From contig CDRNVI010000021.1 of NCBI GenBank assembly GCA_977017575.1, forward strand, positions 718,440-782,439: 64,000 nt of DNA. The letters are read 5' to 3'. Both the position numbers and the translations under genes were made by a program. Shown piece by piece: positions 1 to 64,000 of this stretch. This stretch comes from Paramoeba atlantica (lineage: Eukaryota > Protista > Discosea). Positions within the stretch are counted from its first letter, which is position 1. Each line of letters starts with the position of its first letter. The notes below the pieces were generated by a model. That model did not search any database. It was given only the letters and a program-made list of their open reading frames with translations, and was not told where the DNA came from.

Positions 1-5
1 TTCGA

Positions 6-2264
6 GTGGTGGAAATTAATTCCTCACAGTTACGCAGTAGTAAAGGCCTCGCGCCTCTTCTGAACGATATTTCACAAAGCCATGCAATTCGTCGATCTGA
101 ATTTGAAAATGGAAGAAGCGCTTGGGATGATCTTCCTTCACTGCCACTGATTCGTCACGAAAAAAATTCAAATTCGGTAAGAGATGTTTGCTTTCCGAAA
201 AATACTTCCTCTTCAGAAGATAATTTGAAGGATACAAGTGCTTTGAAAAGAAAAACCTTCGAAACAAACGATCGTAGGTTTTCTTCAAAAGTCTCGTCTG
301 GCAAGTCTGCTGAAAAAAAGAAATTAGGCGTTTCCCAAAATAGTGTGAATGCTTTTTTTTCTACAGTCAAAAAAGTACACACTGAAAGGGCCATAACAGA
401 AGATATCAAAACTTGTGACTTATCCAAACCTTGTACAGAATTAGTGGACGAATCTTCAAGGGTTTCGAAAAAAACAAAAACTCTATGTGAGATAATGAAA
501 GTGAAAGCACGTGCTGTGCAACACAAAACTACCGATACTGTCGAAGTTAAATCTTCTCCTGAAAAAAGAAATGTTGTTGAAGATCAGACTTCACCTGTTA
601 GAGTAACTGCCGAAAAAGGTATTGAACAAGTAAATGCTGTCCACGCATCTGCCAATTTATCTTTCTCAGAAACAAAGGTTAAGTCTTCTTCGACAAGCAC
701 CTTGTCTCCCTCAAGAGCAATTGCACTGATTCTCTTTGAAGCATGCGACATTCTTTTCGATGATGAAACTTCATTTTCTAATTTGCTATCAAACATTTGT
801 GATTCTGCGAAATGTCCTGTGGTTCTTACCCGCTCTACTCCAGAGGATATGTCTCCGGTTCTACCTTCTTCCGATTTATTCACATCACAAAGCGGTATTT
901 TACCCTTTACACCACCCCCTTATCTACATTACGAAAGCAATACTGCAAGCTGTGCATTTTTAAATTCTCGCTGTGGTTCTAATTTCTGGGGCATAGACAT
1001 GCCAATGATAAACTGCTATGCGCCTAACGAGCTTCAAAAGGGCTTGAGCGGCAACAGTTCTGTATTCTACCAGTTTTCTCGTAAGGGCATTTTTTTCGGT
1101 AAAGAAATTCACTTCTTCTCTGCTCTTATTACCCACGGCACAACTCTGTGCTCTGAGGACCGATCTCTCTTGTTTCGCTTCACACTGAAGTCGCTACTAA
1201 ATATTTTCCACTTCTTTATAAACCACTCACATATCCGTCCGTTAAGTTGGGAGACGCCCACACCGATCTTTTATCCATACCGTGGCAATTCAGTGCTGCG
1301 CCACGTCTTAGGATATGAAAACATTGATAGCTACTTGGAGTCAGCCCGTTGCACTAACGCCGTTTCGGAATCAGTTGATGAAAGTGCTGCAATTTTTAGT
1401 CACATACTTCCGGATTCCTCTTTTCTGTCAGACTTTTTGGTTCGAATGGACTTGTGGAACAGCTCTTACGCTCGCATGCCATTTCGGAAACCTTGTTACC
1501 TTTCCTTGCCTTCCTTGCCCGGATGGCATGAGAAGCGTCGGTCGCAATCCAGTCAGCCACCTTCAGAACCAAGAACAATTTCAAAGTCAACACAATCTAG
1601 AGTACCAGTATCTCATGCAAAGTTGCCTTTTCATGATGTAGAGAACTCCCAGATTTCTTCTCCCTGTGTAGACGTCGACTCAGATTCCCGTCCCTCTCTG
1701 TGCCAGTCTTCAATCGCTAGACTTCTGAGCTCAAGTCCGCGTGAGAGCTCGTGTTCCAGTCCCCGAATGGGGGAAACATCTTTCAGTGATGAGTCCGATG
1801 CATCTTCCTCATCCGAGTGCTCGAGCTTAGATATTTCTTTATTATGCCCTTGTGCTACTCTTGGGTGTCAGATATGGGATACGACTTGTATGACCCTGCC
1901 CGGATGCAACTTATGTTGTCAAGCACCATCTGCTAGAACGACGCGATTAATGAATCAAATGATACGCTTTGCGGCCAGAGAAAACGTAAAATTTATCAAC
2001 AACGAACCAGGCGCTTTCAGTTTGCCGAACCCCAAAACATGGGAAAATGAGGTTATTAAAGTGTCGAAAGGTAGAGCCTTGGCTCCGAGTATCGATCCTT
2101 CGTCTTTTGCTGCTTCTCAGATACGGAATCTCGCTCGATATTCTCGGCATTCTAGTAATTCCATACTTTCCCATAAATCTTTTCGTTTTCTTCAGACATC
2201 TAGGGATATGTCTCCAATATACGCAATGGACTGCGTACTAATATATGGATCAGCGGCAAGTTAA
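6..2264 (+). CDS. ELG1/ATAD5-like RFC large subunit, 5'-partial (reading frame open at the window edge)
   Basis: 752-aa ORF. The segment ALILFEACDILFDDETSFSNLLSNICDSAKCPVVLT resembles the ATAD5/Elg1 motif SLILFEEVDxxFDEDxGFxxAIxxxxxxxKRPVILT. The rest is low-complexity and Ser/Lys-rich. Confidence 0.55.
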   Translation: MVEINSSQLRSSKGLAPLLNDISQSHAIRRSEFENGRSAWDDLPSLPLIRHEKNSNSVRDVCFPKNTSSSEDNLKDTSALKRKTFETNDRRFSSKVSSGKSAEKKKLGVSQNSVNAFFSTVKKVHTERAITEDIKTCDLSKPCTELVDESSRVSKKTKTLCEIMKVKARAVQHKTTDTVEVKSSPEKRNVVEDQTSPVRVTAEKGIEQVNAVHASANLSFSETKVKSSSTSTLSPSRAIALILFEACDILFDDETSFSNLLSNICDSAKCPVVLTRSTPEDMSPVLPSSDLFTSQSGILPFTPPPYLHYESNTASCAFLNSRCGSNFWGIDMPMINCYAPNELQKGLSGNSSVFYQFSRKGIFFGKEIHFFSALITHGTTLCSEDRSLLFRFTLKSLLNIFHFFINHSHIRPLSWETPTPIFYPYRGNSVLRHVLGYENIDSYLESARCTNAVSESVDESAAIFSHILPDSSFLSDFLVRMDLWNSSYARMPFRKPCYLSLPSLPGWHEKRRSQSSQPPSEPRTISKSTQSRVPVSHAKLPFHDVENSQISSPCVDVDSDSRPSLCQSSIARLLSSSPRESSCSSPRMGETSFSDESDASSSSECSSLDISLLCPCATLGCQIWDTTCMTLPGCNLCCQAPSARTTRLMNQMIRFAARENVKFINNEPGAFSLPNPKTWENEVIKVSKGRALAPSIDPSSFAASQIRNLARYSRHSSNSILSHKSFRFLQTSRDMSPIYAMDCVLIYGSAAS

Positions 2265-2453
2265 TTTTTGTGTTTGGTTGATTTTTTCGTTTATACTTTA
2301 GTGTATGCTTTACTGGGCCCTTTAGGAATTCGATTTCTGCAAATATTTTTCAGTATGAATGCTTCGGTTTTTTTCTATCCTTTTAGTGAAATTGTAAGGC
2401 TCTAATGTTCGTGTTACAATCTTATTTATCTTTACGCGTTTCTTAAAGTTATT

Positions 2454-5132
2454 ATGCAGGAACCTATTCGCGCGCTGGAGGCCTATCGTAGAGCAACCGA
2501 TATACTCACTGCGGGAACTTCAACCCTTGAAAGGAAAACTGCGCTTCGCACTCTTCACGAGCCTCTTGGCGGCCGTCGGCGTGTTAACTACTGGCACCCC
2601 GTCATGGAGAAAATCATCCACATGCATCTTGAGCTTTGTATTGAGCTAAACCAACTTGAGTTAGCGCAGAAGGCCCTGGATCACTACAAGAAAATAACGC
2701 AACATAATAACGCGACGTCCCTTCAGGAAGTGGTGATCAAATTTGTGACTGCTCTGGACAAGAAATTAATGAGCGGTTCACTAGAAACAGACGTCACCGA
2801 GAGCTCTGTGTCACTCTTTCCTCTCGAGGAAGAGCTTCGCGCGGCTGCCTTTGATGCCGACGGTTTTCAAGAGACTGTAGATCGAAAGAAGCTTCAGCCT
2901 CACGCACGCACTACATGGGAAGCGTATCGGTTCTCTCTTGACTTACTCAAGACAAATCCCAAGCTGACGACTTTATTTCTGCAAACGGTTCAGCGTTGTG
3001 CGACTTTTTGTGAGGAGCACAACCGTGCTGCGGAACTTCGAGATCTATTGCGTGTGGCTCGGAAGCACCTCGATCGCGTACCAAAGCTTATCGCCCATCC
3101 CTCAGGAGATCTTCGCAAATTTCTTATCGGCACTCCAGACATTCTGCATGCCTACTTGGATACATGGGCCCGTCTTTTCCGTGTCGTCACAGCACCTTCT
3201 ATGCGAATGTGGCAAGAGGCTTACCGCCTTGTCGAAACGATGAATTTTACTATGACGGAAGCTTTTCCTGGTTTAAACCCGCAGCCTTCCCAAATTATCA
3301 CCTATTTTGACTGTTTGGCGAAAGTCTTTTGGGCTGCCACGATTGGCACTCACCACTACTTGTACCATGCTTATGCCTTACTTCACCTATGGAAGCGAAA
3401 AAAGCGCCAAGGTGCCTCAGATAGCGAATTGGCGGGGAGAGTTTTAATTTCTTCCCTCTGTGTAAGCTACTCTGATGCCGGAGAGAAGGAGCGTGGAGTA
3501 GCGCAACGTTGCGCGCAGTTTTCTCTCGGTCTGCTACACCACTGGACTCGTTTACTTGGGCTGAAGTACACCCCTACCCGAGAGACGCTTCTCCGCGAAG
3601 TTGAAAAGCATGTGCTCCCTCAGTGCTCCGAACTGCTACGCGGTTTTTATGCCAAAGTGCAACAAAACCTGCATGATGCCAATTTTCACGTAAAACTCGG
3701 AAATGATGTAGGTATATTGGAAAAGGATAACTTGTACGAAAAGTATATTTCTGTTATCCGAGTGAACATTACAACAGCCGTAATTTCTACAGTGTTTTCT
3801 TCCCACAGCGTTGTCAAATTCGCTTCCCTCTGCAAACTGTGTGGCGTAGAAAAATTTTCGAGTATTGAACCAATAGTGTTGAAAGTTGCTTCCACTCGAA
3901 AACGCTCCGCTCACATTGATCACGAGCAAGAATTTGTTTCATTTTCTAACACGGAATCCGATTTGTTTACAAGCACGCTTTCTAACTTGCGAAACATTGT
4001 TGCGAACGTACGGTCGACGTATTTTATTTCGCAGGATTCTAACGCGCACGCTCGGCTTGTGCAAAAAGCAGCGGCAGAAGCTAGCTCAGAGCGTCAACAA
4101 CTCTTGTTGCGTCTGGAGTTGATGGAAAAACGACGTGATGCGCATGACATTGAGAAAGAGGAGCACCGCAAAAAGTCTTTCCATGAAAAACAGCAGCGTG
4201 ACGCGCACCATCGCCAGGAAGCTGCGAAACAACTCGAAAAGGAGCGTATCGATCGGGAAACCAAAAACAAAGTTGACGAAGAAAACCAAAAAAGTAAGAC
4301 GCGCATACAGGATCTCATAAAACAAATGGAACAGGTCACCGGGAAAAAGTTTTCTGAGCTTCATGATCTTACAGACAAGAATTCTTTGCTGCGTGCTGCG
4401 CAGAAACAATTAAAGGTGGAGCAGCAAAAGGTACAGGACAGCGCTGTATCTGAAGTAAAGCGCGCTGATTTTTTTGTTCGAGCAGTGCGTGAAGAGGAGT
4501 GGCCAGAAATTGAAAAAACGTGGGCTCTGCAGCAAGGCGAAATGCGACAGAATGCGGAAGAACGACGAAAAAATCAATTAGAAATTCAGCAACTGAATCA
4601 AGCAAAAGCCGAGGAGACTAGAGCACGGTTGGAAATAATGAGCTCACGTCGATTACAGTGGGAGTCGGAGAGGATCGCTGATCGACGCAAGGCCCATGAA
4701 TCTTCCCTCAAGAAAAGAACACAAGAGCAGCAGGTTATGGAGGAATTGGCAAGGGGAGCGGCTGCCTCTCAAAAGGAAGAACTTCCTGCTGCCTCTAACG
4801 CAAAGGCTACTTCCGCATCCGGTTCTGGTATGCATGTAAATGAAAGCACTGGAGAATCGACCTTAACAGATTCTGTGGATTCCGCTGCAAAGTCTAAAAA
4901 ATGGGTTGCTTCATCTAAAATGAGGGGTGTGTTGCCTCCACAAGAATCAGATTCCTCTATGAATGCTAGCAATAATGCAGCGGTTTTAAATGAATCATCC
5001 GGGACGGAGGCACCGACTCCTGTTAGCGCAGCGGCCTCTATAAAGGAAGGCTCAGAGGTTCCGAAAGCTCCTCTAAAGTGGGCTGGAAGGGCTCAGATGA
5101 AGGGATTTTTGCCTCCGCAAAAAAGCAATTAG
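2454..5132 (+). CDS. eIF3a: Eukaryotic translation initiation factor 3 subunit A
   Basis: 892-aa intronless ORF. WHPVMEKIIHMHLELCIELNQLELAQKALDHYK and LQPHARTTWEAYRFSLDLLKTNPKL...FCEEHNRAAELRDL match the eIF3a N-terminal PCI region. A long charged coiled-coil follows. Confidence 0.88.
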   Translation: MQEPIRALEAYRRATDILTAGTSTLERKTALRTLHEPLGGRRRVNYWHPVMEKIIHMHLELCIELNQLELAQKALDHYKKITQHNNATSLQEVVIKFVTALDKKLMSGSLETDVTESSVSLFPLEEELRAAAFDADGFQETVDRKKLQPHARTTWEAYRFSLDLLKTNPKLTTLFLQTVQRCATFCEEHNRAAELRDLLRVARKHLDRVPKLIAHPSGDLRKFLIGTPDILHAYLDTWARLFRVVTAPSMRMWQEAYRLVETMNFTMTEAFPGLNPQPSQIITYFDCLAKVFWAATIGTHHYLYHAYALLHLWKRKKRQGASDSELAGRVLISSLCVSYSDAGEKERGVAQRCAQFSLGLLHHWTRLLGLKYTPTRETLLREVEKHVLPQCSELLRGFYAKVQQNLHDANFHVKLGNDVGILEKDNLYEKYISVIRVNITTAVISTVFSSHSVVKFASLCKLCGVEKFSSIEPIVLKVASTRKRSAHIDHEQEFVSFSNTESDLFTSTLSNLRNIVANVRSTYFISQDSNAHARLVQKAAAEASSERQQLLLRLELMEKRRDAHDIEKEEHRKKSFHEKQQRDAHHRQEAAKQLEKERIDRETKNKVDEENQKSKTRIQDLIKQMEQVTGKKFSELHDLTDKNSLLRAAQKQLKVEQQKVQDSAVSEVKRADFFVRAVREEEWPEIEKTWALQQGEMRQNAEERRKNQLEIQQLNQAKAEETRARLEIMSSRRLQWESERIADRRKAHESSLKKRTQEQQVMEELARGAAASQKEELPAASNAKATSASGSGMHVNESTGESTLTDSVDSAAKSKKWVASSKMRGVLPPQESDSSMNASNNAAVLNESSGTEAPTPVSAAASIKEGSEVPKAPLKWAGRAQMKGFLPPQKSN

Positions 5133-5639
5133 GCCAACTAGGTTCTTCGTCGTAACATTTTTATCTTTTGAGCATATTTTTCGAATTACAAATTCAGTTC
5201 AGTTTGTGCGTTAATTTTATAAATACATTCTTGATTCCACCGAAGTAGTCAATCTCATAGACACATGTGGCCAGAGCATCCATGAGCATATGTTTAATTG
5301 GTAAGTGTGTTGTACAAATGAGATTCTTTTATAAATTGCTGCTTCTTATGAGTTGACCTTGAAATGAAAGTTTTCACACGATTAATGCTGTCATTTTTTG
5401 AATCATGACATGAGACTAGAAATGTCAAAGTATTGGAAATGCTTGAATTAAATGTTTGAATCTTGATATTTTTTTATTGGTTGGGTTTATCATCACCAGC
5501 AAGAGGCACCCTACTTGAAGATATTAAACAAAGTGTGCGCTTAATGTACTTTCTGAACACACGGCTACTTTGAAATAGTTATCAAACGCTCCACTCATTC
5601 CCCTGCCACGCTTTTCTTTCCCTAAGGATCCCTAAGGAT

Positions 5640-5747
5640 GATAAATTTCTTATTTCTCATCCTTTCGTTCTCCTCTCTCTCCCTCTTCTACCTTTCCTCT
5701 CTCTCTCTTTCACCTCTCTCCCCACCCCATCCCCCTCTTCCCACCCC
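5640..5747 (+). promoter_or_regulatory. Polypyrimidine tract upstream of the RCC1-repeat gene (possible trans-splice acceptor region)
   Basis: About 100 nt of almost pure C/T directly before the ATG at 5748. The function is inferred from kinetoplastid gene architecture. Confidence 0.4.
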
Positions 5748-7391
5748 ATGCCCCCCTCCAACCTCTACCTCTGGGGTGCCGTCGACTGGACCTCCCCCAC
5801 CGAAACCACCCCCGACCCCCCCTCCCGCATCCTCGACTTCCCCCTCCACCTCCCCCTACGCGCCCCCCTCCCCGGCACCGTGCTCTCCATCGCCTGCGGG
5901 TCCCGGTTCGCCCTCCTCCTCCTCACCAACGGCACCGTCTGCGGGCTCGGCAACAACCAGCACGGCCAGCTCGGGCTCCCCCCCTCCAGGCCCGTTGTGC
6001 CGTACCCCACGGAACTCCCCATCGGGCCCCCCGGGACACAGATCCGGGAGATCGCGGCGGGTCAGCTCCACGCGCTCGCACTCACGGCCGAGGGGGTGGT
6101 GTACAGCACCGGGGGGAATGCCGCGCGACAGCTGGGGAACACCCACGCGGGCTGTCGTCACCGGTGGACGGTGGTGGGGATAGGGGAGGGGGGGAGGGAG
6201 AGTGTACGTGCGGTGGCGGCGGGTCGGGACTCCTCCTATGGGGTTACGACCACCGGGAAGGTGTACTCGTGGGGGGGAAACCGACAGGGGTGTTTGGGTC
6301 ATGGTGAGGTGTATGGTGGCGGCAAAGGGGGGATGCAGGACGCGAGGGAGGGGGAGAAGTTCACCCCTGTGGAGCCTTCTCCTCGAGTGGTGGAATGGTT
6401 TCTGGACCGTGGAGTGCGTGTGGCGCGGATAGCGGCTGGGGCGTCTCATTTCGTGGCGATGACAAGTGCGGGGGAGGTGTATACCTGTGGGGAGGGGGCG
6501 TTCGGTCGTCTTGGAGTCGGTAACACCGAGAATGCATGGGAGCCTGTCCATGTGACGACGTTCCCGAAGCGAAAGTACCCTGAACGCGTGGTGGGAGTTG
6601 CCGCGGGTGGGGACGTGACGTTCGTGCTACGGGAGTGTGCGGTGCTGGGTGTGATGGTCTACCTCTTTGGGCGCATCGGGTCAGAGTTTGAAGGCTACTA
6701 TTCGCCGGAAATATTTCCCGAGTTGTGCGGTCGCGAGGTTTGTGGGGTCTGTGCCGGGAAAACTCATCAAATTGCGTGGACACGTAGTGGAGAGCTTTTC
6801 GGTTGGGGTAAGAACAGCAAATGTCCGACAAATGGTATGATTGGCGAAATTTTACATAAAGTATCACATCCGCATTCCTTTTCTCTTCTTCATAATTATC
6901 AAGTGATTGCCGCCGGATGTGGGGCGCACTACACCCTTATAGCCGTTGAACAATCCGACAAGGTCTCCCGAGAAATCGTCGTACCTTTAACCAATCGCTA
7001 TTTTCAAAGAAACTTAAACTTCATCCCGTTAAGTAAAGTACCTTTTGAGAAAGCAGCCGCAGAATATCGCATTTTCATGCTTGGAGAGAAAGAAGGTTTG
7101 GCATACAATGAAACACTACCTCACCCACAGGAAGAGATGGAAAGAAACGAGGGATATGAAAAGAAAGGAGCACATGCATTGTCTGTAGGCTCCAAGGTCC
7201 GGGTCTGGGTACAGGACATTGAGGCGTTAGGCACCATTATTCGCCTACCTGGGCAAGAACAGGCAAACCCTCATGAATACGAAATTCACTGGCTTCGTGA
7301 AGATTGGGTAGATGAGGTCGTGACGCTGCCTTCAGACGATGAAACTGGGGATGTGGCTAATACAAATCGTTGGTTACATGGGTGGACATAA
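5748..7391 (+). CDS. RCC1/BLIP-II repeat beta-propeller protein with a short C-terminal SH3/Tudor-like segment
   Basis: Repeated RCC1 motifs: IACGSRFALLL..GTVCGLGNNQHGQLG, IAAGQLHALAL..GVVYSTGGNAARQLG, VAAGRDSSY..GKVYSWGGNRQGCLG and IAAGASHFVAM..GEVYTCGEGAFGRLG. Confidence 0.9.
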   Translation: MPPSNLYLWGAVDWTSPTETTPDPPSRILDFPLHLPLRAPLPGTVLSIACGSRFALLLLTNGTVCGLGNNQHGQLGLPPSRPVVPYPTELPIGPPGTQIREIAAGQLHALALTAEGVVYSTGGNAARQLGNTHAGCRHRWTVVGIGEGGRESVRAVAAGRDSSYGVTTTGKVYSWGGNRQGCLGHGEVYGGGKGGMQDAREGEKFTPVEPSPRVVEWFLDRGVRVARIAAGASHFVAMTSAGEVYTCGEGAFGRLGVGNTENAWEPVHVTTFPKRKYPERVVGVAAGGDVTFVLRECAVLGVMVYLFGRIGSEFEGYYSPEIFPELCGREVCGVCAGKTHQIAWTRSGELFGWGKNSKCPTNGMIGEILHKVSHPHSFSLLHNYQVIAAGCGAHYTLIAVEQSDKVSREIVVPLTNRYFQRNLNFIPLSKVPFEKAAAEYRIFMLGEKEGLAYNETLPHPQEEMERNEGYEKKGAHALSVGSKVRVWVQDIEALGTIIRLPGQEQANPHEYEIHWLREDWVDEVVTLPSDDETGDVANTNRWLHGWT

Positions 7392-8297
7392 CCCAGGGCA
7401 CAGTTACTTATTACAATTTTTCTTGTTTATTCTAAACCACCGTCCGGGCTATTGACCCCGGGACACGATAAGTCACTCCCTTCTAAAATTTGGTTGCTTT
7501 GTCCGTTTGGGCTAATTTTTTTTGCTTTTTGCAGATCTCGGTGACGCTTGTTTGCGCATGTCATATAGAGAATAGAACTGAGGACCAACCCAGGCTAAAG
7601 TGGACGAGGTGGATACTAAAGGCATCTTTGGAAAACCACCACAAAACTGGAACGGTATCTCCCGTTAAAGACCCTTTTGTCACATCAGAATGCTCTATCT
7701 TTTTTAGGCTCTTCGTTAACCCCCCACCCCCCAAACCCCCATTCATTTTTCATTTTTGGACCACCGGAGCCCCCTTTTATATTTTTTTCCTTTGTTATAA
7801 ACCTTCCTTTACTACTGTGTTCCTCTTTATATTTTCACCGTTTTTGTTCACTTTTTTTCAATAATCGAGGGTAGAGCGGTAGTTTTACAACCACCGCAAT
7901 GTTCCCTTAATTGTTTTGCAGGAATCAAGTTGAAAATAGCCCAAGATCACGAGATAAGTATAGGGGGGACCACCCATTATCACACTTTTTTCGGTGCGAT
8001 AATAAGCGAATTGTGTGATAACAAGTGAAATTTCGAGAAAGTGAGTTAATAAGTGGATACTTCACGTATTACAACGTTTTGGTTGCATATTGCAATTTTT
8101 TGACCTAAACTATGAAATATTGGTATGTGGGCTCAGCGGGGGTTGGCGGCACCTGGGCCATGGGCGGAAAAAATAATTATTAATTACCTGAAAATGCCAA
8201 AACTAGACGAAAAATAATTATTCCCTTAATTGGCGTTCCCTTATTTAATGTGTCTCTTAATTAATGTTTCCACGGTAATTATGGTATTATTTAATTC

Positions 8298-8410
8298 TTT
8301 TTTAGGCTCTTCGTTAAACGCGATGTTTGTTTTCAACTTAGAAGTCACTCATGCTGCGCGCTTCGCGTTGAAAACTACCGCCGCGTTTAACGAAGAGCCT
8401 AAAAAAGAAA
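8298..8410. repeat. ~110-bp palindromic element (arms TTTTTTAGGCTCTTCGTTAAACGCGG..GTTTTCAAC, ~29-nt spacer)
   Basis: Near-perfect inverted arms. Further copies at ~14205, 15866, 16716, 17650, 18597, 19530, 20467 and 37268 (inverted), with half copies at ~7700, 21140 and 37890. Confidence 0.85.
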
Positions 8411-9237
8411 ATTCGACCTGGAAAGCCGAAGAAAACGGAAGGATTTGAGCCAAAAATATCCGATTTTTAGGTAAAAATAGGGCCATGTTTGCGTATTTTT
8501 GCTCTCAGGGCACTAAATTCGACTTGCGTATGGGAAATCACTCGTAGGGCCTACCTATGTGTTCTATGAACACTTTTTTTTGTTTATTGAACACATAGAA
8601 CGCATTGAACACTTTTTGGGGAGGTACACATCCCACGAACATGTTGACTATTTTTCATAAACCTTTTTTGTTTGCGCATATCCAAGTGATTACACATGCC
8701 CTAGCTATGCAGTATAAGAATACCGCGGTATGAGGTTCTCTCTTAGTACGCGTGGCAGCTTTTTTTGTACTCGCCGAACGTAATGCATTTCTTATTTCAA
8801 AATATTTTTGTTGTTGTTGTTATAAAAAACTATTGTTTCCCGCATTTAGTCAAGCAGATCTATTACCCTCAACAATTTCTAATGAGAGGACGAGGTCCCA
8901 CAGGAACCTTTCGTTCCCGTTGAAGAAAAATGGGGAACCACCCCAATCGATTACATGGGGAACCAATCCAAATCCAAAAATAAATTTTTTGTTGTCGTCA
9001 TTTCCACAAAACATTCTTTTTGCACTGTGAATACATTATATGCATTAAAACCGTTCGTGTGCCGAATTGATTAAACGCCTAACACGTGTTCGGACCAGCC
9101 TAACTGGGGGTTGGGGCCTCTTCGTGGTCCCCCTTGACGCTGGAATCATATCGATGGCACAGACTCGCACCACCTATTCTGCAATGTACCTACATGTACG
9201 TGAGGATCTAGGTCGTGTAGTACCATCTGGGGCCATA

Positions 9238-9975
9238 CAGGGGTGAAAACTTCCATCTGGGGAGGGGTCTAAAATTTGCAAACACTTTTCAATTTCGGAA
9301 AATAATACCGCATTCGAGAGCTCTCGCAGAGTTGTATGTCTTTGCACTGGTAGCTTTTGACATATCAAATTAGAACTCCAAATACCGAATAGGCCAAAAA
9401 AGCAAATGGTCACTTAAAGAGTAATAAAAAATCTCAGATATTTTTAGGAAACATTATTTTAAAACCCGTATTGCATCCACAATATGCACCCTTCTTTTCT
9501 ACGATCATTCTACAACGTTTTCTGAAGTTTTTAAACTTATTATCAAACTTATCTTTGTCTTTTGCCTGAAGTTTGTCGTAAAAAACATGAATCGTTCCAC
9601 AGTTCCCTAGTGGACCCAAACACTGGTAAGTCCGGGAATAAGACTGTGTTTTCTCGAAGTCGGCCACAAGAAGTAATCTTTGGTGTTCTTTAATCTTCCT
9701 GGCAAAGCATGAGAACGGGCGTTCGAAACACCATGAGAATTCCTTGAGCGAACTCGCTTTTGGGGCGTAAAATGGGGCAAAAATGAAAAATTGCCATATT
9801 TTCACAAGAATAAAAACATGTTTTTTTCTCATCGGGTTAAATCTTTCAAGCCGAGCGTTCCGAATACGCCAAAGACATACAACTCTGCGAGACCTCTCCA
9901 ATGCGCTATTATTTTCCAAAATTGGACAATTTTTACAAAATTTAGACCCCCCTCAGATGGAAATTTTCACCCCTG
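9238..9975 (-). mobile_element. Non-autonomous Tc1/mariner-type DNA transposon with ~110-bp TIRs and TA TSD
   Basis: TA|CAGGGGTGAAAA at 9236 and TTTTCACCCCTG|TA at 9975, with imperfect TIRs over ~110 bp. An internal remnant FRKRCRMIVEKKGAY resembles a Tc1/mariner transposase C-terminus. Confidence 0.8.
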
Positions 9976-10393
9976 TATGAATGAAACAAAGCTTCAAAAA
10001 AAATTGTTTGTACGTCACGAAAAAAAATCGAAAAAGTGTTCTATTGGTTCATAAAAGTGCTCATTGAACCATAGAACCACTGAACACACACAAATTCATA
10101 GAACACATAGGTATGGTAGGCATGCATTCAAGGGTACAGAACGTATTGCGTAAAGAATGCGACTCCAACTACACCATTCGTCCGACACAAAAAAGCCCCT
10201 TGGGGTCCAAAAAATACCTTTTCGCATTTTTTGGTCCAGAATGGGTCATTTTGGGAGGCGTACCAAGGCTGGAAGAAGTGATATCCTGCGAAAAAAACTT
10301 TAGTTTACTTTATTTTTCCTTTTCACTTTTTTAAAGGGACTGACGGCTCTTTAGCACATTTACATTTTGAACGTACACATCCTATGTTACATA

Positions 10394-10440
10394 CAGGGGT
10401 GGCTAATTTTGGAAAATAGTACGCATTCGAGTGCTCTCGA
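10394..10440 (+). mobile_element. Solo left TIR of the same Tc1/mariner family
   Basis: TA|CAGGGGTG...TTTTGGAAAATAGTACGCATTCGAGTGCTCTCG is similar to 9238-9330. No partner end was found. Confidence 0.5.
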
Positions 10441-11486
10441 ACAGACGAACAGTCCTTGCCATCCCATTGGGTAAATCAAGCTCAGATCGGAGCCGTCGCT
10501 TCAAAACGACCACATCCAATTTCCCGTTTGTTAAAAACGAGTTCCGTGACAAAACATTTCGCAAGGTAAATGGTTCTTCGGACTCTTTCTCTTCGGCTGC
10601 ATCTTCATCTTCAAGTCCCCAATAGTCCTCTACACTGCTGGTAATGCTCCCTCTCCACGTATGAAGAAACGCGGACGTCCAGAAGGATCACAGGCTCCCC
10701 CACGTACAGTCGAACCTCATATTTGGAGGACTTAAAACCGCTTTTTACAGTTTTAAAGTTTTTACAGTAAAGAACTGACAGCTTTTTAAGTGCTCTATAC
10801 CAACTAAGAAGCCCCTTAAACTACCGTACGTACTTCTAAAGACGACATTTTTACTTGCGTTTTTCTCCTATTTAAATATTATAGCGTTAACGCTATATTA
10901 TTTAAATACAAACTTTAACACTATATTATTTAAATAGCGATTTAAATAATACACCGTTCCCCGGGTTATATTACTGTGTTCCTCTTTATATTTTCACTGT
11001 TTTTGTTCACTTTTTTTTCAATAATGGAGTGTAGAGCGATAGTTATACAACCACCGCAATTGAGGGAGATACGGTGAGTATCTAACTCGCTTACTAAGGT
11101 TAATTCCGCGAGCTCAAAATGGGCATAAAACGAGCACAAAAACAATTTTTTTTAAAATTTTAAAAACAGAGGTATGGCTCATCAATGAATCTCTGTAATA
11201 CTCCAAAAATGAAAACAATCGAGTCCGGTCAGCAGTTTTTAGAATCCTTTTACGAAAACGGCGACTCGGAATGCGGCTCAGAGGCGGACAATTCAAATCC
11301 ATAAAAACGCGAAGATCCTTGATTATATTCCCAAAATTGACAGACTACAGCTGTTTCAAAGTTTGTGGAATATTTTTGAGCTCCTAAACTAACTTTCAGA
11401 ATTATTGTTTTTTTTGAAACGCATTTCACTCGCCGACGGCATAACAAATGAACGAAAAAAAGGTATGATTTTCTCAGCCTTGGAAA

Positions 11487-12490
11487 AGTGGCCAGCTGGC
11501 CCCTGGCACAATGGTGAGCCGGCCACCGCCTCTAAAAATGGCCGGCTGACTACCAAAAATTGCAATTTGTATTTCGTATACGTAAGATGAATGGCAGCGT
11601 CCAAAAAAAAGCCGCAAGCTGGCCACCTCCTGCATGAAAGGGCAGCTGGCCACTTTTTCAGGGGGTGGCCAGCTGACCACTTTTTCAGTGGGTGGCCACT
11701 GAAACGCATCTGGCCAGGTGGCCACTTTTTCGAGTGGTGGCCAGCTGGCCACTTTTTCGGAGGGCGGCCAGGTGACCACATTTTCAGTGGATGGCCAGGT
11801 GGCCACTTTTTCAGTGGATGGTCAAGTGGGCCAACTTTTCCAGAGGGTGGCCAGGTGGCCACTTTTTCAGAGGGTGGCCAGGTGGGCCAACTTTTCCAGA
11901 TGGTGACCAGGTGGCCACTTTTTCAGTGGGTGGCCAGCGGGCCACTTTTTCAGAGGGTGGTCAGCTGACCACTTTTTCAGGGGGCGGCCAGGTGACCACA
12001 TTTTCAGTGGATGGCCAGGTGGCCACTTTTTCAGTGGATGGCCAGCTGGCCACTTTTTCAGAGGGTTGCCAAGTGGGCGAACTTTTCCAGAGGGTGACCA
12101 GGTGGCCACTTTTTCAGAGGGTGGCCAAGTGGGTCAACTTTTTCAGGGGGCGGCCAGGTGACCACTTTTTCAGTGGATGGCCAGCTGGCCACTTTTTCTT
12201 AGGGTGGCCAGCTGGCCACTTTTTCAGTGGGTGGCCAGGTGGCCACTTTTTCAGAGGGTGGCCAGCGGGCCAGTTTTTCAGGGGGCGGCCAGGTGACCAC
12301 TTTTTCAGTGGATGGCCAGCTGGCCACTTTTTCAGAGAGTGGCCAGCTGACCACTTTTTCAGTGGGTGGCCAGGTGGCCACTTTTTCAGAGGGTGGCCAG
12401 GTGGCCACATTTTCAGTGGGTGGCCAACTGGGCAATTTTTCAGAGGGTGGCCAGCTGGCCACTTTTTCAGGGGGTGGCCAGCTGACCACT
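11487..12490. repeat. ~30-bp minisatellite built on the 14-bp palindrome TGGCCAGCTGGCCA
   Basis: Roughly 30 degenerate units of CCACTTTTTCAG(A/T)GGGTGGCCAG(C/G)TGG. The same core appears at ~41646 and in 30-bp repeats at 44470-44642. Confidence 0.9.
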
Positions 12491-12597
12491 TTGTCAGAAG
12501 CCAATTTTGAGAAGAAGGTTGGCATTGTTTTGCCAATTCTTACTGCGAGAACGCCCACGAAATTTACTGATCGATACGACAAAACTGTTTTTGTAGT

Positions 12598-12805
12598 ATC
12601 CAGGTATAAAGGGGCGAGGGAGATACGAAGCAACAGATGTAGTAGATGCCGACTGAAAAGAAATCGTATCTCCCTGCACGAAGTTGGCTGCAATCTAGCA
12701 AGCGCATATTGTAGGCATTTCTCGTGCAGGGAGATGTGATTTCTTTTCTGTGGGAATCTGCTACATCTGTTGCTTCGTATCTCCCTCGCCCCTTTATACC
12801 TGGAT
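12598..12805. repeat. ~205-bp palindromic element, GGGAGATAC family, variant 1
   Basis: Arms ATCCAGGTATAAAGGGGCGAGGGAGATACGAAGCAAC... and ...GTTGCTTCGTATCTCCCTCGCCCCTTTATACCTGGAT, with a few mismatches. Confidence 0.85.
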
Positions 12806-12938
12806 TACCAATTTAATATTAAATTCAAATTTGATTTCACTTATCACTATGGCGGAACTAAGCCCGGTTTACTTCAAAAGTAAATGACACCTTCTCTAAT
12901 AATCACTTTTACCTCCGTTTATATTAAAATTATACATT

Positions 12939-13607
12939 ATGGGCCTTTCTCACTCCAGTGGCTTGTCTCGAGATATGGAGCTGGAAAGAATCGCTAAGCA
13001 AAGAACTCTTGCGAAAGCGATTATTAATAAAAATCGTCAAAATTTGCAAATTGGTCTGCAAGGGATTCAAAAAAGTCAGCAATTTTACTATGTAGGAGTC
13101 TCCTATTACGCTTTGAGTATGGTCGGTTTCTCATTATCGATGTTAGGAGCCCGCACTAAGTTTCCTTCCCTTCAAAAGATTCCATGGATCGCCTTTACTG
13201 TGTCTGGCTATCTTTTAGGTGGTCAATTCTGGACGTTGCACCAGTACTATTTTCGTCATTCTGCTGCGTTGCTCGTGGAATCGATGAAAACAGAAATGAA
13301 CGAAAAAATAGAGCAATGTCCTTATCTATCTCAATATCGTGCTGAGATCAGTGCATTGGACAAGATACGGAAAGATTACCACTTGCCAAAAATTGAAAGT
13401 AAATCGAGCAAACAAAATTTCGGTATGGGTTTGTTTTCTCCTTCTCATATATCTTCAACGATTGAATCTAAGTCTAACAATTTTCCAACCGAAAATACCA
13501 TGGCATCAGAAGATCCGATGCGAAGTATAGAGGACGACATAGTCTCGCAGGTCTTGGAGCGAAATAAAGCGATGAATGCAGCCATTAATGTAAAATACAA
13601 TTCTTAG
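12939..13607 (+). CDS. Hypothetical protein with two predicted hydrophobic (membrane) segments
   Basis: 222-aa ATG-initiated ORF in unique sequence. The hydrophobic stretches are YYVGVSYYALSMVGFSLSMLGA and WIAFTVSGYLLGGQFWTL. No family was recognised. Confidence 0.6.
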   Translation: MGLSHSSGLSRDMELERIAKQRTLAKAIINKNRQNLQIGLQGIQKSQQFYYVGVSYYALSMVGFSLSMLGARTKFPSLQKIPWIAFTVSGYLLGGQFWTLHQYYFRHSAALLVESMKTEMNEKIEQCPYLSQYRAEISALDKIRKDYHLPKIESKSSKQNFGMGLFSPSHISSTIESKSNNFPTENTMASEDPMRSIEDDIVSQVLERNKAMNAAINVKYNS

Positions 13608-13904
13608 TCACCGTCTACTTTAAAAGCATAGAAAATTCATGCGCAGAAATTTTATGCGTAATCACATAATTTCTGATAACATTTTTTGCAGTCTTTTAAA
13701 CTTTGTCTTTTGTGTTATGTTAGCACTCTTTGCTAAAAAAGTTAGCCTGAATTGTGGGAGATACTATAGTACCGGATGCCCCCCAGTAAAAGAATGGTTT
13801 TTGGGTCGAAATGGCCAAATCTCTCTTACTGGGGGGGGTATGCTTTTTTGGCCAGTTTCCTCTTTTCTCCCAACTTTTGTCTAGTTTTTAACCCGGGGAA
13901 CGGT

Positions 13905-14200
13905 ATATTATTCAATAACGCTACATTATTCAAATTACACTACATTATTCAAATTAACACTATATTATTCAATTTAACACTATATTATTCAAATAACGCT
14001 ATAATATTGAAATCGCCAATTTTTGGCATGATGGACCGGATTTTAGACAAACTTTTGCATTACCATCCACCAAAATCGCATTTTTCGCTACTCACGGCGC
14101 TACTTTATTCAAATTAACACTATAATATTCAAATTAACACTATATTATTCAAATAACGCTATATTATTCAAATAGAGCCGCATAATGCTATATTATTCAA
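13905..14200. repeat. AT-rich ~20-bp tandem repeat (AACACTATATTATTCAAATT-like)
   Basis: About 10 degenerate copies in two blocks; related copies at ~10865-10950. Confidence 0.8.
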
Positions 14201-14204
14201 ACTT

Positions 14205-14740
14205 TTTTAGGCTGTTCGTTAAACGCGGTGGTTGTTTTCAACTTAGAAGCCACTCATGCTGCGCGTTTCGCGTTGAAAACTACCGCCGCGTTTAACGAAG
14301 AGCCTAAAAAAGAAAAATCGCGAAAAGATCATGCATATTCGATTTTTTAGGGGGAAAAACCTCGATTTTTCGGCAAAAAATGCGAAATTTTAAACCGAAT
14401 TTATGCCGTTTTTGATGCCTTCCCAGTAGGAGACGGATCTGACGAAAAAAACGTCGTAGAATGGTAGCTGAGGTCCCATACTCCTAAAACACGTTTTAGG
14501 AATCGATTTTGGAAAAATAATATGTTTACTTTTTTTGGGGTCAAAAAGAAATTTTTTTGGTCACCCCAAAAGTTTCGGAAATTTTGACCTTGTCGGACCC
14601 CTCCTGCGCGTACCAGGGGGGGGCGGAAAATTATCGCCGCGGCCTACTCTACCACTTCCCTGCGCTCGATTTCGAAAAACAAAAAAATCGAAAAAAAAAT
14701 CGCGACGTATGCCCCCCCTGGACCCCCCACTCGCACCCTT
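14205..14740 (+). repeat. Dispersed non-autonomous element related to the 0.9-kb array unit
   Basis: Starts with the 110-bp palindrome. Reverse-complement copies lie at ~36880-37380 and ~37480-37940 (for example GCGCTCGA..CCACTTCCCTGCG, GGAAAATTATCGCCGCGG). Confidence 0.7.
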
Positions 14741-14819
14741 ATCTGTCATAAACGCGGCACCCTTATCTGTCATAGAAACTCGCATCCTTATCTGTCATAC
14801 AGCACCCTTATCTGTCATA

Positions 14820-15865
14820 ATAAATTTTCCACAGTTATTCGCGAAAACAGAGCCAGGTTGGTAGGGCACATGCTGAGACACGACACACCCTTCGCAAATG
14901 TCATGCTTTGGAGCACGAAAGAAAATGCTCGCATTAAATCACTTTCTGAAGCATGTGCGGAGGATCTTGGTATGGACGTAGCGGAGTTATGGGAATTGGC
15001 ACAGGATCGGGAAGCATGGTGTGCAGTAGTGGGGAACTTGCGAGAGCGCCTAGAACCAATTGCGCGCTACCGTCCGGTATCGTCCTATACGAAGACCGAG
15101 GTCAATAAGATTTTGCTGTCTCCCCAGCTTACCGAGCTAGAAAAATTCGAAGCTCTGCAATTCTATGAAGAAGGTAAGGAGCAATGGCCCGATCATGAGC
15201 TACTGCACATATATTGCGACGGTTCGATGTACCGCAGAGGAAACCATGTGGGAGCAGGAGCTGCCATAGTAATATGCCAAAGCGGATTTCTAAAGCTTAC
15301 TTCGAAAGAGAAACTAAGTCCCACGTATGCTACACCGATCAGAGCTGAACTACGAGCCTTTCTAAATGCACTTCGCACGGGGAGCATCAAAGGAATACCA
15401 GTAGTGATCCATGTAGATGCTGAGCACGTTTGGAATTTCTAGCACCGCATTCGTGTGCCTTGTCAGCTGGGAAATTATTCTGACTTCGACAACTCTGATC
15501 TCCTCATGGAAATCGGCGAACTAGCGGGTAAAATTCTCGATAGCCAAAAGGTCTTTGTGGTGAAGGTGCGCGCACACTCGGGAAATACGATGAATGATCT
15601 TGCGGACACCCTAGCAAAGGCAGCATGCGAACAAGACAGTACTACGCCAGAAACAACCTCAAACTATACAAAAACTCCTGCACGACAGTTGACGGACGTA
15701 ACAGAATGTAAACACACGTTCCGTGACAAAAATACATGCTTACATAAGTGCTGTAAGCGACACCTGAATAGTCAAGGCGAATGAAAGTCGAGCTTCATTT
15801 TCAGATTATATTTCTTTGTCATTACAGAAAATTCTCTAGTCACGACAGTGACGTATTATTATTAT
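14820..15865 (+). mobile_element. 5'-truncated non-LTR retrotransposon (post-RT region plus RNase H), second family, pseudogenised
   Basis: VGHMLRHDTPF aligns with IVGHMLRHSSTF of the full LINE. RNase H motifs are YCDGS, RAELRAFLNAL, IHVDAEHVWNF and KVRAHSGNTMNDLADTLAK. There is an in-frame TAG at 15440-15442. The 3' end is the hairpin GTCAC-GACA-GTGAC plus a (TAT)n tail. Confidence 0.8.
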
Positions 15866-18800
15866 CTTTTTTAGGCTCTTCGTTAAACGCGGTGGTTGTT
15901 TTCAACTTAGAAGTCACTCATGCTGCGCGCTTCGCGTTGAAAACTACCGCCGCGTTTAACGAAGAGCCTAAAAAAGAAAATTTAGCCTGGAAAACGGGAA
16001 GATTATAGCCAAAAATAGCCGAATTTCGGGTAAAAATGGAGTGTTTTTCGCGTATTTTTGCTGTCAGAGCACTAAATCCGACATTTGCGCGTGGGAAATC
16101 ACTCGTAGGCATGAATGGAAGCCTACCGAACGTATTGGGTAGAGAATGCGACTCCAACCATACCATTCTTTCGACACAAAAATGCCCCTTTAGGTCCGAA
16201 AAATACTTTTTCACCTTTTTTAGTCAAAAATAGGTATTTTTGAGTGGCGCACCACGGTTCGAAGAAGGGACACCTTGCGAAAGCAACTGCGGAGAAAGCT
16301 AGTGTAGGTCCCAAACTATCAAAATACAATAGGGGAAACGATTTTGGAAAAATATTTTTTTTTGCCATTTTTTTCGCCAAGTTGAAATTTTTTTCAATTT
16401 TTTTTTCACCCCCGGGTAGGGGGATCGAAAATGCGCGCCAAGACGCCGGCTACCCTTTCTGCGGGTTTTTTTCGAAAACTAATTTTTTCGAAAAAATTTG
16501 CTCGACCATGACCCCCCCCCTGGACCCCCCCCTGGACCCCCCCCCTGGACCGCCCACCTGGCCCCCCCCTGGACCCCCCCCCTGGACCCCCCATTTTTTT
16601 CAATTTTTTTTTTTCTGTTTTGGACCACCGGAGCCCCCTTTTATATTTTTTTCTTCTATTGTATTACTGTGTTCCCCTTTATATTTTCACTGTTTTTGTT
16701 CACTTTTTTTTCAATTCTTTTTTAGGCTCTTCGTTAAACGCGGTGGTTGTTTTCAACTTAGAAGTCACTCTTGCTGCGCGCTTCGAGTTGAAAACTACCG
16801 CCGCGTTTAACGAAGAGCCTAAAAAAGAAAATTTATCCTGGAAAACGGAACGATTATAGCCAAAAATAGCCGAATTTCGGGTAAAAATTGGGTGATTTTT
16901 GGGTATTTTTGCTGTCAGAGCACTCAATCCGACATTTGCGCGTTGCAAATCACTCGTAGGCATGAATGGAAGCCTACCGAACGTATTGGGTAGAGAATGC
17001 GACTCCAACCATACCATTCTTTCGACACAAAAATGCCCCTTTAGGTCCGAAAAATACTTTTTCACCTTTTTTAGTCAAAAATGGGTCATTTTGAGGGGCG
17101 CACCACGGTTCGAAGAAGGGATACCTTGCGAAACCAACTGCGGAGAAAGCTAGTGTAGGTCCCAAACTATCAAAATACAATAGGGGAAACGATTTTGGAA
17201 AAATATTTTTTTTTGCCATTTTTTTCGCCAAGTTGAAATTTTTTTTCCGAGAAAATCCGAACTTGGCGGACCCGTCCTGCGGATACGCGGGGGGGTCACC
17301 CCAGGGTAGGGGGGTGGAAAATGCGCGCCAAGACCCCGGCTACCCTTTCTGCGGTTTTGTTTCGAAAACTAATTTTTTCGAAAAAATTTGCTCGACCATG
17401 ACGCCCCCCCCTGGACCCCCCCCCTGGACCCCCCCCTGGACCCCCCCGCTGGACCCCCCCCCTGGACCCCCCGATGGACCCCCCATTTTTTTTCAAATTT
17501 TTTTTCTCAGTTTTGGACCACCGGAGCCCCCTTTTATATTTTTTTCTTCTATTGTATTACTGTGTTCCCCTTTATATTTTCACTGTTTTTGTTCACGTTT
17601 TTTTTCAATAATCGAGTGTAGAGCGGTAGTTTTACAACCACCGCAATTTTCTTTTTTAGGCTCTTCGTTAAACGCGGTGGTTGTTTTCAACTTAGAAGTC
17701 ACTCATGCTGCGCGCTTCGCGTTGAAAACTACCGCCGCGTTTAACGAAGAGCCTAAAAAAGAAAATTTAGCCTGGAAAACGGAAACGATTATAGCCAAAA
17801 ATAGCCGAATTTCGGGTAAAAATGGGGTGATTTTCGCGTATTTTTGCTCTCAGAGCACTAAATCCGACATTTGCGCGTGGGAAATCACTCGTAGGCATGA
17901 ATGGAAGCCTACCGAACGTATTGTGTAGAGAATGCGACTCCAACCATACCATTCTTTCGACACAAAAATGCCCCTTTAGGTCCGAAAAATACTTTTTCAC
18001 CTTTTTTAGTCAAAAATGGGTCATTTGGAGGGGCGCACCACGGTTCGAAGAAGTGATACCTTGCGAAAACAACTGCGGAGAAAGCTAGTGTAGGTCCCAA
18101 ACTATCAAAATACAATAGGGGAAACGATTTTGGAAAAATATTTTTTTTGTCATTTTTTTCGCCAAGTTGAAATTTTTTTTCAAAAAAAATTTTCCGAAAA
18201 AATCCGAACTTGGCGGACCCGTCCTGCGGAAACGCGGGGGGGTCACCCCCGGGTAGGGGGGTGGAAAATGCGCGCCAAGACCCCGGCTACCCTTTCTGCG
18301 GTTTTTTTTCGAAAACTAATTTTTTCGAAAAAATTTGCTCGACCATGAACCCCCCCCCTGGACCACCCCCCTGGACCCCCCCCTGGACCCCCCCGCTGGA
18401 CCCCCCCCCTGGACCCCCCGATGGACCCCCCATTTTTTTCAAATTTTTTTTCTCAGTTTTGGACCACCGGAGCCCCCTTTTATATTTTTTTCTTCTATTG
18501 TATTACTGTGTTCCCCTTTATATTTTCACTGTTTTTGTTCACGTTTTTTTTCAATAATCGAGTGTAGAGCGGTAGTTTTACAACCACACCGCAATTTTCT
18601 TTTTTAGGCTCTTCGTTAAACGCGGTGGTTGTTTTCAACTTAGAAGTCACTCATGCTGCGCGCTTCGCGTTGAAAACTACCGCCGCGTTTAACGAAGAGC
18701 CTAAAAAAGAAAATTTAGCCTGGAAAACGGAAAGATTATAGCCAAAAATAGCCGAATTTCGGGTAAAAATTGGGTGATTTTTGGGTATTTTTGCTGTCAG

Positions 18801-21160
18801 AGCACTCAATCCGACATTTGCGCGTTGGAAATCACTCGTAGGCATGAATGGAAGCCTACCGAACGTATTGGGTAGAGAATGCGACTCCAACCATACCATT
18901 CTTTCGACACAAAAATGCCCCTTTAGGTCCGAAAAATACTTTTTCACCTTTTTTAGTCAAAAATGGGTCATTTTGAGGGCGCACCACGGTTCGAAGAAGG
19001 GATACCTTGCGAAACCAACTGCGGAGAAAGCTAGTGTAGGTCCCAAACTATCAAAATACAATAGGGGAAACGATTTTGGAAAAATATTTTTTTTGCCATT
19101 TTTTTCGCCAAGTTGAAATTTTTTTTCCGAGAAAATCCGAACTTGGCGGACCCGTCCTGCGGATACGCGGGGGGGTCACCCCAGGGTAGGGGGGTGGAAA
19201 ATGCGCGCCAAGACCCCGGCTACCCTTTCTGCGGTTTTGTTTCGAAAACTAATTTTTTCGAAAAAATTTGCTCGACCATGACGCCCCCCCCTGGACCCCC
19301 CCCCTGGACCCCCCCCTGGACCCCCCCGCTGGACCCCCCCCCTGGACCCCCCGATGGACCCCCCATTTTTTTCAAATTTTTTTTCTCAGTTTTGGACCAC
19401 CGGAGCCCCCTTTTATATTTTTTTCTTCTATTGTATTACTGTGTTCCCCTTTATATTTTCACTGTTTTTTGTTCACGTTTTTTTTCAATAATCGAGTGGT
19501 AGAGCGGTAGTTTTACAACCACCGCAATTTTCTTTTTTAGGCTCTTCGTTAAACGCGGTGGTTGTTTTCAACTTAGAAGTCACTCATGCTGCGCGCTTCG
19601 CGTTGAAAACTACCGCCGCGTTTAACGAAGAGCCTAAAAAAGAAAATTTAGCCTGGAAAACGGAACGATTATAGCCAAAAATAGCCGAATTTCGGGTAAA
19701 AATGGGGTGATTTTCGCGTATTTTTGCTCTCAGAGCACTAAATCCGACATTTGCGCGTGGGAAATCACTCGTAGGCATGAATGGAAGCCTACCGAACGTA
19801 TTGTGTAGAGAATGCGACTCCAACCATACCATTCTTTCGACACAAAAATGCCCCTTTAGGTCCGAAAAATACTTTTTCACCTTTTTTAGTCAAAAATGGG
19901 TCATTTGGAGGGGCGCACCACGGTTCGAAGAAGTGATACCTTGCGAAAACAACTGCGGAGAAAGCTAGTGTAGGTCCCAAACTATCAAAATACAATAGGG
20001 GAAACGATTTTGGAAAAATATTTTTTTTGTCATTTTTTTCGCCAAGTTGAAATTTTTTTCAAAAAAAATTTTCCGAAAAAATCCGAACTTGGCGGACCCG
20101 TCCTGCGGAAACGCGGGGGGGTCACCCCCGGGTAGGGGGGTGGAAAATGCGCGCCAAGACCCCGGCTACCCTTTCTGCGGTTTTTTTTCGAAAACTAATT
20201 TTTTCGAAAAAATTTGCTCGACCATGAACCCCCCCCTGGACCACCCCCCTGGACCCCCCCATGGACCCCCCATTTTTTTCAATTTTTTTTTCAGTTTTGG
20301 ACCACCGGAGCCCCCTTTTATATTTTTTTCTTCTATTATATTACTGTGTTCCTCTTTATATTTTCACTGTTTTTGTTCACTTTTTTTTCAATAATCGAGT
20401 GTAGAGCGGTAGTTTTACAACCACCGCAATAATCCAGGGTAGAGCGGTAGTTTTACAACCACCGCAATTTTCTTTTTTAGGCTCTTCGTAAAACGCGGTG
20501 GTTGTTTTCAACTTAGAAGTCACTCATGCTGCGCGCTTCGCGTTGAAAACTACCACCGCATTTTACGAAGAGTCTAAAAAAGCAAATTGGCCAGGGACGC
20601 GGAAGAAAACGGAAGGATTTGAGCCAAAAATAGCCGATTTTTAGGTTAAAATGGGGTGATTTTTGTATATAGAGCACTAAACTTGACATTTGCGTGTGGG
20701 AAATGACTCGTAGGCACGCATTCGAGGCTACAGAACGTATTGGGTAGAGAATGCGACTCCAACCACAGGATTCGTACGACCCAAAAAGACCTCTTGGTGT
20801 CCAAAAATTACTTTTTCGCATTTTTTGATCAAAAATGGGACATTTTGGGAGGCGTACCACGGCTTCAAGAAGCGACACCTCGCAAAACCAATGACGTAAA
20901 AAGCTAGAATAGGTCCCAAACTAAAAAAATACAATAGGCGAAACAACTTTGGAAAACTTTCTTTTTACCATTTTTTTCGTCAAGTTGAAATTTTTTTCAA
21001 AACAAATTTTTGACCCGTCTTGCGGATACGAGGGGGGGTCACCCCCGGGTAGGGTATGCCCCCCCCCATGGACCCCCCATTTTTTTTCAGTTTTTGTTTT
21101 CAATTTTGGACCACCGGATCCCCCTTTTATATTTTTTTCCTTTACCGCGTTTAACGAAGA
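15866..21160. repeat. Tandem array of ~850-950-bp units (5 full units plus 1 degenerate)
   Basis: The recurring shadow-ORF start MKKYFSDL lies at 16214, 17065, 18000, 18947 and 19880. Units carry the 110-bp palindrome and a (CCCCCCTGGA)n tract, and most end in the hairpin GCGGTAGTTTTACAACCACCGCAAT. Confidence 0.9.
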
Positions 21161-21847
21161 GCCTAGAAAAGAAAAATTTGACAGGAGAGTAAAAGAAACC
21201 AGAGGGTTAGTTTTGGATTTGGTCAAAAAAGAGCCGATAGTTGGGCAAAAATAGGGTTGTTTTTGCATATTTCCGCTCACATGTGTTTTCCTTCGGTTCG
21301 CACGATTTTGAACGAAGCAGGGTGGAGACCTCTTTTTTTGAAAGGCCCTTGAATTCACCCCGGCTTTTGAAGAAGGGGGGGGCTTTACCTCGTGGATTTA
21401 CCTCTTCGTTTTGATTCATTTTGTTTACGCCAGGGGTGCAGTTAATGCCATGTCGGAACGCTTTTCTGACAGTACGTTGGGTATGCACTAATTGAGTCAT
21501 CAGAAGCATATTTGTTGAATGATCAGGCTAAAAATAGAAGAAGTGATGACTGCAAATGTAGATCTGCTATGTAAATGTAAACATTTTTTTAACAAATTTA
21601 GTTTCAATTGTATTTATTTGAGTTTAGAAAATGCGAAGTTACAAATACTTACAGAGGATTTCCGAGACACAAAGTAATACCACAGAAAAACTTTGATGCG
21701 ACGAATCGTAAACAAAAAACGGTGCTGTGGACGAATTTAAGCCGAAAATTTCTCGTAAGAAAGGTGTTTTCTTTCCTTCTCCAACCTTCGAATCATGACT
21801 TCAAAATTTTAAACCAACTTTCACTTCCAAACGTCTTACACACTTAT

Positions 21848-22189
21848 TCAGAAATTTAAGTATCTGTTTCTCTTCTTTTTCCCTTTGAAGTAAACGCTCG
21901 ATGCGCGCTTCGCTTCTTCCGTAGTGCTAAAACACACGTGCGCCAGTCCCTTTTTTGATACGATTGTTATACAATCGATTTCACCATACGAAGCGTAATG
22001 CTTGGTAAGGTCTTCTTTAGCCGTAGAGGAGGGAAGGTGTTCTATTGTGATTGAGCGCTCATCACGCTCTTCGCGCGCAGAGCGCAAAACGTGTAGAGAT
22101 TCTAAGTAATCATCTCTTTTGCGCTTTGTATCTCTTTCCTTGTCGGAAATGTCGTTACCATTGGTTGATTGATTCTCCGCCGAGGCCAT
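21848..22189 (-). CDS. Small RRM-domain protein (or captured fragment)
   Basis: From the ATG at 22189: MASAENQS...ERSITIEHLPSSTAKEDLTKHYASYGEIDCITIVSKKGLAHVCFSTTEEAKRA, an RNP2/RNP1-like RRM pattern. Confidence 0.55.
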   Translation of the reverse strand: MASAENQSTNGNDISDKERDTKRKRDDYLESLHVLRSAREERDERSITIEHLPSSTAKEDLTKHYASYGEIDCITIVSKKGLAHVCFSTTEEAKRASSVYFKGKKKRNRYLNF

Positions 22190-22457
22190 AGTAAATTCAA
22201 AGAAAGTTTTCAAAAAAATCAAGCTGAGTCTAGAAACATTCAACTTAAAAAGCAATACATGAACGTAGAAGTCTTGTTTTTGAAGGGCCTGCCCGGAGGG
22301 CCCTTCGAGAGGGTGCAGATCCGCTGCCGCGGGGGGTGCTTTACCTCGTGACATGTAATTTTGAAGGAAACAAGCTTCTGATATCTTTTTTTGCAGGGCC
22401 CGCCCGGAGCGCCCTTCGAGAGGGTACAGGCCCGCTGCCGCGGTGGGTGCTTTTGAA

Positions 22458-22894
22458 AAAAAAAAAAAAATCCAAATCATTCCGGATTGCTCCGGATGGT
22501 CACTGGCAAGCCAGACCCTTCACAGACAGATTTGGAAGTTCCGAGGCCGACGTCCTCTACCAGTTTCCGCTTGTCCAAGGCGGCACCAACGTGCTGTTGC
22601 CAACACGCTGCGTCGACGAACTGTACTTCAACACGGCTTACCCAAGAGGTGTAAGCCGGGTAAGGGAGCTGGTTCCCTGAGGGGAGGGTCCGGGACGGTC
22701 CTCCGAGTACTGGGCCTAGTCGGTTATCAGCCCAGCCTCTTAGAGTGAGGCCGCCGGGAATATTGCGATGAGCGGGTTTGAACTCGCCGTCTGAGCACCA
22801 TGTGCTTCAAACTTTGAGTTCTTGCCACTCCGCCACTCCTCCCCTTTGCCACTCCGCCACTCCTCCCCTTTGCCACTCCGCCACTCCTCCCCGC
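22458..22894 (-). mobile_element. tRNA-derived SINE family 1 (Ser-like head)
   Basis: Flanked by the 13-bp TSD GGGTGCTTTTGAA (22445-22457 and 22895-22907). It has A box TGGCGGAGTGG, B box GAGTTCAAAC, a 24-nt 5' segment repeated 3 times, and an oligo-T tail. Confidence 0.85.
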
Positions 22895-23130
22895 GGGTGC
22901 TTTTGAAGCAAACAAGCTTCTGAAATTTCGATAAAAAAAATTGAAAGCAATTTTGACGGAGCGTAATTCTGCAGCCATGATGGGGACATTTTTTTTGGTA
23001 GAGGGCGCTTGAGCGTTGGGGTCACTCGCACTTCTTCTGCCGAAGCTGAAGACGCCGGGCTTGTGACCGGTATCAAGCGTGCTTCCCCCCTAGAGAGGTC
23101 TTCCTAAGAAGATCGTTTCAATCTAATTTC

Positions 23131-24629
23131 TTAGAATTGATAAGTCAAATCGGTAAGCCGATTTGCTTTTTCCATGGCCGGAAATTTAGGCCTATGGTAA
23201 CCTGAAGTCAGGTGTGTTCCTGGGCGATCTGTGCCCATGCCAGGGAGCACTCGAATATCATCGAGGCATTGTGCCCTGGATATTGCTACTGTGAGCTTGG
23301 CGAGTTCCGGTCTCTTGGACCACGTCCTATCATTCAAGTCAAGAATAACATCGTTCTTCACGGTGATACCTTGTACTTTGTGATACGTATAGGCAAATCC
23401 CAATTCCACTTGAAAGTTTCCTTGGGAAGCCTTATCATGGTGCTGCGCCTTTTTGGCGTAAAATTCTACACCTGACCCCTTCTCAATGCATTGCATAAAA
23501 GAAGGGGCTTTTCGTAGATAACAGACACCATCAATAGTGTCGTATGACAAATCGTCTGACACAAGGTCTCTCATTTCAATCACTGTCCCATTCGCAATTT
23601 TCATTGTATAAGGAGCAATGTTCTCGGTGATTACACCGGGTGCTCCTTTTACATACGGAAAATGCTTCAGGGTGTGTGTCAATGAGTTTACCTTGGACGT
23701 TATCGCCTGTCCATGCGAACAATGGGCAATTGTGGCGTCTGGCAAAATTTCTTGCCATTGCGACATTAATCTTGTGCCGTTCAATATTTGTTCCAACAAA
23801 TAACTGAATTTTCTTGGTCCTCAGAGGTAAGAGGTTTTACCAATTGGATGAACTTCTTCAACCCCTCATTGGGAGCTTTTCGAAGAAGACGCAAGATATC
23901 TGAAAATACAGTATCTTGTCGTGCTCGCATTTGCTGTTTGAGTTCAAACACATACGAGACTTGAAAAATATTCTCAAAAATGGGATTATTACCAGGAGAG
24001 CTATCTTCTATGGTAAGAGACGCTCCTTGTACTGGTCTCAGCTGATAAAAATCTCCCACATAGAGCATGTTGATGCCTCCATAGGGAAGCTGCTCATTGC
24101 CTTTGATTTGCTGCAACCTAGTGTTGATACAGGAAAGGAAACACTTGCTGATCATTGACACTTCGTCGACTATGATTAATCGACATTTCTCATACCTTTG
24201 TTGGTATGGTAGAAGGCTACTGCTTGAAAGATGTTTCAAATTTCTTGCAGTAGCCCCTATCGGTATGCAGAGGGAAGCGTGTATTGTGCAACAGTGCAGT
24301 ACTGATGCGGCGATCCCAGTGGGCGCCATTGCAATACATTGGCTTCCCAGTTCTTGCATTATGAAACGGGAAACTAGACTTTTCCCGGTTCCGGGTCCAC
24401 CGAGCAGAAACATACATTTCCGCTCGGGGTCTAGTTTCCCGTTTAGTAAATCTTCAGTTTGATTTACGCACTGTTTCTGTGCTTGGTTCAGTTCAATGGA
24501 ACTGTTGTCTTCGCGAAACATGTAGCTGCGATCAAACGTAATCTCTTCGTATTGATTACTGCGAGCCAGTGGACGATCCTCATTAAAATGAGCTCTGTCC
24601 ACTTGGCTCAGATTGATCCGAAGTTGCAA
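23131..24629 (-). pseudogene. PIF1-family SF1B helicase domain of the Helitron (frameshift near 23790)
   Basis: Walker A GGPGTGKS, Walker B DEVSMI and motif III GDFYQLRPV lie in ORF 23781-24629. Motifs V and VI (HKVQG, VAISRA) lie in ORF 23131-23799. Confidence 0.9.
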
Positions 24630-25821
24630 ATCGTTCGTTTTGGATCATTTCAGCATAGCGCTCTCGCGCATTTATGACTGAAATATTGGACCTTGTCATT
24701 GTCGATAAAAGATCAATATTTTCTTCAGAGGAGTTCTCAGTAGAACCTCCTAACGCGGCCGTTAAAGCTCGCGTTTGTAGTTCGCAGTATGCATTCTGCT
24801 GAACCAATCGCTCTTCATTAACCACTGCAGTATTCTGCTGTGCTTCAAGAGCATCTTGAAGATGAGGTTCAACCTCTCGCACTTCAAGCTCATTTTCGTA
24901 CGCATGTTGCGTGCTAATCTTGCTTCTTCCAGAGTGCAAGCATCTTTGCGTCGATACAAATCTGCCGCGTTCTCTGTATTCTTCGAAGCATGTAAAAGCC
25001 GAAGAAAGTTGCACATTATGTCATACTTTCCAGGCGTATTTATTTTCGCTTCATTGAGAAGCTTTTCAAACCCTTCTAGGGTCATTTCATGGCTCGTTGA
25101 GCCTTTCGTCCATGGGGAAAACAATGCCACCATGTGTTTCGCTACTCGAAGATGGCTTCGAGCTCGTGCCCCAGGTTCTTTTGAAGAATTCAATATGGGA
25201 AAACCTGGTATAGCTAGAACTGTGTGCAAAGAGCGCAACTGTTGCTCAACAATATCTCCAGGCTCAAATTCCGGGAGGCCTTCAATGTCCTCAAAGGCGT
25301 ATCTCCCATTAGCACGACGTCCGCGACGACGTCTTCGATTTGTCCCTGACTCAAAATCTGAATCATGATCGGGCTCTTCTTGAGCTAGTTCAGCTCTTTT
25401 CTTCTTTACGCTGACAATGCCTGCATAGGAATACAGGTCAAGGTCTTGAAGATCTTCGCCCCTGTGCATGTAACGCACATGGAGTGGTGCAAGAACTGCA
25501 CAACCATGTTCGGTGATCATTAGAGGAGCCTCTAAGATACCTTTGTCGAACTCCATATCAGAGTCTTGTGACGAATCATCGTCACTGATTTCTAGATCTC
25601 TGTGATCTGACTCACTTGAGATATTTGCCAGGAACTTCATTACACGGTTCATATTGATCCATGTGAAGTTATGGCTCATATACTCGGAGGATTGGCCGAG
25701 ACAAAAGGCAGTTGCCATTTCGATTGAAACTTCCATCTTTCGATGTGTCTTGTTCGACAATTTCTGTAGAACTAAGCGTGCCATCGGAATGTCAGTTTGC
25801 ACTCTGTGCTCTTAATTCAGA

Positions 25822-26235
25822 CAGACAGACAGAAGACACGGAGGGCTCTGCAGCGCCAACCGTTAGGGTAGAGCCTCAGGTCACCGACCTTCATTGTCTC
25901 CCAGACGGCACTCGACGCCTTGCGGCCCGATAACGGCTACCCAACCGTAGCTACCAGGACGGGCGCCCAACCCCGTTGCATCGTGTAGGCTGTGTCTCAA
26001 GCCTCCTTTGCGTAAGCAGCTCGCAATTTAGCGGCTGCGCTGGAGCCTGGTTCAGCTCGGCGGTTCCGGGTCGGTCCTCCAGGGGAGCGGGGTTGGGTGT
26101 GGGCCTTGAAGGCACTCCTGATCGCTTTCCCTTTGTAGTGAGGCCGCCAGGTTGCGAGTTTTGTCGATAGCGGGAATCGAACCCACAACCTGCAGGTTGT
26201 AAGGCCCACCGTCTAACAACTACGCCCACACCGCC
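25822..26235 (-). mobile_element. tRNA-derived SINE family 2 (Val-like head), copy 1
   Basis: Head GGCGTAGTTGTTAGACGGTGGGCCTTACAACCTGCAGGTTGTGGGTTCGATTCCCGC with B box GGTTCGATTCC, and a (TCTG)n tail. The ~13-bp TSD CTCT(G/T)AATTCAGA has one mismatch, and there is an extra target duplication at the 5' junction. Confidence 0.85.
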
Positions 26236-26436
26236 CTGAATTCAGAGCCCTCTGAATTCAGAGCCATTTGAAGGTGGTTATTGGCTGCGCGAAGTGCTGG
26301 TACAATGTACACAGGTGGACCAATGTCCTTGCTCATATATTTTATGAGATATTGCATAATTTTTATGCCGGGACCTTCGCTCCCAATGAAAACTACACAT
26401 GTATTGCATCTTACGCAAGCAGTGAGTGTTTCATTG

Positions 26437-26821
26437 GAGCGGAGGTGGCGGAGTGGCAAGAACTCAAAGTTTGAAGCACATGGTGCTCAGACGGCGAGTT
26501 CAAACTCGCTCATCGCAATATTCCTGGCGGCCTCACTCCAAGAGGCTGGGCTGATAACCGACTAGGCCCAGTACTCGGAGGACCGTCCCGGACCCTCCCC
26601 TCAGGGAACCAGCTCCCTTACCATGCTTACACCTCTTGGGTAAGCCGTGTTGACGTACAGTTCGTCAACGCAGCGTGTTGGTAACAACACGTTGGTGCAG
26701 CCTTGGAAAAGCGGAAACTGGTAGAGGACGTCGGCCTCGGAACTTCTAAATCTGTCTGTGAAGGGCCTGGCTTGCCAGTGACCATCCGGAGCGATCCGGA
26801 ATGATTTGGATTTTTTTTTTG
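26437..26821 (+). mobile_element. tRNA-derived SINE family 1, copy inserted in the Helitron Rep region
   Basis: Perfect 13-bp TSD GAGTGTTTCATTG (26424-26436 and 26822-26834), A and B boxes, and an oligo-T tail. Confidence 0.9.
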
Positions 26822-27087
26822 GAGTGTTTCATTGTACGGAACGGTGATGGATCCCCGTTTAGTGTGTTGTGTCGGGTCCTGGTTGTTGCGCAGAAGCACA
26901 ATCAGAGACCTTTCATCAAGTACTGGGCAAATGGTATCATTTTTAACCGACCGTGTTGGAGCCTTGAGCCGGAATTCCGGTTGTCCGGATTCATCCATCT
27001 TAACCTCAACCTCTCTAACTTCCGTTTCATTTTCATGAAGTACGGATGGAATGCCATATCGGCATTTGTTCTTGCTAATGTTTCCTT

Positions 27088-29330
27088 TCATTTTGAAACG
27101 CACGGGTCTGTGACCAACGTGCTGCTGAACATCAACAGCACATTTGGCCACATGTTCCCTGAAATAATCATCCTTTTCATCAGGAATGATATGTAGACCT
27201 CCGCGATACATCTTTGAGTAGTCGAGCGTTGCAGGTCCGTAAATCTCCTTACTGATCCTTTGCGCCCACTCGGGCAGATCAGCGCGCATCGTCGTACCCA
27301 AAGACTACCATCGTGCTCCTTCACAATGTGAATTAATTCGGAGACGTAATGTGGACTAAGATTCGTCCATAGCACACTATGAAAGTGTAGCGCACCTCTT
27401 TTCTGGCATTCTACAACACCAAAAAATGCTCGAGGGCGACCAAAGAGGCCTTCAAGAACGTCACGTTCCTTCTTTACCTCATCTACATTCGACATTCCGT
27501 ACAATTCGGTAAGAAGAGTACGGATTTGCCGTTCGAAAATGCTAGTGGATCTGACAGGATTCTCTTGCACAAGCTCAGATCGCTTGAGAAGGTTGGCCCG
27601 CATTTCCTGCATTTTTTCGCTCTCATCATTTGTGATGATTCTTAGAGCTAGAACGTTATCGTTCATGTTTGGACTCAGTGTGATCCAGTAACTTGGCAGT
27701 CCGTATCGCCTGTATAAGACGTAGATCTGGCCTTGTGATGCCTTTCGCTTTTCTGTCTTCTTCTTCTTCTTCTTCTTCTTCGCTTTGCTGGCGAAAAGGG
27801 TATCGTTTTTGCGCATACTTGCACAAATGGCAGAAACTTTGTTTCCAGAAGTTTCGCCTCGGAACTGTTTGGGTTCCTTATAGCCTGTTGGACAATGTGA
27901 TTGAAAGCATCAGCATTGCAAAAATTCATGAGGCTTCTGTGCATATCTTTGTTATACTTCAGATTTTGCACTACTGCTGATGAGACTGCACGGCGCCGAA
28001 GCACATCGTAGCAGTAAAATATGAATCCAGCATTCTTTGCAAATCGGGAATCCGATTGCTCTAGAATTTCCTTGATTTCATATAGTTCAAACGTTGAACC
28101 CTTAAAAGGGTGCTTTTGCATCAGCGTCGGAAATTCTCCGAGCAAGATGTTTTCCATGTCGGTATACTCATTGAGTAAACCTTCTTTTTGTTTCAGTTGC
28201 ATCGCCACGGCATGCGTAATTTGCGCACCCGCCGGCGCATTGCTTACAGGGCTGTGATCAGTTACAAAAGATCGTGTGATCTCACCGCGAGGATCGCGAT
28301 GTAACGTATAGGAAGCCACTGCTTGGATGACCATACTGTTGATGGCGTTTTCACCCTCCTGGGAAACAGATCTATCCCAAAGATGTGAGACAACGTCTCT
28401 ACAACGTTGTTCGGTAACAACGTTGATCTTTCCTTCCTCTTTCAGTTGAGCATACACGTGGTTATGCTCACAGAGTAAGTTTACCCAGGTGTTCAGGGTC
28501 TCTGATTTCACGCCGAATATGCCACTCAGCTGTGCAGAACATAGTCTTTGACTACGTTTCGTTCTCCGTTCGTTGGCTATCCAAACGATTTGGATGTTCT
28601 TAATCGCGCCCTCGAGATCAGGAACTCTTTCGAGTTGCAAGAGCTCAAGGGTTTCGCGTTCTGTAGCCGTCACGTGTCCAGTGAACTTCGTGTCTGTCCT
28701 TAAGGATGCGGCATATGCGCCACCTTTCCTATGTACACTGATGATTGTGCAGTGTAAAAACGCCTTTTGAAGAAGGATCTCTCCTACCAGCGTGGGTACT
28801 GGAAGGTGATTTGTAGAAGGTTGTTCTACTGGACCGCGAGGAATTCTCCCTTTTTTGTCCATTATTCTTTGATCCCTTGCACAAAGTTGCGCTTCGGGAT
28901 TCGGAAGGTCACTTTCGAGAAGAATAACTTTACAAGAATCACAACTTGTGATACGTTGGTCGTCGTTCATTCTCTTTTTGTACCTTTTCATGCACTCTTC
29001 TTGAGCTTCCGTACTGACTGAAAAATCTTCCAAAGGAAGACGATCAATGTAGGAAGTCTCATAGAAGTATTTTAGTGCGTCTTTTGGATTGCGCTCAATG
29101 TCAAAACGTGTTCGACGTGAGCCATCTCCATTGACTTCGTATGTGTCAAAATTGACAATGCACTTCGCGATGCAACATCGTTCAAGCCAGTACCGAAGTT
29201 CATTGGCTGAAGATTCTTTGCATATTTCGTTTGTGTGAAAGATGGTATTTTCACACATCTGCATGATAGCATATGCTGCACTGTCAATAGTGCTAGCATT
29301 CGTCACATTCGTGACAGATGCTTGATTCAA
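27088..29330 (-). pseudogene. Helitron N-terminal and HUH replication-initiator region
   Basis: ORFs 27675-29330 and 27088-27816 join once a 35-bp insertion at ~27744-27786 is removed. The HUH motif is VECQKRGALHFH. Confidence 0.85.
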
Positions 29331-30560
29331 AATTGAAACAATTTCATTTTCAAGAGAGGGACTCGTAATAAACGTATAAACGTTCTTTTAACCCTTCTTT
29401 TTCAATGAAACAAGGACCCATATGGGTCCCGATGATTCATCCGTTTCCAAGTATGTAAATATGTGTAAACCCACACGGTTCCTTGAAGTGAACTTGTCAC
29501 ATTCATTGAATGGACATACTTTCACAGGAAATCGTCGTGTGTTAATGGTTTTACATAATACATTTTCCATAAAGTAGAGAATCTCTACTGATTTTAGTGG
29601 ATGATCTAGCCTTGTGAATGCTTCTTTGGTGCGCTTTTCTGGTGGATACAAAGTGAGGGGTATAACCCCCACTTCGCCTTTTTCCAGTGAAGCTTCGAGC
29701 CACTTCAAGAGTGATAAAAGTTTATCACGTTCTGTCAGTTTCGGCCAATTACGGTCTTGCGTGATAGTGTAGGCTATCGCTCCCAGGGAGAGCTCATCTT
29801 CATCGTTTCCTACTAAAGGAACTGGCGTAGTAGCCATGTTTCCAATATTGTAGACTGTTCGAATTGCCGCTATCTGTGTTTCCATAGAAGCTGCGCAATT
29901 GTATGTGAACACTCGTCGTTTAGTCAGACATACCATTGCGAGGCAATCGCCATTGCCTTTAACGTAAACGACGTTATGTCCATCATGATGCCTCTGAATA
30001 GAGCATCTTTTATCTCCATCGCTTTGGAGGGTTTCATCACAAACAATGTGTGAATTGATGAGAATATTCTCAATCAGTTGAAAAGATGTGAGTGTTAGCG
30101 TGGAGCATTGCTTCACACGTTCCAGCTCATCATCCTGCGATACTGCATGAGCTCTGTTGCCTATCCTATCCTATCCTATAAGACCGATTTGCATCGGTTA
30201 AGAACACATCCGTTTTTGTCGTCGCTTCGACGTCTTTCTCTCAGGTGAATTCGCCCTTTCATGCTCGTTGTCCGCTGAACCGGGCGTGGTACGTCTTTCA
30301 TGCAACTTTGTATTTTTGGCATCACATTCCTCAGGCAAACACTCTTTCTTTTCAGGAGAATCCACTCCAGTCTCTACAGGTGGCGAGGTACCCTTTTTGG
30401 AGAGAGGATCACCTTCTGCAATCTTGAAGTAATCCCGTCTTTTCCCTAATGGCTTAGGTATTTGGCCACAGTGTTTCCGAGGACGATTCATGGTTTGAAC
30501 GGTTTCTTAGCTAACCCTTTGAGCTTCTGAGGCACTTGTCGCAGTCTTTCTCCTCTTTAT

Positions 30561-33500
30561 TTATTTCTTCCTCTTTATTTCTGAGGCTGGGACTATTTTT
30601 CTCGACCCTGCAAGCGCCAAGGTGTCTGCCTTCTCATTGTAAATGTTCCCGTTGTGGGATTTCACTTTGCACACGTAACACCTTTTATCCATCGATTGGA
30701 GCGTTCGAATTTCCCGATCCAATTTCTCAAGGATACCCCCATTCGGTAGATTGTTATACCCAATGATTCGCCGTCGTAGACGAGTATGATGGAAGAAATT
30801 CCATACATAGAACGAATCGGTGTGTATGACAACTGTTTGAGCCTCATTAGGTATCCTTTCCAGCGCTTCCCTCAGCGATTCAACCTCAGCTCTCTCAGCT
30901 GAGCCAGCATCCAATGCTATGGAATAGTATTTGTCTTCTGTTCCACTCATTCTCAGAACTATTCCCGCACCGGATCTTTGTTCCTTGGACCCCCGCAACT
31001 GCCGAACAGAGCCATCAATATACATATGAACCTCACCCTCACTCATGTGGAACGGATCCGAGCCTTCCTCCACAAATTGTAGCTCATAAGAGCTTTTGCT
31101 TTTGACCGCTTGAGTGTGTTTAGTTTTCCACCTTGGAGACCTTAATACCTCATACATCGGAAGTGGTTCAAGTTCCTGCCTGAGCTCATCGCATAGCTTT
31201 TGCCAGTGTATCCGATCCTGCGAGTAAACAAGCGCCTGCTCCAGAGTGACCCCTAGATCATTAAAACTTGCTTCGCTAGGAGAAATATTTCTTGTTTTTT
31301 CCGTGCTATTCCATTGAACGAGCTCGCGAAACGTAGAGGAGTGCCTGAGCATGTGGCCAACGATTTTCGCACGGGCAACACGATGCACGGTCGAAAATCG
31401 AGGCGTACCACAATACAAGGACTCTAATGGGTAGCAGTGTCCGAAATCGTCAAGCTTTGCTGAGTTACAAGCGAATCTCCTCATCATATTTACCTCAACC
31501 TCCGTTTTTCGAAGCATTTTGTTAGAAAGAGAAAGACAGGCTGCACCAAACGTTAAAATAGGGTAGATCAAGCAGTCAAACAGGCGTATTTTCGTGGCAG
31601 CACTCAGAGGAGAAGCCCAAATGCCACTGAGTTTACGAAATGCTGCCCATGTGAGCCTTAGCCTGTCCTTGATGGGGGATGATGCTGTAGCATCTTGGAG
31701 ATGACCAAGATGCCGGTAGGAATCCACAAGAGGAATCTTGCCAAGCGATCCTGCTCGAAGTTCTCGCGTCCCCCCCGGAACTTTCCCAAAGGCCATCCAC
31801 GCAGTCTTGGTTTTCCCCACGGCAATCCTCAGATTAGCTGGTTTTGCCTCATTTGCCGTAGCTTCGATCATTTGCGATATTTCATGTTTCGTGGAAGCTA
31901 AAAGTGCTATGTCGTCTGCGTAGTCGATGTCCTTTAGTCTAAATTCTTGAATTCCCCTGCTTTTCGTCCAGCTGCTCCTTAGAAGAATCCCGAGCGGCTT
32001 GTTATCGAGTGCTTTGTTGAGAATCCTATCGATTACAAGCACAAAGAGATAAGGAGCAAGCACGTCCCCTTGAAGAATTCCTGTTTCAATGGGAAAAGAA
32101 TCCGTATTTCCGTATGGTGTGCGGACTATTCCTTTTAAATTCGAGTACAAGGACATTACCATCCTAGTAAGCGCGGGTCCGACATGAAAGGCATTCAATG
32201 CAGCACGGATGGCATGAAACGATACCGAGGGAAATGCTTTTGCGAAGTCCATGAATGCCACTGCAATGCCTTTCTTGCCCCTGGTCGCACGAACTCTTGC
32301 ATCATTCAAAATGATTTGCGCCCCTGCCGTGGACCTTTCTGGCCGAAAACCAAATTGACTGTCGCGAAGGAGCGGCTCGATGGATGGTCTGATTCTTTTC
32401 AGGATCATTGCATTCATCAATTTAACCGCACTTTTCACGAGACAGATTGGCCGCCAATTCGCTATTTGTGTCAGGTCGCCTTTTTTTGGAATAGGCACCT
32501 GAAGGACAATTTTCCAGGACGCAGGCGAAACCCCTGTTCGATGAACCTCGTTTATAATATGTAATAAGGATTTTCTCAGCTCAGCATGTTCTGTGATCAT
32601 TCTGAGTGCCTGCTCCGGAATTTGGTCTATTCCATGTGCCTTGTTGCGCGCTAGTCTACTGATGCCGCCCTCGAGCTCTTCTACAGTGAAACTTTCATCG
32701 TTGATTGGTACTTTCGGGCTGACTACTTTGTCAAATTTTATATCTTTATCTCCGCGATCATCGGACCCCATACGAGCAAAGAAATCTTTAACAATGTTAA
32801 GAGTTTCCCTTGTCGACGAGGTCTCGATGCAAAGAGTCTCCCTGTACAAACCGCAAATTCTACGTAGCGTACGCCACGGATTAGAACGGTTTCGCCGCAG
32901 ACCTGCTTCAATTTCGGCGCATTCCTGCCCAATCTGCGCCTCAATTTCTTCTCCGTGCTCTTTTAGCACTTCCTTGAAGTGGTCCGGTTTTCGACTCTGA
33001 AGAAATAAGTCGCGAAACCCTGAGATGCGCGGTGTTTCTGTACCCGGTGGTGTGTTTTCTGTCCCTGTAGGAGCGTTGGTCGTTTTTGGGGTTCGGTCCT
33101 TTTTTGAGAGTCTTTGCGCTGTGTGTACCATATTTTCCGATAAGTATTCCCATGTGATCTCTTCCTCTTTCTTCGCCATTTCCCACACTGCTTGCTGGAA
33201 GGATGCCTTCTTCTCTTCATCTCCAAGTCTTGGCCAGGGTACCTTGCTTTGCCCACCTGTACCTTTAGAGCGCCACTTGATTTTCACATCCGCCATAACG
33301 ACGCAGTGTACTGTAGGCACTGGCGCCTTGAGTACTTTGTGCCTCCTAATGCTGCAGGCAAAGCGCTCACTGACCATGATGTGGTCAAGCTGTCTCCGCA
33401 CCTTGTTGTCCCCACGCCTTTTGCTACCTCCCTTTTTGCCGACCTCCCCTTTTACGTGCATGTACTCGCAGGCCTTGTCCCCATTTTCCTCTCCTTCCCT

Positions 33501-34808
33501 TCCCCTCTTCACCATACCGTTGTTATCCGTCCCCTCTGGCTCTGATCCTTTCCTTCCCATTTCCACCTTTCCTTCTTCCCCCTTCTGCCCCACCTTCTCT
33601 GTTCCTACGTTGCGACGGTCCTTTGTCTCCGCCCTCCTGCCCGGCAGCTCACATGTCCATTTCCTCTTGCTCGGGCAGAGGGTGTGTGCTGACTTACAGC
33701 CAATGGAGCACAAGAGGCCTTTCAGCTGAGAGACCGCTGGGGGATCCATGCTCGGATTCGTCACGAGCGTTATCGGTGCATTGAAATCCCCCATGACCAA
33801 TAAAGGTCTTCGTTTCCTTTCAGCCTTGACCTCACGACACGCCTTGTCCAAGTCACCCAGAAATGCCGCATGAACGGCTTCTGAGGAGTCCCGTATTGGG
33901 GCATAGACATTGAACAAAGTGCCGGTCCCCTCCTCCAGGGGATACTCAGCTCCCATCACCCTGTTGCTCACCATCCAAACCTTCCGAAACGCATGCCGGC
34001 TCACTATGGCCATGCCATTATATGAATCGCGTGCGGCGGCCGACTGCAAATACAGGTGAAACCTCTCCCCTAGGTTTTCAACCTGCCTGTAGAGGATTCC
34101 ATCCTCATGTCCTTCCTTCGAGAAATTGTACCTGGTCTCCTGAAGGCACATGACAACAACCCCCCTTACCTGCATGAAAGCAAGCACCTCGTTCAAACGG
34201 GTGCATCTTCGAAGAGAGAATTCATCTTCCCCCTCGAGTTTTAACGTCGTAACGTTAAGCGTTGCAACGGTGGTGTTCTCCTTCACAGCGGAACCTTTGA
34301 GGTTCTCCGAATCTCGTTGGGCGTGTGTGCCACGCGACGCCCAGTGTGACCGAGGGCGGTGACGGGAGCTCCTTCGTTTCGCCTTTGCCGGGTTACTCAC
34401 CTGCACCGCGCAGAGCACGACACCTGTATTCGGTAAGGGGGGAAAGGGAAGAGTCTTGTGCGGCCTCGCCACGTACCGAACACGAAATGTACCGGCCAAA
34501 GGTTCACCTCGAGTTACCGAGGATCCCCCCTGAGTATGCCAGCCTACGCTTTTCAGATAAGCCGGCCCCTCACACACGACCTCGCCCTCCCAAACAAACA
34601 AAGTGTCGCAACAGTTGTCGTGTCTCCACGCGACGCGAAGATGAGCCCCAACGCGGACAAACTTACAGAGCGCCCGCACCGCTCTCTGGAGGAGTTTAGC
34701 AGGCCCCTCTCGCTCGGGTGAACGAAAGATGACCCCCCGACCACGCTTGGTCCGTGTAAGGGTTTCAAAAACCTCTGTCCCCTTACACGTGCCGGAAGCA
34801 TCCGCCAT
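30561..34808 (-). CDS. LINE polyprotein: APE endonuclease + reverse transcriptase + RNase H (RTE/Ingi-like architecture)
   Basis: Uninterrupted 1415-aa ORF. APE motifs: CLQETR, FNVYAP, MGDFNA, QLDHIMVS. RT motifs: IPKKGD..NWRPICL, QFGFRPERST, FMDFAKAFPSV, GILQGDVLAPYLF, YADD. RNase H motifs: YIDGS, ERAEVESL, HTDS, KVKSHNGNIYNEKADTLA. Confidence 0.95.
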   Translation of the reverse strand: MADASGTCKGTEVFETLTRTKRGRGVIFRSPEREGPAKLLQRAVRALCKFVRVGAHLRVAWRHDNCCDTLFVWEGEVVCEGPAYLKSVGWHTQGGSSVTRGEPLAGTFRVRYVARPHKTLPFPPLPNTGVVLCAVQVSNPAKAKRRSSRHRPRSHWASRGTHAQRDSENLKGSAVKENTTVATLNVTTLKLEGEDEFSLRRCTRLNEVLAFMQVRGVVVMCLQETRYNFSKEGHEDGILYRQVENLGERFHLYLQSAAARDSYNGMAIVSRHAFRKVWMVSNRVMGAEYPLEEGTGTLFNVYAPIRDSSEAVHAAFLGDLDKACREVKAERKRRPLLVMGDFNAPITLVTNPSMDPPAVSQLKGLLCSIGCKSAHTLCPSKRKWTCELPGRRAETKDRRNVGTEKVGQKGEEGKVEMGRKGSEPEGTDNNGMVKRGREGEENGDKACEYMHVKGEVGKKGGSKRRGDNKVRRQLDHIMVSERFACSIRRHKVLKAPVPTVHCVVMADVKIKWRSKGTGGQSKVPWPRLGDEEKKASFQQAVWEMAKKEEEITWEYLSENMVHTAQRLSKKDRTPKTTNAPTGTENTPPGTETPRISGFRDLFLQSRKPDHFKEVLKEHGEEIEAQIGQECAEIEAGLRRNRSNPWRTLRRICGLYRETLCIETSSTRETLNIVKDFFARMGSDDRGDKDIKFDKVVSPKVPINDESFTVEELEGGISRLARNKAHGIDQIPEQALRMITEHAELRKSLLHIINEVHRTGVSPASWKIVLQVPIPKKGDLTQIANWRPICLVKSAVKLMNAMILKRIRPSIEPLLRDSQFGFRPERSTAGAQIILNDARVRATRGKKGIAVAFMDFAKAFPSVSFHAIRAALNAFHVGPALTRMVMSLYSNLKGIVRTPYGNTDSFPIETGILQGDVLAPYLFVLVIDRILNKALDNKPLGILLRSSWTKSRGIQEFRLKDIDYADDIALLASTKHEISQMIEATANEAKPANLRIAVGKTKTAWMAFGKVPGGTRELRAGSLGKIPLVDSYRHLGHLQDATASSPIKDRLRLTWAAFRKLSGIWASPLSAATKIRLFDCLIYPILTFGAACLSLSNKMLRKTEVEVNMMRRFACNSAKLDDFGHCYPLESLYCGTPRFSTVHRVARAKIVGHMLRHSSTFRELVQWNSTEKTRNISPSEASFNDLGVTLEQALVYSQDRIHWQKLCDELRQELEPLPMYEVLRSPRWKTKHTQAVKSKSSYELQFVEEGSDPFHMSEGEVHMYIDGSVRQLRGSKEQRSGAGIVLRMSGTEDKYYSIALDAGSAERAEVESLREALERIPNEAQTVVIHTDSFYVWNFFHHTRLRRRIIGYNNLPNGGILEKLDREIRTLQSMDKRCYVCKVKSHNGNIYNEKADTLALAGSRKIVPASEIKRKK

Positions 34809-34823
34809 GTTTTTATAATTAGA

Positions 34824-35075
34824 TTACAAAAAACGATGGTCTTACAAAAAACGATGGTCTTACAAAAAACGATGGTCTTACAAAAAACGATGGTCTTACA
34901 AAAAACGATGGTCTTACAAAAAACGATGGTCTTACAAAAAACGATGGTCTTACAAAAAACGATGGTCTTACAAAAAACGATGGTCTTACAAAAAACGATG
35001 GTCTTACAAAAAACGATGGTCTTACAAAAAACGATGGTCTTACAAAAAACGATGGTCTTACAAAAAACGATGGTC
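34824..35075. repeat. 14 identical copies of an 18-mer (minus strand GACCATCGTTTTTTGTAA)
   Basis: TTACAAAAAACGATGGTC x14 = 252 bp, directly adjacent with no spacers. Confidence 0.95.
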
Positions 35076-35081
35076 TTAAAA

Positions 35082-35199
35082 GAGTACAACACTCAGGGTT
35101 CCCGAGCGATCGCTCACCTCAGTACTAACTGAGCCTGACGGTGCTTAACTTCACAAAGCGAACGGGATGTGGTGTTTTCACCGTAGTATGGTCGTACCC
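35082..35199 (-). rRNA. 5S rRNA: 5S rRNA, full length (retroposed copy), followed by TTTT; first 18 nt reiterated twice upstream (35200-35237)
   Basis: GGGTACGACCATACTACGGTGAAAACACCACATCCCGTTCGCTTTGTGAAGTTAAGCACCGTCAGGCTCAGTTAGTACTGAGGTGAGCGATCGCTCGGGAACCCTGAGTGTTGTACTC. Helix I pairs fully (GGGTACGAC with GTTGTACTC), and the conserved GAAGTTAAGC and TTAGTACT blocks are present. Confidence 0.93.
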
Positions 35200-36744
35200 T
35201 CGTAGTATGGTCGTACCCTCGTAGTATGGTCGTACCCGCTCTGTTGCGCTCAGCATGTGTGATCCGAAGTCGAAAAGCCCGAGCTTCAGCATGCCGCGGA
35301 TGGCGGTAAAAATGCTTTTGAAGCCCCTTAAACGTGAACATTTGTTCGGTAGCGCACAAAGTGCACTTGAACTTGTTCTGTTCGCAGGGGAGGGTAAATT
35401 CGATCCAGTCAACTTTTGTTTAAACATAACGTGTATGCTCACTTGATACCAAACGGTATTCATCTGCTGGGATAATACCCGTTGTTCCTTGAATCTGTGC
35501 GAAATACGTACATACTTCGCACAGAGAAACATTCATATCAGTTGGGAGCACCTGTGAAGGGTGCCCCCTACTGAGTATGTGTCCCATCATAGATTTGACA
35601 CTTAGTTTGCGTATGGCGTGCATACATACGATCCATTAGAGAAACTTACGTGAAGCTCCCATTTCGGATGTAGATACGCCATTTCCCGATGTTTCAGAGA
35701 ATTCGCGTGATTAGTATCCACCATGACTGGAGGGAAATCTTGCAAGATAGCAAAGTAATTGCAAGGAATACATAAATGCATTCCTTCGCAATGTTGTGCT
35801 ACATGCTTCGTTATAGCCTCTTTTTAAGAGGTGTTTCAGAACACCCAGGCAGTTTGCACTGGTATATGTTTTCCGTTTCAAGGACGTTTTCTGTCCAAAA
35901 TGCGTACCACCGCTTGTGCTCAGAGCACTTCGCAGGATTGTGCTTCTTGTGGGGCATACCCCCCGCATCAAAGAACGAACAAGCTTCACAGCTTTGTTCA
36001 CTTGTTTTCATATGCTTTTTTTTCGACGTGCTTTCTTGCAGCGCCGAGGCTCATCACTTCACCGGAACAAGCGTCCGCAACACACTTGTAACCGGATTCT
36101 GTGCCTGCGCTTGCGTGAGCTATGGGAAGCTCGTGCCATAGTTCGAACAGTTGCTGTTCGTGTTCGTGGCTGATACTCGAAATATGCTCTCGAGTTTTCA
36201 AGATAGGACGCTGTCCATGCATACTCGAAAACACTTTGTCGGAGCTGCGTGCGGAGTCATAGTTCTTGTTACCTACCCAGTTTCCAAAAATTTTACAATA
36301 GCCACCGCTCTCCCAGCATGACTTCATTCCGTTTTTCTACTTCTTTTCTATTTCTTGTCAATGTGGCAAAATCAACGCGAAAATGAGAATAGTCGCGAAA
36401 ATGAGAATGAGAATGAAAAAATTCTGTCAATGTTCAATTACGGATTCTGAGAACAGTGACTACCACTGTATATGTAAAAAACCTTTCGAATGTTTCGAAT
36501 TTTATTTCTTTTGTATACAGCCATTGATTAATTATCACTGTTGCGCTGGTAATGTGTGCTAGTAGTGTAGGCATGAGTGTCACCTAATAGTACCCATAGA
36601 TAGTTCACCTCAGTTCGTTCTTCCCAAGAATTAAGAATGAATTTAAAAAAAATTAGCATTCGAATGGTTTTTTTGCTACCTAACATAAGTAAATTATTGC
36701 ATCAAAAAATAGACAAAAAAGAAGATAAGATGGGCACGACAGAT

Positions 36745-36860
36745 GGGCTCTCTAGATGGGCACGACATACTGAGGCCGGAGTGTTCGCCCACTCCTTCTT
36801 AACCCTCTCCCACAACTCTCGGACCCCACTTGGCGGATCACCCAAGAAGGGATAATTAAC
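36745..36860 (-). pseudogene. Tc1-like transposase C-terminal remnant
   Basis: PSGVRELWERVKKEWANTPASVCRAHLES resembles the Tc1 C-terminal pattern ELxxxxxxEWxxIPxxxxxxLxES. Confidence 0.5.
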
Positions 36861-38349
36861 TGCGCTTTTTATGAAACATGCAAACTCGAGCGCAGGGAAG
36901 TGGTAGAGTAGGCCGCGGCGATAATTTTCCACCCCCCCCCATGTTGTTACCCCCCCTGGTACGCGCAGGAGGGGTCCGACAAGGTCAAAATTTCCGAAAT
37001 TTTTGGGGTGACCAAAAAAAAAAAAATTGACCTAAAAAAAAGTAATAATATTATTTTTCCAAAATCGACTCCTAAAACGTGTTTCAGGAGTTTGGAACCT
37101 CATCTACCATTCTAAGATGCTTTTTTCGTCAGGTTCTCCTCCTACCCCTACTGGTAGGGCATCAAAAACGGTCCAAATTCGGGTTAAAATTTCGCATTTT
37201 TTTGCCGAAAAATCGAGCTTTTTCACCTAGAAAAGTAGATTATTCATGATCTTTTCGAGATTTTTCGTTTTTAGGCTCTTCGTTAAACGCGGTGGTAGTT
37301 TTCAACGCGAAGCGCGCAGCACGAGTGATTTCTAAGTTGAAAACAACCACCGCGTTTAATGAAGAGCCTAAAAAAGAAAAATGCTACTTATCCTAGTACG
37401 TTACTTTTTTTGTTCACTTTTTTTTCAATAGTCGAGTGTAGAGCGGTAGTTTTACAACCACCGCAATGGGGGTCTAGGGGGGGTCCAAGGGGGGGGGCAT
37501 ACGTTGCGAATTTTTTGCTTTTCAAAATCGAGCGCAGGGAAGTGGTAGAGTAGTCCGCGGCGATAATTTTCCACCCCCCCCCTGGTACGCGCAGGAGGGG
37601 CCCGACATGGTCAAAATTTCCGAAATTTTTGGAGCGAAAAAAAAAAAATTTTGACCCAAAACAAAATAAAATATATTTTTTTCAAAATCGACTTCTAAAA
37701 CGTATTTTCGGACTTTGGGATCTGAGCTACCATTCTACGCCGTTTTTATTGACAGATTCGCCTCCTGCCCCCACTGGTAAGGCACCCAAAATGGCCCAAA
37801 TTTGGGCTAAAATTTCGCAATTTTCGCCTAAAAATCGAGCTTTTTCACCCAAAAAAGTAGATTATTTATGATCCTTTGGCGATTTTGACTTCTAAGTTGA
37901 AAACAACCACCGCGTTTAACGAAGAGCCTAAAAAAGAAAATACAAAGAGCGCTAAGAGAAAATAAAAAATTAAAGAGCGCTAGGATTTCATTCCTGCTCC
38001 CGGCGAGGCCCCGGAGTTACGAGAGGCCTCCATACCCCACAACTGCCACCTCCCTCCCCTATTTAGCGGGGGTTTTGGGGAATATGAGAGGCCGAACGCA
38101 CGGAGGGGCCGGCCGGGCCACTGAGTCTGACGTTAGTCACATTATGCGTTATCAGGTTACAATATGCTTTATCGGGTTACATTATGCATTATCAGTGGGA
38201 CAATGTCGGTGTGTAGCTGCTTCGGCTTCGCAAATTGCTTCCCACTAACGACGTAGTTAGGGTGGTGTCTTGTGATTGGGTGGGTGTCGAAAGATTGGAT
38301 CGATCCCCACATCGGGCATTTTGGCACTTGGGTGCCAGGGATATATTTT

Positions 38350-38900
38350 CTGAAAATGTACCTCCCGGGCTTCGAACCTGCGATCACCAGATCATGAAGG
38401 TAAGGTGTTACCCACTGGGTTCGAATACCTGGGTTCGAGTCCCAGGGCCCACGTTTTTAAGCACCGTGATTTGTGCCCAAATCGAGGATAGGTGGGGTGG
38501 TAGACCCCCATTTCTCACCCTGCTGGATCCACCCTACCCCGGACAGCATAAAGAAGGGGGGTGGAAGAGGTTGTAAACAACCACCGCAATAGCTGCGTCG
38601 TTAAAAAGCGGTGGTGGTTGTCAAACGGGGCTTCGCAAATTGCTTCCCACTAACGACGCCACGTATGGCTCAGGCCCGCTCACGCGGGTTCGAATTACGA
38701 GTAGCGGGTTCGAACCCCCTGCCAACGCGCATGCTAATGCGTGGCCTAGGCAAATGGATCAATCCGTCCAGATATCGTGGACCCAAGCTTCTTAGATAAT
38801 CCCTGTGTAGCCGGACAAAAAGTACATCAGTGGGAATCGAACCAAGCCCTCTCATATGTAAAGTCACTGGACCCGACGACTTGGCTAATCAGACCCGTGG
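38350..38900. other. Cluster of degenerate tRNA-like / B-box fragments (SINE remnants)
   Basis: Several GGTTCGAA/GGTTCGATTCC boxes on both strands. One example on the minus strand at ~38825-38897 is TAGCCAAGTCG...TTTACAT...GGTTCGATTCCCAC. No complete cloverleaf could be drawn. Confidence 0.45.
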
Positions 38901-39288
38901 CGAAAATGAAAATCAACAGCACCCCTTTCATCGACCATACCCCTCCCTTTTTTGGGATTTTATCACCCGTCTCGTTTCACCCCCACCCGGCCAACCATAA
39001 AGACGAAGAGGCAGAGGTTGTAAACAATCCCCGCAATATGCATTATAAAGGTTGCGGTGGTTGTAAAAATACCGCTCTACACTCGATTGTTGAAAAAAAG
39101 GTGAACAAAAACAGTAAAAATATAAAGGGGAACACAGTAATATAATAGAAGAAAAAAATTGAAGCGGTTGTATAACTACCGCTCTGCCCTCGATTATTGT
39201 GGTGGTTGTATAACTACCGCTCTATCCTCGATTATTGAAAAGCAAGTGAACAAAAACAGTGAAAATATAAAGAGGAAAACAGTAATAT

Positions 39289-39925
39289 AATCCAGGCTAA
39301 AGTGGAGAGAAGAGAAGAGAAGAACACGGAGGGCTCTGCAGCGCCAACCGTTAGGGTAGAGTCTCAGGCCACCGACCTTCACCGTGTTGCTACCCCCTTC
39401 CCAGGCGGCACTCGACGCCTTGCGGCCCGAGCACGGCTACCCTACCGTAGCTACCAGGACGGGCGTCCAACCCCGTTGCATCGTTTAGGCTGTGTCTCAA
39501 GCCTCCTTTGCGTAAGCAGCTCGCAATTTAGCGGCTGCGCTGGAGCCTGGTTCAGCTCGGCGGTTCCGGGTCGGTCCTCCAGGGGAGCGGGGTTGGGTGT
39601 GGGCCTTGAAGGCACTCCTGATCGCTTTCCCTTTGTAGTGAGGCCGCCAGGTTGCGAGTATTGTCGATAGCGGGAATCGAACCAACAACCTGCAGGTTGT
39701 AAGGCCCACCGTCTACCAACTACACCCGTACCGCCATAGCTAAAGTGGACGAGGGAGATACTAAAGGCACCTTTGGAAAACCACCTCGAAACTGGAACGG
39801 TATCACCCGTTAAAGACCCTTTTTCCACATCAGAATGCTCTACAAACCGGAAGATCCCGTTCCAGTTTCGAAGTGGTTTTCCAAAGGTGCCTTTAGTATC
39901 TCCCTCGTCCACTTTAGTCTGGATT
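39289..39925. repeat. GGGAGATAC-family palindrome, variant 3, with a SINE inserted in its left arm
   Basis: Left arm AATCCAGGCTAAAGTGGACGAGGGAGATACTAAAGGCACCTTTGGAAAACC; right arm ...GGTTTTCCAAAGGTGCCTTTAGTATCTCCCTCGTCCACTTTAGTCTGGATT. A partial copy lies at ~7589-7705. Confidence 0.8.
39307..39738 (-). mobile_element. tRNA-derived SINE family 2, copy 2
   Basis: Near-identical to 25822-26235, with the 11-bp TSD GCTAAAGTGGA (39296-39306 and 39739-39749) and a (TTCTC)n tail. Confidence 0.88.
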
Positions 39926-40389
39926 ACATAGCCACCCGAACATGCTCCCTATGGCGCTTTACAGCTTCCCACGTGAGGGAGTCGTCGTCGCCGCGGCAAA
40001 AAGACAGAAGGCTCCGCCTTCTGCCTTTTTGCCTTGCGCCTCCACCTTCCTCTACGGCCTTGCGTGTCACACACTTCCAGGTAAAGTTTGGCCTTTCTAG
40101 GTGTATTACCGGAACAGGGTGGAGAAATATCAAATGAAACCCAAGAGTATACAGGTATAGAAGGCTTTAAACTCTCAAAAAACGGTCTAGGAGTTGATTT
40201 GGGAAAAATATTTTTTTTCGCTTTCACCCATAAATTTTTAGTTTTTTTTTTCAAAATTTCAAAAATTGCTATGATAAGTCGGGGGGGGGGGGGGGGCAGG
40301 GGGTACCCATCGGAATTGTTGAAAAATTGTCACTAAATTCGATTCATACGTCTTTGTAAACATCTTTTTCGAAAACTCACCTGAAACGA

Positions 40390-40475
40390 TATCGGGCACG
40401 AAATTGGGCACGAAATTGGGCACGAAATCGGGCCACAAATCGGGCCACAAATCGGGCGACAAATCGGGCACGACG
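40390..40475. repeat. Short ~12-bp tandem repeat (AAATCGGGCACG / AAATCGGGCCAC)
   Basis: About 7 degenerate adjacent copies. Confidence 0.75.
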
Positions 40476-41489
40476 AATTAACCTAGGGAGTATCGTTTGT
40501 TCAACTTCTTGGTTGTCTTGTTCACCTAAAAAGAAAAGCCAAAAACTTTTAGGATGTTCACCTCTTTGAGGCTCAGTGTCTCAAGCGACTCACTCGCCTT
40601 GCGATATACCCCCCAAAGTAAGAGAATGGGTTTTGGGTTGAAATGGATAAATCTCTCTTACTGAGGGGGGTATGCTTTTTTGTCCATTTTCCTCTTTTCT
40701 CCCAACTTTTTTGACTATTGTTTTGTATTTTTTCTTCGGAAAACGTGATAAAACGCTTATTCGGGTTGCCACCCCCTACCCCCTATAACCCTCCTGTGGG
40801 GCCCACGAGCCAAATCTCTCTTACTAGGGGTCAGCCCAAAAAGGGCCAAATCCCTCTTACTGGGGGGGGGGGGTATCTTACTGGGGGGGGCATACAGTAG
40901 GCGAATGTTGGTAAGACCATTTGAATTTTCCACCGCCCCCTTTTCCCACGAGTGATACGGGGCACAGAAAAAGGATTTACAGGCCAGCTTTTCATTCACT
41001 GCTTTTTAAATTCCGTTCCATTGGTGAGTCTCTAGATCGCCATTTTTCGTCGCAAAAAAATACTCACAGCGACTCACAGCGACTCACAGCGATTCACAGA
41101 AATCTAAAGGTACTCAAAGTTTTTGCTATTCCTTTGTGACTTTTGGTTTTTGTTTTTCGGTTTTTTTGACAGAAATAAAAATGGTAAAGCAGATTTATAC
41201 TCAGTGTTGTAGACCTTGTGTTCTAAAGTCATTGAGGGAGATACGGAGTATCTAACTCGCTTACTAAGGTTAATTCCAAAACTTGAAAATGCCCCTCAAA
41301 GAAGCGAGAGATCGAGTTTTTTCAAAATTTTAAAACGTAGCAGTACCTCACTAGATGAACTCTTAAATACTCTAGAAATCATCTAAAACAACCTTATTTC
41401 CCAAATTGTAGAACACTTTTGGTAAAAAACAGTGCGTCTGCAAAGGTCTGCGATACGACAAACTGGTTGACTAAGGAGAGTCCTTTGAG

Positions 41490-41560
41490 TAGTCCAGTTG
41501 GTAAAGGGGTTCCATTTTGACGCTGGATGTCCGCGGTTCGATTCCCGGCATCGACATTTT
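41490..41560 (+). other. Degenerate tRNA-like Pol III cassette
   Basis: TAGTCCAGTTGG (A box), GGTTCGATTCC (B box), then ATCGAC and TTTTT. The acceptor stem does not pair well. Confidence 0.4.
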
Positions 41561-41759
41561 TGAACAAAAAAAATTATATGCTCAAAATCGCAAAAAAAAC
41601 AAATTCGGAACGATTTTTTTTTTCAGAAATTTTTTCTTGAAAAAAGTGGCCAGCTGGCCACCAAAAACACGGTTTACATTTTGTATATATATAGAGAGAA
41701 AAATAATGTGCAGGCCCGAGTGGTACAGTGTGTAGGTACAGTGGCCCTTGAGAGAGTGA

Positions 41760-44410
41760 GAGCAGTGCCACGTGAGGCAGTGATTGCACAGTGATGCAGT
41801 GCAGCTGCAGTGGCACGTGCCAGAGTAAGTGCACTTCCATGTGAGGCAGTGACTGCAGTGATGCAGTGTAGCTGCAGTGGCACGTGCCAGAGTAAGTGCA
41901 CTGCCATGTGAGGCAGTGACTGCAGTGATACAGTGTAGCTGCAGTGGCACGTGCCAGAGTAAGTGCACTGCCATGTGAGGCAGTGACTGCAGTGATACAG
42001 TGTAGCTGCAGTGGCACGTGAGAGAGTAAGTGCACTGCCATGTGAGGCAGTGACTGCAGTGATGCAGTGTAGCTGCAGTGGCACGTGAGAGAGTAAGTGC
42101 ACTGCCATGTGAGGCAGTGACTGCAGTGATGCAGTGTAGCTGCAGTGGCAGGTGAGAGAGTAAGTGCACTGCCATGTGAGGCAGTGACTGCAGTGATGCA
42201 GCGCAGCTGCAGCGGCACGTGCGAGAGTAAGATTACCGCCACGTGAGACAGTGAATGCAGTGATGCAGTGCAGCTGCAATAGCACGTGAGAGAGTGAGAG
42301 TACTGCCACGTGAGGCAGTGATGCAGTGTAGCAGCAGTGGCACGTACGAGAGTAAGAGTAGAGGCAGTGAATGCAGTGATGCAGTGCAGCTGCAATAGCA
42401 CGTGAGAGAGTGAGAGTAGTGCCACGTGAGGCAGTGACTGCAGTGTAGCTGCAGTAGCACGTGAGAGAGTGAGAGTACTGCCACGTGAGGCAGTGACTGC
42501 AGTGTAGATACAGTGGAATGTGAGAGAGTCAGTGACTGCAGTGTAGCTACAGTGGCACGTGAGAGAGTGAGAGTACTGCCACGTGAGGCAGTGACTGCAG
42601 TAATGCAGTGCAGCTGCAGTAGCACGTGAGAGAGTGAGAGTAGTGCCACGTGAGGCAGTGACTGCAGTGTAGCTGCAGTAGCACGTGAGAGAGTGAGAGT
42701 ACTGCCACGTGGGGCAGTGACTGCAGTAATGCAGTGCAGCTGCAGTAGCACGTGAGAGAGTGAGAGTAGTGCCACGTGAGGCAGTGACTGCAGTGTAGCT
42801 GCAGTAGCACGTGAGAGAGTGAGAGTACTGCCACGTGGGGCAGTGACTGCAGTGTAGATACAGTGGAATGTTAGAGAGGCAGTGACTGCAGTGTAGCTAC
42901 AGTGGCACGTGAGAGAGTGAGAGTACTGCCACGTGAAGCAGTGACTGCAGTGATGCAGTGCAGCTGCAGTAGCACGTGAGAGAGTGAGAGTACTGCCACG
43001 TGGGGCAGTGACTGCAGTGTAGATACAGTGGAATGTGAGAGAGTCAGTGACTGCAGTGTAGCTGCAGTAGCACGTGAGAGAGTGAGAGTACTGCCACGTG
43101 GGGCAGTGACTGCAGTAATGCAGTGCAGCTGCAGTAGCACGTGAGAGAGTGAGAGTAGTGCCACGTGAGGCAGTGACTGCAGTGTAGCTGCAGTAGCACG
43201 TGAGAGAGTGAGAGTACTGCCACGTGGGGCAGTGACTGCAGTGTAGATACAGTGGAATGTTAGAGAGGCAGTGACTGCAGTGTAGCTACAGTGGCACGTG
43301 AGAGAGTGAGAGTACTGCCACGTGAAGCAGTGACTGCAGTGATGCAGTGCAGCTGCAGTAGCACGTGAGAGAGTGAGAGTACTGCCACGTGGGGCAGTGA
43401 CTGCAGTGTAGATACAGTGGAATGTGAGAGAGTCAGTGACTGCAGTGTAGCTACAGTGGCACGTGAGAGAGTGAGAGTACTGCCACGTGAAGCAGTGACT
43501 GCAGTGATGCAGTGCAGCTGCAGTAGCACGTGAGAGAGTGAGAGTACTGCCACGTGAGGCAGTGACTGCAGTGTAGATACAGTGGCAGGTGAGAGAGTCA
43601 GTGACTGCAGTGTAGCTACAGTAGCACGTGAGAGAGTGAGAGTACTGCCACGTGAGGCAGTGACTGCAGTGTAGATACAGTGGAATGTGAGAGAGTCAGT
43701 GACTGCAGTGTAGCTACAGTGGCACGTGAGAGAGTGATAGTACTGCCACGTGGGGCAGTGACTGCAGTAATGCAGTGCAGCTGCAGTAGCGCGTGAGAGA
43801 GTGAGAGTAGTGCCACGTGAGGCAGTGACTGCAGTGTAGCTGCAGTAGCACGTGAGAGAGTGAGAGTACTGCCACGTGGGGCAGTGACTGCAGTGTAGAT
43901 ACAGTGGAATGTGAGAGAGTCAGTGACTGCAGTGTAGCTACAGTAGCACGTGAGAGAGTGAGAGTACTGCCACGTGAGGCAGTGACTGCATCGGCACTGT
44001 ACCTGCAGTGGCACGTGAGAGAGTGAGAGCAGTGCCCCGTGAGGCAGTGATGCAGTGTAGCTGCAGTAGCACGTGAGAGAGTGAGAGTACTGCCACGTGA
44101 GGCAGTGATCGCAGTGCAGCTGCATTGGCACGTGCGAGAGTAAGAGAAGTGTCACGTGAGGCAGCGACTGCAGTGTAGATACAGTGGCACGTGAGAGAGT
44201 AAGTGTACTGCCATGTGAGGCAGTGACTGCAGTGATGCAGTGTAGCTGCAGTGGCAGGTGAGAGAGTAAGTGTACTGCCATGTGAGGCAGTGACTCCAGT
44301 GCAGCTGAATTGGCACGTGCGAGAGTAAGAGTAGTGTCACGTGAGGCAGCGACTGAAGTGTAGATACAGTGGCACGTGAGAGAGTAAGTGTACTGCCACG
44401 TGGAGCAGTG
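41760..44410. repeat. Compound CAGTG satellite (~55-65-bp units with CACGTG, CTGCAG and CAGCTG words)
   Basis: Continuous degenerate GCAGTGACTGCAGTGTAGCTGCAGTAGCACGTGAGAGAGTGAGAGTACTGCCACGTGAG units, with evidence of a ~389-bp higher-order repeat (42871 vs 43260). Confidence 0.9.
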
Positions 44411-44659
44411 ACTCACGTTGAGTGAGTCCACTGAGTGAGGCCCACGGGGGTGGGAGAGTGTTGTGGAAGAGTGGCCAGCTGGCCATGTTGTGGAAGAGTG
44501 TCCAGCTGGCCATGTTTTGGAAGTGGCCATGTTGTGGAAGTGACCATGTTTTAGAAGTGGCCAATTTGTGGAAGGGTGGCCAGCTGGCCATGTTGTGGAA
44601 GGGTGGCCAGCTGGCCATGTTGTGGAAGGGTGGCCAGCTGGCTTTCGCTACTGTTTTGC

Positions 44660-45366
44660 CGTAGCCATATTTGACGCATTGGAGAGCCACGTTTCACCGA
44701 AGGTCCATGGGTGTCGCCCCATAGTTGTAGTGCTGCTGTTTCGTCCATTGTTTAATGGTTCGATGCGCAGTTTCCGCGTGATTGGTATGGTGGCCCAAGT
44801 GGTATAGTGACAAACTCCTTGCTGTGGTTTACAGTGAAATGCCGGAAATAATCCCCAAGATTCCAATACCCTCGCCATTCATCCGTAACCACGACGGACC
44901 GAGCGCTTGTTAGATGAGGGGTTATAAAGTTCAGAAGGGTTTCTTGATCACGGCGCTTTACGAGTTTCCAGTGTGTTCGGCCCATTTTCTGATCATCGAT
45001 TTCTGTCACCGTGACGAACCACCATCCTATTTTTCGGACCCTTTTTCCACGGTTATACCCTTTTTCCACGGTTTGTATTTCCGTTTTCCTATGAATGTTT
45101 CATCCACTTGCAGTTTGGAAAAGTTAAAATCCGTGTTTTCTTGGTGGAACGCTGCTTTACCTACCATGTGAAGGAACTTTGTGACAGTGCCTTGCCGAAC
45201 TCCACGGTTACGACTGATTTGCCCTGTCGTGAGGTTGTTCGCGATGTCCCCCCATATTAGAAGAAGAGTATCTATATCCACTCCAGAGCGACTGTTCAAA
45301 AAAAGGGGAGAATAGAAACGCTCGCGCACGACATGGGTTGCAAGCATCGTCAGCACGATACGTAAA
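44660..45366 (-). pseudogene. Merlin (IS1016/IS1595-like) DDE transposase, frameshifted and 5'-interrupted
   Basis: LQVDETFIGKRKY-NRGKRVR, VVTDEWRGY..F.HFTVNHSKEFV and, in another frame, GHHTNHAE. All three D, D, E positions are recognisable. A ~20-bp duplication at ~45045-45072 causes a frameshift. Confidence 0.85.
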
Positions 45367-45368
45367 TA

Positions 45369-45470
45369 CAGGGGGTGCACGAAATTCTGGGGGGGGGGGT
45401 CAAAATTCTTACAACTCGGCCAATTTTGGAAAATAATAGCGCACTCGAGAGCTCTCACAGAGTTACGTGT
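45369..45470 (+). mobile_element. Left TIR of the Tc1/mariner family inserted at a TA in the Merlin ORF
   Basis: TA|CAGGGGGTG...GTCAAAATT...TTTTGGAAAATAATAGCGCACTCGAGAGCTCTC resembles 9238-9340. Confidence 0.6.
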
Positions 45471-45518
45471 CATGTGATATAACGTTTTACGTAGTTTCCA
45501 GGTATATGCATTCTCCTG

Positions 45519-45909
45519 GAGGGCGGAGGTGGCGGGGTGGCAAGAATTCAAAGTTTGAAGCACATGGGGCTCAGACGGCGAGTTCAAACCCGCTCATCGC
45601 AATATTCCCGGCGGCCTCACTCTAAGAGGCTGGGCTGATAACCGACTAGGCCCAGTACTCGGAGGACCGTCCCGGACCCTCCCCTCAGGGAACCAGCTCC
45701 CTTACCAGGCTTACACCTCTTGGGTAAGCCGTGTTGACGCACAGTTCGTCGACGCAGCGTGTTGGCAACAGCACGTTGGTGCCGCCTTGGAAAAGCTGAA
45801 CCTGGTAGAGGACGTCGGCCTCGGAACTTCCAAATCTGTCTGTGAAGGGTCTGGCTTGCCAGTGACCATCCGGATCAATCCGGAATGATTTGGATTTTTT
45901 GGATTTTTG
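45519..45909 (+). mobile_element. tRNA-derived SINE family 1 at the start of the 2-kb array
   Basis: 11-bp TSD GCATTCTCCTG (45508-45518 and 45910-45920). Confidence 0.88.
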
Positions 45910-46290
45910 GCATTCTCCTGAATACCGTAAAAAGGGCAACTGCAAGTTTTTTTTCTGGTAAGAAAAAAGTTAGTATCCACAATTTCCACCTTTTTTCTCC
46001 AGCACAATTTTCACACGGGTTGAAACACTCTTTAAAGTCCTCAAAAATACATCGTATTGCGCCTCTTCTAATTTTTCGACCCCAGAAGCGATCTCTCGTC
46101 TCAAATCTGCACGATTCGTTGGACAAAGCGAGTTTTTATGCTCGTCCATATCAGAATCGAGAATTTTTTAACCATGATAGTTTACGAGAGGAAATTTAGA
46201 CGAGAACAAATACGAATTTGAAAAGACTTCTTTTTCTCTAATGGCCCTCGAGGCACATAATCTCTGATTATGAATTCTATTATATCTTTT

Positions 46291-46495
46291 AACCCAGATT
46301 GAAAGGGGCGAGGGAGATACGAAGCAACAGGCGTGGCAGATTCCCACTGAAAAGAAATGGTATCTCCCCGCACGAGAAAAGCCTTTGCGCTTTCTAGCTC
46401 GGAGACAAACTTCGTGCGGGAGATACCATTTCTTTTCAGTGGGAATCTGCCACGCCTGTTGCTTCGTATCTCCCTCGCCCCTTTCAATCTGGGTT
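46291..46495. repeat. GGGAGATAC-family palindrome, variant 2 (one per array unit)
   Basis: The 85-nt and 84-nt arms (46291-46375 and 46412-46495) are complementary apart from a one-base bulge, around a 36-nt spacer. Confidence 0.92.
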
Positions 46496-46557
46496 TAATA
46501 TAGGAATAGAGTTTATCTTCTGCTAAACGTTTTTCTAGAAGTTTTTCTTAATCATAA

Positions 46558-47151
46558 GTGATGGCTGAACTTTATGTGCGTTTGCACTGTTTTAACTGCG
46601 ATAAGGTTACTCAGTTCCGTGCTCGGACTCCTTCCTCTTGCCTTGATTGCGGCAACGAGCACACTAATGAGGAATGCACCTCACTTGAAATGTGCGGCCA
46701 CTGCTCCGAGTTTTGCGTGCCTGTTGGCTGCAACATTTGCCACTCTTGCAATAAGCCGCAAGATCATCAAACCTTGGGTCCTGAAGTTGTGGCAAAGTGT
46801 GCCAAGCGTGGGTTGGACCAAAAGAGAGTCCAGGAAGCATGCTGTGTCTACGAAGGGTGGACAGTATGCCAACGGAAGTTGACATTCGCACTTGTGTCCC
46901 AAGTACTTTGCATTATACAGCGAAGCTTTACTGTAGGAAAGTCGAAAGTGTATAGCCGTGCGGCAACTTCCGTAGCCGAATATTTCCGTCGTGAGCTTCC
47001 CTCTGCAGACGCCCCCGTTCTATCAAAGACGATGCGCCGCATTTGGACAACCTACAAGGGAACTGCTGCCAAGAGTGTTAAGGAGCAAAGGGAAGAGCGA
47101 ATTGCTATGATCCATGATCAGATTGGAGACCTGCTTGAAGGAAGGAAGTAA
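46558..47151 (+). CDS. Cys-rich (multi zinc-ribbon-like) hypothetical protein, repeated in each array unit
   Basis: 197-aa ORF with CFNC, CLDC, CGHC and CNICHSC knuckles, then a basic helical C-terminus. Copies at 48553, 50548, 52543 and 54538 are identical; later copies are broken by single-base indels. Confidence 0.55.
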   Translation: MMAELYVRLHCFNCDKVTQFRARTPSSCLDCGNEHTNEECTSLEMCGHCSEFCVPVGCNICHSCNKPQDHQTLGPEVVAKCAKRGLDQKRVQEACCVYEGWTVCQRKLTFALVSQVLCIIQRSFTVGKSKVYSRAATSVAEYFRRELPSADAPVLSKTMRRIWTTYKGTAAKSVKEQREERIAMIHDQIGDLLEGRK

Positions 47152-50100
47152 GACGAAGGAAGAAGAGACCTGCTTGAAGGATATACAATCCGTCGTGATC
47201 GTTTGTATTTGGCTAAAAAGGTGGAGGTGGCGGAGTAGGGGGAGGTGGCGGAGTAGGGGGAGGTGGCGGAGTGGCAAGAACTCAAAGTTTGAAGCACATG
47301 GTGCTCAGACGGCGAGTTCAAACCCGTTCATCGCAGTTATTCCGGAGGCCTCACTCTAAGAGGCTGGGCTGATAACCGACTAGGCCCAGTACTCGGAGGA
47401 CCGTCCCGGACCCTCCCCTCAGGGAACCAGCTCCCTTACCCGGCTCACACCTCTTGGGTGAGCCATGTTGACGCACAGTTCGTCGACGCAGCGTGTTGGT
47501 AACAGCACGTTGGTGCCGCCTTGGAAAAGCTGAAACTGGTAGAGGACGTCGGCCTCGGAACTTCCAAATCTGTCTGTGAAGGGTCTGGCTTGCCAGTGAC
47601 CATCCGGAGCAATCCGGAATGATTTGGATTTTGGATTGGACTAGGCCCAGTACTCGGAGGACCGTCCCGGACCCTCCCCTCAGGGAACCAGCTCCCTTAC
47701 CCGGCTCACACCTCTTGGTTAAGCCGTGTTGACGCACAGTTCGTCGACGCAGCGTGTTGGCAACAGCACGTTGGTGCCGCCTTGGACAAGCGGAAACTGG
47801 TAGAGGACGTCGGCCTCGGAACTTCCAAATCTGTCTGTGAAGGGTCTGGCTTGCCAGTGACCATCCGGATCAATCCGGAATGATTTGGATTTTTTGGATT
47901 TTTGGCATTCTCCTGAATACCGTAAAAAGGGCAACTGCAAGTTTTTTTTCTGGTAAGAAAAAAGTTAGTATCCACAATTTCCACCTTTTTTCTCCAGCAC
48001 AATTTTCACACGGGTTGAAACACTCTTTAAAGTCCTCAAAAATACATCGTATTGCGCCTCTTCTAATTTTTCGACCCCAGAAGCGATCTCTCGTCTCAAA
48101 TCTGCACGATTCGTTGGACAAAGCGAGTTTTTATGCTCGTCCATATCAGAATCGAGAATTTTTTAACCATGATAGTTTACGAGAGGAAATTTAGACGAGA
48201 ACAAATACGAATTTGAAAAGACTTCTTTTTCTCTAATGGCCCTCGAGGCACATAATCTCTGATTATGAATTCTATTATATCTTTTAACCCAGATTGAAAG
48301 GGGCGAGGGAGATACGAAGCAACAGGCGTGGCAGATTCCCACTGAAAAGAAATGGTATCTCCCCGCACGAGAAAAGCCTTTGCGCTTTCTAGCTCGGAGA
48401 CAAACTTCGTGCGGGAGATACCATTTCTTTTCAGTGGGAATCTGCCACGCCTGTTGCTTCGTATCTCCCTCGCCCCTTTCAATCTGGGTTTAATATAGGA
48501 ATAGAGTTTATCTTCTGCTAAACGTTTTTCTAGAAGTTTTTCTTAATCATAAGTGATGGCTGAACTTTATGTGCGTTTGCACTGTTTTAACTGCGATAAG
48601 GTTACTCAGTTCCGTGCTCGGACTCCTTCCTCTTGCCTTGATTGCGGCAACGAGCACACTAATGAGGAATGCACCTCACTTGAAATGTGCGGCCACTGCT
48701 CCGAGTTTTGCGTGCCTGTTGGCTGCAACATTTGCCACTCTTGCAATAAGCCGCAAGATCATCAAACCTTGGGTCCTGAAGTTGTGGCAAAGTGTGCCAA
48801 GCGTGGGTTGGACCAAAAGAGAGTCCAGGAAGCATGCTGTGTCTACGAAGGGTGGACAGTATGCCAACGGAAGTTGACATTCGCACTTGTGTCCCAAGTA
48901 CTTTGCATTATACAGCGAAGCTTTACTGTAGGAAAGTCGAAAGTGTATAGCCGTGCGGCAACTTCCGTAGCCGAATATTTCCGTCGTGAGCTTCCCTCTG
49001 CAGACGCCCCCGTTCTATCAAAGACGATGCGCCGCATTTGGACAACCTACAAGGGAACTGCTGCCAAGAGTGTTAAGGAGCAAAGGGAAGAGCGAATTGC
49101 TATGATCCATGATCAGATTGGAGACCTGCTTGAAGGAAGGAAGTAAGACGAAGGAAGAAGAGACCTGCTTGAAGGATATACAATCCGTCGTGATCGTTTG
49201 TATTTGGCTAAAAAGGTGGAGGTGGCGGAGTAGGGGGAGGTGGCGGAGTAGGGGGAGGTGGCGGAGTGGCAAGAACTCAAAGTTTGAAGCACATGGTGCT
49301 CAGACGGCGAGTTCAAACCCGTTCATCGCAGTATTCCCGGAGGCCTCACTCTAAGAGGCTGGGCTGATAACCGACTAGGCCCAGTACTCGGAGGACCGTC
49401 CCGGACCCTCCCCTCAGGGAACCAGCTCCCTTACCCGGCTCACACCTCTTGGGTGAGCCATGTTGACGCACAGTTCGTCGACGCAGCGTGTTGGTAACAG
49501 CACGTTGGTGCCGCCTTGGAAAAGCTGAAACTGGTAGAGGACGTCGGCCTCGGAACTTCCAAATCTGTCTGTGAAGGGTCTGGCTTGCCAGTGACCATCC
49601 GGAGCAATCCGGAATGATTTGGATTTTGGATTGGACTAGGCCCAGTACTCGGAGGACCGTCCCGGACCCTCCCCTCAGGGAACCAGCTCCCTTACCCGGC
49701 TCACACCTCTTGGTTAAGCCGTGTTGACGCACAGTTCGTCGACGCAGCGTGTTGGCAACAGCACGTTGGTGCCGCCTTGGACAAGCGGAAACTGGTAGAG
49801 GACGTCGGCCTCGGAACTTCCAAATCTGTCTGTGAAGGGTCTGGCTTGCCAGTGACCATCCGGATCAATCCGGAATGATTTGGATTTTTTGGATTTTTGG
49901 CATTCTCCTGAATACCGTAAAAAGGGCAACTGCAAGTTTTTTTTCTGGTAAGAAAAAAGTTAGTATCCACAATTTCCACCTTTTTTCTCCAGCACAATTT
50001 TCACACGGGTTGAAACACTCTTTAAAGTCCTCAAAAATACATCGTATTGCGCCTCTTCTAATTTTTCGACCCCAGAAGCGATCTCTCGTCTCAAATCTGC

Positions 50101-53100
50101 ACGATTCGTTGGACAAAGCGAGTTTTTATGCTCGTCCATATCAGAATCGAGAATTTTTTAACCATGATAGTTTACGAGAGGAAATTTAGACGAGAACAAA
50201 TACGAATTTGAAAAGACTTCTTTTTCTCTAATGGCCCTCGAGGCACATAATCTCTGATTATGAATTCTATTATATCTTTTAACCCAGATTGAAAGGGGCG
50301 AGGGAGATACGAAGCAACAGGCGTGGCAGATTCCCACTGAAAAGAAATGGTATCTCCCCGCACGAGAAAAGCCTTTGCGCTTTCTAGCTCGGAGACAAAC
50401 TTCGTGCGGGAGATACCATTTCTTTTCAGTGGGAATCTGCCACGCCTGTTGCTTCGTATCTCCCTCGCCCCTTTCAATCTGGGTTTAATATAGGAATAGA
50501 GTTTATCTTCTGCTAAACGTTTTTCTAGAAGTTTTTCTTAATCATAAGTGATGGCTGAACTTTATGTGCGTTTGCACTGTTTTAACTGCGATAAGGTTAC
50601 TCAGTTCCGTGCTCGGACTCCTTCCTCTTGCCTTGATTGCGGCAACGAGCACACTAATGAGGAATGCACCTCACTTGAAATGTGCGGCCACTGCTCCGAG
50701 TTTTGCGTGCCTGTTGGCTGCAACATTTGCCACTCTTGCAATAAGCCGCAAGATCATCAAACCTTGGGTCCTGAAGTTGTGGCAAAGTGTGCCAAGCGTG
50801 GGTTGGACCAAAAGAGAGTCCAGGAAGCATGCTGTGTCTACGAAGGGTGGACAGTATGCCAACGGAAGTTGACATTCGCACTTGTGTCCCAAGTACTTTG
50901 CATTATACAGCGAAGCTTTACTGTAGGAAAGTCGAAAGTGTATAGCCGTGCGGCAACTTCCGTAGCCGAATATTTCCGTCGTGAGCTTCCCTCTGCAGAC
51001 GCCCCCGTTCTATCAAAGACGATGCGCCGCATTTGGACAACCTACAAGGGAACTGCTGCCAAGAGTGTTAAGGAGCAAAGGGAAGAGCGAATTGCTATGA
51101 TCCATGATCAGATTGGAGACCTGCTTGAAGGAAGGAAGTAAGACGAAGGAAGAAGAGACCTGCTTGAAGGATATACAATCCGTCGTGATCGTTTGTATTT
51201 GGCTAAAAAGGTGGAGGTGGCGGAGTAGGGGGAGGTGGCGGAGTAGGGGGAGGTGGCGGAGTGGCAAGAACTCAAAGTTTGAAGCACATGGTGCTCAGAC
51301 GGCGAGTTCAAACCCGTTCATCGCAGTATTCCCGGAGGCCTCACTCTAAGAGGCTGGGCTGATAACCGACTAGGCCCAGTACTCGGAGGACCGTCCCGGA
51401 CCCTCCCCTCAGGGAACCAGCTCCCTTACCCGGCTCACACCTCTTGGGTGAGCTATGTTGACGCACAGTTCGTCGACGCAGCGTGTTGGTAACAGCACGT
51501 TGGTGCCGCCTTGGAAAAGCTGAAACTGGTAGAGGACGTCGGCCTCGGAACTTCCAAATCTGTCTGTGAAGGGTCTGGCTTGCCAGTGACCATCCGGAGC
51601 AATCCGGAATGATTTGGATTTTGGATTGGACTAGGCCCAGTACTCGGAGGACCGTCCCGGACCCTCCCCACAGGGAACCAGCTCCCTTACCAGGCTTACA
51701 CCTCTTGGTTAAGCCGTGTTGACGCACAGTTCGTCGACGCAGCGTGTTGGCAACAGCACGTTGGTGCCGCCTTGGACAAGCGGAAACTGGTAGAGGACGT
51801 CGGCCTCGGAACTTCCAAATCTGTCTGTGAAGGGTCTGGCTTGCCAGTGACCATCCGGATCAATCCGGAATGATTTGGATTTTTTGGATTTTTGGCATTC
51901 TCCTGAATACCGTAAAAAGGGCAACTGCAAGTTTTTTTTCTGGTAAGAAAAAAGTTAGTATCCACAATTTCCACCTTTTTTCTCCAGCACAATTTTCACA
52001 CGGGTTGAAACACTCTTTAAAGTCCTCAAAAATACATCGTATTGCGCCTCTTCTAATTTTTCGACCCCAGAAGCGATCTCTCGTCTCAAATCTGCACGAT
52101 TCGTTGGACAAAGCGAGTTTTTATGCTCGTCCATATCAGAATCGAGAATTTTTTAACCATGATAGTTTACGAGAGGAAATTTAGACGAGAACAAATACGA
52201 ATTTGAAAAGACTTCTTTTTCTCTAATGGCCCTCGAGGCACATAATCTCTGATTATGAATTCTATTATATCTTTTAACCCAGATTGAAAGGGGCGAGGGA
52301 GATACGAAGCAACAGGCGTGGCAGATTCCCACTGAAAAGAAATGGTATCTCCCCGCACGAGAAAAGCCTTTGCGCTTTCTAGCTCGGAGACAAACTTCGT
52401 GCGGGAGATACCATTTCTTTTCAGTGGGAATCTGCCACGCCTGTTGCTTCGTATCTCCCTCGCCCCTTTCAATCTGGGTTTAATATAGGAATAGAGTTTA
52501 TCTTCTGCTAAACGTTTTTCTAGAAGTTTTTCTTAATCATAAGTGATGGCTGAACTTTATGTGCGTTTGCACTGTTTTAACTGCGATAAGGTTACTCAGT
52601 TCCGTGCTCGGACTCCTTCCTCTTGCCTTGATTGCGGCAACGAGCACACTAATGAGGAATGCACCTCACTTGAAATGTGCGGCCACTGCTCCGAGTTTTG
52701 CGTGCCTGTTGGCTGCAACATTTGCCACTCTTGCAATAAGCCGCAAGATCATCAAACCTTGGGTCCTGAAGTTGTGGCAAAGTGTGCCAAGCGTGGGTTG
52801 GACCAAAAGAGAGTCCAGGAAGCATGCTGTGTCTACGAAGGGTGGACAGTATGCCAACGGAAGTTGACATTCGCACTTGTGTCCCAAGTACTTTGCATTA
52901 TACAGCGAAGCTTTACTGTAGGAAAGTCGAAAGTGTATAGCCGTGCGGCAACTTCCGTAGCCGAATATTTCCGTCGTGAGCTTCCCTCTGCAGACGCCCC
53001 CGTTCTATCAAAGACGATGCGCCGCATTTGGACAACCTACAAGGGAACTGCTGCCAAGAGTGTTAAGGAGCAAAGGGAAGAGCGAATTGCTATGATCCAT

Positions 53101-56100
53101 GATCAGATTGGAGACCTGCTTGAAGGAAGGAAGTAAGACGAAGGAAGAAGAGACCTGCTTGAAGGATATACAATCCGTCGTGATCGTTTGTATTTGGCTA
53201 AAAAGGTGGAGGTGGCGGAGTAGGGGGAGGTGGCGGAGTAGGGGGAGGTGGCGGAGTGGCAAGAACTCAAAGTTTGAAGCACATGGTGCTCAGACGGCGA
53301 GTTCAAACCCGTTCATCGCAGTATTCCCGGAGGCCTCACTCTAAGAGGCTGGGCTGATAACCGACTAGGCCCAGTACTCGGAGGACCGTCCCGGACCCTC
53401 CCCTCAGGGAACCAGCTCCCTTACCCGGCTCACACCTCTTGGGTGAGCTATGTTGACGCACAGTTCGTCGACGCAGCGTGTTGGTAACAGCACGTTGGTG
53501 CCGCCTTGGAAAAGCTGAAACTGGTAGAGGACGTCGGCCTCGGAACTTCCAAATCTGTCTGTGAAGGGTCTGGCTTGCCAGTGACCATCCGGAGCAATCC
53601 GGAATGATTTGGATTTTGGATTGGACTAGGCCCAGTACTCGGAGGACCGTCCCGGACCCTCCCCACAGGGAACCAGCTCCCTTACCAGGCTTACACCTCT
53701 TGGTTAAGCCGTGTTGACGCACAGTTCGTCGACGCAGCGTGTTGGCAACAGCACGTTGGTGCCGCCTTGGACAAGCGGAAACTGGTAGAGGACGTCGGCC
53801 TCGGAACTTCCAAATCTGTCTGTGAAGGGTCTGGCTTGCCAGTGACCATCCGGATCAATCCGGAATGATTTGGATTTTTTGGATTTTTGGCATTCTCCTG
53901 AATACCGTAAAAAGGGCAACTGCAAGTTTTTTTTCTGGTAAGAAAAAAGTTAGTATCCACAATTTCCACCTTTTTTCTCCAGCACAATTTTCACACGGGT
54001 TGAAACACTCTTTAAAGTCCTCAAAAATACATCGTATTGCGCCTCTTCTAATTTTTCGACCCCAGAAGCGATCTCTCGTCTCAAATCTGCACGATTCGTT
54101 GGACAAAGCGAGTTTTTATGCTCGTCCATATCAGAATCGAGAATTTTTTAACCATGATAGTTTACGAGAGGAAATTTAGACGAGAACAAATACGAATTTG
54201 AAAAGACTTCTTTTTCTCTAATGGCCCTCGAGGCACATAATCTCTGATTATGAATTCTATTATATCTTTTAACCCAGATTGAAAGGGGCGAGGGAGATAC
54301 GAAGCAACAGGCGTGGCAGATTCCCACTGAAAAGAAATGGTATCTCCCCGCACGAGAAAAGCCTTTGCGCTTTCTAGCTCGGAGACAAACTTCGTGCGGG
54401 AGATACCATTTCTTTTCAGTGGGAATCTGCCACGCCTGTTGCTTCGTATCTCCCTCGCCCCTTTCAATCTGGGTTTAATATAGGAATAGAGTTTATCTTC
54501 TGCTAAACGTTTTTCTAGAAGTTTTTCTTAATCATAAGTGATGGCTGAACTTTATGTGCGTTTGCACTGTTTTAACTGCGATAAGGTTACTCAGTTCCGT
54601 GCTCGGACTCCTTCCTCTTGCCTTGATTGCGGCAACGAGCACACTAATGAGGAATGCACCTCACTTGAAATGTGCGGCCACTGCTCCGAGTTTTGCGTGC
54701 CTGTTGGCTGCAACATTTGCCACTCTTGCAATAAGCCGCAAGATCATCAAACCTTGGGTCCTGAAGTTGTGGCAAAGTGTGCCAAGCGTGGGTTGGACCA
54801 AAAGAGAGTCCAGGAAGCATGCTGTGTCTACGAAGGGTGGACAGTATGCCAACGGAAGTTGACATTCGCACTTGTGTCCCAAGTACTTTGCATTATACAG
54901 CGAAGCTTTACTGTAGGAAAGTCGAAAGTGTATAGCCGTGCGGCAACTTCCGTAGCCGAATATTTCCGTCGTGAGCTTCCCTCTGCAGACGCCCCCGTTC
55001 TATCAAAGACGATGCGCCGCATTTGGACAACCTACAAGGGAACTGCTGCCAAGAGTGTTAAGGAGCAAAGGGAAGAGCGAATTGCTATGATCCATGATCA
55101 GATTGGAGACCTGCTTGAAGGAAGGAAGTAAGACGAAGGAAGAAGAGACCTGCTTGAAGGATATACAATCCGTCGTGATCGTTTGTATTTGGCTAAAAAG
55201 GTGGAGGTGGCGGAGTAGGGGGAGGTGGCGGAGTAGGGGGAGGTGGCGGAGTGGCAAGAACTCAAAGTTTGAAGCACATGGTGCTCAGACGGCGAGTTCA
55301 AACCCGTTCATCGCAGTATTCCCGGAGGCCTCACTCTAAGAGGCTGGGCTGATAACCGACTAGGCCCAGTACTCGGAGGACCGTCCCGGACCCTCCCCTC
55401 AGGGAACCAGCTCCCTTACCCGGCTCACACCTCTTGGGTGAGCCATGTTGACGCACAGTTCGTCGACGCAGCGTGTTGGTAACAGCACGTTGGTGCCGCC
55501 TTGGAAAAGCTGAAACTGGTAGAGGACGTCGGCCTCGGAACTTCCAAATCTGTCTGTGAAGGGTCTGGCTTGCCAGTGACCATCCGGATCAATCCGGAAT
55601 GATTTGGATTTTTTGGATTTTTGGCATTCTCCTGAATACCGTAAAAAGGGCAACTGCAAGTTTTTTTTCTGGTAAGAAAAAAGTTAGTATCCACAATTTC
55701 CACCTTTTTTCTCCAGCACAATTTTCACACGGGTTGAAACACTCTTTAAAGTCCTCAAAAATACATCGTATTGCGCCTCTTCTAATTTTTCGACCCCAGA
55801 AGCGATCTCTCGTCTCAAATCTGCACGATTCGTTGGACAAAGCGAGTTTTTATGCTCGTCCATATCAGAATCGAGAATTTTTTAACCATGATAGTTTACG
55901 AGAGGAAATTTAGACGAGAACAAATACGAATTTGAAAAGACTTCTTTTTCTCTAATGGCCCTCGAGGCACATAATCTCTGATTATGAATTCTATTATATC
56001 TTTTAACCCAGATTGAAAGGGGCGAGGGAGATACGAAGCAACAGGCGTGGCAGATTCCCACTGAAAAGAAATGGTATCTCCCCGCACGAGAAAAGCCTTT

Positions 56101-59100
56101 GCGCTTTCTAGCTCGGAGACAAACTTCGTGCGGGAGATACCATTTCTTTTCAGTGGGAATCTGCCACGCCTGTTGCTTCGTATCTCCCTCGCCCCTTTCA
56201 ATCTGGTTTAATATAGGAATAGAGTTTATCTTCTGCTAAACGTTTTTCTAGAAGTTTTTCTTAATCATAAGTGATGGCTGAACTTTATGTGCGTTTGCAC
56301 TGTTTTAACTGCGATAAGGTTACTCAGTTCCGTGCTCGGACTCCTTCCTCTTGCCTTGATTGCGGCAACGAGCACACTAATGAGGAATGCACCTCACTTG
56401 AAATGTGCGGCCACTGCTCCGAGTTTTGCGTGCCTGTTGGCTGCAACATTTGCCACTCTTGCAATAAGCCGCAAGATCATCAAACCTTGGGTCCTGAAGT
56501 TGTGGCAAAGTGTGCCAAGCGTGGGTTGGACCAAAAGAGAGTCCAGGAAGCATGCTGTGTCTACGAAGGGTGGACAGTATGCCAACGGAAGTTGACATTC
56601 GCACTTGTGTCCCAAGTACTTTGCATTATACAGCGAAGCTTTACTGTAGGAAAGTCGAAAGTGTATAGCCGTGCGGCAACTTCCGTAGCCGAATATTTCC
56701 GTCGTGAGCTTCCCTCTGCAGACGCCCCCGTTCTATCAAAGACGATGCGCCGCATTTGGGACAACCTACAAGGGAACTGCTGCCAAGAGTGTTAAGGAGC
56801 AAAGGGAAGAGCGAATTGCTATGATCCATGATCAGATTGGAGACCTGCTTGAAGGAAGGAAGTAAGACGAAGGAAGAAGAGACCTGCTTGAAGGATATAC
56901 AATCCGTCGTGATCGTTTGTATTTGGCTAAAAAGGTGGAGGTGGCGGAGTAGGGGGAGGTGGCGGAGTAGGGGGAGGTGGCGGAGTGGCAAGAACTCAAA
57001 GTTTGAAGCACATGGTGCTCAGACGGCGAGTTCAAACCCGTTCATCGCAGTATTCCCGGAGGCCTCACTCTAAGAGGCTGGGCTGATAACCGACTAGGCC
57101 CAGTACTCGGAGGACCGTCCCGGACCCTCCCCTCAGGGAACCAGCTCCCTTACCCGGCTCACACCTCTTGGGTGAGCCATGTTGACGCACAGTTCGTCGA
57201 CGCAGCGTGTTGGTAACAGCACGTTGGTGCCGCCTTGGAAAAGCTGAAACTGGTAGAGGACGTCGGCCTCGGAACTTCCAAATCTGTCTGTGAAGGGTCT
57301 GGCTTGCCAGTGACCATCCGGAGCAATCCGGAATGATTTGGATTTTGGATTGGACTAGGCCCAGTACTCGGAGGACCGTCCCGGACCCTCCCCACAGGGA
57401 ACCAGCTCCCTTACCCGGCTCACACCTCTTGGTTAAGCCGTGTTGACGCACAGTTCGTCGACGCAGCGTGTTGGCAACAGCACGTTGGTGCCGCCTTGGA
57501 AAAGCTGAAACTGGTAGAGGACGTCGGCCTCGGAACTTCCAAATCTGTCTGTGAAGGGTCTGGCTTGCCAGTGACCATCCGGATCAATCCGGAATGATTT
57601 GGATTTTTTGGATTTTTGGCATTCTCCTGAATACCGTAAAAAGGGCAACTGCAAGTTTTTTTTCTGGTAAGAAAAAAGTTAGTATCCACAATTTCCACCT
57701 TTTTTCTCCAGCACAATTTTCACACGGGTTGAAACACTCTTTAAAGTCCTCAAAAATACATCGTATTGCGCCTCTTCTAATTTTTCGACCCCAGAAGCGA
57801 TCTCTCGTCTCAAATCTGCACGATTCGTTGGACAAAGCGAGTTTTTATGCTCGTCCATATCAGAATCGAGAATTTTTAACCATGATAGTTTACGAGAGGA
57901 AATTTAGACGAGAACAAATACGAATTTGAAAAGACTTCTTTTTCTCTAATGGCCCTCGAGGCACATAATCTCTGATTATGAATTCTATTATATCTTTTAA
58001 CCCAGATTGAAAGGGGCGAGGGAGATACGAAGCAACAGGCGTGGCAGATTCCCACTGAAAAGAAATGGTATCTCCCCGCACGAGAAAAGCCTTTGCGCTT
58101 TCTAGCTCGGAGACAAACTTCGTGCGGGAGATACCATTTCTTTTCAGTGGGAATCTGCCACGCCTGTTGCTTCGTATCTCCCTCGCCCCTTTCAATCTGG
58201 GTTTAATATAGGAATAGAGTTTATCTTCTGCTAAACGTTTTTCTAGAAGTTTTTCTTAATCATAAGTGATGGCTGAACTTTATGTGCGTTTGCACTGTTT
58301 TAACTGCGATAAGGTTACTCAGTTCCGTGCTCGGACTCCTTCCTCTTGCCTTGATTGCGGCAACGAGCACACTAATGAGGAATGCACCTCACTTGAAATG
58401 TGCGGCCACTGCTCCGAGTTTTGCGTGCCTGTTGGCTGCAACATTTGCCACTCTTGCAATAAGCCGCAAGATCATCAAACCTTGGGTCCTGAAGTTGTGG
58501 CAAAGTGTGCCAAGCGTGGGTTGGACCAAAGAGAGTCCAGGAAGCATGCTGTGTCTACGAAGGGTGGACAGTATGCCAACGGAAGTTGACATTCGCACTT
58601 GTGTCCCAAGTACTTTGCATTATACAGCGAAGCTTTACTGTAGGAAAGTCGAAAGTGTATAGCCGTGCGGCAACTTCCGTAGCCGAATATTTCCGTCGTG
58701 AGCTTCCCTCTGCAGACGCCCCCGTTCTATCAAAGACGATGCGCCGCATTTGGACAACCTACAAGGGAACTGCTGCCAAGAGTGTTAAGGAGCAAAGGGA
58801 AGAGCGAATTGCTATGATCCATGATCAGATTGGAGACCTGCTTGAAGGAAGGAAGTAAGACGAAGGAAGAAGAGACCTGCTTGAAGGATATACAATCCGT
58901 CGTGATCGTTTGTATTTGGCTAAAAAGGTGGAGGTGGCGGAGTAGGGGGAGGTGGCGGAGTAGGGGGAGGTGGCGGAGTGGCAAGAACTCAAAGTTTGAA
59001 GCACATGGTGCTCAGACGGCGAGTTCAAACCCGTTCATCGCAGTATTCCCGGAGGCCTCACTCTAAGAGGCTGGGCTGATAACCGACTAGGCCCAGTACT

Positions 59101-62100
59101 CGGAGGACCGTCCCGGACCCTCCCCTCAGGGAACCAGCTCCCTTACCCGGCTCACACCTCTTGGGTGAGCCATGTTGACGCACAGTTCGTCGACGCAGCG
59201 TGTTGGTAACAGCACGTTGGTGCCGCCTTGGAAAAGCTGAAACTGGTAGAGGACGTCGGCCTCGGAACTTCCAAATCTGTCTGTGAAGGGTCTGGCTTGC
59301 CAGTGACCATCCGGAGCAATCCGGAATGATTTGGATTTTGGATTGGACTAGGCCCAGTACTCGGAGGACCGTCCCGGACCCTCCCCACAGGGAACCAGCT
59401 CCCTTACCCGGCTCACACCTCTTGGTTAAGCCGTGTTGACGCACAGTTCGTCGACGCAGCGTGTTGGCAACAGCACGTTGGTGCCGCCTTGGACAAGCGG
59501 AAACTGGTAGAGGACGTCGGCCTCGGAACTTCCAAATCTGTCTGTGAAGGGTCTGGCTTGCCAGTGACCATCCGGATCAATCCGGAATGATTTGGATTTT
59601 TTGGATTTTTGGCATTCTCCTGAATACCGTAAAAAGGGCAACTGCAAGTTTTTTTTCTGGTAAGAAAAAAGTTAGTATCCACAATTTCCACCTTTTTTCT
59701 CCAGCACAATTTTCACACGGGTTGAAACACTCTTTAAAGTCCTCAAAAATACATCGTATTGCGCCTCTTCTAATTTTCGACCCCAGAAGCGATCTCTCGT
59801 CTCAAATCTGCACGATTCGTTGGACAAAGCGAGTTTTTATGCTCGTCCATATCAGAATCGAGAATTTTTTAACCATGATAGTTTACGAGAGGAAATTTAG
59901 ACGAGAACAAATACGAATTTGAAAAGACTTCTTTTTCTCTAATGGCCCTCGAGGCACATAATCTCTGATTATGAATTCTATTATATCTTTTAACCCAGAT
60001 TGAAAGGGGCGAGGGAGATACGAAGCAACAGGCGTGGCAGATTCCCACTGAAAAGAAATGGTATCTCCCCCCGCACGAGAAAAGCCTTTGCGCTTTCTAG
60101 CTCGGAGACAAACTTCGTGCGGGAGATACCATTTCTTTTCAGTGGGAATCTGCCACGCCTGTTGCTTCGTATCTCCCTCGCCCCTTTCAATCTGGGTTTA
60201 ATATAGGAATAGAGTTTATCTTCTGCTAAACGTTTTTCTAGAAGTTTTCTTAATCATAAGTGATGGCTGAACTTTATGTGCGTTTGCACTGTTTTAAACT
60301 GCGATAAGGTTACTCAGTTCCGTGCTCGGACTCCTTCCTCTTGCCTTGATTGCGGCAACGAGCACACTAATGAGGAATGCACCTCACTTGAAATGTGCGG
60401 CCACTGCTCCGAGTTTTGCGTGCCTGTTGGCTGCAACATTTGCCACTCTTGCAATAAGCCGCAAGATCATCAAACCTTGGGTCCTGAAGTTGTGGCAAAG
60501 TGTGCCAAGCGTGGGTTGGACCAAAAGAGAGTCCAGGAAGCATGCTGTGTCTACGAAGGGTGGACAGTATGCCAACGGAAGTTGACATTCGCACTTGTGT
60601 CCCAAGTACTTTGCATTATACCAGCGAAGCTTTACTGTAGGAAAGTCGAAAGTGTATAGCCGTGCGGCAACTTCCGTAGCCGAATATTTCCGTCGTGAGC
60701 TTCCCTCTGCAGACGCCCCCGTTCTATCAAAGACGATGCGCCGCATTTGGACAACCTACAAGGGAACTGCTGCCAAGAGTGTTAAGGAGCAAAGGGAAGA
60801 GCGAATTGCTATGATCCATGATCAGATTGGAGACCTGCTTGAAGGAAGGAAGTAAGACGAAGGAAGAAGAGACCTGCTTGAAGGATATACAATCCGTCGT
60901 GATCGTTTGTATTTGGCTAAAAAGGTGGAGGTGGCGGAGTAGGGGGAGGTGGCGGAGTAGGGGGGAGGTGGCGGAGTGGCAAGAACTCAAAGTTTGAAGC
61001 ACATGGTGCTCAGACGGCGAGTTCAAACCCGTTCATCGCAGTATTCCCGGAGGCCTCACTCTAAGAGGCTGGGCTGATAACCGACTAGGCCCAGTACTCG
61101 GAGGACCGTCCCGGACCCTCCCCTCAGGGAACCAGCTCCCTTACCCGGCTCACACCTCTTGGGTGAGCCATGTTGACGCACAGTTCGTCGACGCAGCGTG
61201 TTGGTAACAGCACGTTGGTGCCGCCTTGGAAAAGCTGAAACTGGTAGAGGACGTCGGCCTCGGAACTTCCAAATCTGTCTGTGAAGGGTCTGGCTTGCCA
61301 GTGACCATCCGGAGCAATCCGGAATGATTTGGATTTTGGATTGGACTAGGCCCAGTACTCGGAGGACCGTCCCGGACCCTCCCCACAGGGAACCAGCTCC
61401 CTTACCCGGCTCACACCTCTTGGTTAAGCCGTGTTGACGCACAGTTCGTCGACGCAGCGTGTTGGCAACAGCACGTTGGTGCCGCCTTGGACAAGCGGAA
61501 ACTGGTAGAGGACGTCGGCCTCGGAACTTCCAAATCTGTCTGTGAAGGGTCTGGCTTGCCAGTGACCATCCGGATCAATCCGGAATGATTTGGATTTTTT
61601 GGATTTTTGGCATTCTCCTGAATACCGTAAAAAGGGCAACTGCAAGTTTTTTTTCTGGTAAGAAAAAAGTTAGTATCCACAATTTCCACCTTTTTTCTCC
61701 AGCACAATTTTCACACGGGTTGAAACACTCTTTAAAGTCCTCAAAAATACATCGTATTGCGCCTCTTCTAATTTTTCGACCCCAGAAGCGATCTCTCGTC
61801 TCAAATCTGCACGATTCGTTGGACAAAGCGAGTTTTTATGCTCGTCCATATCAGAATCGAGAATTTTTTAACCATGATAGTTTACGAGAGGAAATTTAGA
61901 CGAGAACAAATACGAATTTGAAAAGACTTCTTTTTCTCTAATGGCCCTCGAGGCACATAATCTCTGATTATGAATTCTATTATATCTTTTAACCCAGATT
62001 GAAAGGGGCGAGGGAGATACGAAGCAACAGGCGTGGCAGATTCCCACTGAAAAGAAATGGTATCTCCCCCGCACGAGAAAAGCCTTTGCGCTTTCTAGCT

Positions 62101-64000
62101 CGGAGACAAACTTCGTGCGGGAGATACCATTTCTTTTCAGTGGGAATCTGCCACGCCTGTTGCTTCGTATCTCCCTCGCCCCTTTCAATCTGGGTTTAAT
62201 ATAGGAATAGAGTTTATCTTCTGCTAAACGTTTTTCTAGAAGTTTTTCTTAATCATAAGTGATGGCTGAACTTTATGTGCGTTTGCACTGTTTTAACTGC
62301 GATAAGGTTACTCAGTTCCGTGCTCGGACTCCTTCCTCTTGCCTTGATTGCGGCAACGAGCACACTAATGAGGAATGCACCTCACTTGAAATGTGCGGCC
62401 ACTGCTCCGAGTTTTGCGTGCCTGTTGGCTGCAACATTTGCCACTCTTGCAATAAGCCCGCAAGATCATCAAACCTTGGGTCCTGAAGTTGTGGCAAAGT
62501 GTGCCAAGCGTGGGTTGGACCAAAAGAGAGTCCAGGAAGCATGCTGTGTCTACGAAGGGTGGACAGTATGCCAACGGAAGTTGACATTCGCACTTGTGTC
62601 CCAAGTACTTTGCATTATACAGCGAAGCTTTACTGTAGGAAAGTCGAAAGTGTATAGCCGTGCGGCAACTTCCGTAGCCGAATATTTCCGTCGTGAGCTT
62701 CCCTCTGCAGACGCCCCCGTTCTATCAAAGACGATGCGCCGCATTTGGACAACCTACAAGGGAACTGCTGCCAAGAGTGTTAAGGAGCAAAGGGAAGAGC
62801 GAATTGCTATGATCCATGATCAGATTGGAGACCTGCTTGAAGGAAGGAAGTAAGACGAAGGAAGAAGAGACCTGCTTGAAGGATATACAATCCGTCGTGA
62901 TCGTTTGTATTTGGCTAAAAAGGTGGAGGTGGCGGAGTAGGGGGAGGTGGCGGAGTAGGGGGAGGTGGCGGAGTGGCAAGAACTCAAAGTTTGAAGCACA
63001 TGGTGCTCAGACGGCGAGTTCAAACCCGTTCATCGCAGTATTCCCGGAGGCCTCACTCTAAGAGGCTGGGCTGATAACCGACTAGGCCCAGTACTCGGAG
63101 GACCGTCCCGGACCCTCCCCACAGGGAACCAGCTCCCTTACCAGGCTTACACCTCTTGGTTAAGCCGTGTTGACGCACAGTTCGTCGACGCAGCGTGTTG
63201 GCAACAGCACGTTGGTGCCGCCTTGGACAAGCGGAAACTGGTAGAGGACGTCGGCCTCGGAACTTCCAAATCTGTCTGTGAAGGGTCTGGCTTGCCAGTG
63301 ACCATCCGGATCAATCCGGAATGATTTGGATTTTTTGGATTTTTGGCATTCTCCTGAATACCGTAAAAAGGGCAACTGCAAGTTTTTTTTCTGGTAAGAA
63401 AAAAGTTAGTATCCACAATTTCCACCTTTTTTCTCCAGCACAATTTTCACACGGGTTGAAACACTCTTTAAAGTCCTCAAAAATACATCGTATTGCGCCT
63501 CTTCTAATTTTTCGACCACAGAAGCGATCTCTCGTCTCAAATCTGCACGATTCGTTGGACAAAGCGAGTTTTTATGCTCGTCCATATCAGAATCGAGAAT
63601 TTTTTAACCATGATAGTTTACGAGAGGAAATTTAGACGAGAACAAATACGAATTTGAAAAGACTTCTTTTTCTCTAATGGCCCTCGAGGCACATAATCTC
63701 TGATTATGAATTCTATTATATCTTTTAACCCAGATTGAAAGGGGCGAGGGAGATACGAAGCAACAGGCGTGGCAGATTCCCACTGAAAAGAAATGGTATC
63801 TCCCCGCACGAGAAAAGCCTTTGCGCTTTCTAGCTCGGAGACAAACTTCGTGCGGGAGATACCATTTCTTTTCAGTGGGAATCTGCCACGCCTGTTGCTT
63901 CGTATCTCCCTCGCCCCTTTCAATCTGGGTTTAATATAGGAATAGAGTTTATCTTCTGCTAAACGTTTTTCTAGAAGTTTTTCTTAATCATAAGTGATGG

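Follow-up and report, generated by a model that had tools for sequence, protein, structure and literature searches.

A full-length LINE fused to a complete 5S rRNA, most likely by a one-off copying accident, in a euglenozoan-type genome

It is chiefly through chimeras between small RNAs and LINEs that template switching by LINE reverse transcriptases (RTs) is recorded in nature, and such chimeras have been described almost solely for mammalian L1, plus L2 and the MGL element of Magnaporthe. Retroposons that involve 5S sequence include SINE3, reportedly a propagating family of 5S-derived SINEs in which no terminator separates the 5S head from the body, and the Mutsu LINEs of the Tx1 group, which are said to insert into 5S genes with the 5S sequence outside the duplication. 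In the bipartite U6/L1 and 5S/L1 chimeras of mammals (Buzdin et al.; Garcia-Perez et al.; PMC4476161; bioRxiv 10.1101/2025.02.02.635956), a Pol III small RNA lies 5′ of the LINE within one duplication, an arrangement attributed to template switching during target-primed reverse transcription; U6 is full-length and sense, the 5S segments are mostly truncated and antisense, and the LINE part is usually strongly 5′-truncated. According to PMC4476161, platypus U6–L2 chimeras involve a stringent LINE with a simple-repeat tail, which gained the small RNA only by template switching and shows foreign RNAs only as chimeras, with a mostly 5′-truncated U6 and a short L2 part. In Magnaporthe grisea, bipartite and tripartite chimeras of WEIRD, Mg-SINE and MGL-LINE (PMC2104539) record the recurrent capture of one abundant non-coding RNA, of unknown function, by LINE and SINE templates, with several jumps per event, taken at consensus sites within the first template, and with flanking direct repeats.

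The chimera analysed here, which lies on the minus strand of a 64,000-nucleotide stretch of DNA (the window; Table 1), resembles the mammalian cases in its Pol III small RNA 5′ of a LINE within one duplication, and resembles U6 in particular in that the small RNA is full-length and sense. Unlike in mammals, however, neither partner is truncated, the LINE ORF is intact and the 5′ end carries reiterated units; moreover, the LINE is not an L1, given its hairpin, (ATAGG)n tail and RNase H domain, and the host is a euglenozoan. The likeness to platypus U6–L2 extends to the stringent LINE, the simple-repeat tail and the restriction of foreign RNA to chimeras, except that both partners are complete here. 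With the Magnaporthe chimeras it shares a microbial eukaryotic host, recurrent capture of an abundant non-coding RNA, several jumps per event and flanking direct repeats; terminal reiteration, present here, is not described there. As in SINE3, 5S sequence stands at the 5′ end of a retroposon, but the junction is unique and terminators follow the 5S; as with Mutsu, a LINE is associated with 5S sequence, but the 5S lies inside the duplication.

Table 1. Parts of the insertion, with their positions in the window, and the other 5S chimeras of the genome.
Feature	Position	Strand	Basis or remark
Whole insertion	30161-35237	-	5,077 bp; flanked on both sides by a perfect 10-bp target-site duplication
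Upstream target-site duplication, GCAACAGAGC in element orientation	35238..35247	.	Single copy in empty sites of three paralogs
Two reiterated 19-nt units from the 5S 5′ end	35200..35237	-	TRF period 19, 2.9 copies, 100% matches
Full-length 118-nt 5S rRNA copy, sense	35082..35199	-	Rfam RF00001, 99.2 bits, full model; identity to array genes
U4 tract (TTTT), 3′ oligo-U of 5S RNA	35078..35081	-	Sequence comparison with native gene
14 perfect copies of 18-mer AAGACCATCGTTTTTTGT, usual 5′ array of the LINE family	34826..35077	-	TRF; heads other copies
17-nt leader before start codon	34809..34825	-	Conserved in other LINE copies
Intact 1415-aa ORF	30561..34808	-	APE ~33369-34214, RT ~31800-32492, RNase H ~30606-31034
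3′ UTR	30180..30560	-	Closes with hairpin 30183-30198, then CTT
(ATAGG)n tail, ~4 units	30161..30179	-	TRF; L101 copy has more units
Downstream target-site duplication	30151..30160	.	Single copy in empty sites of three paralogs
C51 chimera			5S + 5′-truncated SINE; duplication GCCAGTCAC
C48 chimera			5S + full tRNA-SINE; duplication AAGGCGACC
C86 and C8a/b chimeras			5S + tRNA-SINE; inside duplications, 2-5 U at joint

The insertion interrupts a Helitron-like ORF and is bracketed by a perfect 10-bp target-site duplication (GCTCTGTTGC). Rejoining the flanks without it restores the host frame (..ITHAERNRAHAVSQDDELERVKQCS..), and the site is empty and uninterrupted in three host-element paralogs (contigs C32, C41 and C43). 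Because these empty sites hold the 10-mer only once, the 5,077 bp came in one event; duplication and empty site together are far beyond chance. The original prediction of a single arrival thus holds, and each of the parts that it had listed, from the 5S, TTTT and 18-mers through the leader and ORF to the hairpin and tail, is present.

The 5S head is intact. The Rfam match (35199-35081) covers model positions 1–120 without truncation, and the sequence is identical to the 5S genes of the tandem arrays at 119 of 119 positions. It starts exactly at G1, the upstream sequence of the native gene (...TTACGCC) being absent, and it ends in only T4, whereas in the native gene T5 precedes AAATGC. These boundaries, an RNA's own 5′ end and a 3′ oligo-U, are those of the mature RNA and not of a gene with its flanks. 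The joint U4|AAGACC can be placed only to within 2–3 nt, because the native downstream sequence likewise opens with AA. The duplication had been placed directly beside G1 of the complete 5S; the first base of the insertion is indeed a 5S G1, but two overlooked copies of the 5S 5′ end, each consisting of 5S positions 1–18 plus an A (GGGTACGACCATACTACGA), precede the full 5S. On its other side, T4 follows the 5S directly and is succeeded by fourteen T6 tracts, a series that, judged by its letters, should stop Pol III. The 5S head is most likely a passenger and not a promoter module of the LINE, and at most a new dispersed 5S gene copy, on which Pol III would end at T4.

The remainder of the insertion consists of the usual array, leader, ORF and tail of its LINE family. 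TRF counts 14.2 copies of the 18-mer, all matching perfectly. Pfam places Exo_endo_phos, RVT_1 and RNase_H at residues 199–480, 773–1003 and 1259–1401 of the ORF, the order APE–RT–RNase H within a single ORF that is found in RNase H-bearing APE LINEs (I / Tad1 / Ingi / LOA / R1 type); the nearest relatives, at 42–46% identity, likewise have the three domains. Atlas neighbours, to be taken as a lead only, are fungal and arthropod RVT_1+RNase_H clusters (scores 0.85–0.89), and the PDB matches, likewise a coarse lead, are to R2 and L1 reverse transcriptases only (E ~1e-15). A 97-aa ORF within the 3′ UTR has no Pfam match. The chimera keeps the LINE's own 3′ end, the priming site, with a hairpin (predicted 6-bp stem, GCAA loop) and (ATAGG)n as in other copies; the LINE family, with its 3′ hairpin and simple-repeat tail, is of the stringent type. 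The euglenozoan character of the genome, guessed in the original prediction, is borne out by a spliced-leader gene of kinetoplastid/diplonemid type that lies within the 2.55-kb 5S repeat unit.

A census of the family shows how isolated the 5S head is. The 5S/18-mer junction (GTACTCTTTTAAGACCATCG) has a single match at up to 2 mismatches in the 45.7-Mb assembly. Six other 5′-intact LINE copies were read (on C12, C18, C40, C1, C50 and C6), and no Rfam RNA, including 5S, was found at any of these loci. In four of them (C12, C18, C40 and C1), unrelated flanking sequence gives way at once to the 18-mer array; at the other two the array extends beyond the locus examined, and the genome-wide junction search covers both. 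The closest copy (99%; C30, the L101 locus) lacks a 5S and has not even one complete 18-mer unit. The 5S-headed copy is therefore the only one of its kind, the outcome that the original prediction had associated with a one-off chimera. A scan of metagenomes for the 17-nt leader found nothing, and no ORF spanning the junction is on record in public assemblies. A LINE that targets 5S genes in the manner of Mutsu was considered and rejected: the target is a Helitron-like ORF, the 5S lies within the duplication, the flanks of the other copies are unrelated and none was found in 5S arrays.

The 5S rRNA has been captured more than once in this genome, as it is fused to SINE-type retrocopies at at least four further independent loci, with 2–5 U at the joint. 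Dispersed 5S retrocopies here occur only fused to a LINE or SINE 3′ part, which is expected because a stringent LINE acquires foreign RNA only by template switching, an argument made for L2 in PMC4476161. The joints on C48 and C51 also carry an 18–22-nt reiteration, with 1–2 deviant bases per joint, the sign of an enzyme that is prone to jump. Among C48, C86 and C8, the 5S+tRNA-SINE copies differ in their joints and therefore look like repeated accidents, although they could form a small family.

The reading that fits all of these data, and that the other 5S chimeras of the same genome reinforce, is that a full-length APE–RT–RNase H LINE retrotransposed once, recently, and that during this event the RT probably jumped from the LINE RNA's 5′ end onto a mature 5S rRNA, as the original prediction had offered as one of two possibilities; on the sequence evidence, we give it a probability of about 0.8. 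The LINE protein would have made its nick on the plus strand of the window, at ...GTTGC^GCTC, and primed on the (AUAGG)n tail, and the whole 4.9-kb LINE RNA would have been copied to its 5′ end within the 18-mer array. The RT would then have switched end to end to a mature 5S rRNA, entering at its 3′ oligo-U and copying as far as G1, before jumping back twice to about position 18–19 of a 5S RNA, each back-jump adding one 19-nt unit that includes one non-templated or mismatched base. Finally, the cDNA would have been joined to the upstream end of the target.

A different route to the same product, which we consider improbable, is that an RtcB-type cellular ligase linked 5S RNA through its 3′ end to the 5′ end of LINE RNA before reverse transcription and that the fusion was copied in one pass. 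This mechanism has reportedly been demonstrated for U6/L1 (PMC6789731). Its end product would be identical to that of template switching at the sequence level, and a full-length sense small RNA joined to a LINE is the U6-type pattern. However, 5S RNA is not known to bear the 2′,3′-cyclic phosphate that makes U6 a ligase substrate. Further, even a ligated template would leave the two extra 19-nt units to be explained by template jumps during that event, which makes jumping alone the more economical account. The reiterated units thus appear to argue for RT jumping over RNA ligation as the origin of the joint.

Less probable again is 5′ transduction, in which a source LINE lay directly downstream of a 5S gene or pseudogene and a read-through transcript from the 5S start was retrotransposed whole. 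On contig C74, 5S spacings of about 7.3 kb suggest inserts, but the assembly holds no second 5S/18-mer junction, and neither 5′ nor 3′ ends of the LINE were found in its 5S arrays. The exact start at G1 implies Pol III, which would have had to read through T4 and fourteen T6 tracts, and the run of T falls one short of that in the 5S gene.

Two last explanations are each very unlikely. The first is an assembly artefact, a chimeric read or mis-join that set the 5S beside the LINE. No contig from the four public short-read runs (Logan) bridges the junctions, since the 5S, the 18-mer and the host element are each repetitive; the contigs stop at every repeat boundary and lead on into the flanks of native 5S genes or into the uninterrupted site of the paralogs. 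Independent read support for the junctions is therefore weak. However, runs X1 and X2 show some depth across the reiterated 19-mers (35205–35244), and a mis-join would not place a 5S exactly between a perfect 10-bp duplication and a LINE 5′ end when paralogs have the empty site. The second, a LINE lineage in which a 5S gene regularly serves as 5′ module and promoter, and of which the chimera would be a member or founder, could draw on the intact ORF and the unmutated internal promoter of the 5S, but this is the sole such copy among at least 10 5′-intact copies and at least 25 3′ ends, Pol III terminators directly follow the 5S, the junction is absent from JGI metagenome contigs, and the copy census refutes for this genome the 5S-driven family that had been the other possibility raised.

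Beyond the template jump itself, the reiterations allow a more speculative reading, to which we give little credence: the RTs of the hairpin-tailed LINEs of this genome may systematically re-copy the last 18–22 nt when they run off a template, and such stutter, together with a preferred 5S acceptor, may have built the 18-mer array. The 18-mer and the 5S 5′ end have 9 of 10 bases in common (GTAxGACCAT; post hoc shuffle p ~0.001–0.01), a likeness that would allow the array to have arisen from a 5S 5′ end captured long ago. If so, the intact chimera would be a snapshot of the renewal of a LINE 5′ module. A stepwise origin of the array length by reiteration is weakened by the closest sister copy, with its incomplete unit, and by the existence of a composite satellite that the 18-mer also forms with a 207-bp spacer.

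The locus is thus most likely a copying accident, a one-off 5S–LINE chimera that is neither a new type of element nor a 5S-driven LINE. What is new relative to known small-RNA/LINE template-switch chimeras is the euglenozoan host, free-living or parasitic, and the full-length intact LINE, which is of a different kind from those previously involved. The example is unusually clean and young, with both partners complete and unmutated and the empty site known. The repeated capture of 5S rRNA in this genome resembles that of U6 in mammals, and the reiterations of 18–22 nt at three independent 5′ joints form a distinctive footprint of enzyme behaviour at template ends, one that is testable in vitro.

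Every part listed in the original prediction (target-site duplication, 5S rRNA, TTTT, 18-mers, leader, ORF, hairpin and tail) was confirmed by sequence, Rfam, TRF, domain and fold analysis, but that description missed a pair of 19-nt units of the 5S 5′ end. In TRF the 18-mer reaches 14.2 copies and the 19-nt period 2.9, with 100% matches for both. The ORF has an 18-nt tandem duplication at its stop-codon end (window 30547–30580), common only to the closest copy, a 99% identical sister on contig C30 (the same locus as L101 of another assembly); the remaining LINE copies are 18 nt shorter there.

Features of the 5S–LINE element in window coordinates, listed 5′ to 3′ along the element
Feature	Window position	Strand	Basis
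Upstream target-site duplication GCAACAGAGC	35247-35238	element orientation (minus)	
19-nt unit GGGTACGACCATACTACGA, two copies	35237-35200	minus	sequence read, TRF
Full 5S rRNA	35199-35082	minus	Rfam, 99.2 bits, whole model
TTTT	35081-35078	minus	sequence read
18-mer, fourteen perfect copies	35077-34826	minus	TRF
Leader, 17 nt	between 18-mer array and ORF	minus	
ORF, 1415 aa, open	34808-30561	minus	Exo_endo_phos, RVT_1 and RNase_H domains
3′ UTR end: 6-bp stem, GCAA loop	30198-30183	minus	fold of last 100 nt
CTT, then ~4 ATAGG units	ATAGG, 30179-30161	minus	
Second duplication	30160-30151		

First, the unit arrived whole, as predicted. The insertion lies in a Helitron-like element present in many copies (at least 15 paralogs), and the paralogs on contigs C32, C41 and C43 run across the site uninterrupted, holding a single GCTCTGTTGC; rejoining the flanks around the element restores the predicted host reading frame. 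Because the site is empty in three paralogs and the frame is restored, the 5S and the LINE were inserted together: 5,077 bp arrived and duplicated 10 bp of the target. Such an arrangement is not what an assembly artefact would give. Four public read runs of the same organism (X1–X4) contain parts of the stretch, in contigs that stop at each repeat boundary; their 5S contigs continue into native gene flanks and their right-flank contigs into the empty-site sequence of the paralogs. The reiterated 19-mers have some depth in X1 and X2 only, and the reads neither confirm nor contradict the junction between 5S and 18-mer. Near window 35025–35078, summed contig depth on the 18-mer is very high in X3 and X4, with the host flank uncovered, and many short contigs terminate in Illumina adapter directly after 18-mer units; this depth could come from an abundance of short molecules with the 18-mer or be no more than a repeat artefact.

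Second, the 5S head is not a feature of the LINE family, contrary to one of the two readings originally proposed. A search of the window's own 45.7-Mb assembly (G000) with the 5′ 468 nt of the element gave the leader and ORF start at nine or more further loci, six of them readable (contigs C50, C12, C18, C40, C1 and C6). Four of the six match from the 18-mer array on, with 14–19 units and unrelated upstream flanks, and on C50 and C6 the array extends beyond the sequence read; neither a 5S nor any other RNA gene detectable by Rfam is present at the six. The family has at least 25 3′ ends, mostly 95–96% identical to the window copy, and the C30 sister lacks a 5S and carries less than one unit of the 18-mer. 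Even at up to two mismatches, the 20-nt junction has a single match in the genome, and JGI metagenome contigs contain none. Tests of the element as a 5S-targeting LINE were likewise negative.

Third, the ends of the 5S head are those of an RNA. Native 5S genes form tandem units of ~2.55 kb on C107, C97, C74, C11 and C3, with native-type units additionally on C41 and C24; they are flanked by ...TTACGCC upstream and by T5 then AAATGC downstream. The chimera carries no such flank: its head and each reiterated unit begin exactly at G1, its 5S (119 nt identical to the gene) ends in T4, and this is joined directly to AAGACC of the 18-mer. Judged by sequence, these features mark a mature Pol III transcript, which would have been copied as RNA. 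The 5S units, among them those on C97, C107 and C11 (loci L070, L062 and L089), hold an opposite-strand spliced-leader (SL) gene, ...GATACAGTTTCTGTACCTTGTTG|GTATGAG, of kinetoplastid/diplonemid type. Linked SL/5S units are typical of euglenozoans, so this gene supports a euglenozoan host, in agreement with the original prediction.

Other 5S loci were also observed. At C74:103–124 kb, 5S spacing widens from ~2.6 kb to ~7.3 kb in some units, suggesting that a different LINE has left ~4.7-kb inserts in the SL/5S unit; the window LINE has no match there. A second, very different 5S rRNA (GTCTTCGGTCATACC..., 102.8 bits) has many dispersed copies on C137–C182 (L031–L060; 47 scored, 1,876 first-look candidates), with a common conserved A/G-rich block upstream and polypyrimidine tracts downstream, and looks as if it belongs to another eukaryote that was assembled along with the window's organism.

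Fourth, the remaining dispersed copies of the organism's own 5S are chimeras in every case. On C51 (L082), 5S-U5 precedes a 5′-truncated SINE, whose opening 22 nt appear twice, and the whole sits between copies of GCCAGTCAC; on C48 (L083), 5S 5′-end pieces (a partial one of 9 nt and a full one of 18 nt) precede 5S-UU and a complete tRNA-derived SINE, between copies of AAGGCGACC. Both have clear duplications and 18–22-nt reiterations at the 5′ joint. C86 (L092) and the duplicated C8a/b (L093/L094) join 5S with 2–3 U to the C48-type SINE, with differing joint bases, and C39 (L085) reads 5S-U5-A8-5S-UU-A7, then other sequence. U-tails range from 2 to 5, as expected of RNA 3′ ends. The SINE 3′ end resembles that of the LINE in its GCAA hairpin but differs in its tail, which implies that 5S is captured by two or more LINE partner systems. 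No bare 5S retrocopy was found in the genome, which fits a stringent LINE: bound to start from its own 3′ signal, such an element can acquire foreign RNA only through a template switch, an argument also made for platypus L2 (PMC4476161).

The 18-mer itself is more widespread. Arrays of at least 97 units immediately precede the LINE copies on C50 (84.7–87.1 kb) and C6, extending past the loci read, with a variant unit (..TTTTTTAT) throughout on C6; on C30 (586–598 kb) the 18-mer forms a composite satellite of ~21–31-unit blocks with 207-bp spacers. Candidate origins therefore include the LINE 5′ end, the satellite and reiteration. The 18-mer matches the 5S 5′ end at 9 of 10 bases, GTAxGACCAT (shuffle p ~0.001–0.01 in a post hoc comparison), a resemblance that may be chance. 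Tandem arrays at C71:30–50 kb and C61:1–16 kb repeat every 3,420 and 3,740 bp, and each contains ~5 18-mer units together with the leader and the opening 30 nt of the LINE ORF.

A single event thus delivered a complete LINE and a complete sense 5S with RNA-type ends and reiterated units. Target-primed reverse transcription would have started on the (AUAGG)n tail, copied the LINE RNA in full and then jumped end-to-end onto the 5S rRNA 3′ end; two more jumps back to about position 18–19 would each have left one deviant base before the cDNA was joined to the upstream target end. RNA ligation ahead of copying (PMC6789731) and read-through from an unseen source locus would also fit the sequence but are both less economical. 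As T4 and fourteen T6 tracts, a known termination signal, follow the 5S, we infer that the head cannot act as a Pol III promoter for the LINE.

Mammalian U6/L1 and 5S/L1 chimeras (PMC4476161) and bipartite small-RNA/LINE chimeras of Magnaporthe (PMC2104539) have the same build. In mammals, however, a short LINE part is typical and the 5S is truncated and in antisense orientation, whereas here both are full-length. Unlike known chimeras, the element has an intact ORF, a reiterated 5′ end, a euglenozoan host and a non-L1, RNase H-bearing LINE with a hairpin and simple-repeat tail. Its nearest relatives, 42–46% identical across the RT region, are proteins from metagenomes that carry the same trio of domains, and in the Atlas its neighbours are RT+RNase H clusters from fungi and arthropods. 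With the G1 start, the T4 end, the missing gene flank and the further 5S chimeras, the other reading originally proposed, a template jump onto mature 5S rRNA, is the best explanation: the element is most likely a one-off template-switch chimera, and the genome records several such captures of 5S.
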